Positions 1 through 64,000 of a stretch of 64,000 nt of DNA are shown here, in pieces. How positions within the stretch are numbered: position 1 is the stretch's first letter; each line of letters begins with the position of its first letter. This DNA is from Gemmatimonadota bacterium (lineage in GTDB: Bacteria > Gemmatimonadota > Gemmatimonadetes > Gemmatimonadales > GWC2-71-9): the NCBI GenBank assembly GCA_040388535.1, contig JAZKBR010000007.1, positions 4,862 through 68,861 of the forward strand, in the 5' to 3' direction. A program made the position numbers and the translations under genes. Below the pieces are notes generated by a model. That model was not told where the DNA came from. It saw only the letters and a list, made by a program, of their open reading frames with translations, and made no database searches.

Positions 1-1658
1 ACGGGCAAGGAATCCTGGCCAGCCGGAAAGTGCCCTCCAGCCCAACCGGCCGGTCCCGGTCGACCCGTCTGATCACGGAAGCGCGCGGAGGCCTCGTCCC
101 AGCTTAGCGTGCGACCATTGTCCTCGAAGGGCTCGGTCCAGTACTTCCGGTCGCGATAACCGCCGCGGTCAACGAATTGCTGGAACTCCGCGTTGGTCAC
201 CTCATTCCGATCGATGTCGAATGGGGGAAGCCGATAGGGACCGACCCATCCGATGAAGGCGATGTAGTCGCCATACTCGCGGGCCCCGACACGGACCATT
301 CCGGGCGAGGCCATCGCCATCGTGTCAAGCGCGAACCGCATCGAATCGTGGAGCGGCGGAGCCACGACGATCGCCTTCCCCGCGCTCGGCGTGAGGCGCC
401 ACCGGAAATAACCCTTGGGGACGACCACGCCTTGCATCGGTGTCCTGCCCAGCTTTCGCCACTCACTCTCCGGGGCGAGATAGTCCTGAATTGCGATATC
501 GACACCGGAGGGCGTCGAACTGACGGCAATAGTTCGGCTCTGCTGCGCCGCCAGTTCCAGAAGTGTCGAATCCCGTGGCAGATACGAGAGTGCGCGTTGC
601 AGCACGGAAGCCGCCGACAACGCCAGGTCGTTCTCCACCAGGCGAGTGACCATCGCCGGTGCCTCCTGGCGTGCCCACCGCCGATGCGCCGCCCGCCGCA
701 GGACGCCGCCGGTCACCGCGGCCAGCGCGATCACCACTGCTGCACCGGCGAAGACAGCGCGCCGCGGGGTGGTGCGCGCGACCGCTTCGTCGCGGTGAGG
801 AAGAGGGCTCCCTGAGATTTTCGCGAGAGACGCCTGCAATGCGTCACGCATCGCCAGCGCATTCGGAAATCGCAACGCGAGGTCCCGCGTCATCGCGCGT
901 GCGATCAACGACTCGACATCCGCGGTCAGTTCTGGCCGTAACAGGCTGAGCGATGGGGGGGTCGATTGGCTCACGGCGCGCAATAGCGCCCAGTCAGTGG
1001 CGCCCTCGAACGGCACCCGGCCAGCGATCAGCTCATAGAGGACCACGCCGAGGCTCCAGAGGTCGGTGCGGCCGTCGACGACCTCACCGAATGCCTGCTC
1101 GGGAGACATATAGCTGGGCGTGCCGGCCGGGGCCCCGACTTCGGTGCGGGAGAGGGTGGCGCTTGCGCTGTCGGCCGGCGAAAGCAACTTCGCGAGGCCG
1201 AAGTCGAGCACCTTCACCTGCCCGCGTGGCGTAACCATCACATTCGCCGGCTTGAGGTCGCGATGCACCACGCCGTGCTCGTGCGCTTCGACCAGTGCAT
1301 CCGCGATCTGGAGACCGTAGCCGAGGACTTCGCTTACTGGGAGGGTACCGCGTCGCAGCATGCTCGAGAGTGGCTCTCCTGGAACACACTCCATCACCAG
1401 AAAGGCAGTATCCCCTTCTTCACCAGCATCGAAGACCGCGGCAATGTTCGGATGACTGAGCTTGGCAAGCGCCAGCGCCTCTTTCCGGAAACGGCGGCGG
1501 GCCGATACGTCGAGCAGGATGCTCGGCGGTAACACCTTGAGGGCGACATCGCGCTGAAGCCGCTCGTCGTGGGCGCGGTAGACCACACCCATCCCGCCGG
1601 CCCCGAGCATCGAGACGATCTGGTACCTTCCGAGGCGGGAACCGGGGACCAAGGTCAT
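1..1658 (-). CDS. membrane-anchored Ser/Thr protein kinase with extracytoplasmic FGE-sulfatase (SUMF1-like) domain; 3' end lies beyond the window start
   Basis: Absent from the ORF track because it runs off the left edge. Own translation from ATG at 1658 gives MTLVPGSRLGRYQIVSMLGAGGMGVVYRAHD, HRDLKPANV, DFGLAK and SYMSPEQ. TM stretch AVFAGAAVVIALAAVTGGVL lies at about 700-760. Near 120-240 the sequence YRLPPFDIDRNEVTNAEFQQFVDRGGYRDRKYW is typical of the FGE-sulfatase fold. Confidence 0.85.
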   Translation of the reverse strand, partial: MTLVPGSRLGRYQIVSMLGAGGMGVVYRAHDERLQRDVALKVLPPSILLDVSARRRFRKEALALAKLSHPNIAAVFDAGEEGDTAFLVMECVPGEPLSSMLRRGTLPVSEVLGYGLQIADALVEAHEHGVVHRDLKPANVMVTPRGQVKVLDFGLAKLLSPADSASATLSRTEVGAPAGTPSYMSPEQAFGEVVDGRTDLWSLGVVLYELIAGRVPFEGATDWALLRAVSQSTPPSLSLLRPELTADVESLIARAMTRDLALRFPNALAMRDALQASLAKISGSPLPHRDEAVARTTPRRAVFAGAAVVIALAAVTGGVLRRAAHRRWARQEAPAMVTRLVENDLALSAASVLQRALSYLPRDSTLLELAAQQSRTIAVSSTPSGVDIAIQDYLAPESEWRKLGRTPMQGVVVPKGYFRWRLTPSAGKAIVVAPPLHDSMRFALDTMAMASPGMVRVGAREYGDYIAFIGWVGPYRLPPFDIDRNEVTNAEFQQFVDRGGYRDRKYWTEPFEDNGRTLSWDEASARFRDQTGRPGPAGWAGGHFPAGQDSLP

Positions 1659-1702
1659 GGCAGAAGCATTCGCCGGTACCGGCTACCCCGCAAGGGGCGG
1701 GA

Positions 1703-2950
1703 TCACTGCCCGGTTCGCAATCGGTACAGCCCCAGGTGGTACGACTCATCCTCATCCTGCCACGTCCCGAGAACTGCGTCATCGCTGATGTATTTCGGTT
1801 CGACTCCCACCGGAATCGTGAGATCGCATCGCCAGACGCCATTGCGATCAAAGACGCTCCAGAGCGAGGGCTTCTTCCGGAGATATGGTCCGACATAGGC
1901 GCGAACCCAGAGTTCGCCGTTGCCGCGGGTGAGGATCAGGTCATATGGTGGCTGGACCTTCGGGAACCGCATCTCACGTAGCTCGCGGTAGAATTCTGTC
2001 CTGCCGGCTGGCTCCAGCGGAAAGGCTTCATCGCGCTCGCGAACGTACGTGCGATAATCATCCCCGCTCACAGGGACCGGTTGATGCTTCCACCTGAGCT
2101 GACGAACAACGCGACCATCCCGGGCGTAAAAGCTGATCTCATATCTGTCGCCCACTCCCACGGCGAGCAGGGTATCCCAGATGCTCTGGCGGGTTACGCG
2201 ACCGTAGGGGGTACGGGCTGTGCGCACGACCTCGCCTGGATCGACAAACACGACACCATCCGGACCGGGGAAGGCCCCAACGGTCGATCGCAGCGTGCCA
2301 TCCGCTCGCAGGGTCACCATGGGCATGGTGTCACGATGCGGCCCGGGTCGTGGTTGCCAGCCGGCCGGAAAGAAGGTCGTGGCGAGCAGAACGCCGTCGC
2401 GGAACGTGCCGTTGACGGCGAAAGGCGCACCTGGTCCAGCCTCGGGGAGTAGCGCCGTGCGCCGCACGGTACCGCCGGCATCCAGCACAGTGAGCCGATG
2501 CAGCGCGGGATCTGACACGATGATCGAGTCGCCCGGGAGTGTGCCGACGAAGTTGATCGCGCGAAATTCGCCCGGCCCGGTTCCCTCCCCGCCCACGACC
2601 CGAATCAGCCGACCTTCTCCGCCATAGAAGTAGATCTGCCTGCTGCTGAGATCTGCCGCAACGATCCAACCGATCTGCGACCGCGTGGCGAGGAGAGCTC
2701 CAGCAAATCCCTGACGACCACCTTCCTTACCGTCGAGATTCAGGAACGGCACCGAGTCAACGCGATAGGCCAGACTATCGGCGAGTTCGGGTGCATTGCT
2801 GGTAATGATCGCGACGCCGACGCTGTCGATGATGAAATGCCTGGACGGATTTGTCGCGGTCTCTGACGAGCAAGCCGCGGCGAGGCCAAGCACGAGGATG
2901 ACCGGGAGTCCACCTACCGCGTAGCGACGCGCAAGGCGATCAGGGTTCAC
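1703..2950 (-). CDS. lipoprotein, 6-bladed beta-propeller (NHL/TolB-like) family
   Basis: 415-aa ORF with signal peptide and lipobox (LGLAAAC) and a blade motif GEGTGPGEF. Ends 44 nt upstream of the kinase start on the same strand. Confidence 0.75.
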   Translation of the reverse strand: MNPDRLARRYAVGGLPVILVLGLAAACSSETATNPSRHFIIDSVGVAIITSNAPELADSLAYRVDSVPFLNLDGKEGGRQGFAGALLATRSQIGWIVAADLSSRQIYFYGGEGRLIRVVGGEGTGPGEFRAINFVGTLPGDSIIVSDPALHRLTVLDAGGTVRRTALLPEAGPGAPFAVNGTFRDGVLLATTFFPAGWQPRPGPHRDTMPMVTLRADGTLRSTVGAFPGPDGVVFVDPGEVVRTARTPYGRVTRQSIWDTLLAVGVGDRYEISFYARDGRVVRQLRWKHQPVPVSGDDYRTYVRERDEAFPLEPAGRTEFYRELREMRFPKVQPPYDLILTRGNGELWVRAYVGPYLRKKPSLWSVFDRNGVWRCDLTIPVGVEPKYISDDAVLGTWQDEDESYHLGLYRLRTGQ

Positions 2951-3638
2951 GGCACGGCCCGTCGCCGCTTTTCTTGGACGCGCAGCGGAACATCTTCAAC
3001 AACGCGACATCGCGCTTGTAGCCGTCGGAAGAGCGGTCCGGATCGCCAGCAAAGTCATACCGCCAGTACAACTGTGGCGATCTGACCTCCACTATCTCGT
3101 TAAAGCCGTCAAATCGAACGCAGATGAAGTGCTCCTCCGGCTCGACCCGCGTCCCCTTCGGCGGCTTGCAGGGGGTTCCACCGACTCGCTTGAGCGGGAC
3201 CTCCGCGAGGTGTGCTTTGTCCAATCGCTGAAGCAGCGCCCGCCAATCCTGCTCCTGCGCAAAGCGACCAATGCAGAGGCCGCCAGCCTTGTTCGACCAG
3301 CGTTCACCGCAGAGGGTGGTCGCAAACGGCCAGGTGATGGTCTCCCCGATCCATACCAGCAACAGTTGGGCGCTCACCGTGTCGCCGTGCTGCCGCAGCA
3401 CCAGAACACGGTCGGGCATCATATTACCGCTCGTGTTCCAGTAGCGGATCTCGCGCTCGCCGGCGCCAAGTTTCACATCGCGAAGCTCAGGGATCCTTGC
3501 GGCGATGAGGGCGCACTGGAGGTAGTAGCCGGGGGTCGAGCAATCGGGTCCCGACGCTTCCTGTGCTTGGATGGAAGACACACAGGCAAGCATCATCACA
3601 GCGAACAGGAACGAACCTGCGAGGGTGCACTGCTTCAT
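2940..3638 (-). CDS. secreted hypothetical protein (Cys-rich)
   Basis: 232-aa ORF with N-terminal signal peptide (LFAVMMLACVSSIQAQE). Overlaps both neighbours, consistent with an operon. No family recognised. Confidence 0.65.
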   Translation of the reverse strand: MKQCTLAGSFLFAVMMLACVSSIQAQEASGPDCSTPGYYLQCALIAARIPELRDVKLGAGEREIRYWNTSGNMMPDRVLVLRQHGDTVSAQLLLVWIGETITWPFATTLCGERWSNKAGGLCIGRFAQEQDWRALLQRLDKAHLAEVPLKRVGGTPCKPPKGTRVEPEEHFICVRFDGFNEIVEVRSPQLYWRYDFAGDPDRSSDGYKRDVALLKMFRCASKKSGDGPCREP

Positions 3639-4123
3639 TCAGGGGGCGCCTCGCGATCCCACGTCCCGAAGCTTTCTCGCCAACCTCCCCCACGGTACTC
3701 GGTGCCGACCAGCTTGGCGCGTCCGGGGATATCGAGGTTTACCGTAACGATGGAATCCGTCACGCCAGAATAGCGCCCATCTGCGTTGAACACCTTCCAT
3801 GCGGCGATCATCAGGATCACCTGTCTTACTCTGGCAGTATCGCTTCGCGCATACACGGGTTCAGAATCACGCCGAGCGGCCAAGCGCCGGAGCGCAGCCG
3901 TAACGAATCCGCAGATCTCGGCCTCGCTCACTGGGTTTTCCGAATCCTGAAAGACCCGGATCGGGGGAAGATCCCCACGCGGGCACCCACCCAACCGCGC
4001 CAGCGAATCGGCGAGGCCGAGCATCCCGGCAACCGGAGTCTGCGGTCCCTCGACATCAGCAACCGGGCGCCCGCAGCCGAGCAGGACAAATGTCATCGCG
4101 CAGGCGAGCAGGGCACGCCTCAC
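3635..4123 (-). CDS. hypothetical lipoprotein
   Basis: 162-aa ORF with lipobox VLLGC. Has 4-nt overlaps with both neighbours. Confidence 0.65.
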   Translation of the reverse strand: MRRALLACAMTFVLLGCGRPVADVEGPQTPVAGMLGLADSLARLGGCPRGDLPPIRVFQDSENPVSEAEICGFVTAALRRLAARRDSEPVYARSDTARVRQVILMIAAWKVFNADGRYSGVTDSIVTVNLDIPGRAKLVGTEYRGGGWRESFGTWDREAPPE

Positions 4124-4500
4124 CAGAAATTCTCATCCTTCCGTGCCCTTAACGCCTTCACCTGGAACTCGGCCAGCTTCCGCACCAGCTTCTCCGGCAC
4201 CGGCTCATCATACGGCAGCTTCAGGAAGTTGTCGGTGGTCTGATACTTCTCCAGCTCCTTCGCGAACGCCTTCAGCGCCTTGGCCGATGGCGCCAGCGAG
4301 ACGTGCGCCTTGTGCGCCGAAAAGGCGAAGAGGAAGCGCGGCTCGATGAAGAAGGGGTTGCCCCATTTGATCGCCTCCTCGGCGTCGGGGGCCACACTCT
4401 TGAGGATCTTGTAGATCTGCTTCAGGTGCGGCCGCCGCACCGTCGGCGCCGCGGCGATGTATTCCGCGATGGTCTTCGCGCGCTTGGTTGCCACGACCAA
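4120..4500 (-). CDS. DUF1801 (YdhG-like) domain protein
   Basis: The 126-aa translation (TIAEYIAAAP...AIKWGNPFF...HVSLAP) resembles the YdhG/DUF1801 family. The track start is TTG at 4500. GTG at 4494 sits 8 nt after AGGAGG and is the more likely start. Confidence 0.8.
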   Translation of the reverse strand: MVVATKRAKTIAEYIAAAPTVRRPHLKQIYKILKSVAPDAEEAIKWGNPFFIEPRFLFAFSAHKAHVSLAPSAKALKAFAKELEKYQTTDNFLKLPYDEPVPEKLVRKLAEFQVKALRARKDENFW

Positions 4501-4631
4501 CCCCTCCTCAGGAAGTACACCCCGCTTGGCAGATGAGTGTAGCGCCTTTCGGGCACTGCCGCACTCGTCCCTCGAGAATTCACCCGCACCAATGAGTCGC
4601 CAGGCTCATCCTCTGGGCGAATCACCCCCTC

Positions 4632-5092
4632 CGTCACGCTGCCACCCCCGCGCGTCACGCCGCCACCCTCGTCCGTCACGCGAACCGGCTCCTTCGTTCT
4701 GAACACAGGGCGTCCGTCACGCCGACCGACCGCTTCGTCACGGTGACCACCCCGTCCGTCACGCTGACCGACCGTTCCGTCACGGCGGCCACCCCGCGCG
4801 CTAACACGACCGGGCTCTCCGTTTTACAAACCAGCCCCTCCGTCACGCCGACCGACCGCTCCGTCACGTCGACCACCCCGCGCGCTAACATGACCTGGCT
4901 CTCCGTTTTACAAACCGGCCCCTCCGTCACGCCGACCGACCGTTCCGTCACGGCGACCACCCCGCGCGCTAAGAATTCCACCCCGCGCGTCACGCCGACT
5001 ACCCTGTCCGTCACGGCGACCACCCCGCGCGCTAACATGACCGGGCCGTCCGTTTTACAAACCACTCCGTCCGTCACCCTTCCCTCTTCCCC
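4632..5092. repeat. phase-locked tandem array of 22 units of 21 bp (84-bp A1-A2-B-C super-repeat)
   Basis: CGTCACG cores occur at 4632, 4653, 4674, 4715, 4736, 4757, 4778, 4841, 4862, 4925, 4946, 4988, 5009 and 5072. CGCTAACA-type units occur at 4799, 4883, 4967 and 5030. CGTTTTACAAACC units occur at 4820, 4904 and 5051. There is one 1-nt phase slip near 4695-4715. Confidence 0.9.
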
Positions 5093-5117
5093 CTTCCCTC
5101 TTCCCGCTTCCCCCTCC

Positions 5118-5152
5118 TTGACATTCCATAAGCCCAGACTTATCTATCTCCC
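5118..5152 (+). promoter_or_regulatory. sigma70-like promoter TTGACA-17-TATCTA ending 6 nt before the ATG (leaderless arsR-like gene), with inverted repeat ATAAG-N6-CTTAT at 5128-5143
   Basis: TTGACA at 5118-5123, 17-nt spacer, TATCTA at 5141-5146, 6 nt, then ATG at 5153. No Shine-Dalgarno sequence. Confidence 0.55.
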
Positions 5153-5482
5153 ATGCGCTCCGCCCCTGCCCTCGAAGGAAAAGTCTTCCTCGCCCTCGCT
5201 GACCCCTCTCGGCGGGCGATTTTCGAATCGCTCACCCGCGGCGAGGCGGCCGTGAAGGATCTCACTGCCCGCTTCGACATCTCGCAGCCTGCGGTCTCGC
5301 AACATCTCGCCGCCCTGAAGGACGCCGGTCTGGTGCACGGTCGCCGCGAGGGCCGCAACGTCTTCTATCGCGTCGAACCGAAAGGGATGAAGCCACTCAT
5401 CGACTGGATCGCCCACTACCGCGCCTTCTGGACCGAACACGTCGACCGCCTCGAACAATTGCTGGAGACCATGGACCCATGA
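5153..5482 (+). CDS. ArsR/SmtB-family transcriptional regulator
   Basis: 109 aa with wHTH signature ALADPSRRAIFESL...ISQPAVSQHLAALKDAGLV. ATGA overlap with the next gene. Confidence 0.9.
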   Translation: MRSAPALEGKVFLALADPSRRAIFESLTRGEAAVKDLTARFDISQPAVSQHLAALKDAGLVHGRREGRNVFYRVEPKGMKPLIDWIAHYRAFWTEHVDRLEQLLETMDP

Positions 5483-5919
5483 ACTTCGCCGACACCACCG
5501 CCGCCGCGCAGACCGATGCCATCTCGTTCGAGTTCGATCTCGCACACCCGCCCGAGAAGGTCTGGCGTGCCCTGACCGACCCCGCCCTGCTCGAGCAATG
5601 GCTGCTGCCGGTGTTCGACATGCAGCTTGCACCGGGCACCGCGTTCTCGTTCAAGACGCAGCCCTATCCGGGATGGGACGGCACCGTGGCGTGCCGCATG
5701 CTGGAAGTCGATCCGCCCCGCAAGCTGAGCTACGCCTGGGTCGTCGGCGAAATGCTCGACACCGTGGTGACCTTCACGCTCACCTCCACACCGTCGGGCT
5801 CGCACCTCACCCTGGTCCAGTCCGGCTTCAAGCCCGACCAGAAGCAGAACTTCGGTGGCGCGCGCTATGGCTGGAAGATGATGGGTGGCAAACTCGTTGA
5901 CCTGCTCGGGAGGATCTGA
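5479..5919 (+). CDS. SRPBCC / AHSA1-like (activator of Hsp90 ATPase homologue) domain protein
   Basis: 146 aa; the sequence PPEKVWRALTDPALLEQWL is typical of this family. Translationally coupled to arsR. Confidence 0.8.
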   Translation: MNFADTTAAAQTDAISFEFDLAHPPEKVWRALTDPALLEQWLLPVFDMQLAPGTAFSFKTQPYPGWDGTVACRMLEVDPPRKLSYAWVVGEMLDTVVTFTLTSTPSGSHLTLVQSGFKPDQKQNFGGARYGWKMMGGKLVDLLGRI

Positions 5920-6290
5920 TGCCGAAGAGTGCAGCCACACCAGCGGACTGGCGCGTCGACGCGCTCGACCGGATGCGCGCGCTCATCGTCGAGGCCGACG
6001 CCCAGATGATCGAGGAACGGAAATGGAAGAAGGCGTCGAACAAGATGGCGGGCGTGCCGGTCTGGTCGCACGACGGCATCGTCTGCACCGGCGAGACCTA
6101 CAAGACGTACATCAAGCTGACCTTCGCGAAGGGCGCGGCACTCCCCGACCCCTCGGGGCTCTTCAACGCCTCGCTCGATGGCGGCACCCGCCGCGCCATC
6201 GACATCCACGAAGGCAACGAGGTCAACGCGCGCGCGTTCAAGGCGCTGATCAAGGCGGCGGTGGCGCTCAACCGCAAGCCCGCGAAGTAG
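5919..6290 (+). CDS. DUF1801 (YdhG-like) domain protein
   Basis: 123 aa (IEERKWKKASNKMAGVPVWSHDGIVCTGETYKTYIKLTFAKG). TGATG overlap with the upstream gene. Confidence 0.75.
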   Translation: MPKSAATPADWRVDALDRMRALIVEADAQMIEERKWKKASNKMAGVPVWSHDGIVCTGETYKTYIKLTFAKGAALPDPSGLFNASLDGGTRRAIDIHEGNEVNARAFKALIKAAVALNRKPAK

Positions 6291-6294
6291 CCCG

Positions 6295-6603
6295 CTAGAC
6301 CGGCGTGAGGTGCCGCGGCTCGATCCGCGGCGGCGCATCTCGCTCCGACGCGAGTCGCCGCTCCGCGAAGTCGACCCGATCGTCGAGTTCGGCCAGATGT
6401 GCCCGCAGCTCAGCGAGTTCATCCTGCAGCCCCGTCTCGCGGGCGATCTGTGCCTCCTCGACTAGCGCGACCAGCTCCCTCTCCCGCGCCTCGAGTCGCT
6501 GCTCGCGCGCGCCAAGGGAGAGACGCCAGGCCCGCAGTGCGGTCCCCGCGACCAGCACGAAAACCGTCACGCCCTTCAGAAATGCGATCGTCTCCGGATC
6601 CAT
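6295..6603 (-). CDS. hypothetical membrane-anchored coiled-coil protein
   Basis: 102 aa with one N-terminal TM segment followed by a Glu/Arg/Leu-rich helix. AGGAGGG lies upstream of the ATG and GC3 is high. Confidence 0.6.
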   Translation of the reverse strand: MDPETIAFLKGVTVFVLVAGTALRAWRLSLGAREQRLEARERELVALVEEAQIARETGLQDELAELRAHLAELDDRVDFAERRLASERDAPPRIEPRHLTPV

Positions 6604-6627
6604 ACTGCCCTCCTGGCTGCCTGGTCT

Positions 6628-7146
6628 CTAGCCTCTAGTCTTTCCTGCCATCTTGCTTCTTCCCCTCACCGGCCGTCTCGCCGGTTTCGTCGGGCGTACC
6701 ACCAGCTCAACCTCGCGCCCGAGGAGATGCAGGAGCGCGAGCAACTGCCCGATCGATTTGCCTGAGTGACCCGGATCCAGCAACCGATAGAGCTGACTCG
6801 CGGAGGTCCCGAGACGGCGCACGACTTCGCGCTTGGCGAGGTCGCTCTCCTCCATCGCCTTGCCAGCTTCCACCGTCAGGCGGTGCAGCAGCACCTCGTT
6901 CAAATAATCCGGGTCCTGATGGTATTCCCGAACAGCATCAAGATGGACCGTGTCTTCCGCACCGGATTCCAGCCGATAGGTGAACGCCTCCCGGCCAGCC
7001 TCGGCATCGGGGAAGGCATCAACCACCCGATCGTCGCTCGTCGGCGGAGTGGCCAGCTTGGCATAGGGATAGACGAAGGTCTCCCGCAGGGTCCGAACCT
7101 CAAATGCCTTCTTCCTGTTGTTCGCCGCTACGGCCTGGATCTTCAC
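6628..7146 (-). CDS. antitoxin-like protein with C-terminal XRE-type HTH (partner of DUF4160 protein)
   Basis: GTG at 7146 overlaps the upstream stop (GTGA). The longer 202-aa track ORF would overlap the DUF4160 gene by 94 nt. C-terminal HTH: REVVRRLGTSASQLYRLLDPGHSGKSIGQLLALLHLLG. Confidence 0.65.
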   Translation of the reverse strand: MKIQAVAANNRKKAFEVRTLRETFVYPYAKLATPPTSDDRVVDAFPDAEAGREAFTYRLESGAEDTVHLDAVREYHQDPDYLNEVLLHRLTVEAGKAMEESDLAKREVVRRLGTSASQLYRLLDPGHSGKSIGQLLALLHLLGREVELVVRPTKPARRPVRGRSKMAGKTRG

Positions 7147-7337
7147 AGCTCGCCCTCCCGCTCTAGTTCCGCAATAAGACGGAGAATCCGATCCGTGACC
7201 CGGCCCTTCATCGCCACCCGATTGTCGAGATCCCACTTCACGACAAGCGTCCCATCCCGGTATACGTGAACGTGCCGCGGCGGGTCATCGCCCTTCCACG
7301 TGACGAAGATGAAGCCGCCCCGTCGAAGCTTGCCCAT
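7143..7337 (-). CDS. DUF4160-family small protein (toxin-like component of DUF4160/DUF2442-type pairs)
   Basis: 64 aa; FIFVTWKGDDPPRHVHVYRDG matches my recollection of the DUF4160 PPHxHV signature. Confidence 0.7.
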   Translation of the reverse strand: MGKLRRGGFIFVTWKGDDPPRHVHVYRDGTLVVKWDLDNRVAMKGRVTDRILRLIAELEREGEL

Positions 7338-7343
7338 TTATTA

Positions 7344-7372
7344 ACGTTACCGTCACCGGTAACACCTAGCAA
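7344..7372 (-). promoter_or_regulatory. promoter TTGCTA-17-TAACGT ending 6 nt before ATG 7337, with perfect inverted repeat GTTACCG-TCAC-CGGTAAC (7346-7363) in the spacer
   Basis: Read on the minus strand: TTGCTA ggtgttaccggtgacgg TAACGT taataa ATG. Confidence 0.5.
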
Positions 7373-7486
7373 GATGGGCCGCTACGAGCTGGCCAAAGAA
7401 ATGCACTCAAACCCGCGACTCCCTAAAGCCGTACCCGCATCCATCGTCGTCCGGCATAGACGATCCCCGCCGTCAGCAGTGCCTCC

Positions 7487-7915
7487 TCAGGCCAGCAGCC
7501 GCTTCTCCAGCAGAATGCTGCGATGACCCACCGGATGGTCCTCGAGGACCCCTTGGTTCGAATACCCCAGCCGCGCGTAGAATTCCGGGCCCTGAAAGGA
7601 GTGCGTGGCGAGGAAGATCACTCGGCATTCGCGTGTTCTCGCGTGCGACTCTGCCGCTGCGAGTAGCGCCGACCCGATACCCTGCCCTCGCATCGACTGG
7701 GCCACCCAGAGATGCGAGACATAGGCGCAACCGCCCCAGGTGTAGCCATAGACGCCCGCGAGCACAGCACCATGCGAGTCCTGATGCGCCGCAGAGAACG
7801 ATTCCGCATCGTGGTAACCGGTCGCGGCCGCATTGAATTCATTGATGCGCTGGTCGAGTAATGCATGGAGTGCCGGCGCATCACCCCCGTGCACATGAAT
7901 CGGCACGTTGCTCAC
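7487..7915 (-). CDS. GNAT-family N-acetyltransferase
   Basis: GTG at 7915 overlaps the DoxX stop (GTGA). Acetyl-CoA motif AQSMRGQGIGSALL. The 312-aa track ORF is an artefactual upstream extension across the DoxX gene. Confidence 0.75.
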   Translation of the reverse strand: MSNVPIHVHGGDAPALHALLDQRINEFNAAATGYHDAESFSAAHQDSHGAVLAGVYGYTWGGCAYVSHLWVAQSMRGQGIGSALLAAAESHARTRECRVIFLATHSFQGPEFYARLGYSNQGVLEDHPVGHRSILLEKRLLA

Positions 7916-8391
7916 GACGCCCTCCGGCCCAGTGAGGACTGCAACCGGCGAGCCGCCCGCCAGGCGTCGACCGAGGCGTTTCCAGGTCCAACCGAAGCAA
8001 CCGCCAGCAAGGCCGCCAGATAGAGCAGGTCGAGTTCGTAACCGACCGGGCCGAACGTCGCACCCGAATCGCTGACCGACAGCAGTCGCACCGAGGAAAA
8101 GCCATACTGCAGATGCACCGTCAGCATCGCCGTCACCAGGACGATGGTGAGCGGGATGGCGAGCAGCGAGACGAAGGCCCCCGCCATCACCCCGATGCCA
8201 CCCACCAACTCCACCACCGTCGTCAGCCACGCCATCAGGTGCGGTGCAGGCACGTGCAGCGACACGAGGATCTCCGCAAAGTGCTCCGGACCTCGGGCGA
8301 GCTTGGCATACCCGTGGGCCGCAAATCCGAAGCCGACCACGAGACGAAGCAGGATGAGCATCAAGTCGCGCCGTGCGTTGAACGTTGCCAT
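7912..8391 (-). CDS. DoxX-family membrane protein
   Basis: 159 aa, 4 TM segments; LLRLVVGFGFAAHGYAKL is typical of DoxX. Confidence 0.8.
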   Translation of the reverse strand: MATFNARRDLMLILLRLVVGFGFAAHGYAKLARGPEHFAEILVSLHVPAPHLMAWLTTVVELVGGIGVMAGAFVSLLAIPLTIVLVTAMLTVHLQYGFSSVRLLSVSDSGATFGPVGYELDLLYLAALLAVASVGPGNASVDAWRAARRLQSSLGRRAS

Positions 8392-8397
8392 CGTGCC

Positions 8398-9378
8398 TCA
8401 GGGTGTGATGGGGTAGTTGCGCCACCGCATCGCCACGCGACGCGCCGGATCCAATCCCGATTCAGCCTCACGCTGCAGCACACGCCCGAGCGCTGGCGAT
8501 AGCTCCTTCGCCGTCAGCGTCTCGAAACCGATCGATGCGTAGAACGGCCCATTCCAGGGAACGTCGCGGAATGTCGTCAGCGTCACTGCGCGGCAGCCAG
8601 AGGTCGCGGCCCAGTCGCACACGGCGCGCACGAGTCGTCGCCCGATCCCGCGGCGACCGTGATCCGGGTGCACGTCAAGTTCGGCCAGATGCGCACTCCC
8701 CGCCTCAATGATCTCCACGTGCGCGAAGCCGCTCGGCACGTCGCTCCGTCGCGCGACCCAGAGATGCCCGCGCTGCTGCGCCGCGAGCAGGCTCTCCGGG
8801 GAGGTGGTCTCAGCAAGCACCGCCGCTGGTGCGTGCCCCGCAAGGAGCGCTGCGGCGGCCACTTCGATCTCTCCAAGGCGCGGGATCTCGTCGGGCCGCG
8901 CCATCCCGATCTGGTATGTCGACGCACGCACGAGATGGAGTATCGGAAAGGGCCGGCCGCCGTCGTCCGTTGCCGAGCGGCCCGCGACTTCGAAGCCCTG
9001 CTTCTGGTAGAAGCGCAACGCCGCCGGATTCTGTTCGTTGACATCGACCCGGAGCGGCGCATTCGCGAGCCCCTCGGCGATGGCCACCAACGCGGTGCCA
9101 CCGCCCCTTCCCTGATATTCGGGATCGAGAAAGAGTGCTTCGATGGCGTTGTTGGCGAAGCCGAGGAAGCCGGCTCGCTCGCTATTGTCGCCGACCAGAA
9201 CCCACCAGCCGATCGCGTTGCCGGCGAGTTCGACAGCCACGAGCGGGCGCAGTGACTCGATGTCGGCTTCGGTGAGAAAGTTGTGCGACGCGCGCGCCGA
9301 CCGCTCCCAGAGGGAGAGCAGCGCGTCGCTGTCGTCAGCAGTGGCGGGGCGGACCTGCAGCGATTGATGGTCGTTCAT
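8398..9378 (-). CDS. tandem double-GNAT acetyltransferase
   Basis: 326 aa with two acetyl-CoA binding motifs (QGRGGGTALV and HGRRGIGRRLV). Confidence 0.8.
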   Translation of the reverse strand: MNDHQSLQVRPATADDSDALLSLWERSARASHNFLTEADIESLRPLVAVELAGNAIGWWVLVGDNSERAGFLGFANNAIEALFLDPEYQGRGGGTALVAIAEGLANAPLRVDVNEQNPAALRFYQKQGFEVAGRSATDDGGRPFPILHLVRASTYQIGMARPDEIPRLGEIEVAAAALLAGHAPAAVLAETTSPESLLAAQQRGHLWVARRSDVPSGFAHVEIIEAGSAHLAELDVHPDHGRRGIGRRLVRAVCDWAATSGCRAVTLTTFRDVPWNGPFYASIGFETLTAKELSPALGRVLQREAESGLDPARRVAMRWRNYPITP

Positions 9379-9436
9379 GGGGGAGCGAACGCATTGCTCC
9401 CCGGTCAGGTTCCATCGGCGTGACAGCGAGCTGCAA

Positions 9437-9871
9437 CTACTTCGCGATGAAGCTTGCCTGCATCCCCATCGCGATGTGTGGCGGCAGCGAATCGGCGTCC
9501 TTGAACTGGCAGATCATCACGTAGGTCCGGCCCGCCACGAGGGTGGCGGAAACGGTCCCGAGTGAGCGCTGCCCGGCCGGCGCGATCAGAATTCCGACCA
9601 CGCCGTCGGCGAGATCTCCGGGATCGCCTCCCTTGCTCGCATAGGCCAGCATCGAATCCGCCGAAATGCCGACCTTCAGCTGACCAAGCGCCATCTCATG
9701 CGGCACCTTGCCGCGATTATCGAGGCGAAAGGTGGCGGGCCCCGCTGGCATCTCCTTCGGGGTCTGAAAGGCGTAGTCGGTCGCGGGGATGACAGTCTCT
9801 TGCGGGGGAGACGGTGTGCAGGCGGCAAGTGTAAATGGAAGCAGGAACCAGCAGCGTCGCGCGTTCGACAT
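9437..9871 (-). CDS. hypothetical lipoprotein, possibly cupredoxin-like
   Basis: 144 aa with lipobox TLAAC. A possible His/Cys/His/Met ligand set (VPHEM ... MICQF ... PPHIAMGM) is only suggestive. Confidence 0.55.
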   Translation of the reverse strand: MSNARRCWFLLPFTLAACTPSPPQETVIPATDYAFQTPKEMPAGPATFRLDNRGKVPHEMALGQLKVGISADSMLAYASKGGDPGDLADGVVGILIAPAGQRSLGTVSATLVAGRTYVMICQFKDADSLPPHIAMGMQASFIAK

Positions 9872-9890
9872 CGTTAGCCTCGTCGAGTGC

Positions 9891-10451
9891 CTAGTGATCC
9901 ATCCGCGAAGTATCGCTTGCCGCGCATTCGGAGATCGGCGCGGGCTCCGCGACTCCCGTACGTGTCAGCCAGCACTCACCGTAGAGGGAGCAGTAGCAGA
10001 TCCGGCTGGTGAGGCGATGATCCTGCGCCATGGCGTTGCCACTGAGACTCCCTGCGACAATTGTGAGCACGTGTACCGTGTGGCCCGGCAGGAGCACCGT
10101 CCCCGGCCCGACCGCCGAAAAGAAGTAGCCCTTCGGCTCCTGTCCCGACAGCAGCCCCTTCACGACCGGCGCCCACGATTGCTGCACCGTGTCGTCCCAG
10201 CGTGCCTCGTACGCTTTCACGAGCGCAGGACCGAGGCCGACGTTGGTGATGGTCCGGTCGTAACGTCCGGCCGAGTCTGACGATTCCTGGGCGAGCCGCG
10301 GCCAGACCGACATCCGGTCGTGCTCGCGCGTTGCCTTCGCCTCATAGAGCGTGATGCCGAGTGACGCGACGGCGATCACGATCGCCGACATTTCGGCAAG
10401 CGTGGCGAGCCAGCGCTTGCGGTGGGGGCGCGGTGGTTCAGGCAGTGTCAC
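9891..10451 (-). CDS. hypothetical membrane-anchored protein
   Basis: 186 aa, GTG start, a single N-terminal TM segment (AIVIAVASLGITLY). No family recognised. Confidence 0.55.
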   Translation of the reverse strand: MTLPEPPRPHRKRWLATLAEMSAIVIAVASLGITLYEAKATREHDRMSVWPRLAQESSDSAGRYDRTITNVGLGPALVKAYEARWDDTVQQSWAPVVKGLLSGQEPKGYFFSAVGPGTVLLPGHTVHVLTIVAGSLSGNAMAQDHRLTSRICYCSLYGECWLTRTGVAEPAPISECAASDTSRMDH

Positions 10452-10543
10452 GGTTCATCGCCAGGGAAAGGATGCGGCGCGGACGAGGGACGCATCGCGT
10501 CACCGATCAAGAATGGCGTCGAACGAAGGGCGGTGCAACCGGG

Positions 10544-10993
10544 TCAGCTCGTGCCGAGCTGCCAGGCGTCAGGTGGGACCTTCACGCTGGCGCACACGGG
10601 AGTACCATCCCGGCCCCGCCCCGCGATCGATACCTTGAGAACGCTTCCCGGCTCCGCCAGCGCTCGCCGGACCAGTTCGGCGCTGATGCCCGTGAGCGGA
10701 ATCTTTGCACGCCGGTTCCAGCCGCCTCCATCCTGGCCCGCATAGCTCCCGACGTTGATATAGACGAACCGCTTGGCCGGCGGCCCCTGGGTGACCGGAC
10801 CATAGAACCCGACCGGCCCGTCACTCTCCGGAAGACTGACCCGCACATTGAAATCGAAGACCACGGCCGTTGGGGAGGCCGAGGTCGGCTCGATCAGATT
10901 GAATTGCCCCGACTGCATCCGGAGTGCAACGCCAGGGACCGGGTCGCGCACGATGATGCGGAGGGCGAGCACGTCCGTCGCGTGCGCGGCCAC
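10544..10993 (-). CDS. small conserved hypothetical protein (possibly DUF5990-like, unverified)
   Basis: 149 aa. The GTG start shares 1 nt with the stop of the upstream FAD-binding gene (TAGTG). GC3 is high. Confidence 0.6.
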   Translation of the reverse strand: MAAHATDVLALRIIVRDPVPGVALRMQSGQFNLIEPTSASPTAVVFDFNVRVSLPESDGPVGFYGPVTQGPPAKRFVYINVGSYAGQDGGGWNRRAKIPLTGISAELVRRALAEPGSVLKVSIAGRGRDGTPVCASVKVPPDAWQLGTS

Positions 10994-12216
10994 TAGTAGA
11001 TGTGCAGCTTGTCGAGGAGCGCCATCGGACTGTCAACGCACTCGAACAGATCCTTGTTGTGCTTGATCATCTTGCTGCGCATGTAGACGCGCAGCCACTG
11101 CTTGTAAGTATAGAGCTCGTGGCGCGCGAGGAGTTCCGGCAAAGGGAGGTCGCGCTGGTCCAGCAGCCCTGCGAGGTACATCGCGCATTCGAAGCCGAGC
11201 GAGATCGACTGGAAGTAGGGCGAGCCGATCGCCGAGTCGCCCACCACGAACACCGGCGAGCGGGTGAAGGGATGCTCGCCCGGCCCATTTGCAAGCCACT
11301 GTCGGTTCGTCGCGTTGCGCGCTCGATACAGATTGAGCGGGATCCGCACGATCTCCAGCTCCCCGATGATCTCGCCGTGCGTCTCCTCCTTGATCTTCTC
11401 GATGAACCGGTCCATCGAATTGGCGACATCGCGGAAGTTTGCGCGGAGCCATTCGCCATCGAACCGGGGCGGCATCGCGGCATAGTCCTCCGCCGTGATG
11501 TTCACGATCCCCGTGACATGACTCACCGCGCCATCGTAGCAGGTCCGGCCCACGGCCGGGATGAACTTGTACTGCGGGTTGTCGGCATTCTTGTAGTACT
11601 TGCAGTACTCGTTGCACTCGTACGGCTGGCCATAGAGAAAGGTGATCACGATGGCGTATTCGAGCCGGATGTCGACGGTATTCGACCCTGCGCTGGTCGC
11701 ATCTCCCCCCGGGACGAGTTGATCGCGCAGCAATGACCTCGCCCCGGTGCAATCGATCAGGATGTCATCGGGTTCCAGCATCGCGATCGCGTCGGCAGCC
11801 GAGACCAGGCCGGAGAATCGCTGTACCGGAGTCGACACCCGAGCGGAAATCAGGTCACTCAGTGAGCGCTCGATGACGTTGAGCGGGACAAAGCCGCGCG
11901 ACCACTCGTGCAGAAGCGCCGAGAGGTCGGCTGGGATCGACCGCCGGAAGGTCAGCCCTTCCTCGAGTTCCTGCGGATCGAACACGGCCTCGACGTTCTC
12001 GCCGTCGATATGGTCGGCGCGATAGCTCTCGGCCGAATCGGCCACCAGGTAGGAAGCAAGCTGCACCATACGCGTCCGGGTGTAGTCGCTCCGCTTCTCA
12101 TGCAGATGGACCGTGAACCCCGTTCTCGGCTGGAGCAATGCCGTCATGAGGAGACCCACGGGCCCCGCACCGATGATGTGTACCCGGCGGTGCCGGTTCT
12201 GGAACGATGGCTTCAT
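10993..12216 (-). CDS. FAD/NAD(P)-binding oxidoreductase (monooxygenase-like)
   Basis: Rossmann motif VHIIGAGPVGLL lies near the N-terminus and a GD motif (VVGDSAIGSPYF) near the C-terminus. ATG at 12216 follows GAGGA. The track ORF starts 7 codons earlier. Confidence 0.75.
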   Translation of the reverse strand: MKPSFQNRHRRVHIIGAGPVGLLMTALLQPRTGFTVHLHEKRSDYTRTRMVQLASYLVADSAESYRADHIDGENVEAVFDPQELEEGLTFRRSIPADLSALLHEWSRGFVPLNVIERSLSDLISARVSTPVQRFSGLVSAADAIAMLEPDDILIDCTGARSLLRDQLVPGGDATSAGSNTVDIRLEYAIVITFLYGQPYECNEYCKYYKNADNPQYKFIPAVGRTCYDGAVSHVTGIVNITAEDYAAMPPRFDGEWLRANFRDVANSMDRFIEKIKEETHGEIIGELEIVRIPLNLYRARNATNRQWLANGPGEHPFTRSPVFVVGDSAIGSPYFQSISLGFECAMYLAGLLDQRDLPLPELLARHELYTYKQWLRVYMRSKMIKHNKDLFECVDSPMALLDKLHIY

Positions 12217-12289
12217 CGGGGGTCCTCGGGGGCGCAAACGGGGCTGGGCCGAGCCCAGGGCGAATCACTCCGGCGACAAAGGTAGCGAT

Positions 12290-12598
12290 TCAGCTCGCGA
12301 CTCGCGCCGCCACCATGGCAATGATCATCCCACCGAGTGCGCCAATCGCCAGGATCGGCCGCCATGCCTTGGTGACGATCGCCGACGGTGCGCTGAGGAG
12401 GAGGCCGAGGGAGAGCCCTGTGACCCAGGGCGGCCAGGGGAGCACCACCACGCAGATGACGAAGCCGATGGCGAAGCGGTCGATGAACGCCGCGAGCAGT
12501 GCGGCGCGCTTGTCGGGGAAATTCATCGGCAGCATCATCGCGACGGCAAGCACCCCGAACAGGGTGCCGCAGATGAGACCCAGCGTCACGCTCGTCAC
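12290..12598 (-). CDS. small integral membrane protein
   Basis: 102 aa, 3-4 hydrophobic segments, overlaps the upstream gene by 4 nt. Confidence 0.6.
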   Translation of the reverse strand: MTSVTLGLICGTLFGVLAVAMMLPMNFPDKRAALLAAFIDRFAIGFVICVVVLPWPPWVTGLSLGLLLSAPSAIVTKAWRPILAIGALGGMIIAMVAARVAS

Positions 12599-13071
12599 GA
12601 TTCTCCTTCCTTCAGCAGGTAGTACACCTCGGTTTTGAGCTCCGCCGGATCATTGCTCCAGTGCCCGTACACTTCCCACGACGGGCCGGCAATAGAGCGG
12701 TTGTTGGCGCGGCACCACTCGTGAATCGCCGCATTCGCCTCGCCGAGCCGACTGTAGTCGCCAACGTGCGTGGTCATCGCCGCCGGGCCGCTCGGCGTCT
12801 GCAGCGGCTGCACCTCTCCCACTGCGGTGAATGGCGCCGTGACACCGACGCAGAAATCAACCGAAAGCGTCGTCGGCGTCGCCGAGCGATAGATGAAGAT
12901 GTTCTGGCCATCGAGCTGCACGGCGCCCGCCTTCGCCGCCGCATAGATCTGATCGAGGCGAAGGCCGAATTCCTGCCCCACTTTCCCACGGGCGACCTGT
13001 GCCCGTACGCCCGCAACGAGTCGGGGTGCGGCCTGTACTTCGAGCACCTGGTGCGGAGTATCCGGCATCAA
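12595..13071 (-). CDS. GyrI-like small-molecule-binding domain protein
   Basis: 158 aa; the C-terminal sequence SWEVYGHWSNDPAELKTEVYYLLK is typical of the GyrI-like/AraC-effector-binding fold. Confidence 0.7.
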   Translation of the reverse strand: MMPDTPHQVLEVQAAPRLVAGVRAQVARGKVGQEFGLRLDQIYAAAKAGAVQLDGQNIFIYRSATPTTLSVDFCVGVTAPFTAVGEVQPLQTPSGPAAMTTHVGDYSRLGEANAAIHEWCRANNRSIAGPSWEVYGHWSNDPAELKTEVYYLLKEGES

Positions 13072-13589
13072 CCACTCTCCTGAGGCGGGATCATTTCGAC
13101 GACCACTGCGGACGGCGACATACCGAGAATTCCCCGCTCACCCGGGAGCTCGGGCGCGCGACGCGCCACCGCGAAGAGCGCCCGCGCGCTGACCGCGCCA
13201 AGCGCTGCACTCATCACGGTCAACACTGCAAAGAGCGGAACGGCCTGCACCGCACCACTCACGAGGACGAGCGGCGTGTAGAGCAGGAGCGGAAAGCTGA
13301 CGCCACCAAGTGCGCCCCACCAGGTGACGCGCCGCACAGAAAGTTGGTGCAATTGCGAGTGACGGCCGAGGCCCCAGATGGCCAGGCCAAATGCCAGCCC
13401 GCATGCGGCTCCCCACAGCGCCCCCGCTCCGAGAAACGCGCCCAGCAGCCGCAAGGCGCGACCCCATACCGTACCGGCCTGCCAGGGCTGATATCGGATG
13501 AGGTAGAACGAGGCCCCGAGGAGGCCACCCACGATCGCCCAGGTAATCGCCGTTCCGATGAGTCCCCGGATCCGTCGCAATATCTGCAT
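13068..13589 (-). CDS. integral membrane protein, hypothetical
   Basis: 173 aa, multiple TM segments, AGGAG upstream of the ATG. Confidence 0.6.
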   Translation of the reverse strand: MQILRRIRGLIGTAITWAIVGGLLGASFYLIRYQPWQAGTVWGRALRLLGAFLGAGALWGAACGLAFGLAIWGLGRHSQLHQLSVRRVTWWGALGGVSFPLLLYTPLVLVSGAVQAVPLFAVLTVMSAALGAVSARALFAVARRAPELPGERGILGMSPSAVVVEMIPPQESG

Positions 13590-13763
13590 GCTCAGCTCCT
13601 GCTACTGGGGCGCCCGACCAGTGCCGCGCGCGCGATGGCCCTGAAACAGAGACTACTCGTCCCGTGGCGGAACCGCCATCGAGCGACCGGTGTTCCAGTC
13701 TCGCCCGTCCCCTGAACCGCGACTATCATTGCCACCCGCAGCTCACCCCGACCCGAGAATCTC

Positions 13764-14174
13764 ATGACCGACACCGCTTCCCCGCTCAACGCAACCGTGC
13801 TCGGTTGCTCGATCACCTGCAAGGATATCAACGCCTCCATCGCCTTCTACCGTGACGCCATCGGCTTCAACGTCGGGATGACCTTCGAGCAGGAAGGGAA
13901 GATCGCCGGCGCCATCATCAGCTCGGGCCAGATCCAGATCGTCCTCAACCAGGACGATGGCAAGCTCGGCTGGGACCGGATCAAGGGCCAGGGGATCTAC
14001 CTCCAGATCAACGTGCCGAGCTATGCCGACGTCGATGGCGCGGCAGTGCGAATCAAGGCGGCTGGTGGGACGCTGCTGAGCGAGCCCGCCGATCGCCCCT
14101 GGGGCGCCCGGATGTTCCAGTTCAAGGATCTCGACGGCTTCAAGCTTGGCGTGTCGACGCCGCTGAAGGGGTAG
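13764..14174 (+). CDS. VOC/glyoxalase-family protein
   Basis: 136 aa (INASIAFYRDAIGF ... PWGARMFQFKDLDGFKL). Confidence 0.8.
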   Translation: MTDTASPLNATVLGCSITCKDINASIAFYRDAIGFNVGMTFEQEGKIAGAIISSGQIQIVLNQDDGKLGWDRIKGQGIYLQINVPSYADVDGAAVRIKAAGGTLLSEPADRPWGARMFQFKDLDGFKLGVSTPLKG

Positions 14175-14190
14175 GCTCCGACCGCTGCTG

Positions 14191-14748
14191 CTAGCGCCGT
14201 TCTCCGGCCTTGTCCGCTACGAGGGTGAGCACCTTCACCAGCGTCTCCTCATCTCGGGGACCATCGTAGCGGATGCCGTCGATGAACAGTGTCGGCGTGC
14301 CATTGACCCCACTTCGAATGCCTGCCATGAACGATTCGCGAATAATGCCCTGATAGCGCCCTCCCCGCAGGTCATCTAGCAGCATCTCACCATCGACTCC
14401 AGCCTTTACCGCGTACCGGGCCAGATCCCCGTCGGCCAGTGCGTTCTGGTGCACAAACAGCAGATCGTGCATCGTCCAGAACGCCTCCGCGCCACCGCGA
14501 GCGGCCACCGCCTCGGCGGCCTCCGCCGCGTGCTCGGCGTGCCGATGCATATCGGAGAGCGGAAAGCTGCGAAACACAAAGCGCAGCCGATGACCGAGGC
14601 GCTCACGCACCCGCTTGAGGACTGGATGGGCGGCACCACAATAGGGACACTCGAAATCGCCGTATTCGACGAGGGTCACCTCGGCGCGCTCATCCCCATC
14701 CACGTGATCCGTGGGGCCGACTGGCGGCTTCAATTCCGGTGCGCTCAT
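14191..14748 (-). CDS. DsbA-like thioredoxin-fold protein
   Basis: 185 aa with a CPYC active-site motif (YGDFECPYCGAAHP) and GTPTLFI near the C-terminus. Confidence 0.85.
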   Translation of the reverse strand: MSAPELKPPVGPTDHVDGDERAEVTLVEYGDFECPYCGAAHPVLKRVRERLGHRLRFVFRSFPLSDMHRHAEHAAEAAEAVAARGGAEAFWTMHDLLFVHQNALADGDLARYAVKAGVDGEMLLDDLRGGRYQGIIRESFMAGIRSGVNGTPTLFIDGIRYDGPRDEETLVKVLTLVADKAGERR

Positions 14749-14772
14749 GGTTTGCTCCTTGATGTGGTGGGA

Positions 14773-15246
14773 TCACGCTGAGCCAATACTTTCCAATGCC
14801 TCGAGAATGCCATCTGCACCCGGGTTCACGCCCGCGGGTGAGAGATACGACCATCGAATGATCCCCTCCGCGTCGATCACGAAGAGCGCCCGCTCGCTGG
14901 TGCCTTCCTGCTCGTTGTAGACACCATAGGCGCGAGCGACCTGGCCCTTCGGCTCGAAGTCCGACAACAACGGCAGCGCGAGGCTGTGGCCCTCCTTGAA
15001 GGCTGCGTGACACCAGGAGCCATCGACGGAGATGCCGACCACCGCCACATCGAGGCGATCCCACTCCGATCGCAGCGCGCTATACAGCGCCATCTGGTCG
15101 CCACACACTGGACTCCAATCGGCTGGGTAAAAGGCGAGCACCAGCGGTCGCCCGCGAAAACTTTCCAGGGTGCGCAGTTGCCCTGGCGCATCCGGCAGCG
15201 CGAATGAAGGAGCCGTGGTTCCGGCTGGAAGGAGCGACAACGACAT
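14773..15246 (-). CDS. peroxiredoxin (AhpC/TSA, AhpE/PrxQ-like)
   Basis: ATG at 15246 follows GGAGG. The sequence contains LAFYPADWSPVCGDQ with the peroxidatic Cys. The track ORF has a 41-codon N-terminal extension. Confidence 0.85.
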   Translation of the reverse strand: MSLSLLPAGTTAPSFALPDAPGQLRTLESFRGRPLVLAFYPADWSPVCGDQMALYSALRSEWDRLDVAVVGISVDGSWCHAAFKEGHSLALPLLSDFEPKGQVARAYGVYNEQEGTSERALFVIDAEGIIRWSYLSPAGVNPGADGILEALESIGSA

Positions 15247-15339
15247 CAGAACCTCCAGATCACAGGATGTCGCACAGTCGACGCCTGCACTGACGCCGCT
15301 GCAGCAATGATACGGTTTGAAAACGGGCGCGACTATCGG

Positions 15340-15372
15340 ACTTTGGTATCGGCAAGGCCCCGGCACCAAAGT
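15340..15372. promoter_or_regulatory. perfect 8-bp inverted repeat ACTTTGGT-N17-ACCAAAGT in the divergent peroxiredoxin / hydrolase intergenic region, abutting a TACAAT box
   Basis: Read directly: ACTTTGGT at 15340-15347, ACCAAAGT at 15365-15372, TACAAT at 15372-15377. Confidence 0.3.
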
Positions 15373-15449
15373 ACAATATCGAGCAGACGGAGCGGTGAGT
15401 AACTAGAACCGAGAGTGCGTATGGCGCCACCACGAATGGAGCGATACCA

Positions 15450-16481
15450 ATGTCGAACCCACACCACCGCGATCGCCGCGAATTTGTCGGCGCCGCGATC
15501 CTGGCCCTCGCGGGCACGAGGTTGGGAATCATGCAAGGAACGAATCCAGCGGCGCGCACCAGCAGCAGCAGCTTGTCGGCCCCTCCGCTGGGGCCGATCA
15601 GGCAGATCGATGCGGGGGTACTCAACGTCGGGTATGCCGAGGCGGGTCCGGCCACCGGCCCAGTCGTGGTGCTGCTGCACGGGTGGCCCTACGACATCTG
15701 GAGCTTTGCGGAGGTCACTCCACTTCTCGCCGCCGCAGGCTACCGAGTGATCGTCCCGTACCTGCGCGGCTTTGGCTCCACATCATTCCGGTCGAGGAGC
15801 GCAATGAGGAACGGTCAGCCGGCCGCCCTCGCGCTCGATGCGGTCGCCCTGATGGATGCACTGCGCATCGAGCGCGCGACGATCGCCGGGTTTGACTGGG
15901 GCGCCCGCACCGCTGCCATCGTGGCGGCGCTCTGGCCCGATCGATGCCGGGGGCTGGTGTCGGTGAGCGGCTACCTGATCGGCGCCCAGGCAGCAGGCGG
16001 GACGCCATTGCCACCCGCCGCAGAGTTGCAGTGGTGGTACCAGTACTACTTCGCGACGGAGCGGGGTCGCGCCGGGTACGAGAAGTATCGCAAGGAATTT
16101 GCGAGGCTCATCTGGAAGCTCGCTTCGCCGCAATGGGCGTTTGACGACGAGACGCTTGATCGCTCCGCCGCAGCGTTCGACAATCCCGACCACGTCGATG
16201 TCGTGATTCACAACTACCGCTGGCGGCTCGGGCTGGCCGACGGCGAGGCGCAGTACGCCGCCGTGGAACAGCGTCTCGCCACGGCGCCGGTCGTTACCGT
16301 CCCCACGATCACCCTGGAGGGCGATGCCAATGGCGCGCCGCACCCTGAGGCCACGGCATATGCCGGAAAGTTCACGGGCCGCTACGCGCACCGGTTGATC
16401 AAGGGCGGTGTCGGTCACAACCTGCCCCAGGAAGCTCCGCGCGCCTTCGCCGATGCCGTACTCGAGGTCGCCAAGGTCTAG
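15450..16481 (+). CDS. Tat-signal alpha/beta hydrolase, epoxide-hydrolase/dehalogenase-like
   Basis: Twin-arginine motif HRDRREFVGAA, HGWP oxyanion motif and Asp nucleophile GFDWGA. GGAG lies 8 nt upstream. Confidence 0.8.
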   Translation: MSNPHHRDRREFVGAAILALAGTRLGIMQGTNPAARTSSSSLSAPPLGPIRQIDAGVLNVGYAEAGPATGPVVVLLHGWPYDIWSFAEVTPLLAAAGYRVIVPYLRGFGSTSFRSRSAMRNGQPAALALDAVALMDALRIERATIAGFDWGARTAAIVAALWPDRCRGLVSVSGYLIGAQAAGGTPLPPAAELQWWYQYYFATERGRAGYEKYRKEFARLIWKLASPQWAFDDETLDRSAAAFDNPDHVDVVIHNYRWRLGLADGEAQYAAVEQRLATAPVVTVPTITLEGDANGAPHPEATAYAGKFTGRYAHRLIKGGVGHNLPQEAPRAFADAVLEVAKV

Positions 16482-16615
16482 TGTAACGGAGGGAATGGCG
16501 GGAGGCCGGACGCCGTCACATAATTGGGTGAGGTGGATCCCTCGCTGAGCCGCGAACCCGATCGGGAGCACTCCCTCTTCTGATCCTGCCCTGCCTTACC
16601 CTGCTCCTGCTCGGG

Positions 16616-19552
16616 GTGTCGCCCGTCGACACCCTGCCGGCGCGCGCCATCCACCAACTCGTTCACACGAGCTGGACTGCCAAGGATGGCGCCCCGGCCG
16701 ATATTCGCGCTCTCGCCCAGACTCGCGAAGGGTACTTGTGGCTTGGGACCGACAACGGCCTCTTCCGCTTCGACGGCGTTCGATTTGTCCGCATCGCACC
16801 TCCTGCGGGCGACTCGCTCGCTGGCACCGCAATCTCGAGCTTGCTGACGACAAAGGATGGCAGCCTCTGGATCGTCTGGGCCAATGGCAAAGTCAGCCGC
16901 CAGAGTGGGGGCAAAGTCGTCACCTTTGGCCCACGGGATGGCCTGCCACCCGCCTTTCATCTCGCAGAGTCGAGCCGCGGCGTACTCCTCGCCGGAACGG
17001 CGGGCGGCATCTCACGATTCAGCAACGGGAGATGGCAGGACGCCGGAACGGCGTGGGGGCTCGCACCCGGGCTCGAGGGAAGGAGTATCTGGTTCGACCG
17101 TGATGACGTGATGTGGGTCGAAACGGTTGAATCGGTACTTTACCTGCCGGCTGGTGCATCGCACCTGGTCGAGACGCGGATGGTGCTCCGCGACCGACCC
17201 ACTCCCGCCAAGTTCGCCCAGCAGCGGGACGGCACCGTCTGGATGAACGAATCGAGCCGCTCCGCGCACACCCTCCGCCTTGCGACCGACACGACGTATC
17301 CGAGCGAAGTCCGCGTGCGGGCAACGAGCGTGCTCATCGATCGACACGGGAGCCTGTGGATCGGTTCCGCTGGCGACGGCCTCCGGCGGCTGATCGACCC
17401 GGCGCGTTTCAAGGGAAAAGTGATTCTCCGCACGAGCGCAGACGCCGAGCAATTCACCACGAAGGATGGGCTGCTCTCAGACGAGGTGACGGACCTCTTC
17501 GAAGACCGCGAGGGTGATCTCTGGGTTGCCTCGCCGGTCGGGCTCGAACGCTTCCGGCAAGGGGCCTTCACGCCAGTCGCCTTGCCACATCCCACGCACT
17601 CGAGATTCGTATTTGCCGGCCGTGACAGTTCGCTGTGGATTGCCGCCGAAGATGTCGCCGGGCTCGTGCGACTCACGCACCAGGGCTCGTCGATGGTCTC
17701 GGCCGGCTTTGCTGTGACCAATCTCGCACAGGACTCCAGCGGTGCCATCTACTCGGTCCGCACGCACCGCATCCTGAAGTTGCAGGGAGCGGGGTTTGTC
17801 GCCCTGCCCCTCCGGAAGATCATTGCGATCGACCTCATCGGCATGACGATCGATCCTCAGGGAACGATCTGGCTCCTCGACGAAGTGGCCGGGTTGCTCC
17901 GACTCGACCACGACCGGCTCATCCCGGTTGCCACGCTCTACGAGCCGGTGGCCCGTCGCGGCACCTTAAGCAGTGACTCGAAAGGCAGACTCTGGATCGG
18001 TCAGTTGAATCGTGTGGCGTTGTATGACCACGGCAAGCTCAACCTGTACGGCGAAGCCGCTGGTGTGCCGGCGGGGCTGGTGTTGCAAGTCTTCGAAGAT
18101 CACGCCGGAAAGATCTGGGCCGTCGGCGAGGGCGGCGTGAGCAGGTTCGAAAACGGCCGATTCCGCAGCATTGCGGTGCGCCAGGGCGTGCCAGGGAAGA
18201 CCGTGTTCGGCGTCGCTGAGGACAAGAGTGGAGCGTGGTGGATGGTGACCCGGACCGGAGTCTTGCGGCTCCCGCCCGGCGAAGCTGACCGTGCTCTCAC
18301 CGATTCCACATACAACATTCGCTATCGGACCTTCGATCGGGAGGACGGGTTGCCGGGCACGGTGACCGTCAGCGATTGGGGTTCGCCGGTGACACGCGCC
18401 CAGGACGGCACGATCTGGGTTGCCACCGACAGCGGAGTCGCAAGCGTTGATCCCCGAGGCATCTCCCCGGACCGATCACTTCCGGTGCTGATCGAATCTG
18501 TTCGGGTCGACGGCCGCGATCTGTCGCCAACCAACCCGGTGCCGATCCCCGCCGGGGGGCGCGACCTCGAAATCGACTATACGGCGACCAGTCTGGCGAA
18601 TCCGGACCGGGTCCAGTTCCGCTATCGGCTCGAAGGCGAGGATTCCACCTGGCACGACGTCGGTACCCAGCGACGTGTCACCTACAACGACCTCGGGCCG
18701 GGTGACTATCGCTTTCGAATCGCCGCAAGAAATCGCGATGGCGTCTGGGACGAGACCGGATCGGCCTGGACCTTTCGCGTCCTGCCACCCTGGTACCAGA
18801 CTCGCTGGTTCCAGCTCGGCACCGTGCTGGTGATTGTCGGGTTTGCCACCGGTACCATCGCGCTGGTCCAGCGACAGCGGCATCTCCGAGCGCAAGAACT
18901 CCTGCGACGTGGCTACGAGGCCACCCTGGCCGAGCGCGCCCGCATCGCGCAGGATCTGCACGACACCCTCCTTCAGGGCATTGCCGGCGTGAGTATGCAA
19001 CTCAAAGCCGCAGAGCGGGCCCTTCCAGACGAACCTGATTTGGCCGCCGAGATGCTGGCGCACGTTCAACGCCTCACCCGACAGGCACTTCGCGAAGCGC
19101 GTGAGCGCGTGATGGACCTGCACGAAACCGACCTCGGCCAGGATGATCTCGCCGGCGCCCTCGCTGCTGCTGCAGCGGAACTCGTGGCCTCGACCGGTAT
19201 TCACCTCGCTATCAGTTCGCGCGGCGAACGACGCCGAGTGTCGCGGGAGGTCGAGATCGCCGCGATCCGGATCGGGCGTGAAGCGATCGCCAATGCGGTC
19301 CGTCACGCCGAGGCGCAGCGGATCGATATCGTGGTCGACTTTGCACCCACCGTGTTGCGCCTCGAGGTATGCGACGACGGCAAGGGATTCACCTTCGAGG
19401 ACGGCGAGCAAGCTCAGCTCTCCGGCCACTTAGGGCTGAGCGGGATGCGCAGCCGGGCCGATCGCCTTGGCGGCCACTGCGAAGTGCGACCGAGAGCCGG
19501 GGGCGGCACCGTCGTCGCGGTAGAGCTTCCCTTGCCCACCGGCCCCACCTGA
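16616..19552 (+). CDS. sensor histidine kinase with periplasmic two-component-regulator-propeller / Y_Y_Y region, TM segment, HisKA_3 and HATPase domains
   Basis: 978 aa with repeated DG.LW/GL propeller-type motifs, TM WFQLGTVLVIVGFATGTIALV, H-box IAQDLHDTLLQ and an ATPase domain. The real start may lie further upstream, because the hydrophobic LILPCLTLLLLG precedes the GTG. Confidence 0.85.
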   Translation: MSPVDTLPARAIHQLVHTSWTAKDGAPADIRALAQTREGYLWLGTDNGLFRFDGVRFVRIAPPAGDSLAGTAISSLLTTKDGSLWIVWANGKVSRQSGGKVVTFGPRDGLPPAFHLAESSRGVLLAGTAGGISRFSNGRWQDAGTAWGLAPGLEGRSIWFDRDDVMWVETVESVLYLPAGASHLVETRMVLRDRPTPAKFAQQRDGTVWMNESSRSAHTLRLATDTTYPSEVRVRATSVLIDRHGSLWIGSAGDGLRRLIDPARFKGKVILRTSADAEQFTTKDGLLSDEVTDLFEDREGDLWVASPVGLERFRQGAFTPVALPHPTHSRFVFAGRDSSLWIAAEDVAGLVRLTHQGSSMVSAGFAVTNLAQDSSGAIYSVRTHRILKLQGAGFVALPLRKIIAIDLIGMTIDPQGTIWLLDEVAGLLRLDHDRLIPVATLYEPVARRGTLSSDSKGRLWIGQLNRVALYDHGKLNLYGEAAGVPAGLVLQVFEDHAGKIWAVGEGGVSRFENGRFRSIAVRQGVPGKTVFGVAEDKSGAWWMVTRTGVLRLPPGEADRALTDSTYNIRYRTFDREDGLPGTVTVSDWGSPVTRAQDGTIWVATDSGVASVDPRGISPDRSLPVLIESVRVDGRDLSPTNPVPIPAGGRDLEIDYTATSLANPDRVQFRYRLEGEDSTWHDVGTQRRVTYNDLGPGDYRFRIAARNRDGVWDETGSAWTFRVLPPWYQTRWFQLGTVLVIVGFATGTIALVQRQRHLRAQELLRRGYEATLAERARIAQDLHDTLLQGIAGVSMQLKAAERALPDEPDLAAEMLAHVQRLTRQALREARERVMDLHETDLGQDDLAGALAAAAAELVASTGIHLAISSRGERRRVSREVEIAAIRIGREAIANAVRHAEAQRIDIVVDFAPTVLRLEVCDDGKGFTFEDGEQAQLSGHLGLSGMRSRADRLGGHCEVRPRAGGGTVVAVELPLPTGPT

Positions 19553-19613
19553 TGACCACGTGCGGCCGCGTTGCCAGGCTGCCATCAGGCTTCGCAATAG
19601 GCCAAATGGTGTA

Positions 19614-19642
19614 TTGCCGGTTCTGATCGGTTGATCCACACT
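19614..19642 (+). promoter_or_regulatory. candidate promoter TTGCCG-17-CACACT ending 5 nt before ATG 19648
   Basis: Read directly. The -10 is weak but keeps the A at position 2 and T at position 6. No SD precedes 19648. Confidence 0.3.
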
Positions 19643-19647
19643 TCATC

Positions 19648-20313
19648 ATGGCACACACTCCGCGCGCAGTTGGTCCACCTCATGAACCCACGCTCCCGAT
19701 CCGGGTCATGACCGTGGATGACCATCCAATCTTTCGCGGCGGACTGGCAACCCTGATCGGGACCTATGTCGAGTTCGATCTGGTTGCGGAGGCTGCCAAC
19801 GGCCGCCAGGCGATCGAGCAGTTCCGCGCCCATCGCCCGCACGTCACGCTGATGGATCTCAGCATGCCAGTGATGGGAGGGGTCGATGCCATCGCCGCAA
19901 TTACAGGGGAGTTTCCCGACGCACGGATCATCGCGTTGACCTCCTGGGAGGGCGACGGCGACATTCATCGCGCCCTCGAGGCTGGCGCACGCGGCTACCT
20001 GCTGAAGGACATCGCGAGCGAAATGGTCGCCGATGCGATCCGGCAGGTGCATCGAGGCATGCGAGTCATCCCTGCCGACGTGGCACGGCGGCTTGCCGAG
20101 TTTACCCCGCGTGTCGACCTGACCGAGCGTGAACTCGAAGTGCTCACGCACCTCGCGCGTGGCCGCACCAACAAGGAAATCGCCGCAGAGCTTGGTCGGG
20201 CCGAGGCCACCATCAAGGTCCACGTCTTCCACATCCTCGAGAAACTGGAAGCGGCCGATCGCACCGAAGCGGTAACCATCGCTCTCCAGCGCGGCCTCAT
20301 CCACCTGCCGTAG
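19648..20313 (+). CDS. NarL/LuxR-family response regulator
   Basis: Receiver domain with DD (VDDHP) and acceptor Asp (LMDLSMP). C-terminal LuxR HTH ([23 protein letters not shown]). An alternative start is ATG 19708. Confidence 0.9.
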
Positions 20314-20371
20314 TCTCCGCCGGGAGCGCCGTCCCTAGCCCAAATGGCCTAGTCCGTGTTGCGCCAATCGG

Positions 20372-20428
20372 GCGATTCGAGGAATCGCACCGCACGATAT
20401 CGTGGTATCGCCGCCCCCGCCGGGGGCG
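20372..20428 (+). terminator. two hairpins between the response-regulator genes: GCGATTC-gag-GAATCGC (20372-20388) and CGCCCCC-gcc-GGGGGCG (20412-20428)
   Basis: Perfect 7-bp stems read directly. There is no U-tract, so the role (terminator, attenuator or operator) is uncertain. Confidence 0.3.
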
Positions 20429-20459
20429 CCAGCGCAACCACGATCGTGAGGATTCCCCC

Positions 20460-21161
20460 ATGCCGGCCCTCCCCCCAACCGTCTTCATCGTCGACGACGA
20501 CCCTCCCGTCCGTGCATTTCTGGCGACGATCCTGCGCGCCGCCGGTTGGCGGCCGGCGTGCTTTGCCTCGACGGAAGAATTCCTCAATCAGCCACCCGTC
20601 CCCGGACCGAGCTGCCTCCTCCTCTCCAGCACTCTCCCCGATCGCGACACGCTGGGAGTCGTTGCAGGTCTCGTCACCGATCGCGCGGATATGCCGGTCA
20701 TCGTCACGTCCCGGCACGGTGATGTGCCGACCGCAGTCCAGGCGATCAAGGCCGGCGCCGTCGAGTTTCTGGTGAAGCCGCTGATTGCCGAGGCGGTGGT
20801 GCACGCCGTCGATGACGCGATGGCGCGGAGCAGCGAGACGCTCCGCCGCGACGGCGAGTTACAGGGGCTGCGTACGCGATACCGGTCGCTGAGCGCACGG
20901 GAACGGGAGGTCATGCTCCTCGTCGTGGGAGGATTTCTCAACAAGCAGGTCGGCGCTCGACTCGGCATCAGCGAGATCACTGTCAAGGCACATCGCGGCA
21001 AGGTGATGCGCAAGATGGTTGCGGACTCCCTCGCCGAGCTGGTCGAGATGGCGATCCGACTGCAGCTCTCGCCCGGGAATCATCGTCCCCCGCGGCTGGC
21101 CCCACGCCTCCGTGCGGCCGCAGCGGCTGGCAATACCAAGGTCCAATCGCTCTGGCGATAA
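20460..21161 (+). CDS. FixJ-like response regulator with LuxR HTH; receiver lacks the canonical phospho-acceptor Asp
   Basis: 233 aa with VDDD, T/S (VTSRHGD), K (VKP) and HTH ([33 protein letters not shown]) all present. The position equivalent to FixJ Asp54 reads LLLSSTLPD. Confidence 0.8.
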
Positions 21162-21216
21162 CCGGATCGTACACTTACCAACACTCGACCACTGGGATCG
21201 TCAGGGAGGCAGACAG

Positions 21217-22542
21217 ATGCGAGGACCATCCGATCTCGACCGCCGTGGTTTTGTCCAGCTCGCCGCGGCCACGGCCATATCACTCACTACGCAGGGGGAC
21301 ATCGTGACGCATACGCTCACTCAGGCAGCTTCGCCGACAGGCGAGAGTCACGGCAGCGACATCCGCCCGTTCCATTTCACGATCTCCGACGCCGAGGTGG
21401 CTGACCTTCGTCGGCGCATCAAGGCCACGAGGTGGCCGGAAGCAGAGACCGTGAAGGATGAATCACAGGGCGTCCAGCTGGCGACGACGCAGAAGCTCGC
21501 CGCGCACTGGAGCGGTGACTACGACTGGCGCAAGGCGGAGGCGCGGATCAAGGCCCTGCCCCATTTCGTCACGACGATCGACGGCGTGGACATTCATTTC
21601 GTCCACGTCAAGTCGAAGGCGCCGCACGCGTTGCCGCTGATCATCACGCACGGATGGCCGGGCTCGTTCATCGAGCAGATGAAGGTGATCGGCCCGCTCA
21701 CCGATCCGGTCGCGCACGGAGGGAAGGCTGAGGACGCCTTTGACGTCGTCATCCCGTCCCTCCCGGGTCACGGCTTCTCTGGCAAGCCGACGGTGCCAGG
21801 GTGGGATCCGCCACGGATCGCGCGCGCCTGGGTCACCCTGATGAAGCGGCTTGGCTACGCGAAGTTTGTGGCGCAGGGTGGCGACTGGGGCAACGCGGTC
21901 TCGGAACAGATGGCGCTTCTCGCCCCACCCGAACTCCTCGGCATCTCGACCAACATGGCCGCGACCGTTCCGGCTGAGATCAGCAAGGCGCTCGCCAGTG
22001 GGAGTCCGGCGCCGTCAACCCTCTCTGCCGAGGAGCTGAACGCCTGGACGCAGCTCGACACCTTCTACAAGAAGGGTCTGGGGTACGCCAACGAGATGGC
22101 GCTGCGGCCACAGACCCTCTACGGCATCGCGGACTCCCCGGTGGGACTGGCAGCGTGGATACTCGACCACGATGCCCGCAGCTACTCGCTCATCGCGCGG
22201 GTCTTCGATGGTCACCCCGAGGGCCTCACGCGCGATGACATCCTCGACAACATCTCGCTCTACTGGTTCACGAATACCGCGGTCTCCTCGGCGCGACTCT
22301 ACTGGGACAACCGCGAGAGTGCGACGTCGGGGTTCTTCGACCCCAAGAACGTGCAGATCCCGGTCGCTGTTACGGTCTTCCCCGACGAGATCTACGCCGC
22401 GCCCGAGAGCTGGGCGCGGCGCGCATATCCCAAGCTGATCTACTTCAACCGGCTGCCCAAGGGCGGGCACTTCGCAGCCTGGGAACAGCCTGCGCTGTTT
22501 GCGCGAGAAATGCGCGAGGGGTTTCGATCGCTCCGCTCCTGA
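21217..22542 (+). CDS. Tat-signal epoxide hydrolase (EHN N-terminal domain + alpha/beta hydrolase)
   Basis: ATG at 21217 follows GGGAGG. Features: twin-arginine DLDRRGFVQLAA, IRPFHFTISDAEVADLRRRI (EH N-terminal domain), HGWPGSF, GGDWG. The track ORF extends 66 codons upstream into the preceding gene. Confidence 0.85.
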   Translation: MRGPSDLDRRGFVQLAAATAISLTTQGDIVTHTLTQAASPTGESHGSDIRPFHFTISDAEVADLRRRIKATRWPEAETVKDESQGVQLATTQKLAAHWSGDYDWRKAEARIKALPHFVTTIDGVDIHFVHVKSKAPHALPLIITHGWPGSFIEQMKVIGPLTDPVAHGGKAEDAFDVVIPSLPGHGFSGKPTVPGWDPPRIARAWVTLMKRLGYAKFVAQGGDWGNAVSEQMALLAPPELLGISTNMAATVPAEISKALASGSPAPSTLSAEELNAWTQLDTFYKKGLGYANEMALRPQTLYGIADSPVGLAAWILDHDARSYSLIARVFDGHPEGLTRDDILDNISLYWFTNTAVSSARLYWDNRESATSGFFDPKNVQIPVAVTVFPDEIYAAPESWARRAYPKLIYFNRLPKGGHFAAWEQPALFAREMREGFRSLRS

Positions 22543-22585
22543 CGCAGGCGCGGCTCACACCAGGTGAAGACCAGAGGAGATCACC

Positions 22586-23293
22586 ATGTTGAAGCTCATC
22601 ACGACCATTGTTCTCGTGCACGGCGCCTTTGCGGACGGATCAAGCTGGGCGAAGGTCATCAGAATCCTGCAGGAGAAGGGATTCAACGTGACCGCCGTAC
22701 AACTTCCGCTGACGTCACTCGCTGACGACATCGCCGCGACGCGGAGGGCATTGGCGGCACAACAGGGGCCCGTCATCCTCGTTGGTCACTCCTGGGGTGG
22801 CGCGGTCATCACCGAGGTGGGAGTCGACCCGAAGGTGGCCGGACTGGTGTATGTCGCTGCGTTCGCGCCGGACAAGGGGGAAGTGATCGGCGCACTCGGT
22901 GCGCCCTACCCGCCGCCGCCGGCGCTCGCGGCACCGCTGGTCGATGCCCAGGGATTCATCCGGATCCCCACCGACGCGGTGGTGAAGCATTTCGCCTCGG
23001 ACCTCCCCGAGAGCGACGCCCGCGTCGTGGCCGCTACCCAGGGGCCGATCGCTGGATCGGCGTTCAACGCCCAGGTTTCGAGCGTTGCCTGGAAGACCAA
23101 GCCGTCGTGGTACATCGTCTCCCGGCTCGACGGCGCGATTGCACCGGACCTCGAGCGCTTCTTTGCCAAGCGGATGCACGCGACGACGACAGAGTTGAAT
23201 ACCAGCCATCTCGCGATGATTTCGGACCCGGCCGCGGTTGCTGGGGTCATCCTGGACGCGGCGGCCAATGCGCTCAGTGCCAAGGCGCCGTAA
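22586..23293 (+). CDS. alpha/beta hydrolase
   Basis: 235 aa with VLVHGAFADGSSW and nucleophile elbow GHSWGG. AGAGGAG lies upstream. Confidence 0.8.
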   Translation: MLKLITTIVLVHGAFADGSSWAKVIRILQEKGFNVTAVQLPLTSLADDIAATRRALAAQQGPVILVGHSWGGAVITEVGVDPKVAGLVYVAAFAPDKGEVIGALGAPYPPPPALAAPLVDAQGFIRIPTDAVVKHFASDLPESDARVVAATQGPIAGSAFNAQVSSVAWKTKPSWYIVSRLDGAIAPDLERFFAKRMHATTTELNTSHLAMISDPAAVAGVILDAAANALSAKAP

Positions 23294-23357
23294 GCTGGTC
23301 GATGCCCCCGCGGCATACTGATCCCGTCGTGAGGATGTGCCGGCAATGGTTTCGTGT

Positions 23358-23852
23358 CTAGAAGGTCCGGCGCATCAGCAGGCCGGGCCCGAATCGGGTG
23401 TTCTCGGTGCCGGCCAACTCGAAACCGCACCTCAGATAGAAACCTTCCGCGTGCGGATTGCCGATGACATGCAGACGGCGCGCTCCCTGCGCGCGGGCAA
23501 CCTCGGCGCAGTGGTCGACCAGCAGCCGACCAAGACCGTGACCCCAGGCATCCGGCTCAACGAAGAGCGCATCGAGCTCGACATCGCCATCGTCGCGTGG
23601 CAGGATCGCCGCGAAGCCCTGAACGGTACCCGCGAGTTCCGCCACAAAGACCCCGCCTGCCGACAGCTGCTCGAGCGAAAGCTCGATCGCGTCAGGATGC
23701 GCGAGAATCGCCTCCCGGTCGCCGGGATTGTTCAGGGAGGCACGTCGCTGAAGCTCCTCGAGCAGCCGCTGCTCCGATGGAAGAGCCGGGCGAATGGTGG
23801 TCACGGTGACGTGTTCCCCCAAGAGCGCTGGAGCCTCATTCCCGCCGCCCAA
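23358..23852 (-). CDS. GNAT-family acetyltransferase (start uncertain: ATG 23852 or GTG 23804)
   Basis: Acetyl-CoA motif WGHGLGRLLV. Overlaps, or immediately follows, the upstream wHTH gene. Confidence 0.75.
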   Translation of the reverse strand: MGGGNEAPALLGEHVTVTTIRPALPSEQRLLEELQRRASLNNPGDREAILAHPDAIELSLEQLSAGGVFVAELAGTVQGFAAILPRDDGDVELDALFVEPDAWGHGLGRLLVDHCAEVARAQGARRLHVIGNPHAEGFYLRCGFELAGTENTRFGPGLLMRRTF

Positions 23853-24147
23853 AGCGGAGCCACGGGCGCTTCAGAGCGTAGTGCGGAATGGCCGTGGCGC
23901 TCTCGCGCGTCACCGTGATCAGCCTGCGCTGCGTGAGGAGCCCGAGGGCGGATTGCACCGAGCGCTTCGAGAGTCCTGTCCCCAGCACCAGATCGGTGAG
24001 GCTCACCTGGACACCGGCCTCGGGAGCGCGATAACAGCGCCGGAACAGATGCAGGTACAGCAACGCGGCCGAGGGCATGCGATCGTGCCCCACGAGATCG
24101 GGCAGGAGGGTATCGAGGATGTAGGCATCGATGGGGATCGTCGTCAT
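23836..24147 (-). CDS. small winged-helix DNA-binding protein
   Basis: 103 aa with an HTH-like SLTDLVLGTGLSKRSVQSALGLLTQRRLI. First gene of a two-gene unit with the GNAT. Confidence 0.6.
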   Translation of the reverse strand: MTTIPIDAYILDTLLPDLVGHDRMPSAALLYLHLFRRCYRAPEAGVQVSLTDLVLGTGLSKRSVQSALGLLTQRRLITVTRESATAIPHYALKRPWLRFGRRE

Positions 24148-24159
24148 GCATTTCTCTGG

Positions 24160-24180
24160 CTATGGAAACAGTTGCCATAG
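24160..24180. promoter_or_regulatory. inverted repeat CTATGG-N9-CCATAG in the divergent wHTH-GNAT / VOC intergenic region
   Basis: Read directly; lies 13-33 nt upstream of ATG 24147. Confidence 0.25.
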
Positions 24181-24264
24181 TAGCAATTGCGACCCTTGCT
24201 GCGCAACGGGTGCGGGATAGTATTGCGGAGGAGTCAGCGCTGCCGCAACCCGAGAGGAGCAATC

Positions 24265-24630
24265 ATGATTCGTGGAGTCAAGTTCGTCGCAATCCCCTGC
24301 CGGGATCAGGATGTCTCGCTCGCCTTCTACACCGAGAAGCTCGGCTTCCGGATCGTCACCGATCAGCCCTTCGACGGCGTCCAGCGCTGGATCGAGCTCG
24401 GCATCGGCCGCAGCGAGACGCGAGTCGTCCTCTTCACAGCCGACGCCCACCGCGCCCTCATCGGCCAGCAATCCACAGTGACCTTTGTTGCCGATGACGT
24501 CGAGAAGACGTACCAGGAACTGCTCGGGCGCGGTGTGGAGTTCGACCAGCCAGCCGAGAAGGCCGACTGGGGGACGGCGGCAATCTTCCGCGATCCGGAT
24601 GGCAATCAGTTCGTGCTGTCATCGAAATAG
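24265..24630 (+). CDS. VOC/glyoxalase-family protein
   Basis: ATG at 24265 follows GAGAGGAG. Sequence MIRGVKFVAIPCRDQDVSLAFYTEKLGF ... FRDPDGNQFVL. Confidence 0.8.
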   Translation: MIRGVKFVAIPCRDQDVSLAFYTEKLGFRIVTDQPFDGVQRWIELGIGRSETRVVLFTADAHRALIGQQSTVTFVADDVEKTYQELLGRGVEFDQPAEKADWGTAAIFRDPDGNQFVLSSK

Positions 24631-24636
24631 CACCTG

Positions 24637-25221
24637 TCAGAACTGCCACCCCAGGGTGATCGGTGCGTACCATCGTGGCGTGAGCCCAGTGCGAAAGAGC
24701 CGGATGACATCCGCCGACACGAGGAAGCCATGGTCGTGATGGCCAAGTCGCGCGCTCATGCCGGCGCGAGCGCCAAGCGCGAACGCATCTGACCCCGGCT
24801 CGCGGTCCATCCGCCACGACAGCGTCGGCCCAATCCGAAACTGCCACGCCACGCCGGCTCCGGGAGACTGGCGCTTGGTTCCTTGCAAAGCGGGGGCGAA
24901 CGTGACGGAAGTCGTCGGGCCCGAGAATGCTTCGGGACCACACGAGGCCGGGTACGGCGGGCAAGGAATGGTCTCGTAAGCGGCGGTCAGCGGTACGAAC
25001 TGGACCGATCCTTCCAGTAGCAGCGGCGAGCCCTTCCAGCCGAGTCGTACGAAGCCAGCCGCACCAAGGGTACGAAGCGAACTGCCGTCCTCACCGTTAT
25101 CCGAAATGAGCATTCCCGCGCCCATCGCGACGCGGGCTGGCTTCGACTGCGCTAGCAGGATGTTGGCCTGCGGAAGAGCCACGAGCACCAGCGACAGAAT
25201 CCGGAACCAACGCATGTGCAC
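24637..25221 (-). CDS. outer-membrane beta-barrel protein (small, OmpW/OprF-N-like)
   Basis: 194 aa with a signal peptide, alternating beta-strand pattern and C-terminal ...ITLGWQF. Confidence 0.65.
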   Translation of the reverse strand: MHMRWFRILSLVLVALPQANILLAQSKPARVAMGAGMLISDNGEDGSSLRTLGAAGFVRLGWKGSPLLLEGSVQFVPLTAAYETIPCPPYPASCGPEAFSGPTTSVTFAPALQGTKRQSPGAGVAWQFRIGPTLSWRMDREPGSDAFALGARAGMSARLGHHDHGFLVSADVIRLFRTGLTPRWYAPITLGWQF

Positions 25222-25244
25222 TCCTGCTCAGGGGGGACCAGCAG

Positions 25245-25805
25245 CTACGCCTTGGGCCACAACCAGACGAAGATCCCCGCGGTGGCCAGGGCATAGAGCA
25301 CGGAGTCCACCGCGTTCTTGAAGGTCGTGGACCACTTGCGGTTGTACCAGATCGACAGCGGCGCCCCGCCCATCGCATACACCAGGAAGGTGATGGTGGC
25401 GACGTGATGAAACACCGCGCGGCTCTCGCCGCCAGGCGGCACGATCGTTCCGACGATGCAGGCGACGCTCGCGGCGATCGCGAGCGTGAAGAGGAACGAA
25501 AAGCCCATCATCTGACCCATCTGCCACGGGCCCGACGGCACCACCGTGAGCCAGAGCACCGGCCCCGCCGCGCGCTTCGCATCGTACTCCGGCGACTGCA
25601 TGTATTCGGTCGACCCGGGATGCGGCGTGGTGTAGTCGCCCGGCGGAATCGCGAACGGGCGCAGCGCGGCCATCACCCCGTCTTCATCCGGAAGGCGGAG
25701 GTAGTCCTGCTTGTGCCACGGCGTCATGTGAATGATCAGCGTGAGCACGAAGACGGCGACAGCAGCGACGCCGATCGGCACCAGCAACGACATGAATGGA
25801 GTCAT
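25245..25805 (-). CDS. integral membrane protein, hypothetical
   Basis: 186 aa, 4 TM segments. Confidence 0.6.
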   Translation of the reverse strand: MTPFMSLLVPIGVAAVAVFVLTLIIHMTPWHKQDYLRLPDEDGVMAALRPFAIPPGDYTTPHPGSTEYMQSPEYDAKRAAGPVLWLTVVPSGPWQMGQMMGFSFLFTLAIAASVACIVGTIVPPGGESRAVFHHVATITFLVYAMGGAPLSIWYNRKWSTTFKNAVDSVLYALATAGIFVWLWPKA

Positions 25806-25832
25806 TCGCAGCCTCGCGGTGGAGCGTTGGGC

Positions 25833-26240
25833 TCAGCCGGCCTTGTTCTTGTCGTCCCAGAGCATCGGTTCCCAGAGTTCGACCTTGTTGCCCTCCGGGT
25901 CCATGATCCACGCGAACTTCCCGTTCTCGTGCGATTCAGGGCCCTTGAGCAGCTCCACGCCGCCGGCGCGCAGCTGCGCGACCATCTCGTCCATATTGTC
26001 GATGCGGTAGTTGATCATGAACGACGACTCGCTCGGCGCGAACCACTTGCTGTCCTTCCCTGCGAGGGTCCAGACGGTGAGCCCCTTGTCCTCGGCCGTG
26101 TCAGCCGGCCACCGAAGCACCGTACCGCCCCAGGCCTCTGCCGGCATCCCGAGATGCTTCTGGTACCACGCCGCCAGCGCGTCCTTGTCCCCCGTGCTCT
26201 TGAAGAAGACGCCGCCGATTCCGGTGATTCTTGCCATCAC
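25833..26240 (-). CDS. VOC/glyoxalase-family protein
   Basis: 135 aa (ITGIGGVFFKS ... FAWIMDPEGNKVELWEP). Confidence 0.8.
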   Translation of the reverse strand: MMARITGIGGVFFKSTGDKDALAAWYQKHLGMPAEAWGGTVLRWPADTAEDKGLTVWTLAGKDSKWFAPSESSFMINYRIDNMDEMVAQLRAGGVELLKGPESHENGKFAWIMDPEGNKVELWEPMLWDDKNKAG

Positions 26241-26302
26241 TGTTCTCCGTGGTAAGTCGTCGCGTGGTAGTTCATGAAGATGAAGTTCTCCTCCCGAACG
26301 GG

Positions 26303-26794
26303 CTACGCCGCAGGAAGGATGACCACCTCAGGCGCCGGCAACGCCGCCGGATCGAGGAAGAGCAACTCCACCAGCGAGCCGAGCTCCGGAATACTGAAGT
26401 AACCGAACTCGAAGGCTTCGCCGCCGCGCGCTTCCTGCACCAGTTCTCGCCCCTGCCGCAGCAGCTCCGCCTTCGCCGCTCGCACCGCGGCGATACTCGG
26501 ATAGACGAGACAGGTGTGGTGGAACCCTTCGCCGTGCTGCTCCAGGTGCTCGTCGTAAATCGTCCGGCCAGTGTGCGGCGTGATCAGCTCGAAGGTGCCA
26601 CCGCCGACCGTTGCCAGCGCAACCCGGAACGAGAAGGGATTGTCCTTGCCGCGGACCTTTCCCTGCGCCACGTCAATCGTCCAGATGTTCCACGGACCGA
26701 TGCCGAAGGTATTCGCGAGTCGCTGAGCCGTTCCCTCGAGGTCGCGGACCAGGAACGCGGTATGGTGCAGGGCGGCAGGCATGGCGTCGTTCAT
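26303..26794 (-). CDS. VOC-family protein
   Basis: 163 aa (LHHTAFLVRDLEGT ... GFHHTCLV). ATGA overlap with the upstream histidine kinase. Confidence 0.75.
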   Translation of the reverse strand: MNDAMPAALHHTAFLVRDLEGTAQRLANTFGIGPWNIWTIDVAQGKVRGKDNPFSFRVALATVGGGTFELITPHTGRTIYDEHLEQHGEGFHHTCLVYPSIAAVRAAKAELLRQGRELVQEARGGEAFEFGYFSIPELGSLVELLFLDPAALPAPEVVILPAA

Positions 26795-27963
26795 TGGCTC
26801 TCCAGGGTGGTTGCCGACGTGGCCCTGAGACTACCTGCTGCCCGCCGATCCGCCAACCCGGGAAGGGTCACTCGGAACGTCGAGCCGAGACCCTCCTGAC
26901 TCTCCACGGTGACGCTGCCGCCGTGAGCCTCCGTGAACGCCTTCACGATCGCGAGGCCGAGTCCGGTGCCGCCAGCAAGTTCCGGATCGGTCTCCCCTTT
27001 CTCGAAGATCGCCTCGATCAGCGAGTCGGGGATCCCCGCACCATTGTCGGTCACCCAGCACTCGACCGCGCCATCGGTACCGGTCTGCAGTGCACCGATC
27101 AGGACCTCGCCGCGAGGCGTGTACTTGATCGCATTGCTGATCAGGTTCTGGAACACCCGCTGCAACAGACTGGCATCGGCATACACGACCAGATCATCGG
27201 GCACGGCATTGACGAGTCGGGTACTGTCGGTCCCCGCGACCGGATGAAGATCATGAATGAGTGCCTCGACCAGAGGCCACAGCTCGAACTCCCGGCGCTC
27301 CACCTTGACCCCGCTCTCGGTCTCGAGGTTGGTGTTCTCCTCGAGCACCTTGGTGACGAGCCGTTCGAGGTGGTGGACGTTCCGGCGCAAGGTGGCCAGC
27401 AGCTTGACCGAGTCGGCGCCTTGCCCGGAGACGCGTGCCTCCAGAATCCGCCCCGTCAGGGAGATGGCATTCAGCGGCGTACGCAAATCGTGCGCGACGA
27501 AGGCGAGATATTCCTCGCGGCGTCGCTGGACGTCGAGCGCGCGTTGCGTCGCATACGTTTCGAGGGCGAGGCCGATCGCGTGATCGAATACCCGATTCAG
27601 CACATGGAATGGTTTGCCCTGCAGGCTCAGGCCGCTCGCGTCGGCGAGATCGTGAATGCAACCGCGCAGAATGTTGTACTCTGCCACGACCTCCTCGATG
27701 TCGAACGCATCGTGCAGGCGCTGCAGACCATGCACCGGAGGACTCCCCTCGTTCAAGACCTCGGCGATCGTCTCCCCCGAGTCCGCTCGCAAGGCGACCG
27801 CGAGTTCCTCGAGCAGGCCGGGGATATGATCATTGAGCGTCGGCACATCGAGATGCCGCGCCGAGGGGAGGTGCCGCACCTGCTCCCGCCAGCGCACGAG
27901 CATGGGCTCGCGTTCCTGCCGGACGAGTACGGCCAGTTGATCCAGCACCTGCTCGGACATCAC
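26791..27963 (-). CDS. cytoplasmic sensor histidine kinase with RsbRD-N-like (globin-like) N-terminal sensor domain
   Basis: 390 aa with H-box FVAHDLRTPLNAI and ATPase N/G boxes (ISNAIKYTP, DNGAGIP, GTGLGLAIV). N-terminal W..V......L.DH.P.LL pattern and HG..R. Confidence 0.8.
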   Translation of the reverse strand: MMSEQVLDQLAVLVRQEREPMLVRWREQVRHLPSARHLDVPTLNDHIPGLLEELAVALRADSGETIAEVLNEGSPPVHGLQRLHDAFDIEEVVAEYNILRGCIHDLADASGLSLQGKPFHVLNRVFDHAIGLALETYATQRALDVQRRREEYLAFVAHDLRTPLNAISLTGRILEARVSGQGADSVKLLATLRRNVHHLERLVTKVLEENTNLETESGVKVERREFELWPLVEALIHDLHPVAGTDSTRLVNAVPDDLVVYADASLLQRVFQNLISNAIKYTPRGEVLIGALQTGTDGAVECWVTDNGAGIPDSLIEAIFEKGETDPELAGGTGLGLAIVKAFTEAHGGSVTVESQEGLGSTFRVTLPGLADRRAAGSLRATSATTLESQ

Positions 27964-28115
27964 GCCTCCGGGGTCACCGTTGAGGCGACTCTCGCCGGCC
28001 GGGTGGATGATTAGGAAGTTGCCGGAACTACGCCCCGGCGACCCGGGAGCGCAAATGATCGGTGAGTTTCCTTCCGGGGGAGGTGCCTGGATCGCGAGGA
28101 TGGTGGATGGATCGC

Positions 28116-30152
28116 TCAGTGCGCGGCGCGGCTGTTCGTCTCCCGCCCGAGCGGCCTGAGCGCCAACAGCCGCATCAACTCGGGGTAGTCAACCGGCTTC
28201 ACCAGATGGTGATCGAACCCGGCCTCGCGCGACTTCTGCCGGTCCGCCTCCTGCCCCCAGCCCGTCAGCGCCACCACGATCATCCTGTGACCCCACGGTT
28301 GCTCCCGGATGCGCCGACAGGCAGCATATCCGTTCAACCGCGGCATCCCGATATCGAGCAACACCACGTCGGGGCGAATGCGCTCCGCCACTTCGACCGC
28401 CTCCAGTCCATCACATGCAGTGTGCGTCTGGTTCCCCGAGATCGCCAGCAACATCGCGAGCGACGCGGCGCTGTCCGCGTTGTCATCAGCAATCAGGATC
28501 CGGCGGGCGGTGGCCGGAGGTTCAGGAACGGCGCTCGGCGCAATGGGCAACACCGCAGGCGTCCCCGGGAGAACAGGGAGGCGGACCACGAACTCGCTCC
28601 CCCGCTCCGAGCCCTCGCTGAACGCCGCCACACTACCGCCGTGCATCTCGACCAGCCGCTTCACCAGCGTCAGGCCGATCCCAAGCCCGCCTTGCGACCG
28701 TTCCAGCGACCGATCCACCTGCGCAAAGAGATCGAAGACGCTCCCGAGCTTCTCGGGCGGGATGCCAACGCCGGTATCTCGCACTCGTACCACCACCTCA
28801 CTGCCGCGCCGCGCTGCGGTGACCCAGACCCTGCCGCCAGGTTCGGTGTATTTGCAGTCGTTGTTCAGCAGGTTGCCGAAGACCTGGGCAAGTCGCGCCG
28901 GATCGGCACTGAGGTAGATCGGTTCCGGCGGCAACGTGACCTCGATGGTGGGCGCGGCCCCTTCCGGCTGGGGGCACGCCTCGACGGCCTGATGCAGCAC
29001 CGTGGAAAGTTCCACCAGCTCGCGCTTGAGATCGATTCGGCCGTGGCTAATCCGGCTCACCTCGAGCAGGTCGTCCACGAGCCGCACCATCTGTACGAGC
29101 TGCCGCTCCATCGTCTCCCGCGCGTGATGCATGACCGCGTGGTTGCCCTCGGAGCGCTTCATGATCTCCAGCATGTTGCGGAGCGGAGCCAGTGGACCAC
29201 GCAACTCATGGGCGAGTGTGGCCAGAAACTCGTCCTTGCGGCGGTCGGCCTCCTGCAACCCTTCCTCGGCGTGCTTCCGGTCGGTGAAGTCGACGCATGA
29301 ACCGATGTACCCCGCGAACTCTCCGTCGGCGTCGAAGCGAGGGACGCCATTGTCCAGCACCCAGCGGTACTCGCTGTCGTGTCGCCTCAGACGATACTCC
29401 ATCGAGAACGGCAGCCGCGCATCGAAATGGGTGAAATAGGTATTCAGGCACCGCTCGAGGTCGGCTTCGTGCACATCAGACGCCCACCCATCACCCCGGA
29501 GTTCTTCGATCCGACGACCGCTGAAATCGAGCCACGACTGGTTGAACCAGGTGCACGCCTTGGTGGTGTCGCTGACCCAGATCAGTACCGGCACGGCGTT
29601 CGCCATGAGCCGGAAGCGCTCCTCACTTTCGCGGAGGGCATGGTGCGCAGCACTCAGCTGTTCGTGATGCCGTTGGGAGGTCAGATCGGTCACCAGCACG
29701 CCGGTGATGGCGCCACAATCAGCAGGCAGCACGTTGAAGGTCATGTAGACCGGGACGAGGCTGCCATCAGATCGCCGCAGGCGCGCCTCGCCACGGCCGA
29801 TTCGTGTCAGCCCCTGCCAGAGCAGATTCTCGTATTGCTGGCGATCGTCCGGAGCGAAGTAATCGTGCAGTGCGGCGCCGAGCAGCTTCTCGTGCGGCAC
29901 CTTCAGCAGGTCGGCGAGACTCTGATTGCAGTAGACGATGGTGCCATCGGCCTGAAGCGTCGCCGCCCCCTGCTGCATCTGCTCGACCAGCAGACGATAG
30001 GGGCGGTCCGCGCCTTGCAGGGTATACACCCGCTGGCCCGTTGGCTCCTCGACCACGAAGGCATCAACGGTCCCCTGCTGGATCGCGCGGATCGTCTCTT
30101 CGGCTTCCTCCAGCCGACGCTGGAGCGCCTCGACTTCTGCGTCACGCGACAT
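28116..30152 (-). CDS. hybrid sensor histidine kinase: coiled coil-PAS-PAS-HisKA-HATPase-receiver
   Basis: 678 aa with H-box LATLAHELRGPLAPL, ATPase DTGVGIP / GGLGIGLTLV and a receiver (ILIADDNADS ... VLLDIGMP ... K). Starts 9 nt after the second kaiB stop. Confidence 0.9.
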   Translation of the reverse strand: MSRDAEVEALQRRLEEAEETIRAIQQGTVDAFVVEEPTGQRVYTLQGADRPYRLLVEQMQQGAATLQADGTIVYCNQSLADLLKVPHEKLLGAALHDYFAPDDRQQYENLLWQGLTRIGRGEARLRRSDGSLVPVYMTFNVLPADCGAITGVLVTDLTSQRHHEQLSAAHHALRESEERFRLMANAVPVLIWVSDTTKACTWFNQSWLDFSGRRIEELRGDGWASDVHEADLERCLNTYFTHFDARLPFSMEYRLRRHDSEYRWVLDNGVPRFDADGEFAGYIGSCVDFTDRKHAEEGLQEADRRKDEFLATLAHELRGPLAPLRNMLEIMKRSEGNHAVMHHARETMERQLVQMVRLVDDLLEVSRISHGRIDLKRELVELSTVLHQAVEACPQPEGAAPTIEVTLPPEPIYLSADPARLAQVFGNLLNNDCKYTEPGGRVWVTAARRGSEVVVRVRDTGVGIPPEKLGSVFDLFAQVDRSLERSQGGLGIGLTLVKRLVEMHGGSVAAFSEGSERGSEFVVRLPVLPGTPAVLPIAPSAVPEPPATARRILIADDNADSAASLAMLLAISGNQTHTACDGLEAVEVAERIRPDVVLLDIGMPRLNGYAACRRIREQPWGHRMIVVALTGWGQEADRQKSREAGFDHHLVKPVDYPELMRLLALRPLGRETNSRAAH

Positions 30153-30161
30153 ATCGGCGTC

Positions 30162-30497
30162 TCAGTGCTTGCGGCGCAAGTCCAGACCGAGCAGCACTCG
30201 ATCCTTGTCGGACAGATTTCCGATGAAGCGGCGCAACGGCGCGGGGAGGAGCTTGACCAGTGTCGGCACCGCGATGATCTGCTCGTCTCTCGCGAGCTGG
30301 GGGTGCTGATAGATGTCAATGACCTCCAGATCGTAGCGCCCCTCGAGATGTTCCTTGCAGATCGACTTGATCATCGCGATCGCCTCGGTCGACCGCGGCG
30401 TCATCCCGGTGACATAGAGCCGAAGGAGGTAACGCTCGCCGGCGGTCTCCGTCAGCAACTGCTCATAGGATGCCGTGGAGTCGGGCTCCTTCTTCAT
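30162..30497 (-). CDS. kaiB: KaiB, second tandem copy, with about 14-aa N-terminal extension
   Basis: ATG at 30497 follows GGAG. YLLRLYVTGMTPRSTEAIAMIKSICKEHLEGRYDLEVIDIYQHPQLARDEQIIAVPTLVKLLPAPLRRFIGNLSD aligns by eye along its length with cyanobacterial KaiB. The 211-aa track ORF is an artefactual extension. Confidence 0.9.
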   Translation of the reverse strand: MKKEPDSTASYEQLLTETAGERYLLRLYVTGMTPRSTEAIAMIKSICKEHLEGRYDLEVIDIYQHPQLARDEQIIAVPTLVKLLPAPLRRFIGNLSDKDRVLLGLDLRRKH

Positions 30498-30517
30498 TGT
30501 GGACTCCGATGCCGGCA

Positions 30518-30820
30518 TCAGTCGGGCGAGAGGGCAGGTCGCAACTGCAACCCGATCAGTGTGCGCTCGGTATTCGACAGGTCGCCGACGATCCGTCGCA
30601 GCGGCTCTGGCAGTTTCCGGACCAGTGTCGGGATCGCCACGATCTGATCTCCCGCCGCAAGTTGGGGATGTTCGATGAGGTCGATGACCTCGATGGTATA
30701 ACGATCGGCCAGATGTTCTTCGCACAACTTCGTGAGATTGGCGAACGCCGCCAGGGACTTGGGTGACTTCCCGGCAACATAGAGGCGCAGTTGCCACTTT
30801 TCGGCTTCAGGTTCGCTCAC
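30518..30820 (-). CDS. kaiB: KaiB, first tandem copy
   Basis: 100 aa ([75 protein letters not shown]). ATGA overlap with the kaiC stop. Confidence 0.92.
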
Positions 30821-32385
30821 TTGCGACTCCGTTCGGACCTGCTGGAACTGACAGGCGATGCGGCGCGCTTGGCCACCGGCGCAACCGCCTCGGCTTCCTG
30901 CTGGAGCGCGGCGAGACGGGCCGACCCGATCAGCACTCCTTCCGGACCGCGATAGACATCGAGCAGGTCGATGCCTCGGCTGGTGAGGACGAACTCGCGA
31001 ATCTGGTTGGAATGGGCCATCCCGCGCGACTTCAAGACGTAGATCGCACGATTCCGCTCGCCGGCCAGTTCCATCTCGCGCAGCAGCAGCCAGGTATCGA
31101 CAACCGACGAGATGTCGACATCGGTGGTCTCGAGTTCCTGGCCGCCCGAGACGAGATTGGTGAAGAACGCCGTGATCTCTTCCGACTTCAGGAAATCGGT
31201 GAGTCGGGTGAGCATCGCGTTGGTATCCCGGCGGCTCCCCACCTGGAGCAGACTGCCGACCGGATCGACGACGACCACGCTGGGCCGGAATTTCTGAATC
31301 AACTTGTGCATCGAGGCCAAGTGCATTTCCAGCCCGTGCATCGTGGAACGCATCGCGTGGAAGTGGAGCAGTCCTTTCTTCACCCAGGGCTCAAGGTCCA
31401 CGCCAATCGACCGCATGTTGCGCACGATCTGCCCCGGTGATTCCTCGAAGGCGAAGTAGAGACACTTTTCGCCACGACGACAGGCCGCCTCGACAAAGTG
31501 CGCGGCGAGACTCGTCTTCCCGCTTCCCGCCGTCCCCGACACCAGCACTGTGCTCCCGCGGAAGTACCCCTTCCCTCCGAGCATCGCATCGAGCCCCGCG
31601 ACCCCGGTCGGAATCCGTTCATTTGTCACCGAGTGCTGCAATCCGAGCGAAGTGATCGGCAAGACGCTGATGCCATCCTCATCGATAAGGAACGGGTACT
31701 CGTTGGTACCGTGCACCGTGCCGCGATACTTGACGATCCGGATACGTCGAGTGGACACCTGGTCAATCACCCGGTGGTCCAGCGAGATCACGCAATCGGA
31801 GACGTACTCCTCGAGTCCGTGCCGGGTGAGTTCGCCGTCGCCGCGCTCACCGGTAATGACCGCTGTGACGCCTTTCTCCTTGAGCCAGCGAAAGAGCCGT
31901 CGAAGTTCGGCGCGCAGGATCCCCTGATTCGACAGGCCACCAAAGAGGGCCTCGATGGTATCGAGCACGACCCGCTTCGCCTTGATGCTGTCGATGGCGT
32001 ATTCGAGCCGGACGAAGAGTCCCTCGAGATCGTAGTCGCCGGTCTCCTCGATCTCGTTGCGTTCGATGCGCACGAAGTCGACAACGATCTTCTTCTGCTT
32101 GACAAGTTCGTCGAGATCGAAGCCGAGCGAGCGGACGTTCTGCGCCAGCTCCTCGGCGGTCTCCTCGAAGGCCATGAAGACGCCGGGCTCGCCGAATTCG
32201 ACGGCCCCGCGGATCAGGAACTCCATCGCCATGAGCGTCTTGCCGCAACCGGCGCTGCCACAGATGAGGGTGGGCCTGCCACGAGGAAGGCCGCCGCCGG
32301 TGATCTCGTCGAGTCCCTGGATCCCGGAGGGAGCCTTCGGAAGTCCTGGGGCGTTCGTACCACTCTGGCTCATGGCTTTCACCAT
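30817..32385 (-). CDS. kaiC: KaiC-family double-domain ATPase/autokinase
   Basis: 522 aa with two RecA-like halves. Walker A motifs GSAGCGKT and GTAGSGKT, catalytic EE pairs ([16 protein letters not shown]) and Walker B VVLD/VVVD. The stretch [12 protein letters not shown] aligns with the cyanobacterial phospho-site stretch T-x4-S-T. An alternative start is ATG 32373. Confidence 0.92.
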
Positions 32386-32500
32386 TCGTCATTTCCCATG
32401 CGAAAAATTTCCGTCCATCCGGCGCGGCACCCTGAGGTCACGGGACCGTCGGACGGGACTGCAGTATGGCCATCGGGAAGCACGGCGGGCAGGAGTTCCC

Positions 32501-32528
32501 ATTCTAGCTCCGCCTCACCGAAAGGCAA
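32501..32528 (-). promoter_or_regulatory. candidate kaiC-operon promoter TTGCCT-16-TAGAAT (minus strand)
   Basis: Revcomp of AGGCAA (32523-32528) and ATTCTA (32501-32506). About 110 nt upstream of the kaiC ATG. Confidence 0.3.
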
Positions 32529-32635
32529 TACGGCCGTCCCTCGATCGCCATGAGACGCTCAGCGTGTCTCAATCTGCACTCGCTCACCTGGAGCGACCCT
32601 GATCGGGGCTCCCTCCCAGTGGGATCCTGGGGCGG

Positions 32636-33007
32636 TCATCCCGTTGGCATCGCCGGACGGGGGTAGGGCACACTATCGAAGTAGATACCGAACGCGGCGA
32701 TCTTGCCGTCAACGACCTCGAACAGCTCGGCCACATGGCTCTCGAATGGAGCACCACCAGGCGGCTGCAGCTGGTAGTGCGTCAGCGCGCATGCCCGATG
32801 TCCGTCGACGAGGATGTTCCCGACCTCTATCGTCGTTACCATGGCGTAGAAACGCCGAAGTCCAGCGACGCTTGCTTCCTTCCCCATCACCCGCTTCACG
32901 GGCTCGGTGAAGTTCGTGAACTGCAACTCCTCGGAGAGGAAGGCCTCCCACGCTTTCCCTGCCCTCACCGCTTCGAGAAAGCCGAACACCACGTCGCGTG
33001 TCGTCAC
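32636..33007 (-). CDS. SnoaL-like / NTF2-fold protein
   Basis: 123 aa (VVFGFLEAVRAGKAWEAFLSEEL ... VAELFEVVDGKIAAFGIYFD). Confidence 0.7.
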   Translation of the reverse strand: MTTRDVVFGFLEAVRAGKAWEAFLSEELQFTNFTEPVKRVMGKEASVAGLRRFYAMVTTIEVGNILVDGHRACALTHYQLQPPGGAPFESHVAELFEVVDGKIAAFGIYFDSVPYPRPAMPTG

Positions 33008-33120
33008 CGCTCAACCTCCGCTTCACCGTTTGTTTGAAAAACCGTTGATCCCTGTACGACGAACGCGCGTTCACGAGAGGGACAACCGGGACAGGTGCCC
33101 CCGGCAGACGTCATCAGCAC

Positions 33121-33151
33121 CCTTGACAAGAAAAACTGTCAAGGGTATCGT
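33121..33151 (+). promoter_or_regulatory. promoter TTGACA-17-TATCGT ending 6 nt before the ATG, embedded in the perfect palindrome CCTTGACA-N8-TGTCAAGG (33121-33144)
   Basis: TTGACA at 33123-33128, TATCGT at 33146-33151, ATG at 33158. No SD. Confidence 0.6.
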
Positions 33152-33157
33152 CTCCCC

Positions 33158-33763
33158 ATGCTAGACGTCCAGGTTATCGATGATCCCGCGGCCGCCACGG
33201 TGGCTCTCGAGCCGACCAGAAGTCGGCTCCTCTCCGAGCTGGCCAGCCCCAGGTCGGCGGCCACGCTGGCCACCCGGGTCGGCCTGACTCGGCAGAAGGT
33301 CAATTACCATCTCAACGCCCTCGAGGCGCACGGGCTGGTGCGCCTGGCCGAGGAGCGGAAGTGGGGCGGACTCACCGAGCGGCTCCTCGTGGCGACAGCA
33401 GCCTCCTATGTGGTAAACCCCAGCGCCCTGGGCCCGGCAGCCATCGATCCGGACCGGCACGTCGATCGCCTCTCGGCGAGCTATCTCATTGCCCTCGGTG
33501 CCCGCATGGTCCGCGAGGTAGGCGCGCTTGTCCGTCGCGCGGGCGAAACGGGAAAGCGCCTTGCGACCCTCAGCATCGACACTGAGGTTCGCTTCAAGTC
33601 AGCGGCTGACCGCGCCGCGTTCACGGCGGAACTCACCACAGCCATCGCCTCCCTCGTTTCGAAGTATCACGATGCCCACACCCCTGGCGGCCGCGCCCAT
33701 CGACTTGTGCTGGTGGCGCATCCCCTTCCCGAGAAACCCGCACTCCAGGAGCAGCTGCAATGA
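33158..33763 (+). CDS. ArsR-like wHTH transcriptional regulator with C-terminal extension
   Basis: ATG at 33158. Contains ALEPTRSRLLSELASPRSAATLATRVGLTRQKVNYHLNALEAHGLV. ATGA overlap with the downstream SRPBCC gene. The track ORF adds 21 codons across the promoter. Confidence 0.8.
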   Translation: MLDVQVIDDPAAATVALEPTRSRLLSELASPRSAATLATRVGLTRQKVNYHLNALEAHGLVRLAEERKWGGLTERLLVATAASYVVNPSALGPAAIDPDRHVDRLSASYLIALGARMVREVGALVRRAGETGKRLATLSIDTEVRFKSAADRAAFTAELTTAIASLVSKYHDAHTPGGRAHRLVLVAHPLPEKPALQEQLQ

Positions 33764-34575
33764 ACGTGAAGACAGACCCGTCCGGTCGCCGGTATGTGGA
33801 GACCGAATTCGAGGTGCTCGGCACGCCGGAAGAAGTCTGGCAGGCCATCGCAACCGCGAAGGGATTCTCGTCGTGGTTCGCACCTACCGAAGTCGAGCAG
33901 CGCGACGGCAAGAGTGTCGCGATTGTAGTGGACCTGGGTCCGGGGATGGTGATTCGCACTGACATCACCAAATGGGATCCGCCGCGGATGTATGCCACGG
34001 AAGCCCCCGGCTGGATCCCGGGTTCGCCGGCGATGGCGAGTGAGTGGACCGTCGAGGCGCGCGCGGGTGGCAGCTGCGTGATTCGCATCGTGCAGAGCCT
34101 GTTTGCGAGCACCGACGAATGGGACAACCAGCTCGAATCGGCGAAGGGCGGATTCGCCTCCTTCCTCGTGATCCTGCGGCTCTATCTCGCCCATTTCCGC
34201 GGCCAGCACTCGGCGGTGACGCAGTTGAGGGCGCCTGGCGGTGGCACCGACGCCGAGAATTGGGAAGACCTTACCTCATCGCTGGGCTTGAGCGGGATGA
34301 AGGTCGGACAGCGCTTCACGGCACCTGCCGGTTCTCCCCCGCTGAGCGGGGTGATTGAATACGTGACAGACGAACCCTTCGATGCGCTGCTTCGGCTCGA
34401 TCAGCCAGCACCCGGTGTCGCGGCTCTCGGAATTGCCGGCTACCCCGGTGGTCCGAGCATGGTGGCGATGAACCTCTATCTCTATGGCGACAAGGCCGAC
34501 ACAACGCTCGCCGAGGTAACGCCTCGTTGGGAAGCGTGGTTGCAGGAACGCTTCCCGATGCCGGCGCAGAGCTAG
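33760..34575 (+). CDS. SRPBCC/AHSA1-like domain protein (two-domain)
   Basis: 271 aa; GTPEEVWQAIATAKGFSSWF is typical of the family. Confidence 0.75.
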   Translation: MNVKTDPSGRRYVETEFEVLGTPEEVWQAIATAKGFSSWFAPTEVEQRDGKSVAIVVDLGPGMVIRTDITKWDPPRMYATEAPGWIPGSPAMASEWTVEARAGGSCVIRIVQSLFASTDEWDNQLESAKGGFASFLVILRLYLAHFRGQHSAVTQLRAPGGGTDAENWEDLTSSLGLSGMKVGQRFTAPAGSPPLSGVIEYVTDEPFDALLRLDQPAPGVAALGIAGYPGGPSMVAMNLYLYGDKADTTLAEVTPRWEAWLQERFPMPAQS

Positions 34576-34581
34576 CGATTA

Positions 34582-34603
34582 GACGTTTCGTGGACGAAAC
34601 GTC
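34582..34603 (+). terminator. hairpin GACGTTTCG-tgga-CGAAACGTC, 7 nt after the stop codon
   Basis: Perfect 9-bp stem with a 4-nt loop, read directly. No U-tract. Confidence 0.45.
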
Positions 34604-34618
34604 CAATCAGATGGCATC

Positions 34619-34650
34619 GGGCCCGGGTCGTTTTGCAACGATTCGGGCCC
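34619..34650 (+). terminator. 14-bp stem hairpin (GGGCCCGGGTCGTT-ttgc-AACGATTCGGGCCC, including two G-U pairs)
   Basis: Read directly. This is the second hairpin, 15 nt after the first. Confidence 0.45.
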
Positions 34651-34727
34651 ACGGAGCATCAACCCCACGAAGCTCCAAAGCGTAACCCCCGCGAGTACAC
34701 GCCTTGTCACCTGTCCCAGGAGTCGAC

Positions 34728-35567
34728 GTGAAGTTCCGCCCGCTGCTGCTCTCAACCCTGCTCGCCGGACTCCCGGCCCTGGCGTCTGCCCAGTCAGGGA
34801 CTGTCCGCTACGACGAGACGATCCCGCTCGATTTCAAGCTGCCGCCCAACAGCCCGATGGCCGGCCGTCTGCCAAAGTCCTCGACCAAGCCGATGCAGCT
34901 GACCTTTTCTCCTGAGGCCGCACTCTTCGCCCTGGCGCCGCGGATCGACGGCCCTCCAGGCGCGGCAGGCGAGACCAGAGTCATGACGGCTGGCCCGGGT
35001 AACGCCGTGTTCATGGGTGGCGGTGGCCCTCCGGGCCAGGCGATGGAAATTCGCCGGGACGGCGAGATGGCGATGGGCGCGCCCGGCATGTTCACGTTCG
35101 GAGGCCCTGGTGGCCCCGGTGCCGGCACGGTGGCTGGCGCCTATACCAACCTCGCCGATGGTAGCTACATCGAAGTTCGGGAGTTCCTCGGCCGCAGCTT
35201 CCGGATCCCGGAAGCGCGCCCGACCTTCAACTGGAAGCTCACCGGCGAGCAGGCCACCTTCCTCGGTCACCCGGTCCTGCAGGCCAAGGCCAAGGTCGAC
35301 AGCACCACGCTCGAGGCCTGGTTCGCCCCCGATATCCCGGTCTCCGCCGGGCCGGCCCAGTACGGCGGCCTGCCGGGACTGATCCTGACCCTCACGGTCG
35401 ATTCGAACAAGGTCGTCTACACGGCCACTGCGATCGACATCAAGACCGCGATTGCACCGATCAAGGCGCCATCGGAGGGCAGCAAGGTGACCCGCGCCGA
35501 GTTCGACAAGATCGTCAAGGAGAAGATGGACGAGATGTCGAAGGGCCGTCGTGGGCGGGGGAACTGA
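34728..35567 (+). CDS. GLPGLI-family secreted protein
   Basis: GTG at 34728 follows AGGAG. Signal peptide KFRPLLLSTLLAGLPALASAQ. The literal family motif appears in QYGGLPGLILTLTV. Confidence 0.8.
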   Translation: MKFRPLLLSTLLAGLPALASAQSGTVRYDETIPLDFKLPPNSPMAGRLPKSSTKPMQLTFSPEAALFALAPRIDGPPGAAGETRVMTAGPGNAVFMGGGGPPGQAMEIRRDGEMAMGAPGMFTFGGPGGPGAGTVAGAYTNLADGSYIEVREFLGRSFRIPEARPTFNWKLTGEQATFLGHPVLQAKAKVDSTTLEAWFAPDIPVSAGPAQYGGLPGLILTLTVDSNKVVYTATAIDIKTAIAPIKAPSEGSKVTRAEFDKIVKEKMDEMSKGRRGRGN

Positions 35568-35570
35568 TTA

Positions 35571-38327
35571 ATGAAGCGTTTCCTTGTTCGCACCGCGCTG
35601 GTAGCCACGCTTGCGGCGCCTGCCACCCTCGCCGCGCAGCAGTACAGCGTCAAGGGCGTCGTCGTCGATTCGAACCGGGCCCTGAAGGCCGGGGCGATGG
35701 TCGTCGCACTGACGCGCACCGACTCCACGATCGCGACTTTCTCCACCACTGGTTCGACCGGTCGCTTCGAGCTCGCGCGGCTCAAGCCGGGGAATTACAT
35801 CCTCCAGGTGACCGCGATCGGCTTCCGGCCGGTGAAGCGTGACTTCACCATCACCAATACCGGCATCACGGCCGACACCGTGGTGATGCAGGCGGCGCCG
35901 GTCAAGCTGAATGAGCTGGTCGCCACGGCCGAGCACGTGCCGATCGTCAACAAGCCGGACACGCTCGAGTACAACGCCGAGGCGTTCAAGACTCGCGTCA
36001 ACGCTCCCGTCGAGGAGCTGCTCAAGCGCTTGCCCGGAATGACGGTCGAGAGCGACGGCACCATCAAGGCGCAGGGCCAGACGGTACAGAAGGTCCTGGT
36101 CGACGGCAAGGAGTTCTTCGGCAACGACCCGAAGATGGCGACGAAGAACATTGCCGCCGCGGCCATCGACAAGGTGCAGGTCCTCGACAAGAAGTCGGAT
36201 GCCGCTGAATTCTCGGGCATCGACGACGGCAACCAGCAGAAGACGATCAACCTGGTGCTCAAGCCGAACGCCCGCGTGGGCTACTTCGGTCGCTCGGTCG
36301 CCGGGGTCGGTCCCGCGCCTGAAGGCAGCGACGGAGCGTTTGCCGGCTCCAAGGGAGATAATGCTCGCTACACCGGCCTGCTCAACCTCAATCGCTTCTC
36401 GCCGACGACGCAGCTCTCGCTGATCGCGAACCGCAACAATACCGGCAACTCCGGCTTCACGTTCGGACCGGTATCCGATGTCGGTCGCGGCAGCAGCGGC
36501 GGCGGCAGTGGCGGTGGATTCAGCGAGACCATGGCGATCGGCCTCAATGGCTCACAGCAGTTCGGCAAGGACAGCTGGCTCCGTGGCAGCTACTTCCTGA
36601 GCACCAGCGACAACCGGCGGCAGAGCGTCACCGACGAACAGCTGCTGCAGGGTGCCAGCGTTTCGGCGAACCGGAGCGAGACCGCGAACAGCAGTTCGAA
36701 CAGCCAGTCTCACCGCGTCAACCTGAACGCCCAGAAGTCGTTCAGCACCTGGAGCCAACTCCGCTTCCGCGGCAACTTCTTCGGCGGCCCGAGCAATTCG
36801 GACAACCTCTCGCAGCAGACGACGCTGCTGCCGAATGGCGCCTTCCAGAACAGCGCCACGTCAGCCGTGTCGACCGATGCCGACAACCTTGGCGGCGATG
36901 GCCGGGTGACGTACTCGCGTCGTTTCAACCAGGCTGGGCGGACGCTGGTGGCGGAGGCATGGGGTGACCTCAGCAAGCCCAAGCAGCTCTCCAATCTGAA
37001 CTCGAACACCGACCTCACGGATGGTGCTGGCGGGATCACCGAGCGCGACGTGTTGCAGTCGCAGCGGCGAAACAGCCGGACCTTCACGACCGGACAGCGC
37101 CTCGGGCTCACGAACCCGCTGGACAAGCGCGGCACGGTGCTCGAGCTGTTCGGGCAGCATCGCGCGATCTCCGAGACCCAGAACTACGTCGTGAACGACA
37201 TCGTCGGCGGCACGCAGGTACTGAATACCGACCTGAGCCAGGCGTTCGACCGGACCTATTCGTATCTCAACGGCGGAACGCGCCTCAGCCGCAACACCAA
37301 GTCGCTGCGGTGGGTGCTCGGCCTTGAGGCCCAGAAGTCCGATCTCGAAGGGAAGATCATCAATCGGAACGAGTCGATCTCCAACGGCTTCACGAACCTG
37401 CTGCCGTCGGCGAACTTCCGTTACCAGGTCAATACGGGAAGCAATTTCTCGGTCAACTACCGGACCTCGACGCGCGACCCGTCGCTCAGTGAACTGCAGC
37501 CGTTCGTCGACAACACCAACCCGCTCCGGACCTACGCGGGTAACCCGGACCTGACCCCGCAGTACCAGCATTCGCTGCGGACCGAGTTCCGTCGCTTCGA
37601 CCAGTTCTCGTTCCGGAGCATCTACCTCTTCGCGAACATGGGTTACAACCGGAACCAGATCGTCAACTCGCGCGACATCGACGCCCAGGGTCGTCAGACC
37701 GTGAAGCCGATCAACCTCGGCGACGGCTGGAACAGCAACCTCGGCGGCAGCTATGGCTCGCCGATCCGTGCCCTCGGGCTGCAGGCCGACCTCGACTACA
37801 GCTACAACCGGACGAGCGGCTCGGAACTGGTGAATCAGGTCGAGAATGTCAGCCACACCGGCAATCACAGCATCGGGTTCCGCCTGCAGAATCGCTCGAA
37901 GCAGATCTTCGACATCAGCGCGGGCGCCAACCTGGATTTCAACTCGGTGAAGTACTCCATCAACACCGCGCTGAACCAGAAGTACGTCAACAAGAACTTC
38001 TCTGGCAACGCTACCTGGTATGTGAGCGAGGCGATCTCGGCCAACGCGAGCGCGAACTACACAGTCTATGACCAGAAGATCTTCGGCCCGCGCGACAACA
38101 TCTTCCTGCTCGGGGCGTCGTTCGGCTACCAGTTCATGGATAACCGGGCCGAACTCCGGATCTCGGGGAGCGACCTGCTGAACCAGAACAACGGTTTCTC
38201 GATCACGAGCAGCACCAGCTCGATCCGTGAGTCGCGTACGGCAACGCTTGGGCGCCAGGTGATGCTGCAGGCCAGCTATCAGCTCGGCTCCAACCTTTCG
38301 CCGGCGCGCACTGAACGCCGACGGTAG
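35571..38327 (+). CDS. outer-membrane beta-barrel protein with N-terminal CarboxypepD_reg domain and plug-like region (TonB-dependent-receptor-like)
   Basis: 918 aa with a signal peptide. VKGVVVDSNRALKAGAMVVAL...GRFELARLKPGNYILQVTAIGF is the CarboxypepD_reg pattern; VEELLKRLPGMTVESDG is plug-like. The long barrel ends in ...SYQLGSNL before a basic tail. Confidence 0.85.
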   Translation: MKRFLVRTALVATLAAPATLAAQQYSVKGVVVDSNRALKAGAMVVALTRTDSTIATFSTTGSTGRFELARLKPGNYILQVTAIGFRPVKRDFTITNTGITADTVVMQAAPVKLNELVATAEHVPIVNKPDTLEYNAEAFKTRVNAPVEELLKRLPGMTVESDGTIKAQGQTVQKVLVDGKEFFGNDPKMATKNIAAAAIDKVQVLDKKSDAAEFSGIDDGNQQKTINLVLKPNARVGYFGRSVAGVGPAPEGSDGAFAGSKGDNARYTGLLNLNRFSPTTQLSLIANRNNTGNSGFTFGPVSDVGRGSSGGGSGGGFSETMAIGLNGSQQFGKDSWLRGSYFLSTSDNRRQSVTDEQLLQGASVSANRSETANSSSNSQSHRVNLNAQKSFSTWSQLRFRGNFFGGPSNSDNLSQQTTLLPNGAFQNSATSAVSTDADNLGGDGRVTYSRRFNQAGRTLVAEAWGDLSKPKQLSNLNSNTDLTDGAGGITERDVLQSQRRNSRTFTTGQRLGLTNPLDKRGTVLELFGQHRAISETQNYVVNDIVGGTQVLNTDLSQAFDRTYSYLNGGTRLSRNTKSLRWVLGLEAQKSDLEGKIINRNESISNGFTNLLPSANFRYQVNTGSNFSVNYRTSTRDPSLSELQPFVDNTNPLRTYAGNPDLTPQYQHSLRTEFRRFDQFSFRSIYLFANMGYNRNQIVNSRDIDAQGRQTVKPINLGDGWNSNLGGSYGSPIRALGLQADLDYSYNRTSGSELVNQVENVSHTGNHSIGFRLQNRSKQIFDISAGANLDFNSVKYSINTALNQKYVNKNFSGNATWYVSEAISANASANYTVYDQKIFGPRDNIFLLGASFGYQFMDNRAELRISGSDLLNQNNGFSITSSTSSIRESRTATLGRQVMLQASYQLGSNLSPARTERRR

Positions 38328-38430
38328 TTCTTCGGAGTTGGGGTAACACTCAGGCCGCGCTGGCCATTGCCAGCGCGGCCTGTGTGTTTTCCAGCCCGAA
38401 TGGGGGCCGGATGCCCGCCGCGGGAGGCTA

Positions 38431-38465
38431 TTGACACGAATCGTCCCATTAGTCATACTATGACT
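38431..38465 (+). promoter_or_regulatory. promoter TTGACA-17-CATACT ending 6 nt before ATG 38466, overlapped by the palindrome AGTCATA-C-TATGACT (38451-38465)
   Basis: Read directly. No SD. Confidence 0.5.
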
Positions 38466-39086
38466 ATGGCATTCAGGCATCCCAGCACCCTCTCGCCGCT
38501 CGCCCTCGTCGTCCTTGCGCTCCTCGACGAGGCCCCGATGTACCCCTACCGGATGCAGCAGCTGATCCGGGAGCGCGGTAATGACCAGCTCGTCAACATC
38601 CGCAACCGCGCGAGCCTCTACCAGACCATTACTCGCCTCGACCGCGATGGCCTGATCGAGGTTCAGGGCGTCGCGAAGACGGAGCACCGGCCAGAGCGGA
38701 CCACCTATCAGCTCACCGAACTCGGGCGAACGACGCTGCACTCCTGGTTGCGGGAAATGCTGGGCACCAGGGCCGCCGAGTTTCCGGAGTTCCCGGTGGC
38801 GCTCTCCTTCGTGTACCTGCTAGAGCCGGAGGTGGCGCTGGAGGAACTCACGCGGCGGCGCGCTGCCCTGGAAGCCGCACAGCTCCGGTTGGCCGGCATG
38901 CTCGCCGAGCATTCCGGCGCGGTGCCGCGACTTTTTCTGCTCGAATCGGAATACCTGAACGCGATCGCGGAGGCCGAACTCGCCTGGTTGCGCGGGATTG
39001 CCGCCGATCTCGGGACGGGTCGTCTCGGCTGGAATACCGCGGCGATTCGCGCCCAGTATGCAGACACGGGAGAATCAGGGTCATGA
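38460..39086 (+). CDS. PadR-family transcriptional regulator
   Basis: LALVVLALLDEAPMYPYRMQQLI ... TTYQLTELGRTTL is a PadR wHTH. The start is ATG 38460 or, if leaderless, 38466. The track ORF has a spurious 31-codon extension. Confidence 0.85.
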   Translation: MTMAFRHPSTLSPLALVVLALLDEAPMYPYRMQQLIRERGNDQLVNIRNRASLYQTITRLDRDGLIEVQGVAKTEHRPERTTYQLTELGRTTLHSWLREMLGTRAAEFPEFPVALSFVYLLEPEVALEELTRRRAALEAAQLRLAGMLAEHSGAVPRLFLLESEYLNAIAEAELAWLRGIAADLGTGRLGWNTAAIRAQYADTGESGS

Positions 39087-40117
39087 CGATTCGTCGCATC
39101 GGGCCGGCACTGGCCCTGCTCATCATCTCGCCCCTCATTGCAGAGTTCCTGCTCGGCGATTTCAATATCCGGCAGATTGCCTTCGCGCTGGTCTTCGTCC
39201 CGCAGTATGGCGGCGGTGCGTTGCTGGCGCGCGAAGTCACGCGACGCACCAATCGCGGCTGGCCGACGATGCTGTTGCTGGCGCTGGTTTTCGCCCTGAT
39301 CACCGAGGGGTTTACCAACCAGACTCTCTTCAACCCGAACTACGCCGGTCAGCATCTTCTCGCGTACGGCTTCATCCCTGCGCTCGGCACTTCGCTCCAT
39401 TTCACGACCTATCTGCTCACGCTTCATGTGGTTTGGAGCCTGGGCAGCTCGATCGCCATCGCCGAGGGGCTCGCCGGGGCGCGCTGGCGCGAACCCTGGC
39501 TTCGTCTCCCTGGCCTGCTCGTCTGCAGCTTCCTCTTCCTGATCGGCTGCGCAATGACCACCAGCTTCACCCTGCGCACTTTTCACTTCGTGGCTTCGGT
39601 GGGTCAGTTCGCCGCGGTTGGTGTGTGCATCCTGCTGGCCACGGCGGTCGCCTTCCTCGGCTTCCGTTCCAGTGACGATCCCTCAGCGACCTCGACGAGT
39701 CGGTTACCATCCGCCGGTGTGGTCCTGGTCGCATCACTGCTGCTCTGTTCGGCGTTCCAGTTCTGGTTCGGCTACGCACCGCGCCACGGTGTGAACGCCG
39801 CTTTCGCGCTGCTGAGCCTCATCGGTATCGTGGCATGCTCGCTGGCTCTTTTCGGGAAGTGGTCGCGTCGAGCCGGATGGGGGCCGACCTCTGTGCTCGC
39901 AGCGTCGATGGGCGCCGTTCTCACCTACGGCTGGCTCAGCCTGCGACGATTCATCGTCTCCGGCGGCACCTCGCTGGGTGTACCGACAACTCCGATCGAT
40001 GTCGTCGGTCAGGTTTGTCTGCTGTTCCTGATGCTCGGCCTGGGCTACATCGGCTGGCGGCGGTTGCCGGCGGCTAGATCATCCGGGCGCGAACATTTCG
40101 CGAACGAAACCACCTAG
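39083..40117 (+). CDS. polytopic membrane protein, hypothetical (coupled to padR)
   Basis: 344 aa, about 9 TM segments, ATGA overlap with the padR stop. Confidence 0.7.
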   Translation: MTIRRIGPALALLIISPLIAEFLLGDFNIRQIAFALVFVPQYGGGALLAREVTRRTNRGWPTMLLLALVFALITEGFTNQTLFNPNYAGQHLLAYGFIPALGTSLHFTTYLLTLHVVWSLGSSIAIAEGLAGARWREPWLRLPGLLVCSFLFLIGCAMTTSFTLRTFHFVASVGQFAAVGVCILLATAVAFLGFRSSDDPSATSTSRLPSAGVVLVASLLLCSAFQFWFGYAPRHGVNAAFALLSLIGIVACSLALFGKWSRRAGWGPTSVLAASMGAVLTYGWLSLRRFIVSGGTSLGVPTTPIDVVGQVCLLFLMLGLGYIGWRRLPAARSSGREHFANETT

Positions 40118-40131
40118 CTCGGACCCCGAGC
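40117..40131. terminator. hairpin GCTCGG-acc-CCGAGC between convergent genes
   Basis: Read directly; overlaps the TAG stop at 40115-40117. Confidence 0.25.
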
Positions 40132-40154
40132 ACGCCCGCGAGCGGAAACCCCCG

Positions 40155-40589
40155 TTACCGTATCAGGACGACCAGGAGCGCTCCGAGGGCGGCGCCCGCA
40201 CCGATCGACAAGACGTACCCTTTGGTCGTGCAGCCAACGAACCGGTTGCTGACATCCTTGATATCGTTGGCGATCCAGGTGCAGATGCCAGCGCCTGCGG
40301 CACCGCCAATGAGCGCGCCGAGGAGCAGGCGACCGGCCGACACGGGAGCAGCGGCGCGGGCATGGCTCGCCCTGTTGGCGAACCCGGGCGCAACAGGGGT
40401 TGCACTTCCTTCGGTGGTTCCCCGAATGCGCTCTGCCGCGGGGAGTCCCACGGGAAGTGCGAGACGGAGTGGCGTCAGGCCGACCTGGTGGCCGAGCGCC
40501 GTTGGCGGTGCCTGAGCGATGACTCGCGGCGTCGCGACAAGCGATGCCATGGCGACGAGAAGGGCCATTCGCCCGATGAGCAATTTCAT
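40155..40589 (-). CDS. secreted / membrane glycine-zipper protein, hypothetical
   Basis: ATG at 40589 follows GGGAGG. Signal peptide MKLLIGRMALLVAMASLVA and a C-terminal Gly-zipper (LIGGAAGAGI ... IGAGAALGALLVVL). Confidence 0.6.
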   Translation of the reverse strand: MKLLIGRMALLVAMASLVATPRVIAQAPPTALGHQVGLTPLRLALPVGLPAAERIRGTTEGSATPVAPGFANRASHARAAAPVSAGRLLLGALIGGAAGAGICTWIANDIKDVSNRFVGCTTKGYVLSIGAGAALGALLVVLIR

Positions 40590-40599
40590 ACAACCTCCC

Positions 40600-41142
40600 T
40601 CAGCGAGCCGAAAGCCGGCTAACGGCGCCGGTCCGGCTGAATTCGTGGGCATCGGCGATCAGGTCAGTGTAGCCCCTTACGCCGTAGACCAGCGCCAGGT
40701 GTCCAGCGGGATCGGCAAAGAGGTATCCCACAGTCGCGCTGTCGGTTGACCGGAGCACGCGCGAGCGACGGGTTGCGGTGCGCAGCCAGAGCGTATCTCC
40801 ACCGCGATACTGCACTGTGAACCCCGCAGCGATGAGGGAGTCCATCGCCGTGCCGATATGGTACGAGAGGTCATCGAGGGCAGTGGCGAGGCCCGCGTCG
40901 GCCGTGAGCGAGTCGTTGGAGACCACGGGGTAGAAGGCAATGAGCGTCGGGCCGTCGACCGCCACCCACGCCGAGTCCGGGACATTCCGGAAGCTTGAGT
41001 CGACGGACGTGCTGGCCACTAGCGTATCCTGGCTGCGGACCGCGCGGCTGGTGCCCTCGCACCCGGCCACGCACACCAGCGCGACCAGGACAACGGTGTG
41101 CTTCAGGAAGTACCTCTGTCGTTCCGGCCGCCGGGGGATCAT
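40600..41142 (-). CDS. hypothetical lipoprotein
   Basis: 180 aa with lipobox CVAGC. Confidence 0.6.
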   Translation of the reverse strand: MIPRRPERQRYFLKHTVVLVALVCVAGCEGTSRAVRSQDTLVASTSVDSSFRNVPDSAWVAVDGPTLIAFYPVVSNDSLTADAGLATALDDLSYHIGTAMDSLIAAGFTVQYRGGDTLWLRTATRRSRVLRSTDSATVGYLFADPAGHLALVYGVRGYTDLIADAHEFSRTGAVSRLSAR

Positions 41143-41144
41143 GT

Positions 41145-41669
41145 CTATCGTCGCGTCAGGGTGACTCGCGCGAACGGCTTGAGCACCCCGACACTGTCAT
41201 TGTCCATATGCCACTCCCAGGCATCCTTCGCGCGCCGATAGACGAAGGTGGTGTGGAAGCTCGGCTTCCCGGCATCGAGAAAGAGGAACGGGAGCGAGTC
41301 CCCTGCAACCGCGCCCCGGCCGGTGCCCTCGGGAGGAAATGCTGCGGCAGCGGTGTTGTCCATCCAGAGGCAGGCGTATTCGCCGGACTTGGGATCCCGG
41401 CCGAAGATCACCACGGCCTCATATGCTGGCGTGCCGTTGGCGGTGCGCTCACGGGACACCTCGTGCATCTGCACGTATTCGCGACCGAGCATCCACGCGA
41501 AGGTCACGTCGTGGACCGTAGCCTGACGCGCGATGGTGCCCCTGAGAACCCACCGCCCGATGAGTCGCGGGAAAAGCGAGTCGGGATGGAGCGCCTGTGC
41601 GGAGAGGCCAGCCGGCGTACCGAGGATTGCAAGAACACACATCAGATGCTTGAGCACGTGCCACCTCAT
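41145..41669 (-). CDS. secreted hypothetical protein (possibly DUF1579-like, unverified)
   Basis: ATG at 41669. Signal peptide MRWHVLKHLMCVLAILGTPAGLSAQ. Confidence 0.55.
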   Translation of the reverse strand: MRWHVLKHLMCVLAILGTPAGLSAQALHPDSLFPRLIGRWVLRGTIARQATVHDVTFAWMLGREYVQMHEVSRERTANGTPAYEAVVIFGRDPKSGEYACLWMDNTAAAAFPPEGTGRGAVAGDSLPFLFLDAGKPSFHTTFVYRRAKDAWEWHMDNDSVGVLKPFARVTLTRR

Positions 41670-41698
41670 AGCGGACTCGTCGACATTACCGGGATTGT

Positions 41699-42202
41699 CT
41701 AGGTGACACCAGCCCGCCAGTACCTGGCTTGGGCCAGCCACGCAGCGCCGATCACTCCGCAGAGAATGCAAGCGAGATGGAGCGCCGGCAAGGCGACGGC
41801 ACCGTAGAGTGGATTTGCCTGGGTCAGTGGCCTGAAGGGGCGGATGTCCGCGTGCATGATGCCGTCGAGCAGCGAGTGCAGCAGCCCGCCCATGAGTCCA
41901 CCCCAGAGCGATGGCCGGAGGTGGAACTCATACTGCAGCACGCTGCCGGCGCGCGCGACCGTGCTGCCAAAGCAGCGGCGCCCGACGATGCTGTTCCCCG
42001 CTCCAACCACTACGCCGACAACGCCGCCCACCAGAAAGGTGTGCAGGGTCCGATGCACCGGCACCTGCCCCGAGAACAGGTAGTACCCCGATTCGAGGTC
42101 GATGACGACTTGCGTCGCAGCATACGCCGCAAATGAAAAGCGACTCGGCGCGACAGCCTTGATCAGCAGGCCCGGACCGAAGTGGTATGGGGTGAATGGC
42201 AG
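41699..42202 (-). CDS. membrane-associated metal-dependent-hydrolase-like protein (DUF4184/YdjM-like, unverified); start codon non-canonical or unresolved
   Basis: The reading frame is open upstream of the track start (GTG 42064) and encodes LPFTPYHFGPGLLIKAVAPSRFSFAAYAATQVVIDLESGYYLF. No ATG, GTG or TTG lies in that stretch. CTG at 42202 sits 8 nt after GGGAGAG. Confidence 0.5.
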   Translation of the reverse strand: MPFTPYHFGPGLLIKAVAPSRFSFAAYAATQVVIDLESGYYLFSGQVPVHRTLHTFLVGGVVGVVVGAGNSIVGRRCFGSTVARAGSVLQYEFHLRPSLWGGLMGGLLHSLLDGIMHADIRPFRPLTQANPLYGAVALPALHLACILCGVIGAAWLAQARYWRAGVT

Positions 42203-42204
42203 TG

Positions 42205-42639
42205 TCAGTTCTCTCCCGGCCCTGACTCGGCCAGCGCAAACGAAATCTCCTGCGCCCCCTCCCAGAGCAACCTGCGGCCCACCCCGGCGAGGCCTTCTCC
42301 CGAATCAACGATCGTCAGAAAATGGTTCCCGGCGAGTTGGCCAACTTTGCTCGAGAACGAAGTCTGTCCGTACGGCACCAGCAGCTCCGCCTCGCTCACT
42401 CCCGGCGGGTGCCAGAGGACCTGGCCCGCGGTCGGGTGACTCGTGGCGTTTTCGCTGGGGACGCCGAGATCGTAGTCGCCGAGCGGAATCCAGCCGGCTT
42501 CCCCGCTCCACCGCGCCTGAACCAGTTGGCCTGCGAAGGGAAGGCGAGCGAGGAACGCGGCGGCCGTCCGTGGCGCGCGTTCGGATTCGAGCACGGCTGC
42601 GAATGAGTGGGAGCCGATGCGAACCGTAAGGAATGTCAT
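42205..42639 (-). CDS. cyclophilin-like-fold protein (DUF3830-like, unverified)
   Basis: 144 aa (RIGSHSFAAVLESERAPRTAAAFLARLPF...ARWSGEAGWIPLG). Confidence 0.6.
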   Translation of the reverse strand: MTFLTVRIGSHSFAAVLESERAPRTAAAFLARLPFAGQLVQARWSGEAGWIPLGDYDLGVPSENATSHPTAGQVLWHPPGVSEAELLVPYGQTSFSSKVGQLAGNHFLTIVDSGEGLAGVGRRLLWEGAQEISFALAESGPGEN

Positions 42640-42673
42640 CGCGGGTTCCTGTCAAAGTGGCGATGCGCCAGGT

Positions 42674-44575
42674 TCATCCCGGCGTGCGCTCGCCATCCAC
42701 ACAGCAACGATACCACGTTTCGAGCGCGATCAACCGGAAGAGCTGATCTCGTTCGGAACCATCGGCCTCGAACCGGCTCAGGCACTTGGCGACCGCACCC
42801 TCATCGGTCACACCCCGCGCAGTCGTGCGGGGCGAGGTCAGCACCTCACGAATCGCCGGCAGGTGCAACTGCAGCCACCGGCCCACGGGAGTACCGAACC
42901 CCACCTTGTCGCGGCGTGCCAGGATTGCCGGCGGCAGGTCGTGTGCAAATGCTCGCCGCATCACGTACTTCGTTCGCGCACCGCGCATTTTCTGGTCGAA
43001 CGGCAAACCGAACGCGAATTCGACCAGCCGGTGATCGAGAAAAGGCAAGCGTGACTCGACCGAATGCGCCATGCTGATCACATCGCCGTAGTACAGGAGA
43101 CCTGGGAGAATCCTCAGCGTGGTGTCACGGTACAGCGCCTGAGTGAGCGGGTCTCCGAACGCATCGGGAACCGGCCAGCTCCCCTTGTCGGTGGACGACG
43201 CGAAGGCGGGCGACAGAAGCGAGAGTTCGGGCGGCGCCTGAGGCCGTTTCCTGAGATGCAGTGACTCGAGAAGGGGGCGGCCCTCGAGCCGGTTGAGCAG
43301 CCGCCATGCGGAAACCATCCGTGCTCCCCTCACGGGAAAGTTCCACGGCCGAAGCGCTTCGAATTCGGCGTGCAGGTAGGGTCGGGCGTAGAGGTCCGGG
43401 TAACCAGCGAGCACCTCGTCGGCACCCTGCCCTTCCAGAACCACCGATGCATGGCCCGCGACTGCCTTCAGGAGCGCCCATCGCGCCAGTTCCTGCGAGC
43501 GGTGTGGTGGTGCATCCAGGTGGTGCGCGAGGTGGCCGAGGTCGTCGAAAAAGTTGGCCGGCTGGTACTCGACGCAGTGCAGCGGCATCCCTGTTTCTGC
43601 GGCGACCAGTGTCGCGTGCTGGCTCTCGTCCTGTTCGAACCCGGGGAATGTCGCCGTGAACGCATGCATCGCTCCGCCCACACCCTGTGATCGGGCCTGC
43701 ACGGCAATTGAGGAGGAGTCGAGTCCACCGCTGAGCAACAGCGCGATGGGAACATCGGAGCGCAGCCTGACGCGGACTGCGTCACGGAACAGATCGCGGA
43801 AGGTGGCCGCGGGATCCCGATAGTCGTACGCTTCCGACTGGTCGGCGCACGACCAGTAACGACTCTCCCGCACACCGTCGCGCGTGATCACCAGATTGTG
43901 AGCGGCGGGCACCTGCGCAATCCCGGCAAACGCGCTGCCCCGACCGTCAGGTGACCACGCGAAGGTGAGGTACCGCCTCACGAATGCGGGATCCGGCGTC
44001 GGTGGGACCTCACCGCCAGCGAGGATCGCCTTCACTTCGGAGGCGAAGTAGAAGGTGTCGCCGTGCCACGCGATGAAGAGAGGCTTGATGCCGAACCGGT
44101 CGCGCGAGCAGAGCAGTTCACCGCGGCGGCTGTCCCAGAGCACGAACGCCCACATCCCGTTGAAGCGCCGGGTACACGCTTCGCCCCACTCCTCATAAGC
44201 GTGGACGATCACTTCAGTATCGGTGGCCGAGCGGAAGGTGTGGCCGAGCGACTCGAGTTCGGTGCGCAGCTCGACAAAATTGTGGATGGCGCCGTTGAAC
44301 ACCACGAAGATGTCGCCGCGTTCATTGGCGATCGGCTGCTGCCCCGACGGACCGAGGTCGATGATCGAGAGGCGACGACTGGCCAGCAGCAGGTCGGGAA
44401 GGAACGATGCCGCTACCGATCGCCCGGCGGAGGAGCGGCCCGAGGTGGTATCGGCGAGAAGGAAGCCGTGATCGTCGGGACCACGGTGATAGAGCGTCGC
44501 GGCCATCCGCTCGACACGGCTGCCGTCGGCAGGATCAGAGCCACGCCGGCGCCACAGTCCCGCAATGCCGCACAT
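42674..44575 (-). CDS. asnB: asparagine synthase (glutamine-hydrolysing), AsnB family
   Basis: 633 aa with N-terminal nucleophile MCGIAG, a GATase-II region and the synthetase PP-loop LLSGGLDSS. Confidence 0.88.
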   Translation of the reverse strand: MCGIAGLWRRRGSDPADGSRVERMAATLYHRGPDDHGFLLADTTSGRSSAGRSVAASFLPDLLLASRRLSIIDLGPSGQQPIANERGDIFVVFNGAIHNFVELRTELESLGHTFRSATDTEVIVHAYEEWGEACTRRFNGMWAFVLWDSRRGELLCSRDRFGIKPLFIAWHGDTFYFASEVKAILAGGEVPPTPDPAFVRRYLTFAWSPDGRGSAFAGIAQVPAAHNLVITRDGVRESRYWSCADQSEAYDYRDPAATFRDLFRDAVRVRLRSDVPIALLLSGGLDSSSIAVQARSQGVGGAMHAFTATFPGFEQDESQHATLVAAETGMPLHCVEYQPANFFDDLGHLAHHLDAPPHRSQELARWALLKAVAGHASVVLEGQGADEVLAGYPDLYARPYLHAEFEALRPWNFPVRGARMVSAWRLLNRLEGRPLLESLHLRKRPQAPPELSLLSPAFASSTDKGSWPVPDAFGDPLTQALYRDTTLRILPGLLYYGDVISMAHSVESRLPFLDHRLVEFAFGLPFDQKMRGARTKYVMRRAFAHDLPPAILARRDKVGFGTPVGRWLQLHLPAIREVLTSPRTTARGVTDEGAVAKCLSRFEADGSERDQLFRLIALETWYRCCVDGERTPG

Positions 44576-44739
44576 GGGATCACCCTCGACTGGCGTTGGC
44601 GGTGGCTGACCGGAACCGGTGGCCTATGATAAAGATAGGCCTCGGGCAAACTCCACCCTCCCTTCCACAAATTTCAGTGGCGCCACGTGTAGCCGACAAT
44701 GGAATAGTGCCCACCCTAAGTCTGCGCGGCGCAACCAAG

Positions 44740-45165
44740 TCAGGAGGCAAGCTGCTTCCCCGACAGCCACGCCGCCGCCGTCAGGCAGATCGCAATCAGG
44801 GCCGAGAACGCGATGGGGATGATAAAGAGATACCGGCAGCTCACTGCGGCGATGGCAGCGAACGAAATGGCGAAGGCCCAGGTCGTGCCGCGCAGCTGCG
44901 CCAGGGTCGCGACGGAGAGGCCGCTCAGCTGCCAGGCCAGTATTGCCGCGAAAACGTAATAGACCCCGACCGTGAATCCGGCCGCGAGAAAGAAGTCCCA
45001 GTAGCTGCGGTTGAATCCCTGGACCTCGAAGTGAATCGACCGCATCGAGGCGAGCAGCGCGTCGACTCCCCAGGCGGGATCAATCTGATTGAAACTGAGC
45101 ATGTGGCCGATCGCAAACAGAACCAACAGCACGGCAGCGATACGATAGAGCGAGGATGCCTTCAT
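44740..45165 (-). CDS. integral membrane protein, hypothetical
   Basis: ATG at 45165 follows GGAGG. Four TM segments. Confidence 0.6.
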   Translation of the reverse strand: MKASSLYRIAAVLLVLFAIGHMLSFNQIDPAWGVDALLASMRSIHFEVQGFNRSYWDFFLAAGFTVGVYYVFAAILAWQLSGLSVATLAQLRGTTWAFAISFAAIAAVSCRYLFIIPIAFSALIAICLTAAAWLSGKQLAS

Positions 45166-45199
45166 TCCTGCCTCCGAAGAAACGGGTATCAGAGCGCCG

Positions 45200-45628
45200 C
45201 TACTGAAACCGCACCGGAACGCGGAGTTCCGCCGCATGTTCCGGCAGCCCCGATGGATTGTCCTTGGACAGGATCAGCGTTCCGGTCTTTGAGGCGGGCA
45301 GACTGAAGGAGAGTGTCGCCTTGAACGGCACGAATTCCGTGGTCATCCATTCGCCGATTGCATGGGCCGGGGTTGCGGCAATGGTGTCACCCTTGGCATC
45401 GAGGAGATAGACGGGAAACGACGCCTCGAAGAACCAGGGGCCCCGCGCCTTCCCTTCCACCGTGAGCGGGCTCGAGAGCAACGCCTCCGGCAGCGGCGTC
45501 CGGAGCTCGATGCGGTCCACAATCGCGGCGGGTGCGTGAACAACTTCGCGGTGGCAGCCCATCAGGAGGAGCGCCAGCAGCGGCACCATGATGCTCGCGT
45601 GACAGTGACGCACGATACGCACTTCCAT
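45200..45628 (-). CDS. Gmad2 immunoglobulin-like domain lipoprotein
   Basis: 142 aa with lipobox LLMGC. PLTVEGKARGPWFFEASFPVYLLDAKGDTI...GEWMTTEFVPFKATLSF matches my recollection of the Gmad2 domain. Confidence 0.7.
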   Translation of the reverse strand: MEVRIVRHCHASIMVPLLALLLMGCHREVVHAPAAIVDRIELRTPLPEALLSSPLTVEGKARGPWFFEASFPVYLLDAKGDTIAATPAHAIGEWMTTEFVPFKATLSFSLPASKTGTLILSKDNPSGLPEHAAELRVPVRFQ

Positions 45629-45631
45629 TGC

Positions 45632-46357
45632 CTACACGTGTACCAGCGCGCAGCCAGCATTCTGCGCGCGGGCGAGACCGAAGATTCCCGATGGCACCGC
45701 ATACGCACCGCGGACGAGATGCGCCCGCAATGTGGTATGGAGCTCGTCGGCCGTCACACCTGCCTTGGCCGCGAGCCGCTTCGCGAGATTGGTCAGCGCG
45801 AAATCGCAGACCAGAATGATCGCTCCGCCAGCCTGCAACCCGCCGAGACTGGGCAGCGTCACTCCCGGCGCTGGGTCGGGCGCACGATACCAGAACGGGT
45901 TCCGCTCCGCGGGCTGCCCTGTCGCTGGATCCTGGGTCTTGTACTCGACGCCCAGCCCCAGCTTCTGCCACATTGCATCGTCGAGCGCCGCAGGCACCGC
46001 CTGGGTGCGGATGTTGATCACGATCCGCGCGTCATAGCGCTGGGCGCCATACGCGGTGGCGCAGTTCGCCAGGTAACGCTCGGCAAGCTCCAGCATGATC
46101 GGATCGGCGGGATTCCCCAGCGAGGGCCAGTCGAAGACGGCGCGATCAGTGGCGGGCTTGAGCCGCGCGAGCCAGCTGAGATCCCAGCCTGTCGCCGGAG
46201 CGGCGGCAGGCTCGGCCGCAGTCGCAAGCGCCGGAGCAAGCGTGCTACCGAGCGCGGCCGCCGACGCAGCGCGGCCGGCCTGTTTCACGAAATCCCGACG
46301 GGACCCCGGCGCATCGTGCATGGTCAGCTCCGTGTGCCATTCCAGTGAGCCCGTCAC
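45632..46357 (-). CDS. Tat-signal hypothetical protein
   Basis: 241 aa with twin-arginine GSRRDFVKQAG. GTGA overlap with the upstream OM protein stop. Confidence 0.65.
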   Translation of the reverse strand: MTGSLEWHTELTMHDAPGSRRDFVKQAGRAASAAALGSTLAPALATAAEPAAAPATGWDLSWLARLKPATDRAVFDWPSLGNPADPIMLELAERYLANCATAYGAQRYDARIVINIRTQAVPAALDDAMWQKLGLGVEYKTQDPATGQPAERNPFWYRAPDPAPGVTLPSLGGLQAGGAIILVCDFALTNLAKRLAAKAGVTADELHTTLRAHLVRGAYAVPSGIFGLARAQNAGCALVHV

Positions 46358-49047
46358 TTCACCCCGATCCAGTAGCTCACTTTCAGCGCCAGAAAGTTAT
46401 CCCCGCCCCCGCTCAGCGCATCGATCAGACGGCCGGCATTTACCAGAGTCCCGTAAGGCGTCGCGGTCTGGCGGTTGTTCTGCCAGATCAGATACCCCGT
46501 ACTTCCCGGGAGCCACTCCCACCGCAGCACCAGGTTCGACCGGAAAGAGAGCCGGTTGAAATCAAGATTGGGCAGCGAGAAGCTCTGGGCCCCATCGGTC
46601 ACGGTATAGGAGCTGTCGGAGTTGCGGACAATCGCAGTGCCGGTTCCCGCCTCCCCGTATCCGCGCAGCTGGCGACTCCGCGGCGCCGAGAGCTCGCCGA
46701 ACTTCGAGTACTTGCCGCTCGCGGCAAACGGTTCCGCGTATGCCTCCACCGTGAAGTTGGGTGTGACGGCATAGTTGAGCCGGAATCGCGCCGAGAGCTG
46801 ACTCCGGTCGACAAAGGCAAAGGTGTAGCGGCTGCCGAAGGTCGCCGCCGAGCCGCCGCTCTTGGTGGTGACGTACTGCCTGGCGTCGGCCGATCGCGTA
46901 TACGTCGGATCCACTGACGCCTGCCAGCGCGCACCGGGGCGCACACTGAACGTTGATCGCGCAGTCCACGACCAGCCGCCGAGTTCGTCGTCGGTGTGGG
47001 CGAGGTTGACGCTCCAGGTCACCGGAATGTTCGGCCGGCTGTTGAAGCCGCTGGAGAGACTATACGAGTTCGGGGTTCCCATCAGCGGGCCGCCGCGAGT
47101 GAGGACATCGCTCAGGGAGCGAATGTTGTAGGCAAAGTTGAGCGACGCCCGCGTGAAGTTGTTGAAGGTGAGGCTGGTGTTGAGGCCGAGGTTGGAGTAC
47201 TGGCGGATGCCGCCGAAGTTCCATCCCGCGCGCGTGGCCCAGTTGAGACTGTAGAAGCGGTAGGACTTCTTCGGCCTCGCATTGCGCACGCCGAAGTCGG
47301 CGTTGAAGTCGATGTCGTCGGCGGTCTGCATCCGGCCAAGATCGTTGATCTCGAAGCCGGGAGAACGGGCGATGAGCTGGATGCCCCAGAACGAATAGCC
47401 GGCGTTCTTGTCGTGGCGCAGCGACGCGGTGTAACCGCTGAGCGAGGTCCGGCCCGGGTTGAACCGGATGTGATCCTGATCGGGTCGCTGGAAATAGTGG
47501 GCGCTGCCGCGCTGCAATCGCGCGATGGCCGTCGAGTCTCCTTCGACATAACTCGCCCCGACAAAGCCGGTGAACTCGTACTTCCCCTGCTGTGATCGGA
47601 GCTTGAAGTCCATGCCCCCGGCGAAGGCATCGCGGGAGAGGATGTCCTGCAGACCGCCACGCTCGTCGACAAAATGGTGCGCGTGGGTAAGGTTGATCCC
47701 CGCGTTCGACTGCTGCTTGCCGAAGTCCTGCTGCAGCCGCACCACGGCGAAGGAGCTTGCCGGCTCGACGGCGACCGCATCAATCCGGTCGGCGAGCGAA
47801 TCGTAGGAGCGCGCGTGCTCCATCGGCGTCACGGCCGCGAGCACGCCGACGGAGAGCCCGGACTTGAGCCGCCCCGTCACCTTGGCGGCCGAGAGAATGT
47901 CGGTGTTGACCGGCTGATCGATGAAGTCGCCGCTGGTGCTGCCTCGCGGTGGTGCCCCGATGCGCCGACTGTAGAAGTAGACTGGCCGGTTGATGAAATT
48001 CTGCGCCAGGCCGGCAAGGGCTTCGGCCCCCTCGGTGAAGAACGGCCGCCGTTCGGTGAACACGGTCTCGAACGCCGTCAAGTTGACGTCCGCCGGATCG
48101 GCTTCGACCTGGCCGAAGTCCGGCATCACGGTCGCGTTGAGAGTCAGGTTGGGGCCCAGCCCCATCTTGAGATCACCGCCGACACGACCAGTAGCCTTCT
48201 GCTCGAACGGGTTGGCCGGATTGGCGTTGGCACGGTAGGTCAGCCCGCCCGTGACGTAGGGGAGCAATTCCAGCCGTCGCGACGTGGGGATCCCGCTGAT
48301 GCCATCGAGCTGCCCGAACTGCGAGAAGAAACCCGCCACGTCGCGCGGGATCAGGACCCAGGTGTTCCGTTCGTTCTTGTCGGGGAGATTGCGCGTGAGC
48401 TGCAGTCCCCAGACCTGGCCCTCGCCAGCGTTGAAGCGCAACTGCGAGAACGGAATCCGCATTTCGGCAGACCACCCCTGATCATCGACGCGGGAGTGCG
48501 CGCTCCAGACCGGATCGTACTGCGCTTCCCGCCCGCCTTCCTGATCCTGCGGATGATAGAAGTCGCCGCGTACGCCGCCGGAGTTGATCGAGAAGGAGTA
48601 TCCGGTCTGCCTGTCATGGTACGGGTCGAGCGACACCGTGAAGACTTCGGCATCGCTATCGGAGTCGCGCCGGCTGATCGATCGGCGAATCGCCCTGGCG
48701 TCCGGCCGGAGCATCCGCGCTGCGATGTAGAGCGCGTCGTTGTCGTAGAGCAACCGGACCTGCGTCACCACCGTGGGCGCCTTCCCCTCATCGGGATCTT
48801 TCTGCACAAAATCCGAGATGACGGGCGCCGCGGCCCAGGCCGCGTCATTGAGGACGCCATCGATCTGTGGCGGCGCCCCCGTGAGCCGCGAGGCTCGAGT
48901 GGACTTGCGCGGCGATTGCGCGACGAGAGCGTGCGCTGCGGCCACCAGAAGGAAGGCGGTCAGGGCGCAGCGCGTGATGAAAGACGAAATGGTCAGGGTG
49001 GTCTGCCTTGAGTTTTTCAGGGTGAGAATCAGCGCGTCAGGGGGCAA
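46354..49047 (-). CDS. outer-membrane protein with CBM9/DOMON-like N-terminal domain and DUF5916-like barrel
   Basis: 897 aa with a signal peptide. IDGVLNDAAWAAAPVISDFVQKDPDEGKAPTVVTQVRLLYDNDALYIAARM is the CBM9-like signature. C-terminus ends ...KVSYWIGVK. Confidence 0.75.
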   Translation of the reverse strand: MPPDALILTLKNSRQTTLTISSFITRCALTAFLLVAAAHALVAQSPRKSTRASRLTGAPPQIDGVLNDAAWAAAPVISDFVQKDPDEGKAPTVVTQVRLLYDNDALYIAARMLRPDARAIRRSISRRDSDSDAEVFTVSLDPYHDRQTGYSFSINSGGVRGDFYHPQDQEGGREAQYDPVWSAHSRVDDQGWSAEMRIPFSQLRFNAGEGQVWGLQLTRNLPDKNERNTWVLIPRDVAGFFSQFGQLDGISGIPTSRRLELLPYVTGGLTYRANANPANPFEQKATGRVGGDLKMGLGPNLTLNATVMPDFGQVEADPADVNLTAFETVFTERRPFFTEGAEALAGLAQNFINRPVYFYSRRIGAPPRGSTSGDFIDQPVNTDILSAAKVTGRLKSGLSVGVLAAVTPMEHARSYDSLADRIDAVAVEPASSFAVVRLQQDFGKQQSNAGINLTHAHHFVDERGGLQDILSRDAFAGGMDFKLRSQQGKYEFTGFVGASYVEGDSTAIARLQRGSAHYFQRPDQDHIRFNPGRTSLSGYTASLRHDKNAGYSFWGIQLIARSPGFEINDLGRMQTADDIDFNADFGVRNARPKKSYRFYSLNWATRAGWNFGGIRQYSNLGLNTSLTFNNFTRASLNFAYNIRSLSDVLTRGGPLMGTPNSYSLSSGFNSRPNIPVTWSVNLAHTDDELGGWSWTARSTFSVRPGARWQASVDPTYTRSADARQYVTTKSGGSAATFGSRYTFAFVDRSQLSARFRLNYAVTPNFTVEAYAEPFAASGKYSKFGELSAPRSRQLRGYGEAGTGTAIVRNSDSSYTVTDGAQSFSLPNLDFNRLSFRSNLVLRWEWLPGSTGYLIWQNNRQTATPYGTLVNAGRLIDALSGGGDNFLALKVSYWIGVK

Positions 49048-49097
49048 AAGTGGCTCGAAACCGGGAGTCCGGAAAGGGGCCCCTTGATACTTAGGCC

Positions 49098-49126
49098 TTT
49101 ACAGAAGTATTCCCGGCTGATAGACT
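49098..49126 (+). promoter_or_regulatory. candidate promoter TTTACA-17-TAGACT upstream of the third arsR-like gene (leadered, about 30-40 nt)
   Basis: Read directly. Confidence 0.3.
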
Positions 49127-49163
49127 CCCCTGAGGACGATCGGACCACCCCAGCCACTGGACG

Positions 49164-49514
49164 GTGTCGGACATGGTTCAAGCCGCAGTCACTGACGACG
49201 TGTTTCACGCCCTCTCCAACCCGACTCGGCGCAAAGTCCTCGAACGACTCTCGGCGGGGCCGGCCACCGTGAGCGACCTGGCGGCGCCGTTCGATATGCA
49301 GTTGCCGTCGTTCGTGCAGCACCTCTCGGTCCTCGAAGCGAGCCGCCTGGTGAAGTCACACAAGCGCGGCCGGGTGCGGACCTATGAGCTCGCGCCCGAA
49401 CGCTTCAAGGTCGCCGAAGAGTGGCTCGTCGCGCGTCGCAAGGAATGGGAAGCCCGGCTCGACCGGTTCGACCAGCACGTCAAACACCTCAAGGAAAAGG
49501 AATCCAGGTCATGA
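49164..49514 (+). CDS. ArsR/SmtB-family transcriptional regulator
   Basis: 116 aa (FHALSNPTRRKVLERLSAGPATVSDLAAPFDMQLPSFVQHLSVLEASRLV). The start is GTG 49164 or ATG 49173. Confidence 0.85.
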   Translation: MSDMVQAAVTDDVFHALSNPTRRKVLERLSAGPATVSDLAAPFDMQLPSFVQHLSVLEASRLVKSHKRGRVRTYELAPERFKVAEEWLVARRKEWEARLDRFDQHVKHLKEKESRS

Positions 49515-49999
49515 GCAACCAGTTCGCCTTCAATCCCGCACGCGATTTCGCCATCGAACGCTTCATCGACGCGCCCCCGCGGCTCGTCTGGGAGGCGCTG
49601 ACGCAACCGGAGCATATCAAGGAGTGGTATATGCCCAAGGCCTGGGGGCGCGTGGCACGGGCCGAAATGGAGTTGCGACCGGGCGGCATCTTCGCCATCG
49701 ACATTGCTGTCGGTGACGGCCCCGATATCCCCAACCTCGGCTGCGTCCTCGACGTCGTGCCGATGGAACGCCTGGTCTGGACCTCGATGCTCTTCCCCGG
49801 CTATCGCCCGGCCGTCTTCGACGATGTGCCGATCACCGGAATCATGACGATGAACGCTGAGGGCACCGGGACCCGCTACGTCTTCACGGCATTGCATCGG
49901 AACGAAGCAGACTTCGAGACCAACAAGACGTCGGGCTTCTATGAGGGGACCGAGATCGCCGTGGATCAGTTCGTGGGGCATGTGATGGCGATGAAGTAG
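49511..49999 (+). CDS. SRPBCC/AHSA1-like domain protein
   Basis: ATG at 49511 overlaps the arsR stop (ATGA). Contains FIDAPPRLVWEALTQPEHIKEWY. Confidence 0.8.
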   Translation: MSNQFAFNPARDFAIERFIDAPPRLVWEALTQPEHIKEWYMPKAWGRVARAEMELRPGGIFAIDIAVGDGPDIPNLGCVLDVVPMERLVWTSMLFPGYRPAVFDDVPITGIMTMNAEGTGTRYVFTALHRNEADFETNKTSGFYEGTEIAVDQFVGHVMAMK

Positions 50000-50010
50000 C
50001 GCCCGCCGCG

Positions 50011-50613
50011 CTACCTCGAGGTAACGGCCGAAGCGAGCCGAAGGCTTCGAAAGGCTTCGGCAAGGGCGTCTGGCTGGTGAGAAGCATTCAATCCGCTCGG
50101 ATTGGGCAAGACCCAGAGCCGGGCGCCCGAGATGAGTTCCGGCTGATGCCCTGGCGTGGCGGCCGGTTTCGCAAAGGCGATCCGGTAGGCACTGATGCCA
50201 AGGATGGCGACCCAGCGGGGCTGGTATCTGGCCACCTTGCGCTGCAGCCGACGGCGCCCGGCGACAAGTTCCTCCCGCGTCAGCTCATCGGCACCGGCCG
50301 AAGCGCGGGCGACGAGGTCAGTCAGCCCGAGTCCGAGTTCCAGTAGTTCCCCGCTCTCCTCGGGCAACAGGAGACGGCGGGTGAAGCCCGATGCGTGCAT
50401 CGCCTTCCAGAAGCGATTGCCGGGGCGGGCGAAGTGCTGGCCGAGCGCCGCCGAGTAGAGCCCCGGGTTGGTGCCGCAAAAGAGCACCCTCAGGTTGGGC
50501 GCGATCAGGTCGGGTAGCCGGCGGTGGACTGCTGCCTGAAGTTCTGCTTTGGTGGGTCGGCGACGTTCTGCCACGGCCATCCTCCTCACGCTCCGCCTGC
50601 AATGAGCCCGCAT
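50011..50613 (-). CDS. mug: G/U mismatch-specific uracil-DNA glycosylase (Mug family)
   Basis: LRVLFCGTNPGLYSAALGQHFARPGNRFWK ... WVLPNPSGLN aligns by eye with E. coli Mug. ATG 50580 is an alternative start. Confidence 0.88.
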   Translation of the reverse strand: MRAHCRRSVRRMAVAERRRPTKAELQAAVHRRLPDLIAPNLRVLFCGTNPGLYSAALGQHFARPGNRFWKAMHASGFTRRLLLPEESGELLELGLGLTDLVARASAGADELTREELVAGRRRLQRKVARYQPRWVAILGISAYRIAFAKPAATPGHQPELISGARLWVLPNPSGLNASHQPDALAEAFRSLRLASAVTSR

Positions 50614-50692
50614 GATGTGACGCCACCGGCGTTAGTCGGGTCCCCTCGGAGATACGATACATACCGCCGCAGACCCGTCCTCTGGAGCCATC

Positions 50693-51444
50693 ATGTTCTC
50701 GAATCGCCCTTCATGGAAGAATCTTGCTGTTCGCGGTGCGATGGCCGCAACCGCCGCCCTCGCCCTCGGCTGCTCTTCCAGCCCAACGGACCAACGGATG
50801 AGACACACCAGCCCCCCACCGGCGATTCGTTCCTGTTGACGCCGGGACAGGTCTCGGCGCTCGACAGTGTGGGCCAGGTGGTCGTCGGGGCGAATCCCGG
50901 GAATAGTTCGCTCAAGTCACTGCTCGATTCCACGTTCCAGGTACTGACGGCCGGAATCACCGCGACGCGAATCAACGTCACCACCGATCTCACGACGGCA
51001 CCGCTCTACTTCGTCGGCATCCACCGGGTCATCGAGCGCGCGACCGGGTCGTTCTCGACCTGGAACGTCGTGGGGATGGACGACCCCCAGGCGCTGACCA
51101 GTGTGATGGAAGTAAGCGGCTTCGCGCAGAACCAGACGGCGACGGCGCCCACCACGGTGTCTGGGCCCATCGGCACTGGCGCGGTCAACGCGCTCTTCCT
51201 CAACGTCGCGAACGGCGGTGCGGTGACGCAGTGGAACGGCAACAACGGCACCATCTCCTTCACGTCAGATGCGCCGACCAGCGCCTGCCCAGTGCCCAAT
51301 CCGTCGGCGAACATGACCTGCACCATCGAGACGATGCACGTGCGCTTTGACGTGACCGCTGGCGGTGGCGCGACGACGCGTCACGCCGCGATTGCAACCG
51401 ATGTGGCGATTCCGACGATGCGGCTCACCTACACGGGGCCGTGA
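50693..51444 (+). pseudogene. lipoprotein gene interrupted by a frameshift at a C6 tract (50812-50817)
   Basis: GGAG-N5-ATG at 50693 opens MFSNRPSWKNLAVRGAMAATAALALGCSSSPTD (signal plus lipobox), which stops at 50837. The Thr/Asn/Gly-rich body continues in the -1 frame (track ORF 50524..51444). One extra C would join the two frames. Confidence 0.5.
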
Positions 51445-51450
51445 GCCGGC

Positions 51451-51927
51451 CTACCCCCGACGCTTGCTCGCAGTTGTCGCACGAACCACCACCGACCCGA
51501 TGCCGGTGGTGGGGTACGGGAGCTTGTTGCGTGCGATGGCGGCCTCGATCAGCGCCGTGACTGCCGGCTGAGTGAGCGTCGAGGCACCCTCCACCACAAT
51601 CCATCGCGTCGTTGCCGCCCCGTTCAGTAATTTCTGGGGATCCGGCAACCCCTTCCCACTCAGGTAGAGCCTGATTTCGTCCGCGCTTGCGCGGATGGCA
51701 ACCACGCCATCCTTCCCTTGCCCGTTCGGCGTGAAGCTGAGCACGACACTGTCGGCGTATTCGTAAACCAGTTCCTGCGACGTAGGAAGTCTTTTCTGCA
51801 CGAACTTCCGTACCGCGGCCGCGAGCCTTTGATGGTCGGGAGCGATCCTGGCGAGGAGCGCCTTCAATTCGGCCTCGGCCGCGCGTCGCTCTGCTGGGGA
51901 TTGGGGAGTTGGGACTGCAGGACTCAT
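51451..51927 (-). CDS. hypothetical protein (DUF1801-like, unverified)
   Basis: ATG at 51927. Contains ELVYEYADSVVLSFTPNGQGKDGVVAIRASADEIRLYL. Confidence 0.55.
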   Translation of the reverse strand: MSPAVPTPQSPAERRAAEAELKALLARIAPDHQRLAAAVRKFVQKRLPTSQELVYEYADSVVLSFTPNGQGKDGVVAIRASADEIRLYLSGKGLPDPQKLLNGAATTRWIVVEGASTLTQPAVTALIEAAIARNKLPYPTTGIGSVVVRATTASKRRG

Positions 51928-52017
51928 GGAGTGGTGCTCCGCGTGAGATGATGCGGTGCCTTGGCGGGACGCCGAACTGGTCGTCGTCCCGCCCTGAAGC
52001 ATACTGCACTCCATTTC

Positions 52018-53751
52018 TTACCGCCGCAGCGGCACCAGACTCATCAGGCTCTCTACCAACGCCTGCGTCGCGGGCCCCTGCTCCGTGTTCGAGAGCAGGT
52101 AGACCTCGTCGCCCGCCCCATTCGCGGTGCGGGTGAAGATGAAGCCGCGGTCGGAGCCCCCGACCACCGAGCCGAGGCGATTGACCGGGTGGTGATCCGC
52201 GAAGAGTGCACCGCGCGCCATGCCGTCGTAGTAGCGGCGCAGGTCATCAAGGGTCGAGAACATCCCGCCACTCCCCATCACCAGCCAGGAGACCGGGCCC
52301 CACTTGGGCGGGATATTCGGGGTGCCCTGGCTCCTGGTGCCGTAGCCTGGCGCAAATTCGTGGTCGGCAAGGCCGAGCGATTCGCCGTAGAACCCCGTCC
52401 GGGTCATACCCAGCGGCTTCAGGATCTCGGAGCGCACGAATTCGGGATAGCTCTTGCCACTCACCGACTCGATGATGGCCGCGAGCAGCGCGAACGACGA
52501 GTGCGATGGTTGCCGCTGCGCTCCCGGCGCGAACAGCAGGGGCTGCGTGAGAATGCGGCGCAGTGCAGTCGCGCGATCGATGTAGGTCAGGTCGGGATCG
52601 GCATCGCCCTCACGATGATGGAAGTTCGGCAGCCCGGAGCGGCCCTCGAGAATCATCCGGATGGTCATCGGTGCCTTGTCGGCGGGGACATCCGGCAAGT
52701 ACTTCGCGATCGACTCGTCGAGGCCGAGGCGGCCACGTTCGATCAGCAGGCTGGCGGCAGTCATCGTGAAATCGATCGGGGTCGAGCCGATGCAGTAGAT
52801 CAGGTTTGGAGTCGTTCGTGCCCCGGACGTGCGATCGGCGATGCCGAAGGTCGTCCGGGTGGCATCCTGTCCGGCCCTGTGGGCATAGATCTGCCCCGCC
52901 ACACCAGCGGCCTCCGCTTCACGCAGCCGCGCGGCCAACCCGTCCCAGGTCAGCGGTGGAGCAGCGGGCGGACGGTCGGCGGCACCCATGGCACGGAGAT
53001 GAAGCGTCGCGATGCCGAATGGCGTCGCGTTTTCCATGGTGAAGTCCACCATCACGCCCGGTGAGCCTGGACCTTCGAGCTGGATATGGACGCCCGACGC
53101 ATCCTCATTGGCGCGGACGTTGCCCGCGGCGGCCGCGGCCTCGCGCACCTGACCCAGAAGCGCTCGCCGCTCTGCGGGGGTGGTCGACTTGAGGTAGGCC
53201 GCACTGAAGTGCTGCCGGTCGAAGAGCGTCATCGCCGAGTCGAGGGAGATGCTGCCAACTCCGAAAAGCGCGCGGACGTGGAAGGGCCGCGCATCGGCGC
53301 GAGTCGCCGGGGGGTAGCTGATCTGTTTCGGAGGCGCCGGCTGCTCGGTCGGCCCTGCTTTCACCGGTTGTGCGAGCTCGAGCCGGGTGACCTTACCGCC
53401 GTCGCCGAGCGCGAGGCGGACCTTCACCCCTTGTTCACCGCCGAGCATGAGGATGAGCACATCATCGTCGCCGCGCTCCACGCCGACGCCGTCGAGATGG
53501 CCGCGGGCTGCGTCGCGCAGCGAGCGGAGATGTCGGGTGAGCGCGTCGCCCGCGAAGCTGGTCCGGTACGATGGCGCGAGATGATCGGCGGCGAACGTGG
53601 CGAGCGACGCATCGTCCGAAGCGCGGAGCATCGCGAGGACGCCGTCGATCGCGGCGCGGACCTCGGGCGGTGGACCGTCTTGCGCCGCTGCCGGGGCCGT
53701 GGCAAGGATGGTGCAGAGACCGGCGAGAAGTGTGAGTCTGCGTTTGAACAT
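52018..53751 (-). CDS. secreted beta-lactamase-fold (serine hydrolase family) protein with N-terminal extra domain; catalytic motifs degenerate
   Basis: ATG at 53751 follows GGTGAGG, then a signal peptide MFKRRLTLLAGLCTILATAPAAAQ. The C-terminal half looks like the class-C/esterase fold. However, the SxxK position reads GSTPI and the YxN position reads HSS. Confidence 0.65.
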   Translation of the reverse strand: MFKRRLTLLAGLCTILATAPAAAQDGPPPEVRAAIDGVLAMLRASDDASLATFAADHLAPSYRTSFAGDALTRHLRSLRDAARGHLDGVGVERGDDDVLILMLGGEQGVKVRLALGDGGKVTRLELAQPVKAGPTEQPAPPKQISYPPATRADARPFHVRALFGVGSISLDSAMTLFDRQHFSAAYLKSTTPAERRALLGQVREAAAAAGNVRANEDASGVHIQLEGPGSPGVMVDFTMENATPFGIATLHLRAMGAADRPPAAPPLTWDGLAARLREAEAAGVAGQIYAHRAGQDATRTTFGIADRTSGARTTPNLIYCIGSTPIDFTMTAASLLIERGRLGLDESIAKYLPDVPADKAPMTIRMILEGRSGLPNFHHREGDADPDLTYIDRATALRRILTQPLLFAPGAQRQPSHSSFALLAAIIESVSGKSYPEFVRSEILKPLGMTRTGFYGESLGLADHEFAPGYGTRSQGTPNIPPKWGPVSWLVMGSGGMFSTLDDLRRYYDGMARGALFADHHPVNRLGSVVGGSDRGFIFTRTANGAGDEVYLLSNTEQGPATQALVESLMSLVPLRR

Positions 53752-53859
53752 TGTTGCTGCCTCACCGCGTGCGGGACGTTGCCAAGAGCGAACGTCACGC
53801 AAGCTAGGGCGCGCGAGTTAAGACGGTGTGAAGATGCGGTGGGTGTACCGGACCCGCAG

Positions 53860-54432
53860 TTACGGCTGGTAGGCTCGCGCCCGCTTTACGCCTGCTTTCG
53901 CCTGAACAACTGCAAAGCTGTCAACGCGAATGCGCAGTGAGAGGTCAGCAATGTTCGCGGTCAAGGCCAGGTAGTCACGCGGAAAGCCGAATTGTGGGTC
54001 GAGCTGAAGCCGATCCACGATGCGACCAGGATCAACAAGGTCTCGTTCGACAAACGCGAAGAGGGAATCGATCGTCGTGAGCTGGGGAATTCCATCCGCC
54101 GGCCGGCCGGTGGCCCGACCAACAATCTTGCCGTTCCTGACAACTACCAGTAGGAGCGGTGTCGTCGAGTCCGGTTCCTCGAAGCAGAAGCATTCCTGGT
54201 GTGCCTGGATCTGGTACTCGATCACACCGGCAGCAGCCCAGCGCCGCCGCCCGGCGGCGAGCGAGTCCAGATAGCGCTGGCGCACGCGGAGCACGGCAGG
54301 CGTTCGGGCCTCAGCGGCGACGGTGGAATCCCGGACGTGCTCAGGCAGGAGGGTACTGACCTGCGCGTGGAGGGGTCCGCCCACAAGCAAGCCGGCGAAG
54401 GCGAGCGTGAGCTTGGTGACCACGCGGCTCAC
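53860..54432 (-). CDS. secreted hypothetical protein (DUF6174-like, unverified)
   Basis: 190 aa with a signal peptide and the motif YQIQAHQECFCFEEPDS. Confidence 0.55.
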   Translation of the reverse strand: MSRVVTKLTLAFAGLLVGGPLHAQVSTLLPEHVRDSTVAAEARTPAVLRVRQRYLDSLAAGRRRWAAAGVIEYQIQAHQECFCFEEPDSTTPLLLVVVRNGKIVGRATGRPADGIPQLTTIDSLFAFVERDLVDPGRIVDRLQLDPQFGFPRDYLALTANIADLSLRIRVDSFAVVQAKAGVKRARAYQP

Positions 54433-55139
54433 GGTTTCGACTCCGGTCGCATGAGCGTCCGATCGATGGCATCCATCACGACACCGATCCGTTCGCGCGC
54501 CTTGCGTGTCGACGATACCCAGTAGCGACGTGCGACAGTGAGGATGCTGGTGACTCCAGCGATGAAACCGCCAATCCCAAGCGCCGGAGCCACAGGGTAC
54601 AGCGCGAAGGTCGCAATGATCACTGTGAAGAAGATCAGGATTCCGGAGATCAGCGCGACCATGCCGAGGGTGCCGCGGCGGTCGAGGACGACGGACACGC
54701 CGACATCACTCTCGTCGGGGCGTGCGGTGACGCTGAGTGGTTGGGTGTCGCCACCGTCGTGCCAGGTCATGCCTACTGCACTGGAGTGCCCGACATCCTG
54801 CCGGCCAGCGAGACTCGAGCCGACACGAACGGCTGACAGCAGCCGAGCCGCTGTCGTGTCGTCGAGCATGACGGGGAAACGGGTCTGGCGTTCGTGCCGC
54901 ATCGGTCCACCGATCAGCCGTTCGAACGGAGAGAGCGCGACCGTGGTGGCGAGCATCCGTGCCGCGCGCTCGACGAGCGCGGGGTCGAAGCCGACCTGCG
55001 CAGCCGCGGCCTTCATTTCGGTGAGCGTCAGCCCGGTAGATGATGGGAGCGCTGGCTCCGCCTGCCGCCCCAGTTCCGCCGCCTTCCGCAGCACGAGCGC
55101 GAACTCTTCGTCGCTGTAGATCCGTGGACCATCGGACAT
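54429..55139 (-). CDS. hypothetical membrane protein
   Basis: ATG at 55139 shares 1 nt with the upstream stop (TGATG). Two C-terminal TM segments. Confidence 0.55.
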   Translation of the reverse strand: MSDGPRIYSDEEFALVLRKAAELGRQAEPALPSSTGLTLTEMKAAAAQVGFDPALVERAARMLATTVALSPFERLIGGPMRHERQTRFPVMLDDTTAARLLSAVRVGSSLAGRQDVGHSSAVGMTWHDGGDTQPLSVTARPDESDVGVSVVLDRRGTLGMVALISGILIFFTVIIATFALYPVAPALGIGGFIAGVTSILTVARRYWVSSTRKARERIGVVMDAIDRTLMRPESKP

Positions 55140-55792
55140 CAGGAACCCCGGCGCCGCAGGACGACGTGCGTGGCCTTCTCCGACGGTACCAGTTCCACGC
55201 ATTCGTATCCCAGAGCGCGCGAATCGACGCCTTCGAAGAGCCGTTCTCCTGTGCCAAGTAGCACCGGCGCAATCGCGAAGTGCATCTCATCGATGAGGCC
55301 GGTTCGAAGATATTGCCGAATGGTGTTCGCGCCGCCGCCGATGCGCACATCCTTGTTCCCGGCCGCCTCGCGTGCCCGCTCGAGCGCCTCGTGAATGCCG
55401 CCGGTGATGAAATGGAAGGTGGTGCCGCCTGCCATCTCGATGGATGCGCGAGGGTGATGCGTCAGGATGAAGGTCGGCACGTGATACGGTGGGTCGTCGC
55501 CCCACCACCCTTTCCAGTTCAGGTCCGCCCAGGGCCCGCGATCGGGGGAAAACATGTTCCGCCCGAGGATCCAGGAGCCGATGTTCTCGAAGCCACGCGC
55601 GGCGAAGTCGTCGTCGACGCCGGTGGTACCGTCGTCCTTGCCGAAGAGCATCCGCTGGAAGGTGCGGGTTGGAAAGACCCACTGGTGGAGATCTGTCCCG
55701 CCGAGCCCAAGCGGATTGTTGAGGCTCTGCTGAGGGCCGGCTCCATAGCCGTCGAGCGAGATGGAGAAGCTTGCGACGCGGACTCGTGACAT
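55139..55792 (-). CDS. dihydrofolate-reductase-like (RibD C-terminal domain) family protein
   Basis: 217 aa (VASFSISLDGYGAGP ... VRIGGGANTIRQYLRTGLIDEMHFAIAPVLLGTGERLF). Confidence 0.8.
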   Translation of the reverse strand: MSRVRVASFSISLDGYGAGPQQSLNNPLGLGGTDLHQWVFPTRTFQRMLFGKDDGTTGVDDDFAARGFENIGSWILGRNMFSPDRGPWADLNWKGWWGDDPPYHVPTFILTHHPRASIEMAGGTTFHFITGGIHEALERAREAAGNKDVRIGGGANTIRQYLRTGLIDEMHFAIAPVLLGTGERLFEGVDSRALGYECVELVPSEKATHVVLRRRGS

Positions 55793-55834
55793 GTGATTCC
55801 ACTCCGTGCGGCCACCAGATGGGCGACTTCGAGG

Positions 55835-56536
55835 TTAGCTGTCCTCCGACAGGGCGAAATCTACTGCGGCCGCCGCGTGTATCTGAGTAGTGTCGAAGAC
55901 TGGTACGGTGGTATCGGCGGCTGAAAGCAGCAATGGCAGCTCGGTGCAGCCCAACACGATCCCCTCCGCGCCCTCGGCGATGAGTTCATCGATGATCGTC
56001 AGGTAGGCGGCTTTCGTTTTCGGCAGGCAGACGCCTGTGCCCAGCTCGTCGCGGATGGTCCGCTGGATGAAGTCCCGGGTCTCCTGGCGGCCAGGCACCA
56101 TTGCCTCGATCCCGGCATGGCGCAGTCGTTCACGGTAGAACGGCAGTTCCATCGTGAACTTTGTGCCAAGCAAGCCCACTCGGGTCAGCCCACGGGCGGT
56201 GATCGCTGAAGCTGTCGCGGAGACAATATGGATCAGCGGCACCGACAGCTCCTGCTCGAGCCGATCGGAGACGGCGTGCGCGGTATTGGCACAGAGGACG
56301 ATCCCCTCGGCCCCGGCCCCGGTCAGGGTGGCGCAGGCATCAGCCAGGAGCCGATAGGTGGCGTCCCAATTGCCAGCCGTATTGTTCCGCGTGAAGTCGT
56401 CGAAGTTCAGCGACTCGATGACGCACTGGGCGAAGGTGAGGCCGCCGCAGCGCGCATTGATGCCTTGATTGATCAGGCGGTAGTAGTCGATCGTGGAGAC
56501 CCAGCTGATTCCGCCTACCAGGCCGAGCTTCTTCAT
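55835..56536 (-). CDS. aspartate/glutamate racemase family protein
   Basis: ATG at 56536. MKKLGLVGGISWVSTIDYYRLIN, with the two catalytic-Cys regions LCANTAH and LGCTELPLL. Confidence 0.85.
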   Translation of the reverse strand: MKKLGLVGGISWVSTIDYYRLINQGINARCGGLTFAQCVIESLNFDDFTRNNTAGNWDATYRLLADACATLTGAGAEGIVLCANTAHAVSDRLEQELSVPLIHIVSATASAITARGLTRVGLLGTKFTMELPFYRERLRHAGIEAMVPGRQETRDFIQRTIRDELGTGVCLPKTKAAYLTIIDELIAEGAEGIVLGCTELPLLLSAADTTVPVFDTTQIHAAAAVDFALSEDS

Positions 56537-56611
56537 CGCCTTCTCCGCAGGGTTTGGGTCGCTATTCAGGGACTCCCCGATCAATGCGCAAACGGCGGTT
56601 GAATGGCGACA

Positions 56612-56866
56612 TCACCCCTCCCGACGCCGAGCCCGCAACTTCGAGAGTGTTGTCTTCAGGTAGCTACGGTATCCTGCCGGGCTCATCCATCCCTCCGGCG
56701 TCTGGACGCGGCGTAACTGACTCGGCGACAATACCAGGAACTGGTTGCTCGCGCTGGTGGTGCGGCGGACACGGACGCGCCATTGCAGAGCAACGCGCTC
56801 ACGCACCCGGCCTATTCGGCCGTCCGGCACCCGCACGCAGTCGCCAACGGTGAATCTCGCAGCCAT
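56612..56866 (-). CDS. small hypothetical protein
   Basis: 84-aa basic protein with high GC3. No family recognised. Confidence 0.45.
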   Translation of the reverse strand: MAARFTVGDCVRVPDGRIGRVRERVALQWRVRVRRTTSASNQFLVLSPSQLRRVQTPEGWMSPAGYRSYLKTTLSKLRARRREG

Positions 56867-56897
56867 CAGCTATCCCCGGTGATGCGCTCGCGCTGAC

Positions 56898-57461
56898 TCA
56901 GGTTTGATCCTTGCCGGACCGCACCACCCGAACGGTCACAGAAAGCTGCCCGACATGGCGCATCGCGTGCTCTGCCCCATGCACGAGGCAGCCAATGACC
57001 GTGGAGGGGAGCTGGGCCCGCCCTACCCCGCGGAAGTCGCCGAGTGTGGTGACATCGATGCCGCGAAGCTCAGCAACGGCCGCGTCGACTCGCGCAGACA
57101 GTACACCCAGCGCTGTCGCGACGTCGGCAGTGAGAAGCTCCTGACCCTCCAACGGAATCGACGCCAATTGCTCTGCCGAGAGTGCGTTGCCGCGGGCGTA
57201 GGTGAAGAGGCGATCGATGACGCCGGCCATATGGCGCACGTGAAATGCGGCGGAGGCCACGCCAGCGGGGCGGGCGTTCCATTCCTCCTCCGTCAACGGC
57301 TCCACGATCTCGCCGACACTCTCGCGCACTTGCAGCAGGATGTGCGCAACTGGCTGCAGGACGGCAGGGACCCCTTCGACCGGGCCACGCTGCCACCACT
57401 CGGTATTTGCCATGTCTCCTGGACTCCCCTGTGCTGGCCAGCCGACCATGTCATGTGCCAC
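56898..57461 (-). CDS. DinB-superfamily protein
   Basis: Has the His triad spacing typical of DinB_2 (HILLQ ... HVRHMAGV ... HGAEHAMRH). The start is uncertain (GTG 57461 or ATG 57413). Confidence 0.7.
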   Translation of the reverse strand: MAHDMVGWPAQGSPGDMANTEWWQRGPVEGVPAVLQPVAHILLQVRESVGEIVEPLTEEEWNARPAGVASAAFHVRHMAGVIDRLFTYARGNALSAEQLASIPLEGQELLTADVATALGVLSARVDAAVAELRGIDVTTLGDFRGVGRAQLPSTVIGCLVHGAEHAMRHVGQLSVTVRVVRSGKDQT

Positions 57462-57596
57462 AGCGCGCTAACGACAGAAACCTACCTCGCAGCCGGCCTG
57501 GCAAAGGTTCCTGCGCCATGTGTTCACACGGCGCCTCGACCGCGTCCCCGCGAGTGGATGCCGGATGACAATGCGCCTCAACCAGGATAGCGAATC

Positions 57597-57902
57597 ATGA
57601 GCAAGGACCAGAGCGGCTACAAGCACAGCGCCAGCGACAAGGCGCTCGATGCCGCAGCCGAATCAGACAAGGCCCCCACCGAGGCCAAGTCGCATAACCA
57701 CCCCGGGCACGACCCCGAAGAAATTGCCAAGCACGACGACAAGGGTAAGGACCGGATGTTCGAGGGCCGCGAGCAGCACGATGATGCCGACATGAAGAGC
57801 GAGAAGAATCGACTGACCAAGGATCTGGCGCGCCACGATCATCCGGTCGAGGGCGAGGATGCAGTCACCGAGTCGAACATGCACGTGAAGCACAAGGAGT
57901 GA
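57597..57902 (+). CDS. highly charged, low-complexity hydrophilic protein (hydrophilin/stress-protein-like)
   Basis: 101 aa rich in Lys, Asp, Glu and His with no hydrophobic core. GC3 is strongly biased as in the real genes here. Confidence 0.6.
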   Translation: MSKDQSGYKHSASDKALDAAAESDKAPTEAKSHNHPGHDPEEIAKHDDKGKDRMFEGREQHDDADMKSEKNRLTKDLARHDHPVEGEDAVTESNMHVKHKE

Positions 57903-57918
57903 GTCAGCTGGGAAGCGT

Positions 57919-58257
57919 CTAGGTCCCGATTATCTCGTTGAGCCCTTCGACGACGGTTGCGAGTTCTTCTGGTGATACCTTCGCAAGCCGTTTGCCGATA
58001 CGTTCCACCGAGAGAGTGCGAATCTGACTGATCTTGACCCAGGATTGCTTCGGCAGCGTGGAGGAAGCGAGTTCAAGGGTCAGCGGGAAACCCGCTCGCT
58101 GCGGCTGGCTGGTCAGCGCTAGGGCGATGACCGTGCCCGACCGTTCGTTGAAGACATCCTGGCTGAGAATCAGGACCGGACGCAAGCCGGCTTGCTCCCG
58201 ACCGCGACCTGGGTCGAGGTCGGCCCATCGAATCTCGCCTCTCAGTATGCGGGCCAT
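57919..58257 (-). CDS. mazF: MazF/PemK-family endoribonuclease toxin
   Basis: 112 aa (RGEIRWADLDPGRGREQAGLRPVLILSQDVFN ... TLSVERI). Confidence 0.88.
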   Translation of the reverse strand: MARILRGEIRWADLDPGRGREQAGLRPVLILSQDVFNERSGTVIALALTSQPQRAGFPLTLELASSTLPKQSWVKISQIRTLSVERIGKRLAKVSPEELATVVEGLNEIIGT

Positions 58258-58484
58258 GCGCCCACATCCGCGCCGAGGCCTTCTTCAGCGAGTGCCTGCT
58301 CGGACGCCGGATCGAGCTTTGCACATTCGGCCGCGAGTCGATGCTGTTCCAGGCGATCGAGTTTCTCCAGGACTGCGGCTTCGATCGCCTGGCTGCGGTT
58401 CGGGTAGAACCCTCCCTGCACCATGCGGTCGAGCCGAGTCAGCACCGGCTCGTCGAGTGTGACGGCAATCTTCGCTTTGGCCAT
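58242..58484 (-). CDS. ribbon-helix-helix (CopG/MazE-like) antitoxin
   Basis: ATG at 58484 follows GGGAGGAGG. MAKAKIAVTLDEPVLTRLDRMVQGGFYPNRSQAIEAAVLEKL. Overlaps mazF by 16 nt. Confidence 0.8.
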   Translation of the reverse strand: MAKAKIAVTLDEPVLTRLDRMVQGGFYPNRSQAIEAAVLEKLDRLEQHRLAAECAKLDPASEQALAEEGLGADVGAWPAY

Positions 58485-58639
58485 GGCCTCCTCCCTGGTA
58501 TGATGATATGTCATACCAGCGGACGACCGCAAGCCGGTGCAACAAACCCGGTATTTCTCAACGAATGGGCCATGGTTCGAAAGATGGCTTGGGACGCGCG
58601 TATCGCTTGGTACTTCGAAACGGCACGTGAACACTTCCG

Positions 58640-60601
58640 CTACAACGCCGACCTCAATCGTTCGCCTAGCTTGGCCAAGTCTGTCCCCACCTCCAGGAGC
58701 AGGCGCGCACCGTCGCCGACCTCCTGGCTTATCACGGCGTACCAGAGATGCAACGGGCCGACCCCCGGGCGGCGGCGGGAATCTGCTTCGCGCGTCGCCA
58801 CGTTGAACGCCACCTCGGCCTCTGCGTCTCTGTGCAGTTCCTCACCGAGAAGCGGGTCGAGGTCGGGCAGTAGCCTGCTACCCATCCGGGTGCGCAAGAG
58901 CGGCATATCCGCGTCAGTGCCAAACAGGAACTGGAGGAATATTCCCTCCTGTACCCTGAGCACGCCGATGAGGATGTTCTCGACGATAATCGACCCCTGC
59001 CCCTGGCGTGCGGCGTCATCGGCAGCGAGTTGCAGCACACGGGTCGCCATCTCGTTCATCGGAGGTGGCGATGGCCGGGTCGCGTCGAGCGCCGCCTGAA
59101 TTTCTTCGAGCGGACCCGCACTACAGATCGCGAGCAGCTGTCGGACCGACTCCTGCCTCGGATCGTGCAGGTTCTTGACAAGCGACCTGGCAGCCGCGCG
59201 CGCGGAGCCGTGATTCGGCCATTCCCGGTCGAGGTCGGCGCCGCGGCTGACGAGATACTCGGCGAGCGACACTGTCAGGTTCTCCACGGCATCGAGAATC
59301 AACGGCCATCCAAATGGTGAATAGTCCACACAGAATCCTGCTGCGAGCAGGGCATCCATCGACGCCCACCGCTGATTCCATCCGGCGATCTGGAACGCCT
59401 CGTACATGATCTCGAGATCATCGGCGTCATGCAGCGGCGGCGGGTAGCCCGTCGGGCTGGCCAGTGCCATCAGGTCCGGTCGATTGAGGCGCCCTTCGGC
59501 AGTCAGCCGCCCCCGCCCCGCCGTGAAACGACGGATACCCGCGACATCACCGAGGCCCGCTGCGATCCAGAGTCCCGACCGAGGAGTCACCCGGGCAGCG
59601 ATCAGGTCGACGGCGGCGGGATTTCGGTAGCGAACGATGGCGTATTCGAGGATCGGGATACCGCTGGGGGGCAGCCAATCCGGGTCGGCGCCGCGATCGA
59701 GGTACCAGCGCACGGTCTCCGCCGGCATCGGGCGAGCCGGAAACCCGCCGTCGTGAGGCCAGCCGAGGAGGAGCTCATTGAGGTCATGCTGGAGGTCGAG
59801 GCCGCGGGCAGCAAGCAGTTCGGTGACGTGCCGGGCGTCGGGGGTTGTCGCGTCGCGCTCAGCCCGAAGCGCCTTCGGTCCGAGGGTATTGCGCCATTCA
59901 CGGTCGGCGATCGATGGGGTGAGCACTTCTGGGTGCGCATCGAGCAGGGCCGTCAGCCCAGCGATGTCATGATGCTTCACCGCGTGCGCAGCGCGCGCCA
60001 ATGGAGTGTTCGCAAGGTCCCATACGTGGTCACCGCCACCCGGTCGTGGGTCCTGCCCGCGAAGGATGAGTTCATCCCAGCTGGCCCGCCGGCGTTGGCG
60101 CGCCACTACCAGCCGAGCCTCGTCGTCGGTGATGGGTGTCGCGAGAATCTCTCCGATCGGCCGCGCAAAGAAGCGTGGAACGAAATGCGCGAACTGCCGC
60201 GCCACCAGCGGATTGCCACCCTGATGCCCGCGCACCACCTGCTGGGCAAAGGATTCCAATCGGTCGACCCCGTAGTTGTCGACGTTATAGCGCGGGGCGT
60301 TCCGATGCCTTTCCAGCTCCTCGAAATACTCCACCATTCGGGGCCAGCTCGTGAAGCCGTACTCTCTCGCAATCACATGCTGTGCGTCGGCAAGCTTCAG
60401 CTGACCTGGGCCGTGGTCGCGCAGGGAGGCGGGATGCGTCGTCCCCACGCGAGTGAGCGCCGCGGCGTCGCCAGCGTGTAGCTGCTTGAGGAACGCCTTG
60501 GCGTTCTTCCGTTCGTACTCGAGACTGGGATTGTTCGGGAGGGGGCGCGAGCTGACCGGGATGGGGTCGCGCGAGCCGGGGGTGCGGCGGGTGCCGGACA
60601 T
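58640..60601 (-). CDS. ankyrin-repeat protein with C-terminal Clp-N (Clp R) repeat domain
   Basis: 653 aa. The middle part has ankyrin-like repeats (ELLAARGLDLQHD, YLDRGADPDW, YLVSRGADLDREW). The C-terminus has two Clp_N-type repeats (MATRVLQLAADDAARQGQGSIIVENILIGVL ... HLWYAVISQEVGDGARLLLEVGTDL). AAGGAG lies upstream. Confidence 0.7.
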   Translation of the reverse strand: MSGTRRTPGSRDPIPVSSRPLPNNPSLEYERKNAKAFLKQLHAGDAAALTRVGTTHPASLRDHGPGQLKLADAQHVIAREYGFTSWPRMVEYFEELERHRNAPRYNVDNYGVDRLESFAQQVVRGHQGGNPLVARQFAHFVPRFFARPIGEILATPITDDEARLVVARQRRRASWDELILRGQDPRPGGGDHVWDLANTPLARAAHAVKHHDIAGLTALLDAHPEVLTPSIADREWRNTLGPKALRAERDATTPDARHVTELLAARGLDLQHDLNELLLGWPHDGGFPARPMPAETVRWYLDRGADPDWLPPSGIPILEYAIVRYRNPAAVDLIAARVTPRSGLWIAAGLGDVAGIRRFTAGRGRLTAEGRLNRPDLMALASPTGYPPPLHDADDLEIMYEAFQIAGWNQRWASMDALLAAGFCVDYSPFGWPLILDAVENLTVSLAEYLVSRGADLDREWPNHGSARAAARSLVKNLHDPRQESVRQLLAICSAGPLEEIQAALDATRPSPPPMNEMATRVLQLAADDAARQGQGSIIVENILIGVLRVQEGIFLQFLFGTDADMPLLRTRMGSRLLPDLDPLLGEELHRDAEAEVAFNVATREADSRRRPGVGPLHLWYAVISQEVGDGARLLLEVGTDLAKLGERLRSAL

Positions 60602-60783
60602 GGGATCTCCTTTCGTGGTGACCCGTGTCCGCCAGGTGGGTCCGAAAAGAGAGAGTTGTCGGGGCCCTGCGTTGCTGGGACTACATCGGAGGGGACCATC
60701 CCTTCCCGCGGACCGGGGGCGCTCCGACGGGCGCCTGGATCCAAGCTAGCACGGAAATTCGGAGGGCGAAAGCGTGGTGGCGC

Positions 60784-61380
60784 CTACCACTTCCGCAGCA
60801 CCCACGTCGTCATCGCTCTCATATTCTGCACCACTGTCGTCTTGATCGGGTCGACGAGCTCGGCGCCGAGCTCCTGCGTCACCTGCATCAACATCGCCTC
60901 GTCGACCAGATATCGCTCGCTGCCGTCGGCCACCGCGTACCAGCGATCGTGCAGACGTCGGACGAGCCCTTCAGCGCCAATGGTGGATGCGAGCCGACAG
61001 AAGAAGAGCCCTCCCGGCTTGAGTGCCCGCCAGCAGCCGTGCAGCATCGCCTGGAAATGTTCGTCGTCTCGCGCGAAGTGCAGGACGGTGTTGATGATGA
61101 CCACGTCGGCGAAGCGATCCGGGAACGAATGTGCTTCGACGGCCTCGACCCGGAAATTGTCAGCCGGCAGGTGCGGCGCGAGCCGGCGGACGGCGTCGAT
61201 CGCCTGGCGGTCGGGATCGACGCCGAATACCTGGTACCCTTCGCGGAGCAGGTACACGATGTTCCGGCCGGTGCCACAGCCGGCGTCGAAGATCGTCATC
61301 CCCTGCGAGACATTGCCACGCAGGAGCTGATCGAAGAGGTAGATGTCGATCGCGCCAAACTGCTCCTTGAGCGTGGGCAC
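60784..61380 (-). CDS. class I SAM-dependent methyltransferase
   Basis: GTG at 61380 lies 4 nt after the upstream stop. Motif I is IFDAGCGTGRN. The track ORF extends 70 codons into the upstream gene. Confidence 0.8.
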   Translation of the reverse strand: MPTLKEQFGAIDIYLFDQLLRGNVSQGMTIFDAGCGTGRNIVYLLREGYQVFGVDPDRQAIDAVRRLAPHLPADNFRVEAVEAHSFPDRFADVVIINTVLHFARDDEHFQAMLHGCWRALKPGGLFFCRLASTIGAEGLVRRLHDRWYAVADGSERYLVDEAMLMQVTQELGAELVDPIKTTVVQNMRAMTTWVLRKW

Positions 61381-61384
61381 CCGC

Positions 61385-62491
61385 TCAACGCCTCGGAGTG
61401 TCGTAGACGGCCACGCTCTGGACACCGTCCGCATCCGTCCGCAGCACCAGCACCTGTTGATCGTTGCCGCCGAGGACCTTTGCGGTAGCAGGCAGCGCAA
61501 CCCGCCCGATGAGGGTCTCATGCCGCGCATCCACGATCCACCACGACGCGAGCGAGTCCTGCGGCTGCCGGAACTCCTGGAACCAGACATTGCTACCTAC
61601 AGCGACCGCGCGTTGCGCAACACCCTGCCGCTCCACCATCGGGAAATCCGACCCGAACATCAGGCGGATCTTCCGCACCCATTGCGGGTCGGGAGCCTTC
61701 TCGGCGGCAATCATCGCATCCCCATAGACCTTCGCGCGTTCGCGCCCGGTCACGGGCTTGATCGGCAGGGTGACACTGCCGCGAGTTCCGTCGGCGTGCA
61801 GGAGCGCGACGCGCGCTTCACCCAGCGTGAGTAGCGCGATCTTTCCCGCTGCCGATTCAACGAGAGACTCCCCCAGGAACGGGGTCGCGTACGAGGCCGA
61901 GCCGCTCTTCTCGCCGTAGAAATAACTGTAGGTCCACGGATGCTGGCCGAGAGAGGTGCGAGTCGTGCCGTCGGCGGCGAAGAGCGCGACGGTGTTGAGA
62001 TAAACGCCGTTCCGCGGTTGCTTGTCGTAGACGCGCACCGTCGCGACGTAGCCCGAAGGCGACTTGATCGACTCGAGCGAGACCAGACCTTTCAGACCTG
62101 GAGGCGCCTCAGGAGAAAACGACCGGATCACCGTGCCGTCGGCTCGCCAGAGCGTGATCCGAAGCAGGAGCCCGTCCCAGGTGACGATGGTGTCGCCGAA
62201 CGTGGTGAGCCGGTCGAGGCCACCAAAGTCACCCGGCCCCGCCCCGGCCCGGCCGAAGCGCTTGTCCACTGTTCCGCGTCGATTCAGGATGACCACGTTC
62301 GATGTGCCGGCATTCGCGATGGCGATGCGACCGTCCGGCAGGAGGCCGGCACCGCGGACCCGGTCGAGCTCAAGCTGGTCGGTGGTGAACCGCGGCTTGC
62401 CGAGAGTGAGGGTGGGCGCGCCGCCCTGACCTGCGAGTGCAACCGGGATCGCCATCAGGAGACCGGTCACGAGATGCCGAATGGCCCGCAC
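61385..62491 (-). CDS. secreted 6-bladed beta-propeller protein (paralogue type of 1703..2950)
   Basis: 368 aa with a signal peptide and the blade motif GAGPGDFGG. Confidence 0.7.
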   Translation of the reverse strand: MRAIRHLVTGLLMAIPVALAGQGGAPTLTLGKPRFTTDQLELDRVRGAGLLPDGRIAIANAGTSNVVILNRRGTVDKRFGRAGAGPGDFGGLDRLTTFGDTIVTWDGLLLRITLWRADGTVIRSFSPEAPPGLKGLVSLESIKSPSGYVATVRVYDKQPRNGVYLNTVALFAADGTTRTSLGQHPWTYSYFYGEKSGSASYATPFLGESLVESAAGKIALLTLGEARVALLHADGTRGSVTLPIKPVTGRERAKVYGDAMIAAEKAPDPQWVRKIRLMFGSDFPMVERQGVAQRAVAVGSNVWFQEFRQPQDSLASWWIVDARHETLIGRVALPATAKVLGGNDQQVLVLRTDADGVQSVAVYDTPRR

Positions 62492-62538
62492 GAAGCTCTC
62501 CGTTGACAGGGAGTACGTCCTCTGTTTCTGCTGCGCCG

Positions 62539-63396
62539 CTAGCGCCGCGCGAGCCAGGTGAGCACCGCCGTCTGCAGCGCGATGCGCTTGTCGGACCAGG
62601 AGTGATCGGTCGGCTGATGCACCGTCGTGACGCGGGTATTTCCCAGTGCACGCATGCGCTTCACGAGCGGATCAGTGTGCGCCGCCAGCCCGTCGTCGGA
62701 CGTCAACACCAGCATCGGGAGATGAGCCAGGCCTTGAGGTGCAGTATCGAATCGCCAGCGTGCCGCACCGGCATTGAGTTCCTCGGCCATACTCAGCGCA
62801 GTGACCCCCGATAGTGACTCCATATTGTCGGCCATCTCGACTGCCAGTGAGTCGCGCCGCACGGTGCCGTAAAGACCCATGTCAGCCGCAGAAATCAGGA
62901 TGGCGCCACGTAGTTCCGGGTGGTGAGCGGCGGTGAGCGCCGTGACCCAGCCGCCCATGCTGTGACCGGCGATGACGATGCGCCGTGCATCAATGCCAAG
63001 CAGCCGAGCATTGGTTGAATCCCGCACAAACGCGAGCACCGCATCGGCATCCTCGAGATTACCACCGAAACGGAACTCGCCCGGACTGCCCCACGACCCG
63101 CGGTAGTTCACGGTGATGGCGTTCCACCCGGCACGCCGGACTGCCTGGGCCAGATCGAGGTTCTTTTCGTTGCCGGGGAGCCCGTGAAAGAACACGAACG
63201 TGGGGTGCCTGCCAGCGCCCGAGGCCAGATAGGCGACCCCGTTGATCTTCACGCCGCCTGAGGGGATATGCAGCACCTCCATGCGAGCTGGATGGGCACG
63301 ATCGCGCGGTGGATCGGCACTGATCGCCCGCGGCGCCTGTGCGGAGAGGGACGACACCGTGAGCGTTACGACAGTCAGACCAAGGAATGCTCGCAT
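62539..63396 (-). CDS. secreted alpha/beta hydrolase (dienelactone-hydrolase/S9-like)
   Basis: ATG at 63396 follows GAGGAG. Signal peptide and nucleophile elbow GHSMGGW. Confidence 0.8.
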   Translation of the reverse strand: MRAFLGLTVVTLTVSSLSAQAPRAISADPPRDRAHPARMEVLHIPSGGVKINGVAYLASGAGRHPTFVFFHGLPGNEKNLDLAQAVRRAGWNAITVNYRGSWGSPGEFRFGGNLEDADAVLAFVRDSTNARLLGIDARRIVIAGHSMGGWVTALTAAHHPELRGAILISAADMGLYGTVRRDSLAVEMADNMESLSGVTALSMAEELNAGAARWRFDTAPQGLAHLPMLVLTSDDGLAAHTDPLVKRMRALGNTRVTTVHQPTDHSWSDKRIALQTAVLTWLARR

Positions 63397-63438
63397 CCGG
63401 ATCTCCTCAAAGTGGGTTTCCATTCCTGCTGCACACCT

Positions 63439-63966
63439 TTAGAACACGATTCTCACGCCCGTGCCGATGCCATCGCCATCACCGGCGATCGGCTTCCCGG
63501 CCTTGTCGAATATCGTCAGCTTGATTGTTGAGGTGTACGATTGCGCATCCTCGGACAACGTGATCGTCTCGGTGAGGACTCCGTGACCAGCCGGCCACCA
63601 ATCGCCACCCTTGACTGCAGCATCACCTGAATCCGGCGTCGCCGTCGTGAAGAAGAGGTATTTCGTTTCGAAGGTTCGTGGCTTGACCGCTTTCCAGACA
63701 CCATACGCCGGCGGCGAGGAGTTCGCGGCTTCGTCGTAATTGGACGACTCGGTCATGGTGCCGCCCGCGTTGTAGGCATACAGGAACTCGAGATTCTTCA
63801 TCCCGGCCAACGGGCCAGTTCGAAAGGCAATCGTCGAGCGCCACGCTCCGACGAGCGTGCTGGCATCAACGGACGCGGCAGGCTGCGCGGAAGGGCCGTT
63901 CCTGCAACCAGCGATCAGGAGAACTGCAACAAGGGCAACGAGCCGGGACGGTACGCCGAGATTCAC
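63439..63966 (-). CDS. hypothetical lipoprotein
   Basis: 175 aa with lipobox LIAGC. Confidence 0.6.
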   Translation of the reverse strand: MNLGVPSRLVALVAVLLIAGCRNGPSAQPAASVDASTLVGAWRSTIAFRTGPLAGMKNLEFLYAYNAGGTMTESSNYDEAANSSPPAYGVWKAVKPRTFETKYLFFTTATPDSGDAAVKGGDWWPAGHGVLTETITLSEDAQSYTSTIKLTIFDKAGKPIAGDGDGIGTGVRIVF

Positions 63967-64000
63967 TTGGGCTCCATTTGCGGTGCGGGATTTACGGGCC

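Follow-up and report, generated by a model that had tools for sequence, protein, structure and literature searches.

Plasmid iterons and partition centromeres are exemplified by the 22-bp iterons of R6K and by the sopC site of F (12 × 43 bp). Arrays of this kind adjoin rep or par genes, and origins add DnaA boxes and an AT-rich unwinding region. The operators of ArsR/SmtB repressors overlap the promoter and take the form of imperfect inverted repeats, and the alpha satellite of eukaryotes consists of higher-order repeats of diverged monomers. The promoter tandem repeats of Mycobacterium tuberculosis have a phase-variable copy number (PMC12817950), and BrickBuilt, in Porphyromonas gingivalis, is a 23-nt minisatellite carried on a MITE, found 19 times per genome and furnished with a leader and a tail that have inverted-repeat ends (PMC4596501).

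Here we describe an array of 22 head-to-tail units, kept in a 21-bp register over ~460 bp (4632-5092), that lies between two divergent operons in the window, i.e. the whole 64-kb stretch of DNA that was analysed. The M. tuberculosis promoter repeats resemble it in being head-to-tail units of tens of bp that are promoter-proximal, intergenic, non-coding and lineage-specific and that trouble short-read assembly; the array differs from them in its unusual length (22 units), in its second, 84-bp tier and in lying upstream of core promoters rather than inside them. BrickBuilt shares with it the spacer-free tandem repeats of ~21-23 nt and the intergenic position a few hundred nt from the flanking genes, whereas no inverted repeats were found flanking the array, which occurs once in 64 kb. 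Iterons and centromeres, with their many in-phase direct repeats of about two helical turns and a short conserved core in each, are similar in geometry only: the surroundings of the array contain no rep or par genes, DnaA boxes or AT-rich region. The description of ArsR/SmtB operators fits a neighbouring palindrome, ATAAG-N6-CTTAT at 5128-5143, which is conserved with its regulator; the array, unlike such operators, consists of direct repeats positioned upstream of the -35 element, and it is not conserved with ArsR. Alpha satellite has in common with the array two tiers, a recently amplified multi-unit block and degenerate edge copies, but the scale differs by orders of magnitude and the analogy is a formal, evolutionary one that implies no relationship.

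The array is best explained as a member of the bacterial intergenic minisatellites or VNTRs, a known class, and it is probably a lineage-specific, non-coding minisatellite that has no sequence-specific function. A VNTR was among the options left by the original prediction, alongside a phased protein-binding or DNA-bending array and a heptad-repeat protein, and it is consistent with all of the evidence set out below (the anatomy of the repeat, its relatives, and the lack of coding or RNA signal).

Anatomy of a two-tier array

Without spacers between them, three units (from 4632, 4653 and 4674) precede a degenerate 20-nt unit at 4695, after which 18 further units extend from 4715 to 5092 (Table 1). 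The 21-bp array with a single 1-nt slip at the degenerate unit, as originally predicted, is borne out alike by the register layout, by TRF and by autocorrelation, all of which describe the spacer-free, head-to-tail units of 10-100 bp that characterise a minisatellite. Autocorrelation reaches 0.55, 0.52, 0.52 and 0.61 at lags 21, 42, 63 and 84, with peaks at the two lags (21 and 84) that had been proposed as a check, and lies at 0.25-0.31 at the off-period lags 7, 10, 11, 14, 20 and 22. The top TRF row has a period of 84 (2.7 copies, 92% match, 4746-4972, score 391), and further rows cover the array at periods 21 and 42. The 21-bp monomers match at 62%, against 92% for the 84-bp blocks. Outside the array's own rows, TRF reported no repeat scoring above 65 in the 64-kb window.

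The core of the unit, CGTCACG, is a 7-bp interrupted palindrome that is perfect in 13 units, the diverged left-edge units included, and the 21-bp period corresponds to two helical turns. Fourteen such sites had been claimed; 13 of them are exact, and the last, at 5072, reads CGTCACC. Seven of the 22 units (the B, C and hybrid types) have no core, and two more, at 4695 and 5072, are degenerate. The extended core CCGTCACGNNGNC occurs nine times, always within the array, where 0.6 occurrences would be expected (an enrichment of ~15-fold over shuffles, with nine or more occurrences in 0 of 100 shuffles). The third unit sequence of the original prediction, CGTTTTACAAACC, was found by exact match at 4820, 4904 and 5051 and only there. 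Perfect cores in 13 units, together with a two-turn period, are an arrangement that could fit a binding array as well.

The same prediction held that the units form an 84-bp super-repeat of about 3.5 copies. The 84-bp tier is real, and its composition proved to be different: two clean copies (from 4757 and 4841, differing at 7 of 84 positions) are followed by a third, which a hybrid B/A2 unit at 4967 shortens to 63 bp, and by a fourth, from 4988, that retains 85% identity to the reference copy. At its right edge the array runs into a 7/14-bp CTTCCCT repeat, so that the whole region seems to be slippage-prone.

A short-read contig from the Logan assembly of SRR26324622 (SRR26324622_49389) is identical to the window through 4681 and stops there, directly after a 30-mer that is unique within the window. 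The left edge is thereby verified independently, and the exact copy number is that of the window's assembly alone. The left-flank genes are likewise identical in this Logan assembly and in the NCBI assembly GCA_040384165.1. Short-read contigs of two public assemblies end at the array or just before it, and none of the independent contigs searched spans it, as might be the case if the array, or its length, had arisen by mis-assembly of a shorter repeat. Such an artefact is nevertheless very unlikely, since the left-edge units (two whole and the third as far as 4681) recur base for base in the independent assembly, since the many distinguishing substitutions, the 20-nt unit and the hybrid unit are unlike assembler stutter, and since the window continues on both sides of the array into normal genes.

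Table 1. Coordinates of the array, its sub-features and the flanking elements within the window.
Feature	Position	Strand	Evidence or remark
DUF1801 gene, first of the minus-strand operon	4120..4494	-	Pfam PF08818, E 1.9e-14; independent gene call of 124 aa; operon layout in the Logan contig
Unique, non-repeat left intergenic segment, 131 nt	4501..4631	.	DUF1801 ribosome-binding site and presumed promoter; identical in the Logan contig
Last 21 nt of the unique segment	4611-4631		Similarity limited to the 3' half of a unit
Three diverged left-edge units, all starting CGTCACG	4632..4694	+	Register; units 1-2 and the first 8 nt (core) of unit 3 present in the Logan contig
Degenerate 20-nt unit, source of the 1-nt phase slip	4695..4714	+	Register
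A1-like and A2-like pair ahead of the 84-bp blocks	4715..4756	+	Register, unit list
Two full 84-bp copies (A1-A2-B-C), 7/84 differences	4757..4924	+	TRF, pairwise comparison
Truncated third copy: A1, A2 and hybrid (5' half B, 3' half A2), 63-bp step	4925..4987	+	
Fourth 84-bp copy (A1'-A2-B-C), 85% identical to the reference	4988..5071	+	Spacing, pairwise comparison
Terminal degenerate unit CGTCACC..., grading into the polypyrimidine tract	5072..5092	+	Register
Polypyrimidine tract, 7/14-bp CTTCCCT repeat	5077..5116	+	TRF
Canonical G-quadruplex motif of the polypyrimidine tract	in 5077..5116	-	Regex match GGGGGAAGCGGGAAGAGGGAAGGGGG
arsR promoter/operator	5118..5155	+	TTGACA 5118-5123; ATAAG-N6-CTTAT 5128-5143; -10 TATCTA 5141-5146; leaderless ATG 5153
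arsR-family repressor gene, first of the plus-strand operon	5153..5482	+	Pfam HTH_5, E 2.1e-14; 80 relatives at 82-93% identity

The divergent intergenic region and its relatives

The genomic context is as first described, with an operon running from DUF1801 to a kinase on the minus strand and, on the other side, an arsR promoter (leaderless, TTGACA at 5118) that the aligned relatives support. The minus-strand operon to the left encodes DUF1801, then three proteins lacking any Pfam assignment, then a 967-aa Ser/Thr kinase that carries an FGE-sulfatase domain; the plus-strand operon to the right encodes ArsR, an AHSA1/SRPBCC protein and a second DUF1801 protein. Further out lie a DUF4160/HTH pair, DoxX, acetyltransferases, DUF5990 and a GyrI-like protein. 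Genes for replication, partition, transposition or integration were not found in the flanking stretch examined, nor were tRNA genes in the 64-kb window. The best named relative of the left DUF1801 protein belongs to a Gemmatimonadota MAG, and no record matched exactly any of the right-flank proteins looked up (ArsR, AHSA1, the second DUF1801 and a 202-aa protein).

A metagenome scan yielded 80 loci that encode an ArsR 82-93% identical to that of the window. The genes upstream of ArsR vary among these loci, and the upstream sequence has no 21-bp periodicity and never more than two cores, a few of the contigs having too little upstream sequence to judge. TTGACA, ATAAG-N6-CTTAT and the leaderless ATG are kept at all loci examined. 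Across 20 aligned relatives the TTGAC, ATAAG, CTTAT and ATG columns are invariant, the -10 element overlaps the right arm of the palindrome, and there is no conservation upstream of the -35 box. The ATG lies 6-9 nt past the -10 element in these relatives, which suggests that the arsR mRNA is leaderless. Judged by this conservation, ArsR has a palindromic operator of its own that is separate from the array. The candidate assignment of the array itself as an ArsR/SmtB operator was rejected, the array being missing upstream of close ArsR genes (the 80 loci) and the conserved element being ATAAG-N6-CTTAT.

Three loci related through DUF1801 allow the intergenic region to be compared directly. A Gemmatimonadota MAG (GCA_040384205.1; DUF1801 85% identity) has the same divergent order, with DUF1801 facing arsR-AHSA1-DUF1801, and only 127 nt separate the two start codons. 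At the locus with the most similar DUF1801 (89% identity), ~115 nt lie upstream of the gene, up to a truncated arsR whose start has been joined by a deletion to the end of the AHSA1 gene. In the third (83% identity), 158 nt lie between DUF1801 and another DUF1801 gene that diverges from it, and the arsR-like genes are found at other places on the contig. Repeats are absent from all three upstream regions. With close relatives whose upstream regions are short and array-free, the 460-bp array appears to have been added in this lineage to a normally short intergenic region, and we take the comparison with the ArsR and DUF1801 loci, a contrast of presence and absence only in which the three closest relatives lack the array, as the evidence that decides its nature. 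A single-copy seed for the array was sought in the MAG and rejected: CCGTGACAGCCGACGACCGG matches A1 at 17 of 20 positions, and 7.6% of shuffles score equally.

The location of the array exactly between two divergent promoters bears on the main rival explanation, that of a contingency locus. Here the array would be a minisatellite by origin, and gain or loss of 21- or 84-bp units would alter the spacing of the divergent promoters or their coupling through supercoiling, giving heritable, reversible expression variants of the DUF1801 and arsR promoters that are open to selection. The phase-variable promoter repeats known in M. tuberculosis (PMC12817950) offer a precedent, and the Logan contig, which comes from the same population, breaks at 4681, after its window-unique 30-mer, as a branch into a length or sequence variant would. 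Ordinary repeat collapse or low coverage would explain that break equally well, however, and no length variant was seen. The array also lies upstream of the arsR -35 and not between promoter elements, and since nothing upstream of the -35 is conserved in relatives, no dependence on upstream sequence is evident. On balance we regard a contingency locus as rather unlikely.

The check for dispersed copies that the original prediction had called for came out negative within the 64-kb window, where the array is single, and in the plasmid, phage and viral collections, which gave no counterpart. A position-weight matrix of the unit found no convincing copy elsewhere in the 64-kb window, plasmids and phages searched by BLASTN with the array gave no match, and viral contigs searched with several patterns returned only unrelated repeats or one chance match to coding sequence. 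No inverted repeats bracket the array, the listed pairs being weak matches between a unit and coding sequence. A minisatellite borne on a MITE was rejected, as there is no leader or tail with terminal inverted repeats; the 64-kb window holds no dispersed copies. A wider scan of a genome collection for three CGTCACG at 21-bp spacing gave at least 120 unrelated 21-bp and 7-bp repeats, and none among the matches listed shares the rest of the unit; the pattern is too generic for the scan to be informative on relatives of the array, and it indicates that such repeats are common in bacteria. The A2 units resemble the reverse strand of the arsR codons RGEAAVKD (19 of 23), a match that we attribute to chance because about four other independent sites in the window match 23-mers of the array as well or better. 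Nothing specific was found in the literature on 21-bp bacterial repeats and on tandem repeats of Gemmatimonadota.

Coding, RNA and protein-binding signals

The stop-free ORFs noted on both strands exist as given, the plus-strand ORF entering arsR by 100 nt in a different frame. The array is stop-free in one frame per strand and both frames share a GC-rich third codon position, which gives the minus-strand ORF (4676-5077, 133 aa) a gene-like composition: its GC content by codon position is 0.68/0.51/0.83, compared with 0.70/0.45/0.78 in arsR, and a crude composition-based ORF filter flagged it. Translated, the minus-strand ORF consists of heptads such as VTERSVG, VTEGPVC, KTESQVM and LARGVVA, and a purine-rich, Shine-Dalgarno-like tract lies immediately upstream of its GTG. 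The stop-free frame, the composition and this tract would suit a young or orphan gene for a heptad-repeat protein, but the composition signal comes from only 28 independent codons and the other evidence is unfavourable. A word-indexed search of 5.8 billion proteins found no homologue of the minus-strand ORF at E <= 1e-3 or of the plus frame at E <= 1e-2. The array's own ORFs were not returned even though the window's DUF1801 protein is in the collection, which indicates that the gene caller used there skipped them, and the ORF is missing in relatives. An exhaustive HMMER search of 1.84 billion representatives gave 37 hits; the five that were read carry unrelated 7-residue repeats (EEQVDVT, DKGTVGV, TRGPVSR, TDGSVAL and TRGAVGL), and the matches are periodic low complexity of a generic 7-aa kind, not a family.

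The differences between copies of the 84-bp block also speak against a gene. Copies 1 and 2 differ at seven sites; just one of these is a shared third codon position, the changes at the others altering the amino acid, and the remaining pairs of copies have no third-position preference either. The consensus scan found neither promoter-like nor terminator-like sites inside the array, and hence no promoter-like site for the minus-strand ORF. Our conclusion is that a 21-bp period in GC-rich DNA gave rise to the ORFs as by-products. With no true homologues and no excess of third-position substitutions, the heptad-repeat protein that had been offered as an option is extremely improbable.

At the RNA level, a search of the region against Rfam found no family at E <= 1 in the array, with two weak matches outside it at 6282-6383. 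Folding energies show no gain over dinucleotide shuffles (z of +0.35 on the plus and +0.48 on the minus strand), with nearly empty centroid structures. The array thus shows no coding or structured-RNA constraint, as a minisatellite should not.

A phased binding platform comparable to an iteron array, a centromere or an operator would have a putative protein that recognises CGTCACG and forms a polymer on a single face of the helix, with a 21-bp step. The array does consist of direct repeats within the 17-22-bp range, in helical phase, that is typical of plasmid iterons; its 13 perfect cores are exactly spaced at 21 bp and enriched over shuffles to the extent given above, and they persist in left-edge units that have diverged elsewhere. 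Against this, the seven core-less units are kept by recent block duplication and two further units are degenerate, and information content shows no significant clustering of conservation in any 7-column window, the core included (permutation fraction 0.20 for all units and 0.12 with recent copies collapsed). Every relative examined lacks the array, ArsR has its own predicted operator, and there is no second copy in 64 kb. No rep, par or other partner gene was found within ~9 kb on the left side or ~8.5 kb on the right, no DnaA box lies within 14 kb (the single near-DnaA box of the 64-kb window is at 19632), and GC is 0.64-0.69 across the region, with no AT-rich stretch. The phased protein-binding option of the original prediction therefore lacks support on several counts (relatives without the array, a separate ArsR operator, no rep, par or DnaA box, and unclustered conservation of the core), and such a platform is quite improbable. 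More broadly, a regulatory or protein-binding role for the array finds no support.

Three specific systems of repeated DNA were considered and rejected. An iteron-type origin would have an adjacent rep gene, DnaA boxes and an AT-rich unwinding region, none of which is found; for a partition centromere of the parC/sopC type, no partition NTPase or adaptor family occurs among the neighbours examined; and a CRISPR array is at odds with units that are contiguous and with variable parts that recur with the 84-bp block. The alternative suggestion of a DNA-bending array gains no support either. A rough wedge model predicts for the array a helix axis that is straighter than average and straighter than in all 200 control segments, so that an intrinsically bent array is unsupported.

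Proposed history and significance of the array

The preferred reading, a minisatellite without sequence-specific function, suggests the following history. Slippage during replication, or unequal recombination, would have duplicated a segment of ~21 bp in tandem within a short divergent intergenic region, with later divergence between the copies. Four neighbouring units may later have been re-amplified as an 84-bp block, and one unequal exchange (or deletion) could have produced the hybrid unit at 4967. The B, C and hybrid units would have been retained only through this recent copying of the 84-bp block. We infer satellite-type evolution because the array combines old, diverged monomers (62%) and a newer block (92%) with degenerate edges and a hybrid unit. 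Both the origin by slippage or recombination and the neutrality of the array are deductions of this kind, drawn from the pattern of the repeats and their surroundings. Since the arsR -35 and, apparently, the DUF1801 promoter too are downstream of the array, neither core promoter would be disrupted and the expansion could have been tolerated; on this reading neither operon depends on it. Its sole likely effect would be to lengthen the distance between the back-to-back promoters by ~460 bp, a figure that perhaps varies with copy number.

Taken together, the functional phased elements that might be proposed instead, whether a platform on which CGTCACG is read every two turns or a spacer whose copy number switches the divergent operons, are unlikely. 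Were such an element real, it would be a contingency locus of a type so far undescribed for the Gemmatimonadota. If the copy number were variable and affected the flanking stress-related operons, promoter-repeat phase variation would extend from pathogens to free-living soil bacteria. As a minisatellite, the array is a clean bacterial example of a two-tier repeat, of little biological and some practical weight: it breaks short-read assemblies, in a high-GC genome it generates, on either strand, phantom ORFs that look like genes, and it could serve for strain typing in this uncultured soil lineage.

The size of the array speaks against the minisatellite reading: at 22 units and 460 bp it far exceeds any tandem repeat in the rest of the window or in 331 kb of related loci. 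In favour of that reading, short tandem arrays are common in the related DNA, where ~9 such loci were found, all of them far shorter.

The arsR promoter-operator and its surroundings

Among the soil-metagenome relatives examined (L152-L231, loci carrying a close ArsR homologue), the sequence upstream of the match holds an arsR promoter-operator that does not vary. Its elements run in the order TTGAC(A), then the palindrome ATAAG-N6-CTTAT overlapping the -10 element, then an ATG 6-9 nt past the -10. Such a layout implies that the arsR-AHSA1-DUF1801 cassette would be leaderless and autoregulated. The genomic surroundings of the cassette differ from relative to relative.

Just ahead of the arsR -35 box, on the side facing the array, lies a polypyrimidine tract built on a CTTCCCT repeat with a 7/14-bp period; its minus strand carries a canonical G-quadruplex motif, GGGGGAAGCGGGAAGAGGGAAGGGGG. 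The aligned arsR promoters of the relatives are without this tract.

Features beside the 21-bp array (positions in the window)
Feature	Position	Remark
DUF1801 gene, left of array	4120-4500	minus operon, first gene
Polypyrimidine tract	5077-5116	
arsR promoter-operator	5118-5155	
DUF1801 gene, right of array	5919-6290	arsR operon, last gene
DUF4160 and 202-aa protein genes	6628-7337	minus strand, overlapping

CGTCACG repeats in unrelated genomes

Uninterrupted runs of the CGTCACG heptamer, or of near variants, are found in many unrelated genomes among the matches listed from the genome-collection scan, including Streptomyces, Dehalococcoidia, Vulcanimicrobiota and Bacteroidota MAGs (L009, L023, L046, L064, L066, L090, L108 and others). 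Intergenic-looking 21-bp arrays that open with CGTCACG also occur among the matches listed, for example in a Gemmataceae (L044), a Planctomycetales (L050) and a Thermoanaerobaculia (L022) genome; both the runs and the arrays were chosen by the search pattern itself and share CGTCACG by selection.

Genes flanking the array

DUF1801 genes flank the array on either side, and at least two are likewise clustered in each of L236, L238 and L239, the loci with the closest relatives of the left DUF1801 gene. At L239, which holds the closest of these (89% identity), arsR breaks off after its first ~25 codons and is fused to the final ~20 codons of AHSA1 (L239:1300-1540, Logan SRR22742743), through a deletion that has taken most of both genes.

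Exact-sequence look-up found the left-flank genes, together with the genes at window positions 8398 and 35571, in public assemblies, and matched none of four genes that directly adjoin the array on its right, within 5100-7300 (arsR, AHSA1, the second DUF1801 and the 202-aa protein). Different start-codon calls, a gap in the assemblies concerned, or strain variation to the right of the array are possible reasons for their absence from these look-ups.

The 202-aa protein gives a weak match to HTH_37, and its gene overlaps that of a 64-aa DUF4160 protein, in a layout reminiscent of a toxin-antitoxin pair.

Follow-up and report, generated by a model that had tools for sequence, protein, structure and literature searches.

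Our data indicate that a 64,000-nucleotide stretch of Gemmatimonadota DNA (referred to here as the window) probably encodes a KaiA-independent KaiBC signaling cassette of the KaiC2 / R. sphaeroides type, with two KaiB proteins and a KaiC that lacks the C-terminal coiled coil. Judged against related loci, loss of the coil appears to be the sole unusual feature of the cassette and is the new point of this analysis; nearly all relatives keep the coil. The architecture itself belongs to a known, very widespread family and leaves the picture of KaiBC systems unchanged. The host is an uncultured bacterium sampled in a watershed metagenome; a search with an Asn synthase matched a Gemmatimonadota genome at 80% identity, a tentative pointer to the lineage, and of seven window proteins located in the collection, six were singletons at the 90% cluster level.

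The kaiC gene (30817..32385, minus strand) encodes a protein of 522 aa that matches Pfam KaiC in two stretches (E 3e-116), i.e., a double RecA-like protein with its CI domain at approximately 31654-32331 and its CII domain at approximately 30916-31614 (minus strand). We found both Walker A motifs (GSAGCGKT at residues 43-50 and GTAGSGKT at 284-291), a catalytic EE pair in each half (E74/E75 and E314/E315), DISS at residues 424-427 and the phosphosite triad T421, S426 and S427, so no catalytic motif or phosphosite is lacking, and the gene coordinates and motifs of the original prediction hold. S426 and S427 correspond in the alignment to S413/S414 of the R. sphaeroides protein, with T421 five residues earlier, and across 41 relatives S426 is invariant and S427 nearly so. 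A Ser-Ser phosphosite pair is a hallmark of KaiC2 (PMC5520375). The best PDB match was R. sphaeroides KaiC (8DBA, E 3.9e-194, residues 12-493), which scored 649 bits compared to approximately 350 bits for S. elongatus KaiC. Similarly, KaiC passes the NCBIfam model NF006799 (752.7 bits, cut-off 408) and does not reach the cut-off of TIGR02655, the model for cyanobacterial KaiC (373 versus 546 bits). Thus, as far as sequence can tell, the window KaiC is of the KaiC2-subgroup / R. sphaeroides "hourglass" type; no exact match to it was present in the contig collection searched.

We compared the C-terminal region of KaiC with that of its relatives, including a survey of 80 species-level genomes or loci from many phyla. 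The window KaiC has a shortened tail of 32 residues after GSAR (30820..30915, minus strand), with two prolines and a Ser-rich end, whereas the tail has at least 77 aa in 77 of the 80 surveyed loci (range 77-116). Its total length of 522 aa likewise compares to 564-636 aa in all 118 of the closest database relatives (118/118). It falls short of the C-terminal extension of approximately 50 aa or more that constitutes the KaiC2 coiled-coil feature, and the heptad core REALEARIxALRKEFEAEE, conserved in relatives, is missing. The closest relative (L084, 78% nucleotide identity) has the coil, and relative to it the window kaiC shows a net loss of 189 nt, or 63 codons, in frame. Overall, a net in-frame loss of approximately 63-66 codons took out the conserved core of the coil, while the basic C-terminal end of KaiC, the Shine-Dalgarno sequence of kaiB1 and the stop/start overlap were all kept. 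An independent Logan assembly (depth 16) has 0 differences from the short-tail sequence. AlphaFold, run on the full KaiC, draws a helix in the 32-residue tail, though with pLDDT below 50; a short helix could still form there. The coil loss had been missed by the original prediction.

A coil-less KaiC might be decaying or nonfunctional, meaning that the deletion disabled regulation and that the cassette is being lost, an explanation that we consider unlikely. Coil loss is indeed very rare among relatives, and two other loci among the 80 (L049 and L065) have tails that look frame-shifted. Furthermore, the coil makes R. sphaeroides KaiC a dodecamer, and its engineered deletion (8DB3) yields hexamers that retain autophosphorylation, hardly dephosphorylate at all and come apart upon KaiB binding (PMC10076222); removal of the coil therefore ends fast dephosphorylation and lets KaiB break the ring. 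Against decay, the length change in the window is in frame and left the basic end in place, together with the kaiB1 translation signals (ribosome-binding site, stop/start overlap), and the catalytic motifs and phosphosites are complete. A second coil-less KaiC, truncated differently, is found in another Gemmatimonadales genome (L020), which suggests a tolerated variant. Lastly, dN/dS relative to the closest relative is 0.04-0.11 in all four genes (kaiC, kaiB1, kaiB2 and the N-terminus of the hybrid kinase), values that, with dS at approximately 1, are means across a long period of divergence and are therefore silent on whether constraint persisted after the deletion. These ratios argue that kaiC, kaiB1, kaiB2 and the hybrid kinase are under purifying selection.

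Two kaiB genes follow kaiC. The first, kaiB1 (30518..30820, minus strand; 100 aa; Pfam KaiB E 3e-27), has a GTG start that overlaps the kaiC stop codon as GTGA, such that the predicted overlap exists but is not the ATGA originally proposed. The best PDB match of KaiB1 was R. sphaeroides KaiB (8FWJ chain M, E 1.7e-27). KaiB1 is at least 90% identical to the copy in the closest relative, and kaiB1 falls in a clean neighbor-joining clade of proximal and single copies. By this grouping, kaiB1 is orthologous to R. sphaeroides kaiB and to the proximal or single kaiB at related loci. The second, kaiB2 (30162..30497, minus strand; 111 aa; Pfam KaiB E 7e-27), is a distal paralog that starts after a gap of 20 nt, with a GGAG 6 nt ahead of its ATG; an in-frame alternative ATG lies at 30518, and comparison with relatives favors 30497. 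KaiB2 carries a conserved N-terminal extension of 14 aa (consensus ..AFE..L..) and matches KaiB1 at 53% identity across 93 aa. The gap, the separate GGAG, the extension and the sharing of roughly half of the residues had all been described correctly, and the profile matches of KaiC and of both KaiB proteins bear out the family assignments. Relatives of KaiB2 number at least 119 clusters (63-88% identity), almost all with lengths of 110-126 aa. KaiB1 and KaiB2 both match positions 1-81 of the 82 positions of PF07689, and their scores of 89 and 102 bits lie under the NCBIfam equivalog cut-off of 110.

The original prediction had suggested that one KaiB could act as a fold-switch decoy. In R. sphaeroides KaiB, changing I68, V83 and N84 to R, D and R favors the fold-switched state (PMC10808063). 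In our alignment, the residues of both KaiB1 and KaiB2 at these positions are hydrophobic (L), hydrophobic (I or L) and Gly, and an AlphaFold model of KaiB2, built from a KaiB2-only alignment, has a ground-state-like C-terminal helix-then-strand arrangement, albeit at low confidence (mean pLDDT 63, below 50 at residues 72-79). We thus found no support for a decoy.

The hybrid histidine kinase (28116..30152, minus strand; 678 aa) starts 9 nt past kaiB2 and contains, by Pfam, two PAS domains, PAS-A and PAS-B, followed by HisKA, HATPase and REC, with these domains and the spacing as originally described. Its H-box, HELRGPL at residues 315-321, supplies H315; DTGVG and GLGIGL represent the N/G1/G2 boxes; and the receiver has the DD / LLDIGMP / LTG / KP signature, with its phospho-acceptor Asp in LLDIGMP at 598-604. 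The N-terminal helix and PAS-A (29673-30152, minus strand) make up a module with a conserved helix and an AIRxGEVDAxVV motif.

We found that the order of these genes recurs widely. Within the 80 genomes, kaiB lies downstream of kaiC in 74, two kaiB genes are present in 41, and the gene after the last kaiB opens with the same helix-plus-PAS module of approximately 95 aa in 69; the architecture is therefore common and not new. At every locus with two kaiB genes, the copy nearer to kaiC resembles KaiB1 and the farther one resembles KaiB2 (41/41). This two-kaiB group extends to Methanoperedens archaea, and cultured hosts include Mucilaginibacter rivuli and Flavihumibacter soli. A by-eye comparison across the surveyed loci gave no sign that the length of the downstream PAS protein varies with the number of kaiB genes. 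The order kaiC, kaiB, PAS kinase has already been published as an operon, kaiC-B-PAS/HK, for R. palustris and R. sphaeroides (PMC4794148, PMC3164672, PMC9478674). The kaiC-then-kaiB order, which had been proposed as a special feature, is the normal one in non-cyanobacterial KaiC2 / R. sphaeroides-type systems, and the two-kaiB form, at 41 of 80 sampled species, is no rarity. The original observation is valid, and cassettes of this type were already known from purple bacteria. The literature searched yielded no paper that explicitly describes two kaiB genes in tandem, which is not proof that none exists.

Together, kaiC, kaiB1, kaiB2 and the hybrid kinase gene make up a closely spaced unit with a single direction of reading, which other genomes keep as a block, and their spacing suggests that the four genes are co-transcribed. 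Because the unit is tight, conserved and evidently under purifying selection (dN/dS 0.04-0.11), the earlier proposal of a self-contained KaiA-less signaling module is reasonable.

By homology, KaiC would autophosphorylate at S426/S427 without KaiA, and KaiB1 would bind phosphorylated KaiC at its CI ring and accelerate ATP hydrolysis. The phosphorylation level of KaiC would track the cellular ATP:ADP ratio, so that the cassette would act as an hourglass or as a sensor of metabolic state and not as a free-running clock, and the KaiC/KaiB state would be read out via the helix-plus-PAS module of the hybrid kinase. PAS domains have been proposed to bind Kai proteins (PMC9478674). The window carries the common two-KaiB subtype, with KaiB2 distal and bearing the conserved N-terminal extension. 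By analogy with the coil deletion in R. sphaeroides, a single protein that is approximately 64% identical, the coil-less KaiC is predicted to form a hexamer and not a dodecamer, to have normal autokinase activity and nucleotide exchange, to autodephosphorylate slowly and to have its ring destabilized by KaiB binding. Coil loss would then move the module from a reversible hourglass to a slow-resetting or KaiB-triggered switch. We also considered whether the two-KaiB cassette is a distinct three-protein device, where KaiB1 binds KaiC as in R. sphaeroides, KaiB2 uses its conserved N-terminal helix in coupling the KaiC state to the helix-plus-PAS module, and coil loss in this lineage converts the reversible hourglass into a switch whose KaiC ring comes apart when KaiB binds; we regard this elaboration as a whole as quite unlikely.

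The preferred reading, a KaiA-independent cassette, includes kaiC, the two kaiB genes and the hybrid kinase. The original prediction went further and proposed a timer or stress module in which a single long operon ties KaiBC to two kinases and to genes for VOC, membrane and outer-membrane proteins, which we judge very unlikely. The second histidine kinase (kinase 2; 26791..27963, minus strand; 390 aa; HisKA and HATPase) lies 152 nt from the hybrid kinase, or 155 nt with the ATG at 27960 as start codon, and not 153 nt as proposed; its ATGA overlap with the first VOC gene is correct. From 32385 down to 24637 all genes are co-directional with short gaps, and the gaps downstream of kinase 2 (62, 27 and 23 nt) agree with the claim of co-directional VOC, membrane and outer-membrane-barrel genes separated by at most 62 nt. 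A promoter and terminator scan yielded no convincing minus-strand terminator and no more sites than expected by chance. In contrast to kaiB and the PAS module, which are nearly always near kaiC, the sensor of kinase 2 (residues 1-140), both VOC proteins, the membrane protein and the barrel had no match in 915 kb at 84 related kai loci, a search that reached approximately 6 kb around kaiC, and the closest relatives with enough flank have different neighbors there. Synteny therefore supports the kaiC-kaiB-(kaiB)-PAS block and not kinase 2 or anything beyond it; since they lack counterparts at the 84 loci, kinase 2 and the VOC and membrane genes appear to be neighbors, not members of the module, and the claim of two downstream kinases does not stand. 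The sensor of kinase 2 had been labeled RsbRD-N/globin-like, and this label is not established, since the RsbRD_N match (E 0.009) is under the Pfam cut-off.

Upstream of kaiC, a consensus scan found a promoter-like site (TTGCCT, 16 nt, TAGAAT; 32501..32528, minus strand) approximately 115 nt from the gene, inside a 250-nt gap after a SnoaL-like gene. With two sites in the region compared to 1.2 expected by chance, it is a weak lead. A KaiA3-like gene upstream of kaiC was considered and rejected, as the upstream gene is SnoaL-like. Consistent with the original prediction that kaiA, a sasA-type kinase and cikA are absent from the window, the KaiA, SasA-like, CikA and RpaA families had no match among the 50 predicted genes scanned in the 64 kb, the shortest open reading frames being left out; the rest of the genome may hold kaiA, another kaiC gene or a cognate response regulator.

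A self-sustained circadian oscillator, with KaiB2 or the hybrid PAS kinase in place of KaiA, could draw on the two divergent, conserved KaiB paralogs and on the ability of PAS proteins to tune the cyanobacterial oscillator via KaiB (PMC9478674), but it is highly improbable, given that no KaiA-family match was found among the 50 genes scanned, that KaiB2 has no resemblance to KaiA, that the best-studied relative is an ATP:ADP-driven hourglass (PMC10076222) and that slower dephosphorylation, the expected effect of coil loss, speaks against an oscillator.

At approximately half of the sampled KaiC2-type loci we found a second KaiB that belongs to an ortholog group of its own; these loci come from many phyla and include Methanoperedens archaea. 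No paper treating this group was found in the literature searched, and the biochemical model system, R. sphaeroides, has one KaiB. In addition, the window and one other Gemmatimonadales genome provide natural counterparts of the engineered coil deletion, and such natural coil-less KaiCs make it possible to ask whether cells can do without the coil and what makes up for its absence. Were the three-protein or switch reading true, nature would itself have carried out an experiment at this locus on what the coil does.

The KaiABC system of S. elongatus shares with the window a double-domain KaiC, both Walker A motifs, both EE pairs, the phosphosite triad and KaiB partners. It differs in that the window has no kaiA, sasA, cikA or rpaA (50 genes scanned in 64 kb), a Ser-Ser rather than a Ser-Thr pair, kaiC followed by kaiB, and a TIGR02655 score below the cut-off; the features of a canonical cyanobacterial clock (KaiA; Ser-Thr; SasA/CikA/RpaA output) are thus not found in the window. 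S. elongatus also has KidA, a KaiB-binding PAS protein (Kim et al. 2022, PMC9478674), and PAS genes beside kaiBC outside cyanobacteria have already been proposed to work like KidA (PMC9478674). By description, the window kinase may be likened to KidA as a KaiB-linked PAS protein, with a module that has its own N-terminal helix and AIRxGEVDAxVV motif. The kaiC-kaiB-PAS/HK operon of R. palustris (Ma et al. 2016, PMC4794148) has the gene order and downstream PAS kinase of the window, and the "kaiC-kaiB plus kinase" context of De Luca et al. 2011 (PMC3164672) shares the order, the PAS kinase type and a non-cyanobacterial host; both descriptions have one kaiB, whereas the window has two, in a Gemmatimonadota host. 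The closest parallel is the KaiBC hourglass of R. sphaeroides (8DBA/8FWI, KaiBC 8FWJ; Pitsawong et al. 2023, PMC10076222). Both systems have Ser-Ser phosphosites, kaiB downstream of kaiC and a PAS kinase in the operon, and R. sphaeroides KaiB is the ortholog of KaiB1. R. sphaeroides has no KaiA, and no KaiA-family match was found among the 50 window genes scanned. R. sphaeroides has one KaiB, whereas the window has a second KaiB and a hybrid kinase with a receiver domain. R. sphaeroides KaiC carries the dodecamer-forming coil, whereas the window KaiC lacks the coil core and therefore resembles the engineered coil-deletion construct 8DB3.

The kai genes lie on the minus strand in the order originally predicted: kaiC (30817..32385, 522 aa), kaiB1 (30518..30820, 100 aa, GTG start), kaiB2 (30162..30497, 111 aa), a PAS-PAS-HisKA-HATPase-REC hybrid kinase (28116..30152, 678 aa) and a second kinase (kinase 2, 26791..27963), followed down to 24637 by a pair of VOC genes and by genes for a membrane protein and a putative barrel protein. 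Both Walker A motifs and both EE pairs of KaiC are present, DISS occupies residues 424-427, and KaiB2 carries the expected 14-aa N-terminal extension, with 53% identity between the two KaiBs. Since kaiB1 starts with GTG, it overlaps the kaiC stop by GTGA rather than ATGA. The gap before kinase 2, previously put at 153 nt, is 152 nt, or 155 nt counted from the ATG, and the RsbRD-N sensor ascribed to this kinase gave an RsbRD_N match of E 0.009 only, below Pfam's cut-off. The reported absence of kaiA, sasA and cikA held across 50 predicted window genes scanned against Pfam, with no match for KaiA and no SasA or CikA make-up; the Pfam scan found no RpaA make-up among them either. KaiB2 would gain 7 residues from an alternative in-frame ATG at 30518, which overlaps the stop codon of kaiB1 (TGATG, window 30495-30520); the start at ATG 30497 is backed by the 111-aa KaiB2 of the closest related locus, L084.

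Comparison across genomes indicates that the kaiC-kaiB-kaiB-kinase architecture is not unusual but is the common two-KaiB form of a known, widespread family. Scanning a single genome for each species gave over 585 close relatives of KaiC at 64-75% identity, spread over Acidobacteriota, Bacteroidota, Pseudomonadota, Planctomycetota, Verrucomicrobiota, Chloroflexota, Gemmatimonadota and Methanoperedens archaea. Among the best 80 loci, kaiB directly follows kaiC in 74 and two kaiB genes are present in 41, with some loci that lack kaiB or a second kaiB ending at contig ends. The order kaiC then kaiB, originally taken as a special feature, is thus the usual one and already published: a kaiC-kaiB-PAS/kinase operon is known in R. 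palustris and R. sphaeroides (PMC4794148), and kaiC-kaiB plus a kinase is a general gene context (PMC3164672). A non-exhaustive literature search found no discussion of the tandem kaiB form. Two Candidatus Methanoperedens loci (L044 and L080) contain an archaeal kaiC-kaiB1-kaiB2 cassette with KaiC 67-68% identical to that of the window, a sign of inter-domain transfer.

The best solved relative of the window KaiC is R. sphaeroides KaiC (8DBA, 8DB3, 8FWI; E ~4e-194, 649 bits), whereas cyanobacterial KaiC scores only ~350 bits. Likewise, the window KaiC passes NF006799, NCBI's general KaiC model (752.7 bits, cut-off 408), and fails TIGR02655, the cyanobacterial model (373 bits, cut-off 546). S426/S427 align with S413/S414 of R. 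sphaeroides KaiC, with T421 five residues upstream, and two serines at the phosphosite mark the KaiC2 subgroup (PMC5520375). Since R. sphaeroides KaiB is also the best PDB match of KaiB1, these data together place the module in the KaiA-less R. sphaeroides group, characterised biochemically by Pitsawong et al. 2023 (PMC10076222). There, KaiC needs no KaiA to autophosphorylate, KaiB speeds up ATP hydrolysis by CI, and the system runs as an hourglass driven by the ATP:ADP ratio (PMC10076222).

Each of the 41 two-kaiB loci has a proximal copy closest to KaiB1 and a distal copy closest to KaiB2. By neighbour-joining, proximal copies group with single copies in one clean clade, and copies of this kind are the nearest neighbours of R. 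sphaeroides KaiB; distal copies are more divergent (mean identity 56% among themselves, 51% to the proximal group). KaiB2-type proteins with the N-terminal extension, nearly all 110-126 aa, take up the top 120 database clusters listed. Together with the consistent proximal and distal types, this indicates that the duplication is old and the kaiC-kaiB1-kaiB2 order fixed. The proximal KaiBs of two related loci, L081 (4063-4407) and L082 (9764-10108), are 114 aa with a ~14-aa N-terminal extension that is absent from KaiB1 of the window (100 aa) and of L084 (98 aa). It had been proposed that the paralogues might act as a fold-switch decoy. In R. sphaeroides KaiB, I68R, V83D and N84R shift the protein to the fold-switched state (PMC10808063); at these positions both window KaiBs have L, I or L, and G, as in cyanobacterial fold-switchers. 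An AlphaFold model of KaiB2, built on 50 KaiB2 orthologues, shows strand-helix-strand, a poorly defined middle, a helix at 86-99 and a strand at 102-110, at moderate confidence (mean pLDDT 63; below 50 at residues 1-18 and 72-79). Its C-terminal half has the ground-state order, and an extra N-terminal helix spans residues 7-17. Residues and model, a weak test, gave no sign that KaiB2 is fixed in its binding-competent fold.

In 69 of the 80 loci, the gene that follows the last kaiB opens with the same ~95-aa N-terminal module (29673-30152 in the window), comprising a helix, an AIRxGEVDAxVV motif and the initial half of a PAS domain (PYRxLVExMxEGAxTL...GxIxYCN). What follows varies: PAS-only proteins of ~230 aa in Bacteroidota loci, kinases of ~380 and ~550 aa, hybrid kinases of ~670 aa, including that of the window, and multidomain kinases of up to 1012 aa. 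By its distribution this looks like a dedicated Kai-associated module, and we infer that it may serve Kai docking or input, joined to varied outputs; interaction of PAS with Kai proteins has already been proposed (PMC9478674). A second downstream kinase was also assigned to the module, but in 915 kb surrounding 84 related loci nothing matches the N-terminal 140 aa of kinase 2, its sensor region, and neither of the VOC proteins, the membrane and barrel proteins nor the upstream SnoaL-like protein has a match there. Neighbours also differ in the closest relatives with flanks. On gene-neighbourhood grounds, the conserved unit is kaiC-kaiB1-kaiB2-hybrid kinase and the remaining genes are neighbourhood, so the original prediction of a self-contained signalling module is reasonable for these four genes but does not extend to kinase 2 or to an unusual order.

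The host is probably a member of Gemmatimonadota, judging by the G+C content of 65% together with an asparagine synthase from elsewhere in the window that shares 80% identity with its counterpart in a Gemmatimonadota genome; the source contig measures 347,890 nt. Seven of ten window proteins occur in the database collection, six of them as singletons at 90% identity. On the plus strand, 16616-20313 encodes a separate two-component pair with no evident tie to the kai genes, made up of a Reg_prop/Y_Y_Y HisKA_3 kinase (978 aa) and then a LuxR-type response regulator. At 3-1658 (minus strand), the window edge truncates a fusion of a Ser/Thr protein kinase with an FGE-sulfatase-like domain. A 2.6-kb stretch contains three genes of the VOC/glyoxalase family (24187-24630, plus; 25833-26240 and 26303-26794, minus), in a wider region with many hydrolases, GNAT acetyltransferases and small regulators.

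Sequence comparison further reveals a rare natural loss, overlooked in the original prediction, of the KaiC coiled coil. The window KaiC is 522 aa, whereas its 118 closest relatives in the database all measure 564-636 aa; 32 residues follow the conserved GSAR motif, compared with 77-116 in 77 of 80 loci, and the heptad core REALEARIxALRKEFEAEE conserved in relatives' tails is absent. Compared with L084 (78% nt identity; 587-aa KaiC; identical kaiB1-kaiB2-kinase order), the tail region is a net 189 nt (63 codons) shorter. Since the final kaiC codons, the kaiB1 GGAG and the stop/start overlap align with those of L081 and L082, the deletion is internal and in frame, with exact borders blurred by divergence. 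The source run, from a watershed metagenome, also has an independent Logan assembly, which at depth 16 matches 29900-32600 without a single difference, so the shortening is not an assembly error. The remaining tail (31 protein letters not shown) contains two prolines, is Ser-rich at its end, and is drawn as a helix by AlphaFold, though at pLDDT below 50. dN/dS values against L084 (kaiC 0.11, kaiB1 0.04, kaiB2 0.07, kinase N-terminus 0.10) show long-term constraint on all four genes which, with dS near 1, is not datable relative to the deletion. In a Gemmatimonadales MAG (L020, 700-2142), KaiC instead stops four residues after GSAR, and downstream of this coil-less kaiC lie one kaiB and the gene for a PAS kinase of 412 aa; since the truncation differs from that of the window, it suggests an independent second loss. 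Two other loci (L049 and L065) have shorter tails of 47 and 63 residues after GSAR that resemble a frame-shifted coil and may be sequencing errors or pseudogenes.

In R. sphaeroides, the KaiC extension forms a 12-helix bundle linking two hexamers, and cutting KaiC at residue 490 yields hexamers (PMC10076222). The cut leaves nucleotide exchange unchanged (19.1 vs 18.0 per h) and autophosphorylation similar (5.5 vs 7.4 per h), but there is little autodephosphorylation in ADP, compared with 11.5 per h in wild type, and KaiB binding makes the ring fall apart (PMC10076222). By analogy, the window KaiC is predicted to be a constitutively active, slowly resetting autokinase, and KaiB may work partly by loosening its ring, with the R. 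sphaeroides KaiC from which these predictions are drawn being ~64% identical to the window KaiC.
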